Origin: an uncultured Veillonellaceae bacterium | Lineage (GTDB): Bacteria; Bacillota; Negativicutes; UBA1444 | Length of the DNA stretch: 36,452 bases | Reading direction: 5' to 3' | Assembly: GCA_964602025.1 (NCBI GenBank) | Contig: CAZRQI010000003.1 | Location: forward strand, 1 to 36,452 | Part shown: piece after piece, positions 1-36,452 of the stretch | Position numbering within the stretch: position 1 is the first letter of the stretch | Layout of the letters: every line of letters starts with the position of its first letter | Translations under genes and position numbers: made by a program | The notes under the pieces: generated by a model | What the model was told of the DNA's origin: nothing | The model's input: only the letters and a program-made list of their open reading frames with translations | Database searches by the model: none

Positions 1-135
1 GCAACGCCGCCCGACTCACACCCAGTCGTTCAGCCAGTTGCTCCCCCGTCAGTGGGCCGCCCTCTTTGACCATTTCAATTATTTTTTCCTGTCGCGGCGT
101 AAGTAGAATGGAAACCACTCCTCTCCGAGATCCAT
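1..135 (-). CDS. HTH transcriptional regulator, N-terminal 45 codons only (gene runs off the left edge). Looks like a CcpN/BirA-N-type winged helix.
   Basis: Absent from the ORF track because it is under 60 aa. The minus-strand ATG at 135-133 lies 1 nt after the ppsA stop (TAG, 139-137). Translation: MDLGEEWFPFYLRRDRKKIIEMVKEGGPLTGEQLAERLGVSRAAL. The pattern 'I..VKE.GP.TGE.LAE.L.VSRA.L' matches my recollection of the N-terminus of B. subtilis CcpN and other HTH_11 repressors. The true start may be internal. Confidence 0.5.
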
Positions 136-136
136 A

Positions 137-2560
137 CTACCATGTATATTCGCTATTTTCCGCCAGTCCCCTGCCTGTAACCTTCTCTAAAATTATTCTT
201 TGTTCAATTTGCGCCACCCAATGCTTGGCGGCCTTGACAGCGTCGGGGTTCACAGATATGGAGTCAATTCCGCTCCGGATTAAGAATTCCGTGAAATCTG
301 GATAAACGCTGGGCGCCTGGCCACAGATGGAAACAGTTTTTCCATCTCGATGCGCCACTTCGATCAAATGCCGGATTGACCGTTTGACTGCCAGATTGCG
401 TTCATCAAATATGCCGGCGACACTGTCATTGTCCCGATCACACCCTAAAACCAACATGGTCAGGTCATTGGAGCCGATGGAATAGCCATCCACATATTGA
501 TTGAATTGATCCGCCAAAATGATATTCGATGGAATCTCGGCCATTAGCCATACCTTGAAGTCCGGCCCGCGGCGCAATCCCTCTTCCGCCATAAGGGCGG
601 TGACTTTCGCGGCTTCGTCCACGGTTCGGCAAAATGGAATCATGACATGCAAGTTTTTAAAGCCGAATTCTTCACGAACTTTCCTCACTGCCTGAAGTTC
701 AAGGCGGAAGGCTTCAATGTAGGCCGGGTCATAATACCGGGAAGCTCCGCGCCAACCCAGCAACGAACTCGGCTCGGCCGGTTCGTATTTGTCGCCGCCT
801 TTCAGGTCACGATACTCGCTGGATTTAAAATCGCTGAATCTCAAGGTAACAGGACGCGGCGCCATCGCTTGCGCAACTTTCCGGAAAGCATCCGCCAGCA
901 CATTCACCACTCGGTCCGGTTGATTCATTTCAATCAAATACATCGGATGTTCATGGATAAACGTTGTCCAGATAAATTCTTCCCGCATCAGACCGATTCC
1001 ATCGGAAGGCAACGGTGCATAACGAGCAGCCAGATCTGGATCTCCCAAATTCATATATATTTTTGTTCCTGTCACCGGGAAGGTTTCCACCGCAAATCCC
1101 GGACCAGCCTCGGCTGGGCGCGGCGTCGCCACCAGATCGCTGATCACGCCTTCGTAAATAACGCCATTTGTTGCATCCACCGTAATCTGCATCCCTGTTT
1201 GAATTGTGGTTGTAGCTGATTTGCCACGACTTTTTGTTCCGACTACGCAAGGAATGCCCAGTTCCCGACTGACAATCGAAGCATGGCAGGTCATTCCGCC
1301 GGAATCCGTCACGATCGCTTTGGCTTTTTTCATCGCTGGCACCCAATCCGGAGCCGTCATCTCGGTAACCAAAATTTCGCCTTCTTTAAAATTATCAATC
1401 AGGTTCGGCGACAAAATCACATGGGCAATCCCGCTGACACGGCCTGGGCTGGCTGGCAATCCTTTTACCAAAATGTTTCTTTCGGCGATAGGCGCGACTT
1501 CCGCTTCCTTTTTCACAGACACTACCTCCTTCTTTTCATTGGCAGCCGGTTTGATTTTATTGGACCAGATGGTTTCCGGACGAGCCTGGACAATCCAGAT
1601 TTTTTTGGTCCGCTCGTCCAAAGCCCACTCCATGTCCATATAAGTACCGTAATGTTTCTCGATATCCAGGGCATAACTGGCCAGTTCCCGAACCTGATCA
1701 TCCGACAAAACCGGAATGTTTTTAAGTTCTTCCGGCACCGGCTTTTCGACGACTCCGCCACCGGGCCGGCGTACCAGTTGAATTGCTTTTTCATTCACAG
1801 AGCGTTCCACGATCTCCAGACTCTCTTTGGCGACCCAGAAATGGTCGGGAGTCACGGTACCTTGAACCACATATTCGCCCAATCCCCAGGATCCTTCGAT
1901 CAGAATTTTCTTTTCATCGCCATTCATAACATTAACAGTAAACATAACCCCGGACGCCGCAGAAAACACCATCATCTGAACAACGGCGCTAAGCGCCGCT
2001 TCAGTATGGCTAAAATTTTTCTTTGTTCGGTAGTATACGGCACGATCGGTAAACATTGAGGCAAAACATTCCTTAACCCGTTCCACCACTTCCTCGGCGC
2101 CCCGAACATTCAAATACGTTTCTTGTTGTCCGGCAAAACTGGCATCAGGCAAATCTTCCGCCGTCGCGCTCGAACGAACCGCCACAAAAGGATTCTCTTC
2201 GCCGACTTTTGCCGCCAACTCGGCATAAGCTTGCCGGATCGACTGTTCAAAATTGAGCGGCAGCTGTGCGTCAACGATGGCCTGTCGAATGCTGGCGCAG
2301 ATTTCCCGCAATTGGCGGCTGTCCTCAACATTTGTCAGGTTCGCGATCATTTCACTGATTTTTTGATCCAAGCCGGTTTCTTTTAGAAAGGCGCGATATG
2401 CCTGAGCTGTAGTTGCAAAACCATAAGGAACCGGAACTCCGGTGCTGGAAGTCATTTCCCCCAACGATGCCGATTTCCCGCCAACAACCGCTACATCTTC
2501 CCTGCTGATATTATCAAACCACAATACCCATTGGTCTTCCGCATGCTTGTCGATCACCAT
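137..2560 (-). CDS. ppsA: Phosphoenolpyruvate synthase (pyruvate, water dikinase)
   Basis: The track ORF is 137..2617 with a TTG start. I prefer ATG 2560, which has AGGAGG (2570-2565) just upstream and gives MVIDKHAEDQWVLWF..., matching the usual PpsA N-terminal length. Motifs seen: VGGKSASLGEM (ATP-grasp part), GGMTCHASIVSRELGIP (phospho-His swivel) and GSNDLTM (C-terminal PEP-utilizer TIM barrel). Confidence 0.9.
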   Translation of the reverse strand: MVIDKHAEDQWVLWFDNISREDVAVVGGKSASLGEMTSSTGVPVPYGFATTAQAYRAFLKETGLDQKISEMIANLTNVEDSRQLREICASIRQAIVDAQLPLNFEQSIRQAYAELAAKVGEENPFVAVRSSATAEDLPDASFAGQQETYLNVRGAEEVVERVKECFASMFTDRAVYYRTKKNFSHTEAALSAVVQMMVFSAASGVMFTVNVMNGDEKKILIEGSWGLGEYVVQGTVTPDHFWVAKESLEIVERSVNEKAIQLVRRPGGGVVEKPVPEELKNIPVLSDDQVRELASYALDIEKHYGTYMDMEWALDERTKKIWIVQARPETIWSNKIKPAANEKKEVVSVKKEAEVAPIAERNILVKGLPASPGRVSGIAHVILSPNLIDNFKEGEILVTEMTAPDWVPAMKKAKAIVTDSGGMTCHASIVSRELGIPCVVGTKSRGKSATTTIQTGMQITVDATNGVIYEGVISDLVATPRPAEAGPGFAVETFPVTGTKIYMNLGDPDLAARYAPLPSDGIGLMREEFIWTTFIHEHPMYLIEMNQPDRVVNVLADAFRKVAQAMAPRPVTLRFSDFKSSEYRDLKGGDKYEPAEPSSLLGWRGASRYYDPAYIEAFRLELQAVRKVREEFGFKNLHVMIPFCRTVDEAAKVTALMAEEGLRRGPDFKVWLMAEIPSNIILADQFNQYVDGYSIGSNDLTMLVLGCDRDNDSVAGIFDERNLAVKRSIRHLIEVAHRDGKTVSICGQAPSVYPDFTEFLIRSGIDSISVNPDAVKAAKHWVAQIEQRIILEKVTGRGLAENSEYTW

Positions 2561-2605
2561 ACCGCCTCCTAATTTATTGTCGATTTTAATGTTATCATAT
2601 ATACG

Positions 2606-2645
2606 AATATTTGCCAATATAGCATATGCTATATTGGCAAATATT
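2606..2645. repeat. Perfect 40-bp palindrome (20+20, no spacer), candidate operator upstream of ppsA
   Basis: AATATTTGCCAATATAGCAT|ATGCTATATTGGCAAATATT, with all 20 base pairs checked by hand. It lies 46-85 nt upstream of the ppsA ATG and downstream of the glyQS terminator. Confidence 0.6.
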
Positions 2646-2690
2646 TTAATTATTTATTTCACATACTTTTTTCACGCTTCAACGTGCGGC

Positions 2691-2726
2691 AAAAAAAGAC
2701 CGGAGTTGAAACGCTCGACTCCGGTC
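2691..2726 (-). terminator. Rho-independent terminator of glyQ-glyS
   Basis: On the minus strand, GACCGGAGT (2726-2718), an 11-nt loop, ACTCCGGTC (2706-2698), then TTTTTTT (2697-2691). It starts about 57 nt after the glyS stop. Confidence 0.8.
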
Positions 2727-2783
2727 AAAAGATGTACTTATGCTATTGAATTCAAGCCCTGTCCAGGAAAACTATCGAACCGC

Positions 2784-4847
2784 CTATTGCGGCACAATTT
2801 TGCTGAAGTCGGCGATTGTCCGCGTGAGAGAACTAATGCTGCGCAGCAACGCCAACCGATTATCCCGTACCCTGGCATCCTCGACCATAACCATCACTGC
2901 GGCAAAAAAAGCATCAATCGGCGCTGCCAGTTCGGCAACAATCTGTAATGTCTCCAGATACGCCCGGGATTTCAATGCACCGGCAATCTTTTTTTCAGCG
3001 GTCTGGATGGCCAGGTGCAGATCTGTTTCCGCAGCGGTCTCAAATAACGATTCATCGATAGTATCACATTCCGTCTTACCGGCAAGATTGGAGGCGCGTG
3101 TGAAAGCTTCGACCGCCCGTTCCATCGCGGCAATTCCTTCCGGGGAAGCCATCGCCTTCGCCCGCAGCCAGGAGTCATAAATGTCATCCGTGTCCGTCGC
3201 CAGTAAGGCTTCGATAACATCATACCGAACACCGGCATCTCCCAACACGTTTTTTAAACGCAGACGGAAAAAATCCTTAAAGCTATCCAACACTTGCTGC
3301 TGTTTGTTGGAATCAATCAATCCAGTCAACTCCATGGCTTTTTGCGCCATTGCCGTCAGTGACAAGGATATCTTCCCATCGATCAGAATGTTCACTACCC
3401 CGAGGGCTTGCCGACGCAAGGCGTATGGATCCTGGGAACCGGTGGGTATAAGTCCCCGGCTGAAAGTGGTAACGATATTATCCAGTTTGTCGGCAATGGC
3501 AACAGCCCGTCCGGAAACTGTCGCAGGCAAAATGTCACCGGCAAACCGTGGCAGGTAATGTTCAAAAATTGCTTTGGCCACTGAAGGGGATTCGCCGGAT
3601 AGGCGGGCATATTCCTCACCCATAACCCCCTGCAATTCCGTGAACTCGCAGACCATTCCTGTCACCAAATCAGCTTTCGCCAATTCAGCCGCGCGTTCCA
3701 CCATCGGCAGATCTTGAGCGACCGCGCCCATTTGCCCGGCGATTACCGCCGACAATCTCTTGAGGCGCTGCGCTTTGTCATACATGGTGCCAAGCCCTTC
3801 CTGGAATACGATCGTCTTCAGTTTTTCCACGCGATCGCCCAATGGCGTCTTGCGGTCCTCATCATAAAAGAACCGGGCATCAGCCAACCGGGCCCGCAGC
3901 ACTCTTTCATTGCCGTGCCGAACATTATCGATAAACTCCGTTCCGCCATTTCGCACGGTAATAAACACCGGGTACAGCTTTCCATCCGCGCTGAATACCG
4001 GGAAATAACGTTGGTGTTCGCGCATCGGCGTAATAATGGCATCCGCCGGCAAGTCAAGATACTTCTCTTCAAAACTCCCACACAGCGCTGTCGGATATTC
4101 AACCAAAAACAACACTTCTTCCAATAGTTCAGCGTCGATGGTTGCCGTTCCACCCTGAGCCACTGCCAGTGCTTCCACCTGCCCGCGAATTAACGCGCGG
4201 CGTTCTTCTTGATCCACGATGACAAAATTGGCCCGCATCTGTGAGATGTAATCCGCTGCTGTCGGAATACCCACGGCGCTCGCTCCCAGCACCCGGTGCC
4301 CCCGGCTGATACGACCGGACTGAATCCCCGCCATCTCCAAAGAAATGATATCCTCGCCAAACAAAGCAACCAGCCAATGAATCGGCCGAACAAACTTCAG
4401 GTCGCGATCGCCCCAACGCATATTTTTGGGGAAAGTCAACGATTCCGCCAGCCCAAGCAATAAATCCGGCAGCAATCCCGCCACTGGCTTGCCCTCATCG
4501 TGAATTACCGCATAAACATATCCTTCTTCATTGATCAAATCCGCAACAGCGACTCCCGCGCCACGCGCGAACCCTTCCACTGCCTTGCTGGGCTTTCCCG
4601 CCGCATCATACGCAAGTTTCAATGACGGCCCTTTTTTCTTCGTCTTTTGGTCCGCCTGTCCCTCAGCGACATCCGTAATGATCAGGGCCAAGCGCCGAGG
4701 GGTCCCCAGCGTTTTCAATGTTCCATAGGCGATTCGTCGATCCGCCAGCGCCTTTCGGGCCAAATCAGCAAATTGCGCCAATGCGCCAGGCATGAACCGT
4801 GCCGGAATCTCTTCCGTGCCAATCTCAAATAACAAATCTTTTGCCAT
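2784..4847 (-). CDS. glyS: Glycine--tRNA ligase beta subunit
   Basis: 687-aa ORF with the characteristic N-terminus MAKDLLFEIGTEEIPARFMP. It starts 1 nt after the glyQ stop, the alpha2beta2-type GlyRS gene pair arrangement. Confidence 0.95.
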   Translation of the reverse strand: MAKDLLFEIGTEEIPARFMPGALAQFADLARKALADRRIAYGTLKTLGTPRRLALIITDVAEGQADQKTKKKGPSLKLAYDAAGKPSKAVEGFARGAGVAVADLINEEGYVYAVIHDEGKPVAGLLPDLLLGLAESLTFPKNMRWGDRDLKFVRPIHWLVALFGEDIISLEMAGIQSGRISRGHRVLGASAVGIPTAADYISQMRANFVIVDQEERRALIRGQVEALAVAQGGTATIDAELLEEVLFLVEYPTALCGSFEEKYLDLPADAIITPMREHQRYFPVFSADGKLYPVFITVRNGGTEFIDNVRHGNERVLRARLADARFFYDEDRKTPLGDRVEKLKTIVFQEGLGTMYDKAQRLKRLSAVIAGQMGAVAQDLPMVERAAELAKADLVTGMVCEFTELQGVMGEEYARLSGESPSVAKAIFEHYLPRFAGDILPATVSGRAVAIADKLDNIVTTFSRGLIPTGSQDPYALRRQALGVVNILIDGKISLSLTAMAQKAMELTGLIDSNKQQQVLDSFKDFFRLRLKNVLGDAGVRYDVIEALLATDTDDIYDSWLRAKAMASPEGIAAMERAVEAFTRASNLAGKTECDTIDESLFETAAETDLHLAIQTAEKKIAGALKSRAYLETLQIVAELAAPIDAFFAAVMVMVEDARVRDNRLALLRSISSLTRTIADFSKIVPQ

Positions 4848-4848
4848 C

Positions 4849-5724
4849 TTATTTCGCCCCCTTCAGAAGAGGATATCCCAATTTTTCACGTTGCGCCAAA
4901 TATCCTTGCGCGCAAAGACGGGCCAAATTTCGCACCCTGCCGATAAACGCCGTGCGTTCGCTGACGCTGATAGCTCCCCGGGAATTCAGCAGATTGAAAG
5001 TGTGGCTGCATTTCAGAACATAATCGTAAGCCGGCAGAACATAGCCCAGGTCAACAACCCGGACCGCTTCTTTTTCGTACATGTCAAACAGGCGGAACAG
5101 CATCTCGGTATCGGCAATTTCAAAATTGTAGTATGACTGTTCGACTTCATTGCGATGGAACACGTCACCATAGGTAATGCCATTGACCCATTCAATATCA
5201 AACACGTTTTCTTTCCCCTGAATATACATGGACAACCGTTCCAGACCATACGTAATCTCGACGGCAACCGGCTTCACGTCAATACTGCCCACTTGTTGGA
5301 AATACGTAAATTGAGTGATCTCCATTCCATCCAGCCAGACTTCCCAACCCAATCCCCAGGCGCCCAAGGTCGGCGATTCCCAGTTGTCTTCAACAAACCG
5401 GATGTCATGCTCCGCGGCTTTAATTCCCAATTGCGCCAGACTTTCCAGATACAGTTCCTGAATATTCAATGGCGACGGTTTCATGACCACCTGATACTGA
5501 TGGTGCTGAAACAGACGGTTGGGATTGTCGCCATAGCGGCCATCCGCCGGACGGCGCGAGGGTTCGACATAGGCCACGTTCCACGGCTCCGGTCCCAGCG
5601 CCCGCAGAAAAGTTGCCGGATTCATCGTACCAGCGCCTTTCTCCACGTCGTATGGCTGCTGGATGATACAGTTTTGGCCGGACCAAAACTTTTGCAGCGT
5701 CAGAATAATTTCCTGAAATGTCAT
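4849..5724 (-). CDS. glyQ: Glycine--tRNA ligase alpha subunit
   Basis: 291 aa. [48 protein letters not shown] is the highly conserved GlyQ N-terminus. GGAGGAAAAAGGC precedes the ATG. Confidence 0.95.
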
Positions 5725-5770
5725 GCCTTTTTCCTCCTTAAATTATTGCTACAAATTCAATCGTGCCCCA

Positions 5771-6016
5771 GAAAAGCAAAAACCCGTCCCTGCAACGACT
5801 ATTCGTTGCAGGGACGGGACAGTTCCCGCGGTTCCACCCTGCTTGACTCTTAACAGAGTCCGCCTTGCTTGTATGGCGAGTTTTACTCAATCCGTAAACG
5901 GATTTTTCCTCTCGCGGTTTGGGAAGGCCTTTCATCCGTCAAACGCCGAACTTCCACCCTCATCGGCTCGCTGTCTGTCCAAATGGCAGATTACTCTTTC
6001 CCGCATCACCGTAACT
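5771..6016 (-). promoter_or_regulatory. T-box riboswitch leader (glycine-specific) with intrinsic terminator
   Basis: Minus-strand RNA elements seen:
- GA/K-turn plus AGAGUA near the 5' end.
- A GGUGGAA distal-loop motif.
- GAAAGGCC with a candidate GGC specifier at 5929-5927.
- Stem III, GACUCUGUUAAGAGUC.
- T-box sequence AGGGUGGAACCGCGGG (about 5841-5825). Its UGGA bulge fits a U73 discriminator, i.e. tRNA-Gly.
- A 16-bp terminator stem (5818-5803 / 5798-5783) followed by UUUUUGCUUUUC. Confidence 0.85.
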
Positions 6017-6022
6017 GCAACT

Positions 6023-6051
6023 ATCATATCGAAAACACAAAAAAAATGCAA
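6023..6051 (-). promoter_or_regulatory. Sigma-A type promoter of the glyQS T-box leader
   Basis: On the minus strand, TTGCAT (6051-6046), a 17-nt spacer, then TATGAT (6028-6023). This places the transcription start about 6016, at the 5' end of T-box stem I. Confidence 0.6.
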
Positions 6052-6148
6052 GCCTCCTCGACGTATTTTGGGGGCAAGGCATTGTTGCCACCGACCATTT
6101 CGATGTACAATAGCAACAAAGAATATTTTGCCACAAGGAGGCTTCAGT

Positions 6149-6451
6149 ATGGCTCAATTAGAAATCCGAATTACAGCCGCCGCCCAAAAACACATAACTG
6201 AAAACGGCGATGCGCTTCAACTCATGGAAACCCGCGATTCACGCCTTGGTTGATGCCGGATCAACATTGGCCCATCCGTGCGATTGGGCGCTCCCTCTCC
6301 CAAAGATCTCGACCGCTATAACCATCTGACCATCAACGGCATTGAAATCTATATGCCTAAGTCGCTTTTTATTCCGGGGAACTTCACGATTTCCCTGCAA
6401 CGGTTTTTATGGTTCAAGTTCCTCACCATTGATGACTGGAAACTTGTTTAG
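6149..6451 (+). CDS. Candidate selenoprotein, 100 codons with in-frame UGA (codon 35, 6251-6253) followed by Cys. Small HesB/IscA-like or 'CC/Se motif'-type protein.
   Basis: AAGGAGG (6135-6141), 7 nt, then ATG 6149. The frame is open for 34 codons to the TGA, then stays open for 65 more codons to TAG 6449-6451. TGA is followed directly by TGC. Hairpins follow the TGA. The track shows only the first 34 codons, fused to a spurious upstream ORF (5723..6253). Confidence 0.55.
6255..6289 (+). promoter_or_regulatory. Candidate SECIS-like hairpin(s) immediately 3' of the in-frame UGA
   Basis: Two mutually exclusive folds:
- Fold A: 6255-6261 (GCCGGAU) pairs with 6274-6281 (AUCCG-u-GC), with one bulged U and a 12-nt loop CAACAUUGGCCC.
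- Fold B: 6270-6276 (GCCCAUC) pairs with 6282-6289 (GA-u-UGGGC), with a bulged U at 6284 and loop CGUGC. It starts 17 nt after the UGA. Confidence 0.35.
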
Positions 6452-7281
6452 ATTTTACGGGCTTCCTCTACGAGCAACGCGAGAAACGACAATTGCCCGT
6501 CCGCTTCCTGATTATCCTGAATTTGCCGCGCCAATTTATCGTTGGGAACCAACGCCGTGACCCCGCCGCAAGTTTGGTGCAACTCATACATCAACCGGTT
6601 GAGGGCGGATAATGCTTTCCCGTCCAATCGGGCGGCACCGCCGAAATCGAATTTCACGCCAGAGCACTGTCCCTGGCATTCATATTTTGTTTCCAGCGCC
6701 AGTGCCGCACAACTCCCCAACGAAAAATCCGGATTGATTTCTATCCGGATGGATCCATCCGAAAGCTTTTCAACATTATAGGGAGAAACCACTTCCGCTA
6801 TCGTCGTGTCAGTCTGGGAATCGGTTTTTTGGCTTCGCCGGTAGCGTCGCGCTTTTTCCCGAAACTCGGCGGTACTGAAAGGCTGTTTCATGATGGAAAC
6901 AACCGCTTCACACACCTGGGCCGCAGTAAACGGTTTCAGCAAAAAACCGCGTGCCCCTCGTTCCAGCGCTTCCTCGATCACCTTTCGTTGTTCCATGGCG
7001 CTGATAACTAAGAATCGTGCTTCCGGAAACGGCGCCAATATTTTTGACATGGCGGCCAACCCATTCATCGTCGGCATTCCCAAGTCCATTGTCACAACAT
7101 CCGGCTTGAGGCGGACATATTCCGTATAAGCTTTCACGCCGGTATCCGCCTCCCCGACGACCTGGTGACCGGCAGAAACCAGCATATCCTGCAGCAAACG
7201 CCGGATTGTCGCAGAATCATCCACAATCAGTATTCTTGCCAATGGGTTATCCCTCACATACCCTACTAGTATTTTTGGCAT
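6448..7281 (-). CDS. Response regulator: CheY-like receiver domain plus a C-terminal STAS-like (anti-sigma-antagonist-like) domain, with no DNA-binding domain
   Basis: 277 aa. The receiver part shows RILIVDDSATIRRLL...DVVTMDLGMPTMNG...ISAM...GFLLKPF. A Ser/Thr/Gln-rich linker follows. The C-terminal part, IRIEINPDFSLGSCAALALE...VKFDFGGAARLDGKALSALNRLMYELHQTCGGVTALV, looks like a STAS fold by eye. Confidence 0.75.
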   Translation of the reverse strand: MPKILVGYVRDNPLARILIVDDSATIRRLLQDMLVSAGHQVVGEADTGVKAYTEYVRLKPDVVTMDLGMPTMNGLAAMSKILAPFPEARFLVISAMEQRKVIEEALERGARGFLLKPFTAAQVCEAVVSIMKQPFSTAEFREKARRYRRSQKTDSQTDTTIAEVVSPYNVEKLSDGSIRIEINPDFSLGSCAALALETKYECQGQCSGVKFDFGGAARLDGKALSALNRLMYELHQTCGGVTALVPNDKLARQIQDNQEADGQLSFLALLVEEARKI

Positions 7282-7306
7282 AGTTGCTTGGACTTATCGG
7301 AGAAGA

Positions 7307-7654
7307 TTACAACAAAACCAGAGTAATGCCCGGATTTCCCCGTCCCAAATCACGGTCTTTGGCCAAGTCGGGACAGCTTTCCAATAATTTTCGGGACTCT
7401 TCATGAAAAATATCCCATTCTTCGCCGGAAACAAATGCTTTAATTTTGTTTTGGCGTTTTTTTACGCTCAAAAACTGCCGAACACCGATTCGCAGTTTGC
7501 CGCCAACTCCCGTGGACCCATATCCATGAATCAGTTTCACTGCTTTGGCTCCAGCTGCCCGAGACCGTCCCAATTCGCCGATAAGACGGGTTTGCGCTTG
7601 CGCCACCGTCGGCATTCCTTCTTCCAAGTTGATCGTCATCAAGCTGGCTGCCAT
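7307..7654 (-). CDS. Smr domain-containing small protein
   Basis: 115 aa. AVKLIHGYGSTGVGGKLRIGVRQFL resembles the Smr 'IIHGKG.G.LR..V..wL' core. Its ATG overlaps the recO stop (TAATG). Confidence 0.6.
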   Translation of the reverse strand: MAASLMTINLEEGMPTVAQAQTRLIGELGRSRAAGAKAVKLIHGYGSTGVGGKLRIGVRQFLSVKKRQNKIKAFVSGEEWDIFHEESRKLLESCPDLAKDRDLGRGNPGITLVLL

Positions 7655-8415
7655 TATTTTTCCTCCAGACGTTCCGTTCCCTTCATCATCTGTATAAATC
7701 GGATCGACTTCAGGGGGCGTTCGATCCGATGGGCAATGAATTCAATCAAAATCTTTTCCGCCTGCAGTAGGGCGGCTCCCGTCACTTTGAACTGCGGCGG
7801 CTGTTGCCAGTTGACATTCAACAGGCGGTCAATGAAACCGCAAACCGCATCATCCAGCGGTTGCAAGCCCGCATGTTCGCAGTTCGGACAAACCCCGCCG
7901 CCCGCGCAGGAGTCAAAAAACGCCGGCAAAGTCAGCACTTGCCCACAGGCCACGCAACGCTCATACTCCGGATGGAATCCAGCCAACGCCAATAATTGCC
8001 AGGCGCCGGCAAGCGAAACCAAACGAGGATTTCTCTCTGAAAGCAATGAAAGAGCTCCCAATAACACGTCATAGGCGGAAGGTTCGGGAGACCGGTCGGG
8101 CCATAATTCCGAAACCAGTTCCGTCAGAAATGCCGCATAGGTCATGCGTTGAAAATCTTCCCGCAATTCCCGGAAGCTTCTTTTTACTTCGCACTGCCCG
8201 ATCGTATCCAAAGTTCGGCCGGGGATGAGTGAAAGCGATACTTGCGCGAAACTTTGCACGGTGCCAGCAAACCGGCTGCGCGGCCTTCTGGCGCCGTACG
8301 CCGCAGCGGAAATTTTTCCAAGCTCGCGGGAAAACAATACAGCCAATCGGTCGGCCTCACCCAAATCCCTCACCGATAAGACCACGGCTTCCGTTACATA
8401 TTGCTGTTGCGTCAA
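7654..8415 (-). CDS. recO: DNA repair protein RecO
   Basis: 253 aa. It has an N-terminal OB-fold pattern (EAVVLSVRDLGEADRLAVLFSRELGKI) and a Cys4 zinc motif (C.AC...CPNC). Its position after era matches the usual arrangement in Firmicutes. Confidence 0.9.
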   Translation of the reverse strand: MTQQQYVTEAVVLSVRDLGEADRLAVLFSRELGKISAAAYGARRPRSRFAGTVQSFAQVSLSLIPGRTLDTIGQCEVKRSFRELREDFQRMTYAAFLTELVSELWPDRSPEPSAYDVLLGALSLLSERNPRLVSLAGAWQLLALAGFHPEYERCVACGQVLTLPAFFDSCAGGGVCPNCEHAGLQPLDDAVCGFIDRLLNVNWQQPPQFKVTGAALLQAEKILIEFIAHRIERPLKSIRFIQMMKGTERLEEK

Positions 8416-9773
8416 GAGAGAATGCTCCCAAAATCAGGGTCAGGCGGTTGCGCCGGCGGCTCCATCGGCGTGGCCAAGACCCTCAGAATGCGAAATCCGT
8501 CGGTTTTTAAAACTTTGAACCGATAATCGCCGATCTCCACCAAATCCCCTTTCGCAGGCTGCCGACCCAATAAACCAAAAATATATCCCCCGACAGTATC
8601 TTCCTCATGTTCATCCAGACGGATATTGAGTAACTTCAATACCTCGTCCAGCAACACACCACCGTCAAACTGGAAGGAACCATCCGGCATCCGCTGAATT
8701 TCCGGATCGACCGGTTTATCATGCTCATCCTGAATATTGCCGACAATTTCTTCAATGACATCTTCGAGCGCCACTAATCCTGCCGTTCCGCCATATTCGT
8801 CGACAACCACCGCCAGATGAATCCGCTTATGTCGCATCAACTGCAGCAGCTTGGCAACGGACATCCCTTCCGGGACCATCAGCACCTCCCGCATCACCGA
8901 TGACAAATCCGGATTCTCATGCCGAGTTCCGTTATAATTCATCAAGTCACGAATATGCACCATTCCCAGCACGTGATCCTTGTCTTCGCGGCACAGGGGA
9001 TACCGGGTATGTGCGGTCTCCATCACCACCCGCAAATTTTCCTCATAGGGATCATCCGCGAACAGGCACACCATGTCCCGCCGTGGGATCATGATTTCTC
9101 GCGCCATCCGATCCGCAAAGTCAAACACGTTATCAATCAGTTCGCTTTCCATTTGGTCCAATACGCCGCCCCGCCGGCTAGCGCTGACAATCATCCGCAG
9201 CTCTTCTTCCGAATGGGCCATGTCTGCGTCTTTCGCGGGCTCAATTCCCATAAGGTTCAGCAAAACGCGGGCCGTCCGGTCAAAAAGAGTGATTACCGGC
9301 CACCCCAGTTGGTGAAAAATATATAACGGCCAAACCGACCACAACAACATCGTTTCCGTTTTTTGCATGGCAATATTTTTGGGAATGAGTTCGCCCAACA
9401 CCACTGTTACAAACGTTACCACTGAAAAGCTGAGAAACAGGGACACCGATCGCAATAAAATAACGGATCCCGGAAAATACTGGAATACCAGTGGTTCAAT
9501 AAAGGCGGCGACCGCGGGTTCGCCCAGCCAGCCAAGACCCAACGAGGCTAAAGTGACGCCCAGTTGCACCGCACTCAGATAAGAATCCAGGCGAGCCACC
9601 ATTTTAAGCGCAAGAGAAGCACGATTATCTCCTCGCTGCGCCAATTCCTCCAGCCGTGTTTTCCGGATCCTTACCAGAGCAAACTCAGCCAACACAAAAA
9701 AACCATTAATCCCTAACAATCCGATTGCCGCAACCAGTGCAGAGATACTATGAGCAGGACCGTCTATGGCCAA
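8412..9773 (-). CDS. Hemolysin-family membrane protein (CNNM/DUF21 transmembrane domain + CBS pair + CorC_HlyC domain)
   Basis: 453 aa. LAEFALVRIRKTRLEEL is the DUF21 signature. A CBS-pair region follows, then a C-terminal ...VGGYIFGLLGRQPAKGDLVEIGDYRFKVLKTDGFRI motif (CorC/HlyC transporter-associated domain). Confidence 0.9.
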   Translation of the reverse strand: MAIDGPAHSISALVAAIGLLGINGFFVLAEFALVRIRKTRLEELAQRGDNRASLALKMVARLDSYLSAVQLGVTLASLGLGWLGEPAVAAFIEPLVFQYFPGSVILLRSVSLFLSFSVVTFVTVVLGELIPKNIAMQKTETMLLWSVWPLYIFHQLGWPVITLFDRTARVLLNLMGIEPAKDADMAHSEEELRMIVSASRRGGVLDQMESELIDNVFDFADRMAREIMIPRRDMVCLFADDPYEENLRVVMETAHTRYPLCREDKDHVLGMVHIRDLMNYNGTRHENPDLSSVMREVLMVPEGMSVAKLLQLMRHKRIHLAVVVDEYGGTAGLVALEDVIEEIVGNIQDEHDKPVDPEIQRMPDGSFQFDGGVLLDEVLKLLNIRLDEHEEDTVGGYIFGLLGRQPAKGDLVEIGDYRFKVLKTDGFRILRVLATPMEPPAQPPDPDFGSILS

Positions 9774-9788
9774 TCACCTCTTTTTTAT

Positions 9789-10376
9789 TCACGACGGATT
9801 TTTAGGCATTATGCTGCCTGCCGTCAAAACATACTGTAACGCGCTTTCGCTGGTTACGTCAAGTGGCCGGACCGCTTCCACCGGCACGAGGATATTATAA
9901 CCTGCTGTCATATTCAGACTCATTGGAACGAAGACACAAACATGTTCTCCCGGCAATTGTACCGCGATTTCCTCGCTCAAGTCTGATGTGAGGAATCCCA
10001 GAACCCAACTTCCCGGGTACGGAAATTGAACCAATACCGGATTTTTCAACAGACTCTTCGACTCCAGCATGGCCGAGGAAAGCTGCTTCACGCTGTTATA
10101 AATGAATTTTATGCCGGGAAGAAGATTTAATGTTTTTTCCGCCCAGGTCAGCAACCATTTGAGCGCCCAGTGCGTCGACAAAAGTCCGATCAGGGTGATG
10201 GACCCCAACATCACCAACAGCGCCATGCCCGGAAATCGCAAAGGAGCTGGCAAAAAACGGCCAACCAGCCATTCCGTAAAAACGAAGACTTGGGACACAA
10301 CAAATGACGTGATGGCAATCGGGATTAAAACAATAACCCCATTCAAAAAATACTTGGAAAGCTTGCTCATAAACAA
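9789..10376 (-). CDS. DUF502 family membrane protein
   Basis: 195 aa. The N-terminal LSKYFLNGVIVLIPIAITSFVV and overall two-TM layout fit DUF502. The call is by eye only. Confidence 0.65.
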   Translation of the reverse strand: MFMSKLSKYFLNGVIVLIPIAITSFVVSQVFVFTEWLVGRFLPAPLRFPGMALLVMLGSITLIGLLSTHWALKWLLTWAEKTLNLLPGIKFIYNSVKQLSSAMLESKSLLKNPVLVQFPYPGSWVLGFLTSDLSEEIAVQLPGEHVCVFVPMSLNMTAGYNILVPVEAVRPLDVTSESALQYVLTAGSIMPKNPS

Positions 10377-10398
10377 TCTCTTCTCATATTTGCGCTAC

Positions 10399-11319
10399 TC
10401 AGCCATTATTCCGGTCGTCATAGCCAAACATCCGCAAGCTGCCGTCCTTGTTCCGCCAGTCCTTTTTCACCTTCACCCAGAGATCAACGAAAAACCGCGA
10501 GCCAAAGATATTTTCCATTTCGATTCGGGCTTGCCGGCCAATCTCTTTTAACATAGATCCACCTGCTCCGATCACAATGCCCTTTTGCGAATCCCTTTCC
10601 ACATAGATGGTTGCCCGCAAAAAAACGTCGCCATTCGGACGAGTTTTCATTTCTTCCACTTCCACTACCGATGAATGGGGAATCTCATCCCGGGTCAATC
10701 GAAAGATCTTTTCCCGGATGAGTTCGGCGGCAACCACCCGCTCCGGTTGGTCGGTCACTTCATCTTCCGGATAATACTGGGGACCTTCCGGCAGCGCTTC
10801 TTTGATAACGGACATCAGTCGTTCCGTGTTGTCGCCGGTCAGCGCCGACAAGGGAACTACCGCCGCAAACTCCCTAAAAGCGGCGTACTTTGTGATAACC
10901 GGCAATAATTGCTCTTTGGGTAACAAATCAATCTTGTTCAGCACCAATACGACCGGCGTCACTTCTTCCTTCAACATTTCCAGAATATAATGCTCCCCCG
11001 GCCCGATCGATTCCGTCACATCGGACACGAACAGGATCAGGTCCACCTCTTTCAAGGCGCCTTTGGCGCTTTTCACCATATACTCGCCCAATTTGTGCTG
11101 CGGCTTGTGAATACCGGGAGTATCCAAAAACAGGATCTGGGCATCCGGTTGCGTCAAAATACCCAGGATGCGGTTACGCGTCGTCTGCGGTGTGTCCGAA
11201 ACAATCGCGATTTTTTGGCCGACCAGTTGATTCAGCAAAGTCGACTTACCCACGTTAGGCCGCCCAATGACTGCCACAAATCCTGATTTGAACTGTTTAA
11301 CAGACTCATTCATGCCCAA
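10399..11319 (-). CDS. era: GTPase Era
   Basis: 306 aa. G1 motif GRPNVGKST, DTPG, NKID and a C-terminal KH domain (VERDSQKGIVIGAGGSMLKEIG). Confidence 0.95.
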   Translation of the reverse strand: MGMNESVKQFKSGFVAVIGRPNVGKSTLLNQLVGQKIAIVSDTPQTTRNRILGILTQPDAQILFLDTPGIHKPQHKLGEYMVKSAKGALKEVDLILFVSDVTESIGPGEHYILEMLKEEVTPVVLVLNKIDLLPKEQLLPVITKYAAFREFAAVVPLSALTGDNTERLMSVIKEALPEGPQYYPEDEVTDQPERVVAAELIREKIFRLTRDEIPHSSVVEVEEMKTRPNGDVFLRATIYVERDSQKGIVIGAGGSMLKEIGRQARIEMENIFGSRFFVDLWVKVKKDWRNKDGSLRMFGYDDRNNG

Positions 11320-11725
11320 TGGCTCCCTTCATATGCTCCGGTCCAAAGCCATACGGCAATAACTCGGACAAAGTCATGCGTCTACATTCTCCCGCCAAAT
11401 TGCACAAGATGATTTCCCGAATGTCGAATTCCCGCATGACTTGGCGACAAGCTCCGCAAGGAAATACCGGTTCCGGCGTATCGGCGACGACCAACAGTCG
11501 GATCAATTTTGTTTCACCAGCGGATATTGCTTGGAAAACAGCAGCCCGTTCTGCACAAATCGTCAACCCATAAGAGGCGTTTTCCACATTGCAACCACCA
11601 TATATCCGGCCGCTTTCCCCCTCTACCGCCGCACCGACGGCGAATCGCGAATAGGGAGTATAGGCGCGATTTCGAACAATCATCGCTTCCGTCAGCAACT
11701 CCGAATGGGGGATTTGTGCGTTCAT
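11306..11725 (-). CDS. cdd: Cytidine deaminase
   Basis: 139 aa. Zinc-ligand motifs C.AE (ICAERAA) and PCGACRQ. It overlaps the era start by 14 nt. Confidence 0.9.
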   Translation of the reverse strand: MNAQIPHSELLTEAMIVRNRAYTPYSRFAVGAAVEGESGRIYGGCNVENASYGLTICAERAAVFQAISAGETKLIRLLVVADTPEPVFPCGACRQVMREFDIREIILCNLAGECRRMTLSELLPYGFGPEHMKGAIGHE

Positions 11726-12201
11726 CGCGAGATCCCTAGCGCAGTCAAAATTCGTTTTTCTTCTGATCGCATCAGTTTTTTTGCGGCCTCGTCTTTATCA
11801 TGATCATGTCCCAATAGATGTAAAAGTCCGTGAACAAGCAAAAATGCCAACTCGCGTTCCACAGAATGGCCATATTCCGCCGCCTGCGTCACGGCTTTTT
11901 CTACTGAAATCACAATGTCGCCCAACATTCGCGCGGCTGGTCCGCCGATGATTTCTGGTTCGACTTCTCCCGCCAGCTCCTCTTCCAAAGGAAATGACAA
12001 GACATCGGTTGGGACATCCTTCTCCCGGTAATCTCGGTTCAACTCCTGAATTGTCGCATTATCCACCAACAATACGCTTATTTCCGTTTCATCCGCCAAC
12101 TCCAGCAGTTCCGCCGCTTTTTGCAGTACTGTCCGCACAGTTTCCACTGTTTTCAACGGCAACGAGAGATTTTCCGGATCCAGATTTATTTCCATTTGCA
12201 T
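11722..12201 (-). CDS. ybeY: rRNA maturation endoribonuclease YbeY
   Basis: The track ORF extends to 12300. I prefer ATG 12201, which has AAGGAGG (12217-12211) 9 nt upstream. It gives MQMEINLDPENL..., which is collinear with B. subtilis YbeY as I recall it. Motif HGLLHLLGHDH is present. Confidence 0.9.
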   Translation of the reverse strand: MQMEINLDPENLSLPLKTVETVRTVLQKAAELLELADETEISVLLVDNATIQELNRDYREKDVPTDVLSFPLEEELAGEVEPEIIGGPAARMLGDIVISVEKAVTQAAEYGHSVERELAFLLVHGLLHLLGHDHDKDEAAKKLMRSEEKRILTALGISR

Positions 12202-14302
12202 TGCGTGAACGCCTCCTTTCCAAGTCCCGAATCGCATCCGCCGGATATTCAACCCGCGAATGACAAGTGCTGCAAAGCACCCGGATAAAGATGTCGCCAA
12301 TAATGTTCAAGTCCCGCAATGTCAAATCACACTCGTTCAGTTGCCCATCCCGGAGACGTTCATTGATAATCCTTCGAACTGTGTTTTCGATCCGGGTCAC
12401 ATTGGGTTTGCCGATAGCCCGGACTGCCGCTTCGCAGCCGTCCGCCAGCATGATCAGCGCAGCTTCCCGTGTCTGTGGCTTCGGCCCCTCATAGCGAAAA
12501 TCTTCCTCAATAATGCACTCGCCATGCTCACCTTCCGCCGCCTGTTTATAAAAATAGGAAACCAGCGAGGTTCCGTGATGCTGACCGACGATGTCCGCGA
12601 TGACTTCCGGCAGTTTATACTCCCGGCAAAATTCCAGACCATCCCGGATGTGTGAGGTGATAATCATCGTGGAAAGACTTGGCGACAGCTTCGCGTGAGG
12701 ATTGTCAATGTTCACCTGGTTTTCCACGAAGAAATAGGGACGCTGGATCTTGCCGACATCATGATAATATGCCCCGACACGCGATAAAACCGGATCGGCG
12801 CCAATCTGATCCGCCGCGGTTTCCGCCAAATTTCCAACCAAAATACTGTGATAATAGGTTCCGGGCGCCTCCAGCAACAAACGTTGCAGCAAGGGATGAT
12901 TCGGGCGCGCCAGATTCAGCAGTTTTTCAGAAGTGGTGATCCGAAACGCCTGCTCAAGATACGGCAACAAGCCAATGGCCAAAATCGCCGATCCAACCCC
13001 GCCAACGGCTCCCAACAATGAATCTGAAAGGATTTGCCGATAGCCGATTTCTTCAATCAACCCGGTTGTAACAATCGTCGCAACGTTCGCCAGCGCAACC
13101 AGTAACCCCGCCCTTACCAAGCTGTATTGGCGCCCGCTTTTGGCCAGGCAGAAAACACCCGCGAAACTACCTAACAATACAACGGAAAACACCCGCAAAT
13201 TTTGTTCGGTAATAATGCCGAAGAACAATGCTGTTATCGTTGATAGCATCATCGCTGCGGTTGGATTGATCAAAATAGCGGTCAAAAGGGGACCTACCGC
13301 AATGGGAGATGCAAAATCCGAATACAAGTGTCCAATCCTGCCAATGGTCAACGTCAAAATTATAACCAAACCAATCAGCAGCAGTCGGCGATCATCGGCG
13401 AAAACAGCCGGGAAAAATCGCTGCAGCGATAGCAGCAACGCCCCCATGATCAGCAGGACATACAGCGCCAAGCCCAACACACGCACTATGCCAGTATCTG
13501 TCCGGTGTAAGCCGAGTTCCATCATCATTTGGACCTGTTCGTCCGTTACCACATCGCCCCGGCGAACGACAATCTGTCCATTCTTCACAGTAATCCGGAT
13601 AGGTTCCATTTTACGGAGCGCCGCCTGGCGTCGCAACTCGGTTTCCCGGTGATTGAGCACAAAGTTTGGCCGCAGATGGGGTTGAATAACATCTACGAGA
13701 ACCTGCACGCCCGTCTCGCCAAACCCCAATTTATCAATGTCGATTGTCGCCTGGCGACGAATGTTTTCCAATTCTTCATCGCGAATTCCGCGATAAAGAT
13801 ACTTTCGCAAAATATTCCGGGCATGCTCTTCGATCTGATCCAGTTCAGCCTGCCCTAACAACGGTAACAGCCGAATGGTCTTTTCTGGCATAATTCCCGT
13901 CATGAGGCCTTTCAGCTTATCCGCTTTTTCTTCAGGCGTCTTGAGTGACTTATCCGCCTGTACGGTCCGAACCGCCCGAAAAATTCGACCGACTTCGTCC
14001 TCTGCCGTCACTGCCGCAGCGGTATCCAGATCGTAGACATTCGCCACCCCTGCCAACACTTCGGCTTCCAGCTTTTTCGTCCGGGGTTCGTCAACAAACG
14101 ATACGGTTCGGGGCGCAATAACATCCCGATCGCTCACCTGCCCGACGGAAAGCGAAAAGTAGTCCGGTAAAACATCCATGGACAATATCACTGTATTCAA
14201 AATGAAAAACAACAAAAATAAGCCAATCTTCCGTCCCGGCGAATGATCTTTCGCTGCCGTCGATTCACTGAAAAAAGAATCCAGTTGATTCCAAAATCCC
14301 AT
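12089..14302 (-). CDS. pgpH: Cyclic-di-AMP phosphodiesterase PgpH (7TM receptor with HD/HDIG domain)
   Basis: 737 aa, with an extracellular N-terminal domain, a 7-TM block and an HD domain (GAYYHDVGK...HH). It occupies the position of B. subtilis yqfF. The low-complexity C-terminal tail overlaps ybeY. Confidence 0.9.
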   Translation of the reverse strand: MGFWNQLDSFFSESTAAKDHSPGRKIGLFLLFFILNTVILSMDVLPDYFSLSVGQVSDRDVIAPRTVSFVDEPRTKKLEAEVLAGVANVYDLDTAAAVTAEDEVGRIFRAVRTVQADKSLKTPEEKADKLKGLMTGIMPEKTIRLLPLLGQAELDQIEEHARNILRKYLYRGIRDEELENIRRQATIDIDKLGFGETGVQVLVDVIQPHLRPNFVLNHRETELRRQAALRKMEPIRITVKNGQIVVRRGDVVTDEQVQMMMELGLHRTDTGIVRVLGLALYVLLIMGALLLSLQRFFPAVFADDRRLLLIGLVIILTLTIGRIGHLYSDFASPIAVGPLLTAILINPTAAMMLSTITALFFGIITEQNLRVFSVVLLGSFAGVFCLAKSGRQYSLVRAGLLVALANVATIVTTGLIEEIGYRQILSDSLLGAVGGVGSAILAIGLLPYLEQAFRITTSEKLLNLARPNHPLLQRLLLEAPGTYYHSILVGNLAETAADQIGADPVLSRVGAYYHDVGKIQRPYFFVENQVNIDNPHAKLSPSLSTMIITSHIRDGLEFCREYKLPEVIADIVGQHHGTSLVSYFYKQAAEGEHGECIIEEDFRYEGPKPQTREAALIMLADGCEAAVRAIGKPNVTRIENTVRRIINERLRDGQLNECDLTLRDLNIIGDIFIRVLCSTCHSRVEYPADAIRDLERRRSRNANGNKSGSGKSLVAVENSGNCADSTAKSGGTAGVGG

Positions 14303-14359
14303 ATCAGATTTCCCTGCCTAACCTGACGAATACGTTGTACAATTCAACGTTGATCTGAT

Positions 14360-14800
14360 TCATTCGCCAATGTACTTGGTATGCATTTTTTTGATGCAGG
14401 TATCCATGACAAACAATAATCCCGCATCCGTTGCAATTTTTTCGGCAACAGAACTCTCAACCTCTTCCTGAAGCCAGAGTACTTTAGCGCCAATGGCGAC
14501 GGCATCCCTGGCAATCGGTTCACAGTCCTCGGAACGTCGAAATACATCCACGATATCGACCGGTCGACCGATTTCATGCAAAGAGGCAGCGACGGAACGC
14601 CCCAAGATTTCACCGCCGCCCGGTCGCACCGGAATCACATCATACCCGTGCTCCAGCAGGTATTTTCCCACTCGAAAGCTCGGTCGATCTTCCTGCGGCG
14701 ACATTCCGACGATTGCGATTGTTTTCATCGCCAGCACTGTCCGGACTTTTTCTTCGAAAATGTCACATTCCGTTCCTTCGCCGCGTCGGCAATCTTCCAT
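14360..14800 (-). CDS. CoA-binding domain protein (YccU/YneT-like)
   Basis: 146 aa. KTIAIVGMSPQEDRPSFRVGKYLLEHGYDVIPVRP is the typical CoA_binding_2 signature. The start could instead be the internal Met before KTIAIVG. Confidence 0.8.
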   Translation of the reverse strand: MEDCRRGEGTECDIFEEKVRTVLAMKTIAIVGMSPQEDRPSFRVGKYLLEHGYDVIPVRPGGGEILGRSVAASLHEIGRPVDIVDVFRRSEDCEPIARDAVAIGAKVLWLQEEVESSVAEKIATDAGLLFVMDTCIKKMHTKYIGE

Positions 14801-14801
14801 G

Positions 14802-15200
14802 TCAAAGCCCCCTTATTCGATGTCGGATGGGCCGTAAAGAAACCGGCGGAGCAATGATTTCCGCCCATACAAAACCTTGTGCAACCCCGCAGAGCTCCCA
14901 CCTCTTATCCAAAGCTGGCTCTGCCGGCAAGATTTTCGTCAACCCGGAATCATCAGTATTCATCCGCCAAGTCGGATCTCCCTCATCACCCGGCGTTCCT
15001 TCCCCATCTATGACCGGTAATGGAGGTGGCCGCATCCCGTGGGAAAGTTCCCCCGGCATTCCTGCGGCGTCTTGCCCGTTGGTCGGCACAGGGGACGGAA
15101 ATTCCGGATATTGATATGGTTTTTTTTGTTTAAACCGCTTCATGATTTCCGGGACCACATACATGACAATCATGATTACGATAAATAACCCGATGTCCAT
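14802..15200 (-). CDS. Hypothetical membrane-anchored Pro-rich protein, in the position of yqfB in the B. subtilis yqeZ-yqfA-yqfB operon
   Basis: 132 aa, with one N-terminal TM helix (MDIGLFIVIMIVMYVV) followed by a Pro/Gly/Asp-rich region. It is tightly packed between floA and the CoA-binding gene. I did not recognise any domain. Confidence 0.5.
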   Translation of the reverse strand: MDIGLFIVIMIVMYVVPEIMKRFKQKKPYQYPEFPSPVPTNGQDAAGMPGELSHGMRPPPLPVIDGEGTPGDEGDPTWRMNTDDSGLTKILPAEPALDKRWELCGVAQGFVWAEIIAPPVSLRPIRHRIRGL

Positions 15201-15209
15201 AATCCATCC

Positions 15210-16208
15210 CTACCGTTTCGTTTCGTCGGGTTTGATCGGCATTGCGCCGCCTTTGGCAATATTCTCGCGCATACTGGTGTCGGCCATGACATTATGCATG
15301 GTGTAATAATCCATAACCCCCAGTTTCCCTTCCCGTAAAGCTACAGCCAATGCCTGCGGAACCTCCGCCTGCGCCTCCACCACTTTGGCCTGCATTTCCT
15401 GCGTTCGTGCCCGCATTTCCTGTTCATGGGCCACAGCCATAGCCCGACGCTCTTCCGCCTTGGCCTGGGCAACCCTTTTTTCCGCTTCGGCCTGGTCTGT
15501 CATCAATTGCGCTCCGATATTGCGGCCCACATCGACATCCGCGATATCAATCGACAAAATCTCAAAAGCCGTACCGGCGTCCAATCCCTTTGACAGAACC
15601 GTACGGGAGATATGATCAGGGTTCTCCAGAACGTCTTTATGGTCGGTTGCCGAACCAACGCTGGTAACGATGCCTTCCCCCACCCGCGCAATAATGGTCG
15701 CTTCGCCGGCGCCGCCCACCAGACGGTCAATATTTGTTCGCACAGTAACCCGTGCTTTCACCTTCAATTCAATCCCGTTTTTCGCCACGGCCGAAACCAC
15801 CGGAGTTTCAATAACGCGCGGATTGACGCTCATCTGCACGGCTTCCAACACATTGCGCCCTGCCAGGTCAATGGCGCAGGATCGTTCCAGCGACAAGGGA
15901 ATCTGCGCCCGGGCGGCGGCTATCATCGAATCGATTACCCTGTCGACGTTGCCGCCAGCCAAATAGTGGGCCTCCAATTGGTTGACATTGACATCAAGCC
16001 CCGCCTTATTGGCCTTAATCAGCGGCAACACGATTTGAGCCGGTGGCACACGGCGCAAGCGCATGCCGACCAATGTGAATATTCCTACGCTGGAGCCAGC
16101 GGCCATTGCCGAAATCCAGAGTCCAATCGGCACAAAATGCAGAAACAAAGCCACTACGATGAAAAATACCACCAAAATAAATAGGCTACCCATCAATGTT
16201 GCAATCAC
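15210..16208 (-). CDS. floA: Flotillin-like protein FloA
   Basis: 332 aa. [37 protein letters not shown] matches the FloA/YqfA family almost motif for motif. Confidence 0.9.
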
Positions 16209-16212
16209 GCCA

Positions 16213-17544
16213 TCATTCCTCCTTGCCCGTTTCGTTTAAATCTTCCATAGCCCTTACGACAATCCGGTTCCCGTTTACACTGATCACCCTGACTTTAGCT
16301 CCCGGTTCAACAAATCTCCCCTCGGAAACGACATCAAAAATCTGTCCGTCAATCTCCACCGTTCCGGCCGGATGCAACAAGGTCAGCACCAGCCCTTCCC
16401 GAGCGATCAGGCGGCTCAGATCATCACTGGAAGTATAGCCGCGATCGGTCTTCAATGCGTCCTTCAATACCAACCGGTTCCAGAGTTTTGACGAAGGAAG
16501 GTACCGAAGCAGAATCAGAAATCCGACCGTGGCGGCGACCGTGCCGCCAGCCATGATATTCAAAGCGCCAATACCACCGCCCAGAGTCATGAACAGGCTG
16601 AACAAAATGCAGGCAATGCCGGAAATGCCAAACACGCCGAATCCCGGCACAATCAATTCCACTGCCAGCAAAATCAGGCCGACGAGAAACAGTAGCACTT
16701 CCAGCCAGCTCGCCACCCCCGTCATCCATTGGGCGCCAAAAAACAATGCCGTAGCCGCCAGGCCAAATAACGCCGCTACGCCGGTACCAGCCGTCTTGAC
16801 CTCGGTCATCACCGCCAAAAAGATAATCCCGATCAGCGCCGACTTTACGATCGGATCCGATAACCAACCGGCGATCCGTTCCGGCCAACCGCTCTGAACC
16901 TCAATGACCGGTGCGTCTTTCAGGCCATAATGGGTCAAAACAGCAGTTCTATCCGCTGCAACAATATCTGCATATCCAACTTCCACCGCTTGCGCATCCG
17001 TGAGCGAAAGGATCTTGCCCGCCGGCGCATATTTCCCAAAGCCAAGGGATTTGTCGACCATTGCTTCCGCCACCTTGGGATTGCGGCCCATTTTTGTCGC
17101 GGTTGCGGCAAACTCGGCCCTTACGGCTGCCACAGTTTTCTCCGTGGTGGGTATCGGTTCGGCGGCGCCAATCGTGCCGCCCGGCGCCATGGCGATATGC
17201 TGGTGGGAAATGGCGATCAGTGCTCCCGCTGACCAAGCCCGATTCTTAACATAACAAATCGTCCGCAATTTTGAATCGCTGATCATGTCACGGATTTTTA
17301 CCGCCGCATCGACTTGGCCGCCAAAAGTTTCAATCTCCAGCAAAAGGGCGCCCGCTTTCTTCTCGGCTGCTTCCCCCAAGGCTTTAAATACCAAAGCCGT
17401 CTGTCCGGCATCAATCTCACCGCGAATGGACACTACTACCACTGGTGCGTTTTCCGCCGCACCAGCCTCCGCCGTCCATAAAACAAACGATGCCATAAGC
17501 AATATGAAGGCGATCAGAGTTCTTGCCAGCGATAATCTGATCAT
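16213..17544 (-). CDS. nfeD: NfeD family membrane-bound ClpP-class serine protease
   Basis: 443 aa. It has a signal/TM segment, a ClpP-like domain ([11 protein letters not shown]...LEIETFGG...SAGALI), a multi-TM block and a C-terminal NfeD OB domain. It lies directly upstream of floA, like yqeZ. Confidence 0.85.
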
Positions 17545-17631
17545 TTTTCCACTCCTAAAAGTTATACCTTGTCAAATTAGTATTCGCCGCAAGTGTTGAC
17601 ATTCCTTTTACTCTACACCTCATAACAAAAT

Positions 17632-17662
17632 GAAAAAACCAGCGCTTAAAAACGCTGGTTTT
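17632..17662 (-). terminator. Rho-independent terminator after yqeY (hairpin has U/A tracts on both sides)
   Basis: AACCAGCG (17636-17643) pairs with CGCTGGTT (17652-17659) around an 8-nt loop. On the minus strand the stem is followed by TTTTTT (complement of 17637-17632). Confidence 0.75.
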
Positions 17663-17686
17663 TCTTGCAAGAAACTCTCCGGTAAT

Positions 17687-18136
17687 TTAGCTCAGCAATT
17701 CCTTGACGAGAGAATTGACCAGTTTACCATCCGCCCGGCCTTTGACCTTCGGCATCAACAAAGCCATTACTTTGCCCATGTCTTTCGGGCTGGAAGCCTG
17801 AGCATCCGTAACTGCCTGAGTCACTAATCTCCGGACTTCCGCCTCCGTCATCTGCTCTGGCAGATATTCCATCAAAATTGCGATTTCCTGTTCCAATGCC
17901 GCCAACAAATCCGGGCGATTCGCCTTGCGAAATTCTTCCAGGGAATCTTTCCGCATTTTGACTTCCTTGGCGACTACTTCGAGCAACTCGTTGTCATCCA
18001 GTTCCTTATGGCGGTCGATTTCAATATATTTGGCAGCCGAGCGAACCATACGGACAACAGACAATTTCAATTTGCCTGCTTCCTTATCTTTCATCGCCTG
18101 CTTCATATCTTCCGTCAACCGATCCCTAAGTGTCAT
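17687..18136 (-). CDS. yqeY: GatB/YqeY domain-containing protein
   Basis: 149 aa. MTLRDRLTEDMKQAMKDKE...LSVVRMV...EIAILMEYLPEQMTEAE is the typical YqeY pattern. It lies directly after rpsU, as in B. subtilis. Confidence 0.9.
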   Translation of the reverse strand: MTLRDRLTEDMKQAMKDKEAGKLKLSVVRMVRSAAKYIEIDRHKELDDNELLEVVAKEVKMRKDSLEEFRKANRPDLLAALEQEIAILMEYLPEQMTEAEVRRLVTQAVTDAQASSPKDMGKVMALLMPKVKGRADGKLVNSLVKELLS

Positions 18137-18152
18137 CGCTGGTTCCTCCGAA

Positions 18153-18329
18153 TCACTTGAACTTCCGTTTGCGTGCCGCTTCAGACTTCTTCTTCTTCTT
18201 CACGCTCGGTTTGTCATAGTGTTCGTGTTTGCGAACATCAGCCAATACCCCGGATTTCTGACAGGAGCGTTTGAACCGACGCAGTGCGCTATCCAGTGTT
18301 TCATTTTTTCCGACATAGACTTCCGACAA
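18153..18329 (-). CDS. rpsU: 30S ribosomal protein S21
   Basis: The track ORF starts at 18350. I prefer TTG 18329, which has GGAGGGAGGGAG 5 nt upstream. It gives (M)[57 protein letters not shown], a normal 58-aa S21. Confidence 0.9.
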
Positions 18330-18387
18330 TTGTTCTCCCTCCCTCCACATCAGCCTTCGGGGGGTTTAACTCTTTCTTACCAGCAGA

Positions 18388-18417
18388 ATTATACACGACA
18401 AGAGCGGTTCTTGTCAA
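18388..18417 (-). promoter_or_regulatory. Consensus sigma-A promoter of rpsU-yqeY
   Basis: On the minus strand, TTGACA (18417-18412), an 18-nt spacer, then TATAAT (18393-18388). A 7-bp inverted repeat, GACAAGA-N5-TCTTGTC (18397-18415), overlaps the -35 and the spacer. Confidence 0.65.
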
Positions 18418-18459
18418 ATGAAAGCGATATTTGGACGCCGAATCAACGCTCCCATTTTC

Positions 18460-19317
18460 TTATCGCCGGAGAGTCCACTCTTTCGAACGATACTTTTGCA
18501 CCAGTTCCTGCACGAGTTCCAGTTCCGGCAAGTCCCGTTGCGATCGTTTCAGATGCAACCCGCATTGCGCCGAAATCCCAGATGCCACCGCTGTTGCGAC
18601 TTCCATAAACGCAAACTGTTTCCCGGCTACAGCGTTCAATCCTGCCGCCCGTCGGGAAAGCTCCTCCAACAGCTTGCGCCGCCCCTCTGCCGCAGTAATA
18701 GCAAAAATATCAACCAATGATTCCGGGTCAAAATCCAGTAGAATTGAACCGTGTTGCAATAGTACTCCATCGCGTCGCGTTTGCGCGCTGCCGACAATTT
18801 TTCGTTCGCCGACCGTTAATTCATAATGCGACGGTGCATCAAAGCAGGCTGCTGAACGGAATGGAACAGCGGAAGAATTTCCTGCAGTGGGCCGGGGAAA
18901 GTGCAAGTTGGGCTCAACTCCCAAACTCGTCAAGCCGGCGGCGATACCGCGGCTAAAAAAGAGATAGGAAGCGGTTAACCCTTCAGGAATGTATGATTCG
19001 CTTTCCTTCACGACCAGGCTGTAGGTGACTTCCCTATCGTGCAGCACCGTCCGTCCGCCGCTTAGGCGCCGAACAACACGAATCCCCCGTTTTTCGCATT
19101 CTTCGAAGTCAACTTCCCGCCGCGCCTGTTGAAAATAGCCCAGACTAAGCGCAAGAGGTTGCCAGGAATAAAAGCGTAGCGAGGGCGGAATTTTTCCCGA
19201 CGCATGCAACTGCAGCATTGCTTCATCCGCCGCCATATTCCAGGCGGCATCGGCGGCATCATCGATCAGGAGCCGCCATTCGGCGGCTCCCTTGGAACAC
19301 ATTCCATTTGTCGGCAT
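18460..19317 (-). CDS. lipM: Lipoate-protein ligase family protein, LipM-like octanoyltransferase
   Basis: 285 aa. WNMAADEAML...IPPSLRFYSWQPLALSLGYFQ...VVRRLSGGRTVLHDREVTYSLVV is collinear with my recollection of B. subtilis LipM. The ATG directly abuts the gcvPB stop (TAGATG). Confidence 0.75.
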   Translation of the reverse strand: MPTNGMCSKGAAEWRLLIDDAADAAWNMAADEAMLQLHASGKIPPSLRFYSWQPLALSLGYFQQARREVDFEECEKRGIRVVRRLSGGRTVLHDREVTYSLVVKESESYIPEGLTASYLFFSRGIAAGLTSLGVEPNLHFPRPTAGNSSAVPFRSAACFDAPSHYELTVGERKIVGSAQTRRDGVLLQHGSILLDFDPESLVDIFAITAAEGRRKLLEELSRRAAGLNAVAGKQFAFMEVATAVASGISAQCGLHLKRSQRDLPELELVQELVQKYRSKEWTLRR

Positions 19318-20775
19318 CTACGCAGGTTTCCATCGCAAATTCGGTTTTCGGGCCGCCGTCGCCTCATCCAGACGGCCGACAACGGTTGTTGATGGCGCCT
19401 GGCGGATCAGTTCTGGCGCAAGAGCTGCTTCTTCCGCAATCCGCCGCATGATCGAGACAAAGGAATCCAGCGTCTCCCGGCTTTCCGTTTCCGTCGGCTC
19501 GATCATCAACGCTTCTTCCACAATCAACGGGAAATAAATCGTGGGTGGATGGACTCCGTAATCCAGTAGGCGCTTGGCAATATCCAAAGTCCGGATTCCC
19601 TGCGGATTTTGTTTTTTCGAAGTTAGAACACATTCATGCATGCAATGCCTGTCGAATGGCGCATCATAGACATCCCGCAGCCGCGCCAGGCAATAGTTGG
19701 CGTTCAACACCGCATCTTCGCTCGCCTGCCGCAGTCCCGCCGCCCCCATCGTGAGGATATAGGCATAGGCCCGGACAAGCACGCCGAAATTTCCATAAAA
19801 AGAATGCATCCGACCGATCGACAACGGACGTTGCTCGTCAAAACAGTATGTCCCATCTTCTTTTTGCACCACCACCGGCTTGGGCAGGAATGGTTCCAAA
19901 ATTTTCTTCACCCCAACCGGCCCTGCCCCCGGACCGCCGCCGCCATGCGGAGTGCTGAACGTTTTGTGCAAATTAAAATGCACAACATCAAACCCCATGT
20001 CGCCAGGCCGCGTCAATCCCATTATCGCGTTGGCATTAGCGCCGTCATAATATACGAGCCCGCCGGCATTATGGACAATTTCCGTCACTTCACAGATATT
20101 TTTTTCGAATAGTCCCAACGTGCTGGGATTCGTCAGCATCAAAGCCGCAGTATCCGGTCCTACGGCCGCTTTTAGCGCAGCCAGATCAATGGCTCCATCA
20201 GGATGCGACTTGATTTCCACCACATTCATCCCGCAGACGGTCACCGACGCCGGATTGGTGCCATGGGCAGAGTCCGGTACAATCACCTGCGAGCGCTGAT
20301 CACCCCGCTGACGATGATAGGCGCGAATCAGTTTCAACCCGGTCAATTCGCCATGTGCGCCGGCCACCGGCTGCAACGTCACCGCATCCATCCCGGCGAT
20401 CTCCGCCAGCATGGCCTGCAGATCGAACATCAGCTTCAATGCCCCCTGCGTGTCCCGTACATCTTCCAACGGGTGCAGTCCGCTCAGCGCCGGCATGGCG
20501 GCGATATCTTCATTGATTTTGGGATTATACTTCATGGTACAGGAGCCCAGCGGATAAAAGCCCGAATCCACGCCAAACGTCCGTTGTGACAATCCCGTAA
20601 AGTGGCGGACCAGATCCATTTGGCTAACTTCCGGCAACGCAGCCGGTTCCTGCCGCAAAAAATCCGGCGGAATCAAAGAATCGACCGCTACCGGCGGCAC
20701 ATCCGACATCGGCAAATCGACCGCCCGCCGCCCAGGACAGGTTCGCTCAAAAATCAGGTCGGCTGCCTTTCTCAT
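19318..20775 (-). CDS. gcvPB: Glycine dehydrogenase (decarboxylating) subunit 2
   Basis: 485 aa. [11 protein letters not shown] and the PLP-lysine context [18 protein letters not shown] are characteristic. It overlaps the gcvPA stop by 4 nt (ATGA). Confidence 0.95.
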
Positions 20776-22124
20776 GCCGTCACCTCCTTCAGCATTCCCG
20801 CCAATAGTTCAATTTCTTCATGCGTTCGTTTTTCCGTTACCGCCGTCAGCATGCACCCGGCAAGTTCCGGATAATATTTCCCCAGATCAAGTCCCGCCAC
20901 GATTCCGGCTTCCCGCAATTCCCCGTTGATTTCAGCCGGCGGCAGCGGACACCGGACAACAAATTCATTGAAGAACGGCTGGGAAAAGACCGGTTCGAAT
21001 CCGGGAATCCCTAAAATTGTAGTTTGGGCAAAGTGAGCTTTTTGCAGGCACAAATTCGCTACTTCGGGCAACCCTTGCTTGCCCAGGGCCGTTAAATAGA
21101 CGGCAACCGCCAGCGAACACAGCGCTTCGTTCGAACAAACGTTTGAAGTCGCCTTGTCCCGGCGAATATGCTGTTCCCGAGCCTGAATCGTCAGAACAAA
21201 ACCCCGGGTTCCTTCTGCGTCGACCGTCTGGCCGACGATGCGTCCTGGCGTACGGCGCAGCCATTTGTCCCGAGTCGCTAAAAAGCCGATATAGGGGCCG
21301 CCAAACGACAACGACAAACCCAGCGTCTGCCCTTCCCCCACGACGATGTCGGCGCCGAGAGCACCCGGAGCTTCGAGCATCCCAAGAGATATGGGGTTCA
21401 CGGCCGCAATGAACAACGCTCCCTGGGTTTGCGTGGCTCGAATCATTTCCCGCAAGTTTTCGACGCAGCCAAAGAAATTTGGGTTCTGGCAAATGACAGC
21501 CGCCGTTTTTTCATTGACCCTTTCGGTGATTGCCGCTAACGAAGTGACTCCCTCAGCGTATTCAATCACACGGACATCGATATCGCGATCTTGCATATAG
21601 GTCGCCAATACTTCGCGCCAATGCGGATGAACGGTGCTGGAAATCAGGATCTCCCTGCGTCCGGTAATGCCGCATGCCATCAATGCCGCTTCCGCCATCG
21701 CCGTAGCCCCATCGTAAAGCGAGGTTACCGCCATTTCCATCCCGGTCAATAAACAGATCAGGCTCTGATACTCCCATAATACTTGGAGGTATCCCTGGGA
21801 TATTTCCGGTTGATATTGGGTATAGGCGGTCAAAAATTCCGAGCGGGTCATCATATGTTTTACCACGCTGGGAATATAATGATCATAGGCGCCGGCGCCA
21901 AGAAAATAAAGCGACTCTTCAAAATCCCGCTCCTGAAGCGACAATTCCTGCATATGCGCCTTCAGTTCCATTTCCGACAATGGGCCGGACAGATTAAGCG
22001 GCCGCTTCATGCGGACGGCGGAAGGAATGTCGGCAAACAATTCTTCGACCGAATTGACGCCGATTTTTTCAATCATGGCGCGCCGATCCTCCGCCGTATG
22101 GGGAAGATAGCTCCAGGCATTCAC
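20772..22124 (-). CDS. gcvPA: Glycine dehydrogenase (decarboxylating) subunit 1
   Basis: The track ORF starts at 22145. I prefer GTG 22124, which has AGGGAGG 8 nt upstream and lies 1 nt after the gcvH stop. It gives (M)[22 protein letters not shown], the usual GcvPA N-terminus. Confidence 0.95.
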
Positions 22125-22125
22125 G

Positions 22126-22515
22126 TTAGTGGCCTCCCTTCGCAACTTGCGCCGCGTAAGCTTCGCTGTCCATCAATTCGGTTAATCCGGCGGCATCCGT
22201 CAGCTCCAGGACAGCAATCCAGCCCTGGCCGTATGGATCCTGATTCACCTTTTCCGGCGCATCGTTGAGGGTTTCATTGATTTCCACCACCGTTCCGTTA
22301 ACGGGAGCAAAAATGTCCGAAACCGCCTTTACCGATTCGACAACCGAAAACCGTTTGCCGGCAACAGCCGCAGCGCCTACAGTCGGCAATTCAACAAACA
22401 CAACGTCTCCCAGCTGGGACTGCGCAAAATCTGTAATTCCCACCACCGCTTTGTTGCCTTCGAGCCGGACCCATTCATGTTCTTTGGAATACTTAAGATT
22501 GGTTGGAAATTGCAT
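22126..22515 (-). CDS. gcvH: Glycine cleavage system H protein
   Basis: 129 aa. YSKEHEWVR plus the lipoyl-lysine motif ESVKAVSDI. Confidence 0.95.
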   Translation of the reverse strand: MQFPTNLKYSKEHEWVRLEGNKAVVGITDFAQSQLGDVVFVELPTVGAAAVAGKRFSVVESVKAVSDIFAPVNGTVVEINETLNDAPEKVNQDPYGQGWIAVLELTDAAGLTELMDSEAYAAQVAKGGH

Positions 22516-22517
22516 TA

Positions 22518-23618
22518 TTATTTCCCCCTTTTATAAAATGGTCTGCTGATAGTTACTGCCTGAACCGGTTTTTCGCGAATCTCAATGGAAATCTCTGTTC
22601 CCAGGGGACCGATATTGGCGTCGACCAAAGCCATTCCTAGATTTTTACCCAACGTTGGCGCAAAACTGCCGGAAGTCACATGTCCAATCTGCTCTCCATT
22701 CTTCAAGACCAGATAACCCGCTCGAGCCACGCCGCGTTCCAGCATCTCAAACCCAACGATTTTTCGTTTTACGCCGTGTTCCTTTTGTTCCAGCAAAATT
22801 TCCCTGCCAAAAAACTCTCCCTTATCGAAGGAGACAAACCGGGATAAGCCCGCCTCCAGCGGGGAAATATCCGCGGACAGCTCGTGTCCGTATAGTGGCA
22901 TCGCCGCTTCAAACCGCAGCGTATCGCGGCATCCCAGCCCGGTCGGTTGAAGTCCGGCAGGGCGTCCGGCCGCCAACACTGCATCCCATACGGATTCGGC
23001 GTTGGGATACGAGCAATAAATTTCGAACCCATCTTCCCCTGTATAACCGGTTCGGGAAATCAAAACCTCCACTCCGGCCAACGACAGCTTCGGCGCAAAT
23101 TCATAGTAACCAAGCTGTTCAATCTCCGGACCAACCAGACCGGACAGAATCCCGGCAGCTGCAGGCCCTTGCAGGGCCACCTCCGCCGTTTCATCGGAAT
23201 CATCTGATATGACTGCCGAAAAACCCGCCGCATTTTCCGTAATCCAGTTCAAATCCTTATCCTTGTTCGAAGCATTGACAACCAACCAGTACTCCTCGGC
23301 AAAAAGTCGATATACCAGTACATCGTCCACCGTTCCCCCCGTCGGATAGCACATGGGCGAATACCGGACACTGCCATCCTTCATCCCGTCCAATGTATTG
23401 GTCAGGATCTTCTGCAAACAGGCAAACGCTTCCGCACCTTTTACCCGAATTTCCCCCATATGGGAAACATCAAAAATCCCGGCGTGTTCACGAACCGCCC
23501 GGTGTTCTTCCAGAATCCCTGCATACTGTACCGGCAGCCACCAGCCGGCGAAATCCACGACCCGGGCGCCTGCCCCGACATGTTTTTCATAGAGCGGAGT
23601 CTTACGGGGTTCCGTCAA
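22518..23618 (-). CDS. gcvT: Glycine cleavage system aminomethyltransferase T
   Basis: The track ORF starts at 23636, and that TTG lies inside the SD. I prefer TTG 23618, which has GAGGAGG 9 nt upstream. It gives (M)TEPRKTPLYEKHVGAGARVVDFAGW, a typical GcvT start. Confidence 0.95.
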   Translation of the reverse strand: MTEPRKTPLYEKHVGAGARVVDFAGWWLPVQYAGILEEHRAVREHAGIFDVSHMGEIRVKGAEAFACLQKILTNTLDGMKDGSVRYSPMCYPTGGTVDDVLVYRLFAEEYWLVVNASNKDKDLNWITENAAGFSAVISDDSDETAEVALQGPAAAGILSGLVGPEIEQLGYYEFAPKLSLAGVEVLISRTGYTGEDGFEIYCSYPNAESVWDAVLAAGRPAGLQPTGLGCRDTLRFEAAMPLYGHELSADISPLEAGLSRFVSFDKGEFFGREILLEQKEHGVKRKIVGFEMLERGVARAGYLVLKNGEQIGHVTSGSFAPTLGKNLGMALVDANIGPLGTEISIEIREKPVQAVTISRPFYKRGK

Positions 23619-23650
23619 GTTCTTGCACCTCCTCAAAAAATTTCAGCCAT

Positions 23651-23860
23651 AAAAAAAGAGACAGGAAAAACCAATTTTTCTCCTGTCTCTGTCTTGCCTA
23701 CCTGAGAGATTAGCCTGTCGGCTCCCCATCGGTGACGCCCGCCTCCTTCGGCGACGTTCTCTCCAGAGTCTGGTCCGGTTGCAGTTCTTTTGCCTGAGAG
23801 TTTGCCAGGTCAGCCTGCCCCTTCGGCGCCGCCATTTGCTGCGAGCTCTTCCGCAACCAT
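23651..23860 (-). promoter_or_regulatory. Tandem glycine riboswitch (two aptamers) with terminator expression platform
   Basis: Minus-strand RNA elements:
- Aptamer 1: CGGAAGAG...GCGCCGAAGGGGCA...CUCUCAGGCAAAAGAAC.
- Aptamer 2: CUCUGGAGAG...CGCCGAAGGAGGC...UCUCUCAGG.
- Terminator: AGAGACAGGA(G)-loop-(U)UCCUGUCUCU followed by UUUUUUU (23690-23651). Confidence 0.85.
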
Positions 23861-24004
23861 CATCCCGCTATATTCGATTGTATGACGGAAATTTGCATTA
23901 TCGTATTAATAGGACTAATTCGAAATGACTTGCAAAAATCCTTCTTGTTGTCGCAAAAAACGGATAGCTTGTCCATCACTTTCCCTTGCGGCAAAGAATC
24001 TTCC

Positions 24005-25576
24005 TCATTTTTCGAAACCCTCGACAGGAAAAGCAATGCCATATTTTTTCAACTTTTTCAACGCCGCTGTATGCGAAATTCCCAGCGCTGCTCCCAGCTT
24101 TCGCGAGGAACGATGCACACGGATCGCCTGAAGCAGTGCTTCCCGTTCGGTTTCCGCCACCGCCTCTCCCAACCGCGGAAATCCTGCGTCAGAAATCGGC
24201 GCCGAATTTGTAGTTGCACTACCCTGCACCAAGACATGATTGGCCAAAATTACTGGCCCGTCCACAAGATTTACCGCACGTTCCACGACATTTTCCAATT
24301 CACGGATATTGCCCGGCCAGGCATACCGAATCAGCTTGGCCATCGCCACTTCCCCTACAAGGGGAACAGGTTTTTTCATCCGGGCGGCGAACCGGCGCAG
24401 AAACAAATCCACTAATAGCGGAATATCCTCGGGCCGCTCGCGTAATGGCGGCAAAAACAGAGGAATGACATTCAACCGGTAATACAGGTCTTCCCGAAAC
24501 AATCCCCGCACCATCAGGTCTTCCAGATTGCGATGCGTCGCCGCCATCAACCGCACATTCACATTGATTTCTTTGGTTCCGCCCACGCGACGGACCTTGC
24601 CATCCTGCAGAATCCGTAGAAGTTTTGCCTGGAGGGAACTGGAAAGTTCCGCCACTTCGTCCAGCAAGACCGTGCCGCCTGCGGCATATTCAAACAGGCC
24701 TTTTTTACCGCCTTTAGCCGCGCCGGAAAAAGCTCCTTCCTCATAACCAAACAATTCACTTTCCAGCAAATGATCCGGAATCGCCGCACAGTTGATCGGC
24801 ACAAACATCCGGGCGGCGCGCGGCGAAGCTTCATGGATCGCCCGGGCGAACATTTCCTTGCCGGTTCCCGTTTCCCCCCGCAACAATACGGTGGAATCCC
24901 CACGGGCAATCGTCTTGGCCATGGCAACCGCCCGCTTCATGGCCGTACTTTCATGCAATATCCGTTCAAAGGCGGTTGGCATCTGGCCCGTAACCGACTG
25001 CACCAATTCCCGGATCTCGCTGATGTCTTTCAAAACAGCCACCGCGCCGATAATGCGCCCGCCGGGGTCAAAAATGGGACGACCGCTTGCCAAATAGTGA
25101 CTTTTTGTCTGCTCTAGGACAATTTCCCGGTTATTGTACGAAACGCCGGTTTGCAACGTATCCAACAAGGGCATGTCGGCCGGCAGACACGCGGTCAAAT
25201 GACACCCGATGATTTTTTCCCGCGCCAAGTGCAGGATCGTTTCCGCAGCCGGATTGTATTGCGTCACCACTCCGCCGGCATCAATCGCCACGATTCCATC
25301 GCTGACCGCCGTCATGACCGCCTTTAACTGTTCTGTACGAACTTGGTGCGGCATTAAATCGACAGGCACTACATCCAAAATCTGCGGAATCGACAGCAGA
25401 GCCGTGGTCACTTCCTGGCGGACCACGTCCGGCATGGCCTCCAATTCCAGATAAGTAACGTTCGGCTCTACTTCCATGGAAACAATATTAATCTGCCGGC
25501 TCACCAGCGTATGGGAAATATCCAACACCAAACCAACCCGGTCAACATTGGGCAATTTTAGACGAACGGTTTCCAT
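24005..25576 (-). CDS. Sigma-54-dependent transcriptional activator (ACT - PAS - AAA+ - Fis-type HTH; TyrR-like architecture)
   Basis: The track ORF starts at 25606. I prefer ATG 25576, which has GAGGAGG 8 nt upstream and puts the ACT domain (METVRLKLPNVDRVGLVLDIS) at the N-terminus. Walker A is GETGTGKE. ESELFGYEEGAFSGA is a GAFTGA-type sigma-54 contact loop. The C-terminal HTH is RKLGAALGISHTAALKKLKKYGI. Confidence 0.85.
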   Translation of the reverse strand: METVRLKLPNVDRVGLVLDISHTLVSRQINIVSMEVEPNVTYLELEAMPDVVRQEVTTALLSIPQILDVVPVDLMPHQVRTEQLKAVMTAVSDGIVAIDAGGVVTQYNPAAETILHLAREKIIGCHLTACLPADMPLLDTLQTGVSYNNREIVLEQTKSHYLASGRPIFDPGGRIIGAVAVLKDISEIRELVQSVTGQMPTAFERILHESTAMKRAVAMAKTIARGDSTVLLRGETGTGKEMFARAIHEASPRAARMFVPINCAAIPDHLLESELFGYEEGAFSGAAKGGKKGLFEYAAGGTVLLDEVAELSSSLQAKLLRILQDGKVRRVGGTKEINVNVRLMAATHRNLEDLMVRGLFREDLYYRLNVIPLFLPPLRERPEDIPLLVDLFLRRFAARMKKPVPLVGEVAMAKLIRYAWPGNIRELENVVERAVNLVDGPVILANHVLVQGSATTNSAPISDAGFPRLGEAVAETEREALLQAIRVHRSSRKLGAALGISHTAALKKLKKYGIAFPVEGFEK

Positions 25577-25619
25577 CGCATGCGCCTCCTCTACCCGGCG
25601 GCGCATGCCATCCCCCCCC

Positions 25620-26735
25620 TTACAGCAAGCAGTCCAAAGAGGTGTAAGGAAGGTTCAGGGCTTCGGCCACCGCCTGATATGTCAAATGTCCATCCGTAAC
25701 GTTGATTCCCTTGGCGAATCCCGGGTTTTCCTTCGCCATTGTCTTCCAGCCGCGTCCAGCAATCTGCAGAGCGTACTGAATAGTAACATTCGTCAGCGCC
25801 AGAGTAGATGTCCGGGCTACGGCGCCCGGCATGTTGGCGACTGCGTAGTGGATAACGCCGTGTTTCGTAAATGTCGGACTGCTATGGGTGGTGACGTGAT
25901 CGGAGGTTTCCACGCAACCTCCCTGGTCAATCGCCACATCGACAATTACAGAACCGGGTTCCATCGCCTGAACCATTTTCTCTGTCACCAATTTTGGCGC
26001 CTTGGCGCCATGAATCAGCACCGCGCCGATTACCAAGTCGGCGTCGCGTGTGCATGCCGCAATGTTATAACGATTGGAAATGACGGTAGCAACCTGCCCC
26101 ATGAACAAATCATCCAACTGACGCAGCCGCTCCGCCGAACTGTCGATCACCGTGACCCGGGCGCCCATGCCGTGCGCGATGCGGGCCGCGTTCGTCCCGA
26201 CAATGCCTCCCCCGACAACAACCACGCGGCCGGCTGCCACACCGGGAACCCCACCCAAAAGCACGCCTTTTCCGCCCTCATGTTTTTCGAGGAAATGGGC
26301 GCCGATTTGCGTCGCCATTCTGCCGGCGATTTCACTCATCGGAATCAGTAACGGCAAACTTCGGTTCGCTGTTTCAATCGTCTCGTAAGCGATCCCTGTA
26401 ACTTTCGCCTTCAGCAGCGCTTCCGTCAGTTCCGGCTCTGGCGCCAGATGCAGATACGTGAACAAAATCTGTCCGGCATGGAAAAGTCCGTATTCCGGCG
26501 GCAGAGGTTCCTTGACCTTCATGATCATTTCCGACAAATCAAAGAGTTTTTGTTTGTCCCCGACGATTTCCGCGCCAGCACTTGCATACGCCTCATCGGC
26601 AAACCCGCTGCCGATCCCGGCTCCCGCTTCTACCAACACCCTGTGGCCAGTGTTATGCAATTCTTCCGCTCCCGCCGGAGTCAACGCCACCCGGTTCTCA
26701 TTGTTTTTGATTTCTTTTGCTACGCCAATAATCAT
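25620..26735 (-). CDS. ald: Alanine dehydrogenase
   Basis: 371 aa. [22 protein letters not shown], a Rossmann motif [14 protein letters not shown], and the overall AlaDH/PNT pattern. Confidence 0.95.
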
Positions 26736-26787
26736 GCTTATTGCCTCCGTTTCATATACTCAAGGTTGTCCTCAGGTACAAAACTAT

Positions 26788-26803
26788 TGCAATAATCATG
26801 CCA
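26788..26803 (-). promoter_or_regulatory. Sigma-54 (-24/-12) promoter upstream of ald
   Basis: The minus strand reads TGGCAT-GATTA-TTGCA, against the consensus TGGCAC-N5-TTGCW. Its 3' end is 52 nt upstream of the ald ATG. A sigma-54 activator is encoded in the same transcription unit. Confidence 0.7.
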
Positions 26804-27055
26804 GGTTCTCCGACAACGCCGAAATCTATTCGAAATCGATCAGATTACTCCGCGCAAAAGGCTGGCTATATAAGCGCTCATCACGGTTTTGGTTCAGCCC
26901 ATTACCCCTTGGAACGAGTTATTGACTCGATAAATAGTTGAGATCGGCAGAAAAAATTGAACCCGTGACAATCAAATTCATCGCAATTTTGTAGCAAATA
27001 GTTTCCACAATCGTAAACTTATCATTCCGTAACGGAAATATTTGTTTCCACATAT

Positions 27056-27093
27056 CCCAAAAGAAATCCTTCTTTCGATAAGAAAGAAGGATT
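27056..27093 (-). terminator. Rho-independent terminator after the EAL-HDOD gene
   Basis: AATCCTTCTTTC (27065-27076) pairs with GAAAGAAGGATT (27082-27093) around a 5-nt loop. On the minus strand the stem is followed by TCTTTTGG. It starts 8 nt after the stop codon. Confidence 0.7.
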
Positions 27094-27101
27094 CGGAAAA
27101 A

Positions 27102-28319
27102 TTATCCCAACAAGGCCGACAGCCCCTGCGCCCAGTTCACCGACTGACGGTACAGTTCCGCCACTTCTTTGTCGGCAATCCCCAGCTTTCGCGCCCCAAC
27201 TGCATATTCGTTCCATTCCGCTTTTTCGTAATGACGCACCAGCGTGTGCAACTGTCCCAAATCGTTATCGCCGCGCAACAGCGCCGCAACGATATCATCA
27301 TCCAGCGGCAATTCCCTGAGAATATCATTCATGGGACGATCCAGCATCGCATCTACCAACGAAAACAATCCAACCAAAAACGCCTGATCGCTCCGTTTGG
27401 CCCAACCGAGCTGGAGCGCCAACAATTCGCCGAATCGCGCCCGAACCAACGACAGCACAACCAATTCGTCCGGTTTATCTTGCGCCATGTTCTGCAAAGC
27501 CAACAGGGAAATCCATTTAAGGATTTCTTTTCTACCCAGCAACACCAATGCTTGTTTGACGGAGGAGACTTTGTTACGCAACCCAAAAAATGCCGAATTG
27601 ATAAATTTCAGCATTTTAAATGATAATGCGACATCCCGGCGAAATATTTGTTCCAGTTTGTCAAAATCGATATCGCTCCGGCTAGCTTCCCGCAGCATAT
27701 TCAAATAATTGATCGTATAGCCAGGAATGTCCCGCCCGGAAAACACTTCCGGCCGGCCAAAAAAGTACCCCTGGAAATATTGATACCCCAAATCTGTTGC
27801 CTGTTTAAAATCATAATAACTCTCGATCTTTTCCGCCAACAGGGCAACCTTGGTCCCCGCCAACTTCTGGACAATATTCCGTCGTTCAGGATCCTTCGTC
27901 TTTATAAAATCAACTTTGACCATATCCGCCACCTGAACCAACAGATCCGATTGTTGGCGGAAAACAAAGTCATCAATCACAACCATGTACCCTTGCTCTT
28001 TGAGCCGTTGGCAGGCCGCCAGGACCTCCGGCCCGACGTCGCCGGTTTCCGACAACTCCACCGCCACGGATTGGGGCGGCAGCATCGTCATCATTTCATG
28101 TTTGAGAAAACGGGGAGTAAAATTTATGAACGCTTTTTTCCCGCAGGTCAAGTCATCCACTACTTTGAGAAAGAAACTGCTGTTGATCACATCGGCAGTC
28201 GCCTGGTCGGCGTCCATTCCCGGAAAAAAATCATCTTCTCCGTTCCTGAATAACAATTCATAACCGATTACCTGCTTTGCCGAATCAAAAATCGGTTGTC
28301 GCGCAACATGCACTTCCAC
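27102..28319 (-). CDS. EAL domain + HDOD domain protein (c-di-GMP phosphodiesterase-type)
   Basis: 405 aa with a GTG start and AGGAGGG 8 nt upstream. EAL-domain landmarks: QPIF...IGYELLFR, FINF, VELSE, VIDDF, KVDF, AEKIES, QGYFFGRP. HDOD follows (FKMLKFINSAFFGLRNKVSSVKQALVLLG). Confidence 0.9.
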   Translation of the reverse strand: MEVHVARQPIFDSAKQVIGYELLFRNGEDDFFPGMDADQATADVINSSFFLKVVDDLTCGKKAFINFTPRFLKHEMMTMLPPQSVAVELSETGDVGPEVLAACQRLKEQGYMVVIDDFVFRQQSDLLVQVADMVKVDFIKTKDPERRNIVQKLAGTKVALLAEKIESYYDFKQATDLGYQYFQGYFFGRPEVFSGRDIPGYTINYLNMLREASRSDIDFDKLEQIFRRDVALSFKMLKFINSAFFGLRNKVSSVKQALVLLGRKEILKWISLLALQNMAQDKPDELVVLSLVRARFGELLALQLGWAKRSDQAFLVGLFSLVDAMLDRPMNDILRELPLDDDIVAALLRGDNDLGQLHTLVRHYEKAEWNEYAVGARKLGIADKEVAELYRQSVNWAQGLSALLG

Positions 28320-28462
28320 CCAAACTTCCCTCCTACCGCTTCGTCAACGTCAACAGGCCTATTCGCCGCAAAAAGTCGACATCGCTATTAAAGTCATTCG
28401 CCTCTTGTATAAAATTCTCCTTCCATTTCCAGAAGAAACAAAACTCCGCGTGAAGTTATTAA

Positions 28463-29641
28463 TTATTTGTCTTCTTCCTGCAACAGCAACGCTTCACAAC
28501 TCTCGTGCGTCGTTCCCAGGAGTGCAAAAGCCCCGGGATGAAGTTTGGGCAGCGTTAGCGCTTTTTTCTGCTTCCAGGCGAAATAGTCGGCAATGTGAAC
28601 AGCGGCCACTACTTCCTTGTGAAAAATTGCTTCATTCAACGGATCATGATGAAACATCGCCGCTTCCACGATCGGATGCGGTAAACTCCACCAATTCAGC
28701 AGAAAGCCTCCCACTTCATCGTGGGAAATTCCCATCAGCGTTCGTTCTGTATCCCGAAAGGTTGCATTCCGGTTTTGAAAAACCGAGCGGTATACGCCGG
28801 AATACGGTTGAGTATAATCCTTGATCAGTAAAATGCGTCCGATGTCGTGGAGCAACCCCGCCGTGGCTTCGTTCTCTTTCATTGTCCGGCCCAAGCAACT
28901 TTCGAAGAGCCGATGCGTGAAACGATTGACTTGGTCGGCATGGCCCCACAGGACATCTTTGGAGAAAAATCCCCCATGCAACCCATCCAATTGTTTCAGG
29001 ACAGACAATCCCAATACGATGGTCTTCAGGTTTGTCAGGCCCATGTACACAATTGCCTGTCTTACTGAACCAGTGCTCATATTGTAATAGACAGAATTGG
29101 CGACTTGCAGAAGCTTCGCGGCAATCGTCTGATCATGCTCGACAAGCTGGGCAATCTCATCCAGGCTGGCGTCGCGTTCCACCAGTGAACTTAAGCGCCC
29201 ATACAGATCCGGCATCGTCGGCAAATCCTTGAGGTTATTAAAGATTTCCAGCAGTTGACGGCGGGAAAACAACTCGCCCAGTTGCAGCAGTTTTTCCACT
29301 TCCCGCACCAGAAGCGCGTTATCCCAGGGTTTGAGTATATACATCCGAGCTGATCCGTCACGCAGGCAGCCAATGACATCCTTTCCTTCCGCAAAGCCGC
29401 TCAGAATCGCCCGCATCGTAGTAGGCGAGCAAGTCCTCACCCGCTTCAAAAACTCATGCCCGTTCATGCCGGGCATCCGCATATCACTGATCACAAGGTC
29501 AATCTGTTCCTCGGCCAGCACTTCCAGGCCTCGTTCACCGCTTTCCGCCGTGAATACCCGGTATCCCAGCGGCAAAAAAATCCTTTGCAGGGCTTTTAAG
29601 ATATTTGTTTCATCGTCCACCAACAACAATGTTTTATTCAA
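28463..29641 (-). CDS. Response regulator receiver + HDOD domain protein
   Basis: The track ORF runs to 29797, which would overlap the upstream gene by 125 nt. I prefer TTG 29641, which has TGGGAG 9 nt upstream and gives (M)NKTLLLVDDETNILKAL.... The receiver shows DLVISDMRMPGMNG and ILKPW. HDOD shows LPTMPDLYGRL...QTIAAKLLQVANSVYY...GLLHDIG. Confidence 0.8.
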   Translation of the reverse strand: MNKTLLLVDDETNILKALQRIFLPLGYRVFTAESGERGLEVLAEEQIDLVISDMRMPGMNGHEFLKRVRTCSPTTMRAILSGFAEGKDVIGCLRDGSARMYILKPWDNALLVREVEKLLQLGELFSRRQLLEIFNNLKDLPTMPDLYGRLSSLVERDASLDEIAQLVEHDQTIAAKLLQVANSVYYNMSTGSVRQAIVYMGLTNLKTIVLGLSVLKQLDGLHGGFFSKDVLWGHADQVNRFTHRLFESCLGRTMKENEATAGLLHDIGRILLIKDYTQPYSGVYRSVFQNRNATFRDTERTLMGISHDEVGGFLLNWWSLPHPIVEAAMFHHDPLNEAIFHKEVVAAVHIADYFAWKQKKALTLPKLHPGAFALLGTTHESCEALLLQEEDK

Positions 29642-29672
29642 TATTTCCAACTCCCATCTGCCCTGTTTCTTG

Positions 29673-30146
29673 TCAATTCCGGGTCGAAGGATCCGGTCGT
29701 TCAATCCTGGCGACAGCTTCAACCGGAGCGACTCCCGCGTACATGACATCGGTGAAAGAGGGAAAATAACGATCCGTCGTCGAAATATTGATCGCAATCA
29801 AGGTTTCCGCCATCCGCGAAGTCAATTCGCCGCCTTCGACATCAATACTTGTTTTATAACGAATTTCACCATCATTCATATCCAGCTCAAAATTACCGAT
29901 GTTCAAGCCATAGTTAATTCGCGACAACAATTCCGCTATCACCAGTCGTTGCGGCTCCGGAACGCGCAGGGGAACAATGCAGTAAAACACAAAAATTTCG
30001 TGTTCCTCGTTGACGCGGCCAAAGCAATCATATCGGGCATTTTTCCCTGAAAAACTAAAACGAATGGCGGATTCACCGGGAATCTCTTCATAACGCCAAT
30101 TATCTTCCTGCAAAAAAGCCGTCACCGAGTCCATGATTCTTCCCAC
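29673..30146 (-). CDS. YbjN domain-containing protein (putative sensory-transduction / chaperone-like)
   Basis: About 157 aa. I prefer GTG 30146, which has GGAGGAGG 8 nt upstream; the track's TTG 30152 is only 2 nt from the SD. The pattern ...FSGKNARYDCFGRVNEEHEIFVFYCIVP...NYGLNIGNFELDMNDGEIRYKTS fits the YbjN family by eye. Confidence 0.7.
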   Translation of the reverse strand: MGRIMDSVTAFLQEDNWRYEEIPGESAIRFSFSGKNARYDCFGRVNEEHEIFVFYCIVPLRVPEPQRLVIAELLSRINYGLNIGNFELDMNDGEIRYKTSIDVEGGELTSRMAETLIAINISTTDRYFPSFTDVMYAGVAPVEAVARIERPDPSTRN

Positions 30147-30345
30147 CGGCAATTCCTCCTCCGCCCATATTCAAAGCTTTCCCGCGTATCATTCTATCAT
30201 TTCGCCTCATTGCCTGCAACGCGCCCCTTCCGTCGAGCCGTTGCCATAATCACAGCCACGCGAGTCTGCCGGCTTTCTTTTGCCCAATAATTGATTATAA
30301 TAGTAAAGTGGATTTTTGTTGGGAAAGGGGGCGCAAGACTCGCCC

Positions 30346-31470
30346 ATGAATAAAAAGATCCTGTTTATTATCTCAGATACCGGCGGTGGGCATCGCAGCG
30401 CCGCCAATGCTATCATCGCGGCCTTATCCGCTTCCGGTCAGGCGGTCCAGTGTGAGATGGTGGACTTGCTGCGGGCCAGCGGCCTGCCTGGAATCCAGAA
30501 CGCTCCCGAACTGTACGCGTTTTTTTCAGCCGGTCATATCTGGCTGCACAATCTGCTGTTCCGTCTCTCGAACAGCGCCCGTTTCATGGATCTTGCCTCC
30601 AACTTGCTATATCGGTTTGCCCGTAGCCGGATTCGCAAAGTTGTCGATAGTTTCAATCCCGACCTGGTGGTCGTCATCCACCCTCTCGCCGTCCGTCCCA
30701 TGTGTTCCTTTCGGGATGAAACGCAAGCGAATTGGCCCGTCATCACGATGGTTACCGATTTGGTCAGTGTTCATGCTTCCTGGATATCCCCCCGCGCCGA
30801 TCTAAATTTGTTGCCAACGCCGGAATCGCTTAAAATTGCCGAACGTTACGGTGTTCCAGCAAGAAAGCTGCGCTTGGTTGGGTTTCCCATCCACCCTCGA
30901 TTCTGCCACACTCAACCTGACCGTTCCGCTATCCGCCGCCAGCTCGGCCTGCCCATCGACCGGTTCACCGTTCTTCTTACCAGCGGCGGAGCTGGCGGCG
31001 GTTCGTTGGCAACCCTGATTGCGGAACTTGAGCGTCAATGCCCTCAGATCACCATTTTAGCGGTCACGGGACGGAATCAGACCCTTTTCAGGAAACTCAG
31101 CGCGCGCAATCCATTACCCGAGAATACCCGAGTGTATGGCTTTGTCAATAACATGGAACAATTGATGATTGCCGCCGACGTGGTAATCACCAAAGCCGGG
31201 CCTGGAACCATTATGGAAGCCGCCGCCCTTTGTCGGCCGCTGCTTCTGACCGGCGCCGTGGGACTGCAGGAAGAAGGAAATATCAACTTTGTTCTGGATG
31301 CCGGAATTGGCAACCATTGTCCCTCGCATTCCGCCGTTTGCCAAATGGTATCGCGGCTGACCGATGAAATTCCACGTCCATGTCCGTCGCAAGAGTTATC
31401 TTTTGCCGGAACCCCGGTCATTGCCGAAATACTGCTTTCGTCATCCCCCAGTAAAGGAGAAAAAAATTGA
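30346..31470 (+). CDS. GT28-family glycosyltransferase (MGDG-synthase / UgtP-like diacylglycerol glycosyltransferase)
   Basis: MNKKILFIISDTGGGHRSAANAI is the MGDG_synth N-terminal signature. The C-terminal half is ...ADVVITKAGPGTIMEA (Glyco_tran_28_C-like). The track start at 30316 (TTG) is also possible. Confidence 0.8.
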   Translation: MNKKILFIISDTGGGHRSAANAIIAALSASGQAVQCEMVDLLRASGLPGIQNAPELYAFFSAGHIWLHNLLFRLSNSARFMDLASNLLYRFARSRIRKVVDSFNPDLVVVIHPLAVRPMCSFRDETQANWPVITMVTDLVSVHASWISPRADLNLLPTPESLKIAERYGVPARKLRLVGFPIHPRFCHTQPDRSAIRRQLGLPIDRFTVLLTSGGAGGGSLATLIAELERQCPQITILAVTGRNQTLFRKLSARNPLPENTRVYGFVNNMEQLMIAADVVITKAGPGTIMEAAALCRPLLLTGAVGLQEEGNINFVLDAGIGNHCPSHSAVCQMVSRLTDEIPRPCPSQELSFAGTPVIAEILLSSSPSKGEKN

Positions 31471-33689
31471 CGGCAGAAAAAACTTCCACAAAATTTCGCG
31501 CTCTCTTTGAGTCCGCCAACGATGCGATCATGATCCTGGGAAACGGCATGATTGTCGACTGCAACGATCGCGCATTGGCTATGTTTTGTTGTCAGCGCAA
31601 CGATCTGATTGGCCGCTCGCCGGCCGAGTGGTCGCCGCCCCAACAAACCGGCGCCGTCGATACGACGGAACAACTGTATAAAAATCTTGCGGCGGCGCGC
31701 CAGGAGCGCACGCTTTCCTTTGAATGGATTCACGTCCGAAAAGACGGCACGCCCTTCCCTGCGGCAGTTTACCTGTATCAGATTGGTTCCAGGCATTCGG
31801 GGCAATTTCTCGCTATTCTGCGCGACATCACCGATCAAAAAAAAATCCAGACAGAATTGCAAACCAATAATGCGAAATTACGGGCGGCGCACACCGAACT
31901 CATTTCCCTGTACCAGCAGCTGGCGGCCTCCGAAGAGGCCATTGGCTTACAACTGACGGAATTAAAAGCCAGCAGAAAGCAACTGGAGATCAGTGAACAA
32001 CGCTATCGTCTGGCGATGGACGCATCCAATGATGCAATCTGGGAAGTTGACCTGGCAACCGATGAACTTTCTTTTTCCGCACAATGGCTGAATCGTTTCG
32101 GCTTGCCTACCAACGAAAATTTTCCGCGCAAATTATGGCTATCGCGCATTCACCCCGATGATCGTTTCCGCGTGGAAGCCGATTTTTGTCGTCATCTTGA
32201 GAAAAAAGCCACGCAATATGATTTGGAGTACCGCGCCCGTTCAGAAAACGGCGACTATGTCTGGCTGCATGCCCGGGGGAAAGTGCTGTGTGGCGACACA
32301 GGCCAACCGGCCCGGGTCATTGGAGCGCTTACCGATATTTCCGACCGCAAACAACGGGATGAACAAATCTATCGAATGGCATATTACGACCAGTTGACGA
32401 GTCTCCCGAATCGCCGCCGTCTGGAACAGCTTCTGAACGAAAAAGACCTTCTGCGCACTTCCGAGGGAGCCCTGTTATTTATCGACCTGGATAACTTCAA
32501 ACTCATCAATGATTCCGCCGGTCATGCCTGCGGCGATGAATTGATTTCCTGCGCAGCCGAACAGTTGCGAAATGCGGTGGGACAATCCCACATCCTGGCC
32601 CGTGTGGGCGGCGATGAATTTATTGTCATTCTGGCGGGAATTTCGCAGCGAGCTTTTATCGACACCTACGCACAACGTCTGATCAACCTGTTTCAAACGC
32701 CGTTTATCTGCCGTGGTCAGCATTTTTACCTATCCGCCAGCATCGGCATCGCCCTGTTCCCGCAAGATGGGAACACTTTGGAAGACTTGCTGAGGAAGGC
32801 GGACAATGCTCTGCACCGGGCCAAAGATGACGGACGTTCCCATTACCGTTTTTTTGAACAATCCATGCATGATTCGCTCTTGCAAAAGCTTACCATGGAA
32901 AGTCTTTTGCGCTCCTCCATTCTAACCAAAGAAGCCTTCCAAATGCATTACCAACCCCAATTGGACTTGAAAACAGACCGCATTGTCGGCATGGAAGCGC
33001 TTATGCGTTGGACTTGCCCGGAACAGGGGAATATTTCCCCCTTGCAATTTATCCCTGTTGCCGAAGAAACCGGGTTAATCGGCGAACTTGGCGATTGGGG
33101 GCTCCAAACCGCCTGCAAATTCTGCCGTCGTCTGCATGACGCCGGGTACACGGACCTTTCGGTCAGTGTCAATGTTTCCGTCAAACAGTTGGCGCAAGAC
33201 AATTATGTGGAATCGGTCGCCGCCGCTCTGGTGGAAGCTGGTCTGCAGCCGGCCGCACTGGAGTTGGAAATAACGGAAAGTACGTTGATCAACGCTTTTG
33301 AATCAAAAGTTAAAAAACTGAATGCCCTGCGGTCCATGGGCATTCGGACCGCCCTGGATGATTTCGGTACAGGCTATTCCTCCTTGACCTATCTGCAACA
33401 GCTCCCCATCCACACCCTGAAGATTGACCAATCCTTCGTAAACCGCATGGGTACTGAAGAAAGTACGCGGACGATTATCCAATCCATTATTTCGCTTGCC
33501 CATCGTCTAGGAATCTCCGTGGTTGCGGAAGGAATCGAAACCGAAGAACAACGGGATTTGCTGCAACAATATGACTGCGACATTATTCAGGGCTATCTGA
33601 TCAGTCATCCGCTTTCTTCTTCGCCGCTGACGACATGGCTCGCAGCGCGCCAACTTTCCGCGAAAACACAAGCCGATATGAAAAGGTGA
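31467..33689 (+). CDS. PAS-PAS-GGDEF-EAL signalling protein (diguanylate cyclase / phosphodiesterase)
   Basis: 740 aa. The TTG start overlaps the GT28 stop (TTGA), with AAGGAG 7 nt upstream. Two PAS modules are present. The GGDEF motif is intact (RVGGDEFIVIL). EAL landmarks are intact (MEALMRW, VNVS, LEITES, LDDFGTGYSSL, KIDQSF, AEGIETEEQ, IQGY). Confidence 0.9.
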   Translation: MTAEKTSTKFRALFESANDAIMILGNGMIVDCNDRALAMFCCQRNDLIGRSPAEWSPPQQTGAVDTTEQLYKNLAAARQERTLSFEWIHVRKDGTPFPAAVYLYQIGSRHSGQFLAILRDITDQKKIQTELQTNNAKLRAAHTELISLYQQLAASEEAIGLQLTELKASRKQLEISEQRYRLAMDASNDAIWEVDLATDELSFSAQWLNRFGLPTNENFPRKLWLSRIHPDDRFRVEADFCRHLEKKATQYDLEYRARSENGDYVWLHARGKVLCGDTGQPARVIGALTDISDRKQRDEQIYRMAYYDQLTSLPNRRRLEQLLNEKDLLRTSEGALLFIDLDNFKLINDSAGHACGDELISCAAEQLRNAVGQSHILARVGGDEFIVILAGISQRAFIDTYAQRLINLFQTPFICRGQHFYLSASIGIALFPQDGNTLEDLLRKADNALHRAKDDGRSHYRFFEQSMHDSLLQKLTMESLLRSSILTKEAFQMHYQPQLDLKTDRIVGMEALMRWTCPEQGNISPLQFIPVAEETGLIGELGDWGLQTACKFCRRLHDAGYTDLSVSVNVSVKQLAQDNYVESVAAALVEAGLQPAALELEITESTLINAFESKVKKLNALRSMGIRTALDDFGTGYSSLTYLQQLPIHTLKIDQSFVNRMGTEESTRTIIQSIISLAHRLGISVVAEGIETEEQRDLLQQYDCDIIQGYLISHPLSSSPLTTWLAARQLSAKTQADMKR

Positions 33690-33697
33690 TGTAAGGC

Positions 33698-35239
33698 ATG
33701 CTGCTAACATTCCTGGCATTGGCGCCCATCCTCTGGTTGTTGATCAGCTTGGGTGTTTTGAAGCTCCCGGCTCACAGAGCCTGTCCGATCGGCTTACTTT
33801 TCAGCCTGGCCATTGCCGTTTGGGTCTGGAGTATGGATGTTCTTCTGGCCGGCAAGGCTGCGCTGGAAGGTGCCTTGTTCGCCTTGCTGCCGATTCTCTG
33901 GGTCATCATTGCCGCTTTTTTCAGCTATAACCTTTCGTTACATACCGGAGCTATCGGTCAAATAAAAAATTTACTGCTGCATTGTTCACCCGACCGCAGA
34001 ATCCAGGCATTGATCATCGCCTGGGGATTCGGCAGTTTCATGGAGGCAGTGGCCGGGTTTGGCACGGCAGTGGCCGTGCCCGCGGCTCTTCTGATCGCGT
34101 TGGGATTTGATCGATTTCGCGCGGCGGTAATCTGCCTAATTGCCAATACGGTTGCCGTTGCGTTCGGCGTTATTGGCATTCCGGTCACCACCCTGGCAAA
34201 AATAACCGATCTGCCGCTTCCGGCGCTCTCATTTGACATTGGTGTACAACTGACCCCATTTGTCTTTCTGGTGCCGCTATTCGTCGTGTACACGGTGACC
34301 GGCGGTTTCATCGGGTTGCGCGGCATATGGCTCGTCACCCTGTCCGCCGGCGCCAGTTTTGGTCTCGTACAATTTCTGGTCTCCCAGTATATCGGGCCGG
34401 AATTGCCGGCAATCGCCGCATCGCTGACATCATCGGCCGTCATTCTGCTCGTGGCAAAACTCTCTCCGCCCGCCAATATTTGGTCATTTCCGAATGATCC
34501 AGCAAATCCAAGACTATCTTCTTCCAACATGGAAAACAAGGTCGATCTCCGGTCACAGTTCATCGCCTGGCTCCCATATCTTCTCTTGCTCTGTTTCGTT
34601 CTGGGAACCAGTCGGATTTTTCCGGCCATAAACGAGTCACTGCGTCATTTGCGGACGGTCTGTATGATTTATGACGGTCCGGGCGGAAAGCCGCTCTCGT
34701 TCGAATGGTTCTTGACGCCGGGAACCTTGGTCTTTGTCGCGGCAGTGCTTGCCGGGTTTGTGCAGGGAGCCTCACCAAAAGATTTGAGGAAACTCGTCGG
34801 CGTTACTGTCCTGCAGCTGCAAAAAACCATCATTACCGTCATCTCGATCGTAAGCATGGCAAAGGTTCTCGGTTACAGCGGCATGATCGGCTCCATCGCC
34901 GTAACGTTGTCGGAAACGACCGGCGCTTTGTATCCGGCGGTTTCCCCGTTGATCGGCGCTTTGGGAACCTTCATCACCGGCAGTGACACCAGTTCCAATA
35001 TTTTGTTTGGCCTATTACAAAAACAAACCGCCGAACAATTGGGAATCAGTCCGGTTTGGATTGCCGCCGCCAATACCAGCGGCGCCTGCATCGGCAAGCT
35101 GATCTCGCCGCAGAGCATTTCCATCGCCGCCACTGCCGCCGGGTTGCCAGGCAAAGAAGGTGACCTGTTATCGGTCACCTTCCGTTACGCCTGTTTCTTT
35201 TTACTTGGGCTTGGCGCACTCACTTTGCTTTTGGCCTGA
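33698..35239 (+). CDS. lctP: L-lactate (LctP/LldP/GlcA family) permease
   Basis: 513 aa polytopic membrane protein. The N-terminal LALAPILWLLISLGVLKLPAH... and later ...GALGTFITGSDTSSNILFG..Q are typical of the lactate permease family. It starts 8 nt after the GGDEF-EAL stop. Confidence 0.85.
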   Translation: MLLTFLALAPILWLLISLGVLKLPAHRACPIGLLFSLAIAVWVWSMDVLLAGKAALEGALFALLPILWVIIAAFFSYNLSLHTGAIGQIKNLLLHCSPDRRIQALIIAWGFGSFMEAVAGFGTAVAVPAALLIALGFDRFRAAVICLIANTVAVAFGVIGIPVTTLAKITDLPLPALSFDIGVQLTPFVFLVPLFVVYTVTGGFIGLRGIWLVTLSAGASFGLVQFLVSQYIGPELPAIAASLTSSAVILLVAKLSPPANIWSFPNDPANPRLSSSNMENKVDLRSQFIAWLPYLLLLCFVLGTSRIFPAINESLRHLRTVCMIYDGPGGKPLSFEWFLTPGTLVFVAAVLAGFVQGASPKDLRKLVGVTVLQLQKTIITVISIVSMAKVLGYSGMIGSIAVTLSETTGALYPAVSPLIGALGTFITGSDTSSNILFGLLQKQTAEQLGISPVWIAAANTSGACIGKLISPQSISIAATAAGLPGKEGDLLSVTFRYACFFLLGLGALTLLLA

Positions 35240-35255
35240 AAATCAACCCTTGCGA

Positions 35256-36452
35256 TTAGTAGGAAATTTTCGCAGTGGTCGTATTGCCGATTTTCACCCC
35301 ATTGAGAATCGGCTTGACAACCGTAACGTTTTGCAGCGGTTTCGCGGATACCGTAGTCCCCACATAGAAAGCGGCAGTGGTCATTTTAACCGTCCGGTTA
35401 TCGGTGATTGCAGGGTAATTAATCGTTACATTACCCAGTTGAACAGCGCTATTATAATTATATACGGCAATGGCCGCTCCTTTGGCGCTGGTGTTGGCAT
35501 TGATCACCTTGGGATTGTTGATGGTGGTGCTGAAGCCGCGATAGTCGACCGCAACAACGGCCAGTGCGTTTGTTTTCGAATTTGTCCAGGTTGGATTGTT
35601 TACTACGATGGAGCCTGGAATAATTCCCGATCCTCCCGAAATAACCATTCCCTGCTTACTCCCGTTATCCGTGTGATTGGTCACCGTTATGCCGACGGGA
35701 GTGCTCGTTCCCGCCAATGCGCCTATGCTAAGACTGATTCCCGCTGTTTCATTGTTGGCCGTAACCGTGTCCACAATGGAGATGTTCTGCAAAACATCGG
35801 TCTTGCTGCCCGGTTCCACATCAATCCCGGCGGAAGGGGCCTTGCCATTCGTATTGGTCAATTTGGCCCGTACGATGGAGATACCTTGCCCACTAATCAG
35901 GGAGATACCCTGCCGACGGTTGTTGTCGGCGCTGACGTCGATCAGTTTGATGTTCGTCGAGCGCGTTTTCAGGCTACTGCCGAAGGTCGGTCCGTTGCCG
36001 ATGTAGAATCCGTCGCCCCACATGTTGTTGGAAGCCGTTCCGGTGACGGTAACATTGCTGGCGCCAAGGATTGCGACACCGAAGCCGTGTTCACCGCTTG
36101 TTGCTTTGTGAGTCAGCCGGTCGCCCCACAGAACGCCGCCGTTGACATTAACGTTGCTGACGCCGCCGATATGCAGCACTTCATAGTGGGCCGCCGCGTT
36201 GGGAATGACGCCGAGGATGGTCGTAGGCGACATCTGCAAGGTTACGTTGCTTCTGAGTTTTAAGGTTGTCACCGCATCGATGCCATAGGTTCCCGGCGGA
36301 ATCACCACGGTGCCCCCCGTGCTGGGCAGTGAGTTGATCGCCTTCTGGATGGCGGCGGTGTCGTTCGTCGCGCCGTTCCCTTTGGCGCCAAACGTTCTCA
36401 CGTCCACCACAGTTGCCGCTTCGGCTTTGCCAAAGCCAGTCAGGAAATTTTG
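35256..36452 (-). CDS. Secreted right-handed beta-helix protein (pectate lyase superfamily / GH28-55-related), with its 5' end outside the window
   Basis: The frame is open to the right edge. ...FGKAEAATVVDVRTFGAKGNGATNDTAAIQKAINSL..GGTVVIPPGTY is the Pectate_lyase_3 signature, preceded by what looks like the end of a signal peptide (AEA|A). Repeated 'N.T..G' beta-helix coils follow. Confidence 0.8.
   Translation of the reverse strand, partial: QNFLTGFGKAEAATVVDVRTFGAKGNGATNDTAAIQKAINSLPSTGGTVVIPPGTYGIDAVTTLKLRSNVTLQMSPTTILGVIPNAAAHYEVLHIGGVSNVNVNGGVLWGDRLTHKATSGEHGFGVAILGASNVTVTGTASNNMWGDGFYIGNGPTFGSSLKTRSTNIKLIDVSADNNRRQGISLISGQGISIVRAKLTNTNGKAPSAGIDVEPGSKTDVLQNISIVDTVTANNETAGISLSIGALAGTSTPVGITVTNHTDNGSKQGMVISGGSGIIPGSIVVNNPTWTNSKTNALAVVAVDYRGFSTTINNPKVINANTSAKGAAIAVYNYNSAVQLGNVTINYPAITDNRTVKMTTAAFYVGTTVSAKPLQNVTVVKPILNGVKIGNTTTAKISY

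What the first reader, a model, noticed from the sequence alone, without database searches (positions are those of the whole stretch)
6149..6451. In-frame TGA followed by Cys in a 100-codon ORF: candidate selenoprotein (U-C motif) that ORF callers miss
A strong SD (AAGGAGG, 6135-6141) plus ATG 6149 opens a frame that meets TGA at 6251-6253 after 34 codons.

- The same frame then stays open for 65 more codons, to TAG 6449-6451. The rough chance of 65 stop-free codons is (61/64)^65, about 0.05, assuming uniform codon usage.
- The post-TGA part has no SD or start of its own until an internal ATG 33 codons later.
- Read-through product: MAQLEIRITAAAQKHITENGDALQLMETRDSRLG-U-CRINIGPSVRLGAPSPKDLDRYNHLTINGIEIYMPKSLFIPGNFTISLQRFLWFKFLTIDDWKLV.
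- The TGA is immediately followed by TGC, giving a Sec-Cys pair. That is the usual appearance of Sec/Cys redox motifs.
- Two mutually exclusive hairpins start directly after the TGA, where a bacterial SECIS is expected. One is 6255-6281 (7 bp, one bulged U, loop CAACAUUGGCCC). The other is 6270-6289 (7 bp, one bulged U, loop CGUGC).
- By eye the layout resembles HesB/IscA-type proteins, whose first Cys sits near the same position. The layout is 'I.IT..A...I' at the N-terminus, G-[U/C]-C near residue 35, then 'L.INGIEIY.P.SL...G..I'.
- I recall RefSeq naming a small family 'CC/Se motif family (seleno)protein'. This may belong there, but I cannot verify that here.
Basis: partly seen in the sequence, partly recalled or inferred. 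Interest (0 to 1): 0.8.

Follow-up and report, generated by a model that had tools for sequence, protein, structure and literature searches.

The report
Small selenoprotein gene missed by callers
This is a real 100-codon gene whose internal TGA most likely encodes selenocysteine; it belongs to an already catalogued family (CC/Se motif family) of unknown function, so it is a correct but ordinary finding.

Summary
In detail: ATG 6149, in-frame TGA 6251-6253, TGC next, stop TAG 6449-6451.

- **Family:** with U written as C, the product matches NCBIfam NF041239 "CC/Se motif family (seleno)protein" over its full length in one stretch spanning the TGA (59 bits, cutoff 40). Relatives carry the Pfam label PF28096 CC_Se_fam.
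- **Conserved TGA:** six orthologous loci from Negativicutes MAGs and metagenomes (63-90% identity) keep TGA-TGY at this codon. dN/dS is 0.07-0.17 on both sides.
- **Cys homologues:** about 30 full-length homologues have Cys where this gene has TGA.
- **SECIS:** the hairpin at 6270-6289 (loop CGUGC, bulged U6285) starts 16 nt after the TGA and is conserved in 26 distinct sequences. One pair covaries. RNAalifold predicts the same structure independently.
- **Link to TGA:** in a metagenome scan that allowed TGA, TGC or TGT at the upstream codon, all 25 family members with this hairpin had TGA.
- **No reassignment:** TGA is the ordinary stop of 14 of 30 genes in the window.
- **Fold:** the predicted fold is IscA/SufA-like, but the C-terminal CxC is missing.
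- **Untested:** the genome's Sec machinery could not be examined.

The family is already known and its function is not.

The parts
6135..6141 (+). Shine-Dalgarno sequence AAGGAGG, 7 nt before the start codon
   Evidence: Read directly from the sequence. GGAGG is invariant in the four close orthologues (alignment A1).
6149..6451 (+). Coding sequence of a 100-residue CC/Se motif family selenoprotein (ATG 6149, Sec codon 35, stop TAG 6449-6451)
   Evidence: NCBIfam NF041239: 59 bits against a cutoff of 40, covering profile positions 2-90 of 91. A profile built from Cys-form homologues gives E 8e-30. dN/dS is 0.07-0.17 on both sides of the TGA.
6251..6253 (+). In-frame TGA, the inferred selenocysteine codon (residue 35)
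   Evidence: The TGA is conserved in L001-L006, which are 63-90% identical, and in distant Sec forms L007-L010, L058 and L059. It lies 7 residues before the conserved Pro, where 24 of 34 homologues have Cys.
6254..6256 (+). TGC, the Cys partner of Sec (U-C dyad)
   Evidence: TGC or TGT is found here in every member of the G-U-C clade. The Cys-form homologue P0007 has G-C-C in the same register.
6270..6289 (+). SECIS-type hairpin. Pairs are 6270-6289, 6271-6288, 6272-6287, 6273-6286, 6274-6284, 6275-6283 and 6276-6282. U6285 is bulged. The apical loop is 6277-6281 (CGUGC), with GpU at 6278-6279. The stem starts 16 nt after the TGA.
   Evidence: RNAalifold predicts this structure on 26 distinct sequences. 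98.4% of cells are paired, against 24-44% when the partners are slid. Pair 6274-6284 occurs as G-C in 18, A-U in 4 and G-U in 2 sequences. Synonymous sites in codons 41-47 are almost frozen. Family members with the hairpin have TGA in 25 of 25 cases.

Best explanation
Positions 6149-6451 (+) are one gene for a 100-residue selenoprotein of the catalogued CC/Se motif family (NCBIfam NF041239, Pfam PF28096).

**Decoding (inferred from the standard bacterial Sec pathway).** When the ribosome reaches UGA 6251-6253, the hairpin 6270-6289 in the mRNA recruits SelB-GTP-Sec-tRNA(Sec). The hairpin has a 7-bp stem, a bulged U6285 and an apical loop CGUGC with an exposed GpU. Selenocysteine is inserted instead of termination, and translation continues to TAG 6449.

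**Constraint on the protein.** The hairpin lies inside codons 41-47 (GPSVRLG). This is why that peptide and its codons are nearly frozen in all Sec forms of this type, while they vary in Cys forms.

**Product.** It is predicted to adopt an IscA/SufA-like fold. The U35-C36 dyad sits in a loop at or next to the position of the first ligand Cys of A-type Fe-S carriers.

**Function (inferred, low confidence).** The most likely chemistry is binding or transfer of a metal or Fe-S species, or thiol/selenol redox chemistry, at this dyad, possibly across a dimer interface.

**Shown versus inferred.** Shown here: family membership, the conserved TGA aligned to Cys, purifying selection on both sides, the conserved and covarying hairpin that is found only with TGA, and the predicted fold. 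Inferred: actual Sec insertion, SelB binding and the biochemical role.
For: **Family.** NF041239 scores 59 bits against a cutoff of 40 in one stretch across the TGA. Precomputed Pfam for relatives is PF28096 CC_Se_fam.

**Conserved TGA.**
- TGA-TGY is present in L001-L006.
- Gene callers split these genes into 34 + 57 aa, or read the TGA as W.

**Selection.** dN/dS is 0.08-0.34 upstream of the TGA (0.34 in one of the eight measurable pairs, otherwise at most 0.17) and 0.07-0.15 downstream. dS in codons 41-47 is 0-0.34, while flanking dS is 0.5 to saturated.

**Cys homologues.** 47 phmmer hits include about 30 full-length Cys forms. 24 of 34 have Cys at position -7 from the conserved Pro.

**Hairpin.**
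- RNAalifold gives the same structure as the one named here.
- 98.4% of cells pair, against 24-44% in slid controls. No shuffle out of 500 reaches the observed pairing or covariation score.
- The metagenome scan with TGH at the codon found 25 family members, all with TGA, and none with TGC or TGT.
- Other Sec forms carry different hairpins at the same distance. L058 has an AU-rich copy of the same design with loop GUUA. L059 has loop GGA.

**No code change.** 14 of 30 window genes stop at TGA.

**Fold.** The AF2 model has pLDDT 88.5 and pTM 0.77. The top seven Foldseek PDB hits are all IscA, SufA or HesB-type proteins; the best is 1r94, E 9.4e-4, TM 0.58. hhalign against IscA+SufA gives E 1.3e-4.

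**Literature.** The family is listed as a known selenoprotein family in PMC13188914. [quoted passage not shown]
Against: - No selA, selB, selD or tRNA-Sec lies in the 36-kb window (no tRNA at all; gene content). The rest of the genome could not be read.
- The hairpin alone is not thermodynamically remarkable (z = +0.85).
- Only one of its seven pairs covaries, and two sequences break that pair.
- Most stem positions in 17 of the 26 sequences were fixed by my own search pattern. Only the 9 sequences found through protein searches are unbiased for those positions.
- The functional inference is weak. Pfam Fe-S_biosyn scores below threshold (12.2 bits against 26.3), hhalign probability is only 53%, and the C-terminal CxC of A-type carriers is absent.
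- Gene neighbourhood in this clade is housekeeping and gives no functional clue.
Confidence: 0.9

Rival explanations
1. The TGA is a true stop. The locus encodes a 34-residue peptide, and perhaps a separate 57-residue protein starting at GTG 6278, as automatic gene callers annotate in relatives.
For: Gene callers produced exactly these products in related contigs: P0002, P0003, P0004 and P0031. A GTG-initiated ORF exists at 6278-6451.
Against: - About 30 homologues are single uninterrupted proteins of 92-105 aa that span both halves.
- One HMM stretch crosses the TGA.
- GTG 6278 has no SD and sits in the hairpin loop.
- The frame relation between the two halves is conserved in every relative.
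Confidence: 0.03
2. The hairpin stimulates stop-codon read-through without selenium. A near-cognate tRNA (Trp or Cys) is inserted at the UGA.
For: Sec machinery was not demonstrated for this genome. The hairpin by itself does not prove SelB binding.
Against: - The TGA column is Cys in homologues, which is the classic Sec/Cys signature.
- The hairpin has the position and the small G-containing loop described for bacterial SECIS elements.
- Hairpin and TGA co-occur strictly, 25 of 25.
- The family is curated as a selenoprotein family.
Confidence: 0.04
3. The locus is a pseudogene (nonsense mutation) or contains a sequencing or assembly error at 6251-6253.
For: A single in-frame stop in an otherwise intact ORF is what a fresh nonsense mutation looks like.
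Against: - The same TGA is present in six independent assemblies at 63-90% protein identity, and in more distant clades.
- dN/dS downstream of the TGA is 0.07-0.15.
Confidence: 0.01
4. The organism uses a genetic code in which TGA is a sense codon (Trp or Gly). This is what the callers that produced 'W' in P0001, P0032 and P0045 assumed.
For: Database entries P0001, P0032 and P0045 show W at this position.
Against: - 14 of 30 Pfam-supported genes in the window end at TGA.
- The relatives are Negativicutes MAGs.
- Homologues have Cys, not Trp or Gly, at this column.
Confidence: 0.01

Closest known systems
CC/Se motif family (seleno)protein (NCBIfam NF041239 'Moor_selen_rel'; Pfam PF28096 CC_Se_fam). 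[quoted passage not shown]
   Same: - Full-length HMM match above the curated cutoff.
- Same size, about 95-100 aa.
- Same conserved features: the Cys/Sec site 7 residues before the conserved Pro, G-I-x-V-Y-x-P-K, and the C-terminal G-W-K-L.
- TGA at the Cys column.
   Different: - In this Negativicutes clade the dyad reads G-U-C, with the partner Cys after Sec. The canonical forms are C-C or C-U.
- This clade has a 2-residue insertion after the GxP motif.
- It occupies a fixed position between glyQS and the response regulator/Smr/RecO genes, on the opposite strand.
A-type iron-sulfur carrier proteins IscA, SufA and ErpA (Pfam PF01521 Fe-S_biosyn; PDB 1r94, 2d2a, 1x0g)
   Same: - The predicted fold matches. 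The top seven Foldseek PDB hits are all of this kind, with TM about 0.57.
- The N-terminal layout is similar.
- A Cys/Sec lies at or next to the position of IscA Cys35.
   Different: - The Pfam score is below the cutoff (12.2 bits against 26.3).
- There is no C-terminal C-x-C; the protein ends in G-W-K-L-V.
- No PDB hit is found by sequence profile.
- Sequence identity is 10-16%.
HesB-like selenoprotein (TIGR01911; motif UxGP in PMC13188914)
   Same: Both are small selenoproteins related to the HesB/IscA fold, with Sec in the loop that carries the first conserved Cys.
   Different: - TIGR01911 gives no hit at E <= 1.
- The motif differs: U-C-R-I-N-I-G-P here, against U-x-G-P there.
- It is curated as a separate family.
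Bacterial SECIS elements, for example in E. coli fdhF and Moorella thermoacetica fdhA (details of these from my own knowledge)
   Same: - A hairpin in the coding region just downstream of the UGA.
- A small apical loop with an exposed G-U.
- A bulged U in the stem.
- A fixed distance to the UGA (general description in PMC1088965).
   Different: - The sequence is specific to this family.
- The bulged U is on the 3' strand of the stem.
- SelB binding has not been tested.

Membership tests
CC/Se motif family (NF041239 / PF28096) | Score at or above the curated cutoff of the family HMM, over the full length | tested here: met
   59 bits against a cutoff of 40, E 3.8e-16, protein residues 5-96 on profile positions 2-90 of 91. 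Relatives carry precomputed PF28096. PF28096 itself is not in the local Pfam copy, so it could not be scored directly.
CC/Se motif family (NF041239 / PF28096) | Adjacent Cys-Cys, or Cys with Sec, at the conserved site | tested here: met
   U35-C36 are adjacent. U lies at position -7 from the conserved Pro, where 24 of 34 homologues have Cys. The partner Cys is at -6 here rather than at the usual -8, as in the Cys form P0007.
Bacterial selenoprotein gene | In-frame UGA aligned with Cys in homologues and conserved as UGA in orthologues | tested here: met
Bacterial selenoprotein gene | SECIS hairpin immediately downstream of the UGA, with a small apical loop containing G | tested here: met
   Hairpin 6270-6289 with loop CGUGC. 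It is the RNAalifold consensus, with 98.4% of cells paired and one covarying pair. It is found only with TGA.
Bacterial selenoprotein gene | Purifying selection on the coding sequence downstream of the UGA | tested here: met
   dN/dS is 0.07-0.15 for codons 36-100.
Bacterial selenoprotein gene | selA, selB, selC (tRNA-Sec) and selD present in the same genome | not testable with these tools
   None of these lies in the window. Only 36 kb of this genome and up to 20 kb of related contigs can be read.
Bacterial selenoprotein gene | Selenium actually incorporated at the UGA | not testable with these tools
   This needs 75Se labelling or mass spectrometry.
A-type Fe-S carrier (IscA/SufA/HesB, PF01521) | Pfam gathering score | tested here: not met
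   12.2 bits against 26.3, E 0.21.
A-type Fe-S carrier (IscA/SufA/HesB, PF01521) | Three ligand cysteines, including the C-terminal C-x-C | tested here: not met
   No Cys occurs in the C-terminal part of the window protein. The family ends in G-W-K-L-[IV].
A-type Fe-S carrier (IscA/SufA/HesB, PF01521) | IscA fold | tested here: met
   The AF2 model has pLDDT 88.5. The top seven Foldseek hits are 1r94, 2d2a (chains A and B), 1x0g, 2apn, 1s98 and 2p2e, with a best E of 9.4e-4 and TM 0.58. This rests on a prediction, not a solved structure.
A-type Fe-S carrier (IscA/SufA/HesB, PF01521) | Sec/Cys equivalent to IscA Cys35 | tested here: inconclusive
   hhalign puts the first Cys of the family's C-C on IscA C35 and the Sec column on S36. 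The probability is only 53%, and the register is uncertain by one residue.
HesB-like selenoprotein (TIGR01911) | Match to the family HMM | tested here: not met
   It is not among the NCBIfam hits at E <= 1.

The most novel reading that the evidence does not exclude
The CC/Se family is a distinct, uncharacterised branch of the IscA/HesB fold. It has lost the C-terminal CxC and uses a vicinal Cys/Sec dyad, with Sec fixed at one position and the partner Cys on either side of it, to bind or hand over a metal or Fe-S species.

In some lineages it would serve [NiFe]-hydrogenase or ferredoxin maturation. The leads for this are the C-U clade placed after cytochrome b, the maturation protease and HupH, and a Sec form directly after a Fer4 gene.

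Its SECIS is so constrained that it dictates the peptide GPSVRLG.
Probability: 0.25. Interest if true: 0.5.

Novelty: already known. Interest (0 to 1): 0.25.

Why it matters
**Annotation.** This is a clean example of a selenoprotein gene that standard ORF callers break. In public collections its relatives appear as 34-aa and 55-57-aa fragments, or as full-length proteins with a false Trp at the Sec position (P0001, P0032, P0045).

**Biology.** The family is catalogued but its function is unknown. Four observations from this work could guide experiments on it:
- the predicted IscA-like fold;
- the fixed Sec position with a movable partner Cys;
- the family-specific SECIS that freezes the peptide GPSVRLG;
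- the hydrogenase-operon context of one clade.

None of these changes the basic picture. This is a known kind of gene decoded by a known mechanism.

Tried and rejected
- **Single-sequence folding** of 6251-6310 gave no signal (z = +0.85).
Only 70% of cells pair, and the 5' arm is replaced in L003 and L005.
- **Word-indexed protein search** found only 4 close relatives. The exhaustive phmmer run was needed to find the Cys forms.
Only the close-relative alignment A4 worked.
- **The U-to-C sequence could not be submitted** to the representative search, so P0001, which has W at the Sec position, was used instead.
- **Profile search against PDB sequences** found nothing at E <= 10. Only the fold comparison showed the link to IscA.
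- **DNA of the Cys form P0006**, which also has GPSVRLG, could not be fetched. Whether it keeps the hairpin is therefore unknown.
- **No sigma-70-like promoter** was detected in 5700-6600.
- **Gene-neighbourhood clustering** gave only housekeeping synteny for the window clade.
- **Three literature searches failed** with time-outs.
- **The cited source papers were not informative.** PMC2398784 and PMC5029168 do not mention the Moorella protein in their main text.
- **Rejected ideas:** genetic-code reassignment, pseudogene, and two separate ORFs (see the rival explanations).

Full report
**1. The observation**

The sequence is as described.
- AAGGAGG lies at 6135-6141 and the ATG at 6149.
- TGA is at 6251-6253 as codon 35, and TGC at 6254-6256.
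- The frame then stays open to TAG 6449-6451.
- The translation equals the one quoted in the finding.
- The long mechanical ORF 5723-6253 in the same frame is not a gene. Its upstream part overlaps a T-box leader on the other strand.
- One detail was missed: a GTG at 6278 opens a 57-aa ORF, and gene callers used the equivalent start in relatives.

**2. Family**

With U written as C, the 100-aa product matches NCBIfam NF041239 (Moor_selen_rel, "CC/Se motif family (seleno)protein").
- The score is 59 bits against a curated cutoff of 40, E 3.8e-16.
- The match is one stretch covering protein residues 5-96 and profile positions 2-90 of 91, so it runs across the TGA.
- The local Pfam copy gives only a sub-threshold Fe-S_biosyn hit (12.2 bits against 26.3).
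- Relatives in the protein collection carry the newer Pfam label PF28096 CC_Se_fam.

**3. Orthologues keep the TGA**

The word-indexed search returned four relatives.
- P0001 is a 100-aa protein with W at the Sec position.
- P0002 and P0003 are C-terminal fragments that start just after the TGA.
- P0004 is an N-terminal fragment that ends at the residue before the TGA.

Their contigs (L001-L003) and three genome-collection loci all carry TGA-TGY at the same codon. The genome loci are:
- L004, an uncultured Veillonellaceae MAG, 90% identical;
- L005, Negativicutes bacterium UBA1444, 73%;
- L006, 63%.

The window therefore comes from a member of the Negativicutes.

Nei-Gojobori estimates give dN/dS of 0.08-0.34 for codons 1-34 (0.34 in one pair, otherwise at most 0.17). 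For codons 36-100 the range is 0.07-0.15. Flanking synonymous divergence runs from 0.4 to saturation. The part after the TGA is thus under the same coding constraint as the part before it.

TGA ends 14 of the 30 Pfam-supported genes of the window, so the code is standard.

**4. Homologues with Cys, and other Sec forms**

An exhaustive phmmer run of P0001 against 1.84 billion representatives gave 47 hits.
- About 30 are uninterrupted proteins of 92-105 aa with a C-C pair at the aligned site.
- About ten are C-terminal fragments of 53-63 aa.

For four such fragments I fetched the DNA (L007-L010). Each is preceded by an in-frame TGA. Two hits with W at the site (P0032, P0045) also turn out to have TGA.

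Counted from the conserved Pro of the G-P motif:
- The canonical pair sits at positions -8 and -7. 19 of 34 homologues have exactly this pair, and 24 have Cys at -7.
- Sec is at -7 in the 36 family loci that carry the GGCCC-type hairpin and in L059. In L058, which has a loop one residue shorter, it is at -6.
- Two Sec layouts exist. C-U keeps the partner Cys at -8. G-U-C, found in the window clade and in L008, L013, L016, L024, L038 and L046, has the partner at -6. The Cys form P0007 (G-C-C) uses the same register.

Sec therefore replaces the second Cys of the canonical pair, not the first.

**5. The SECIS**

The DNA after the TGA is far more conserved than the protein requires. All Sec forms of this type have GGCCCNTCCGTGNGNNTNGGC starting exactly 15 nt after the TGA. 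This stretch encodes G-P-S-V-R-L-G. Cys forms vary at these residues.

In window coordinates the hairpin is as follows.
- Pairs: G6270-C6289, C6271-G6288, C6272-G6287, C6273-G6286, A6274-U6284, U6275-A6283, C6276-G6282.
- U6285 is bulged.
- The loop C6277-G-U-G-C6281 contains a GpU.

The evidence on 26 distinct sequences is:
- RNAalifold predicts exactly this structure.
- 98.4% of cells form standard pairs, against 24-44% when the partners are slid by 1-3 columns.
- Pair 6274-6284 occurs as G-C in 18, A-U in 4 and G-U in 2 sequences, and is broken in 2.
- No shuffle out of 500 reaches the observed covariation score.
- The two covarying positions are synonymous sites, the third base of Pro and the first base of Leu.
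- In codons 41-47, dS is 0-0.34 while flanking dS is saturated.

As a control I scanned the metagenome collection with the hairpin pattern preceded by TGH, that is TGA, TGC or TGT. It found 47 loci.
- 25 are family members by a profile built from the full-length homologues, nearly all Cys forms (E < 1e-14), and all 25 have TGA.
- None has a Cys codon.
- The other 22 hits are unrelated: 4 with TGA and 18 with TGC or TGT.

One caveat applies. For these 25 loci most stem bases were fixed by the pattern. Only positions 6, 13, 15, 16 and 18 of the 21-mer, and the nine sequences found through proteins, are unbiased.

Two further Sec forms from low-GC organisms carry different hairpins at the same distance.
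- L058 has an AU-rich copy of the same design, with a 3' bulged U and loop GUUA.
- L059 has a 6-bp stem with loop GGA.

Only 70% of cells pair, and three pairs are broken in more than 40% of sequences. Folding the window sequence alone is uninformative (z = +0.85).

**6. What the protein may do**

An AlphaFold2 model built on the 35-sequence alignment is confident (mean pLDDT 88.5, pTM 0.77). The lowest confidence is in the loop that carries the dyad.
- The top seven Foldseek hits in the PDB are all A-type carrier or HesB proteins: IscA 1r94 (E 9.4e-4, TM 0.58), SufA 2d2a, IscA with [2Fe-2S] 1x0g, HI1723, 1s98 and 2p2e. After them the scores collapse.
- hhalign against IscA+SufA gives E 1.3e-4 at 53% probability. 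It places the first Cys of the family's pair on IscA Cys35 and the Sec column one residue later.
- The family lacks the C-terminal C-x-C ligands, fails the Pfam threshold, and does not hit TIGR01911, the HesB-like selenoprotein family.

So it works like an IscA-fold protein with a single vicinal Cys/Sec site, but it is not a member of those families.

Gene context differs between clades.
- The G-U-C clade always lies alone on its strand between glyQS and a response regulator, Smr and RecO. This is housekeeping synteny that says nothing about function.
- One C-U clade (L012, L025, L028, L044, L045) lies directly after a Ni-hydrogenase cytochrome b, a hydrogenase maturation protease and a HupH-like protein.
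- L059 lies directly after a Fer4 protein.

These are leads towards metal or Fe-S handling, nothing more.

**7. What could not be done**

The window holds no tRNA and no sel gene. The tools do not allow the rest of the genome to be read, so Sec machinery is untested. Selenoprotein-rich bacteria are mostly Deltaproteobacteria and Firmicutes/Clostridia (PMC1794560). Sec use in a Negativicutes anaerobe is therefore plausible, but this is inference.

**8. Verdict**

This is a genuine member of a known selenoprotein family, decoded by the standard bacterial mechanism. Novelty is low and function remains unknown. The modest additions are:
- the defined SECIS and its coupling to the peptide GPSVRLG;
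- the fixed Sec position with two partner-Cys layouts;
- the predicted IscA-like fold;
- the hydrogenase context of one clade.

Noticed in passing
window 5807-6015 (-), with a terminator-like hairpin at 5783-5818 (-): A T-box leader lies upstream of glyQ-glyS on the minus strand. It covers Rfam RF00230 positions 1-219 of 219 with E 2.9e-14, but scores 67 bits, below the gathering score of 93, so the default scan missed it. A 16-bp terminator stem with a T-run follows it. It fills most of the intergenic region that the mechanical ORF 5723-6253 runs through.
   Followed up: partly
window 23772-23863 (-): A glycine riboswitch aptamer (RF00504, 64 bits) lies upstream of gcvT-gcvH-gcvPA-gcvPB-lplA. 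Only one aptamer was reported, not the common tandem pair.
   Followed up: no
L012, L025, L028, L044, L045 (metagenome loci); for example L044, from about 1.7 kb to 0.1 kb upstream of the TGA: In one C-U clade of the family the selenoprotein gene directly follows, on the same strand, a Ni-hydrogenase b-type cytochrome (PF01292), a hydrogenase maturation protease (PF01750) and a HupH_C protein (PF04809). It therefore sits at the 3' end of a [NiFe]-hydrogenase operon.
   Followed up: partly
L059 1001-1803; L058 68-352: Two low-GC Sec forms are recorded in the protein collection with W at the TGA. L059 lies 11 nt after a Fer4-type ferredoxin gene and has a different SECIS (6-bp stem, loop GGA). 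L058 has an AU-rich version of the window's hairpin design (3' bulged U, loop GUUA), with the GU at the same distance from the UGA.
   Followed up: partly
P0001, P0032, P0045 (protein collection): Public gene calls render the Sec codon of this family as Trp, apparently because alternative genetic codes were tried on short contigs. Other calls split the gene into fragments of 34 aa and 53-63 aa. Such entries could mislead alignments of the family.
   Followed up: yes
window 6448-6451: The stop codons of the selenoprotein gene (TAG, + strand) and of the convergent response-regulator gene (TAA, - strand) overlap within TTAG. The arrangement is conserved in the close orthologues (alignment A1).
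   Followed up: no
L030, L035, L036, L037, L040, L049, L055: Seven soil metagenome contigs share an unrelated, nearly identical stretch that matched the hairpin pattern with TGC or TGT. It translates as ...AVPHPGPSVGIGRPERGRAPGRG. It is a recurrent element of unknown nature.
   Followed up: no
PMC13188914, table of selenoprotein families: The review gives the motif of NF041239 as 'CxxU'. The Sec forms examined here show C-U or U-C (adjacent residues), in line with the family name.
   Followed up: no
window 14802-15200 (-): A 132-aa ORF between the CoA_binding_2 and FloA genes has no Pfam hit. It is conserved in position in L001.
   Followed up: no
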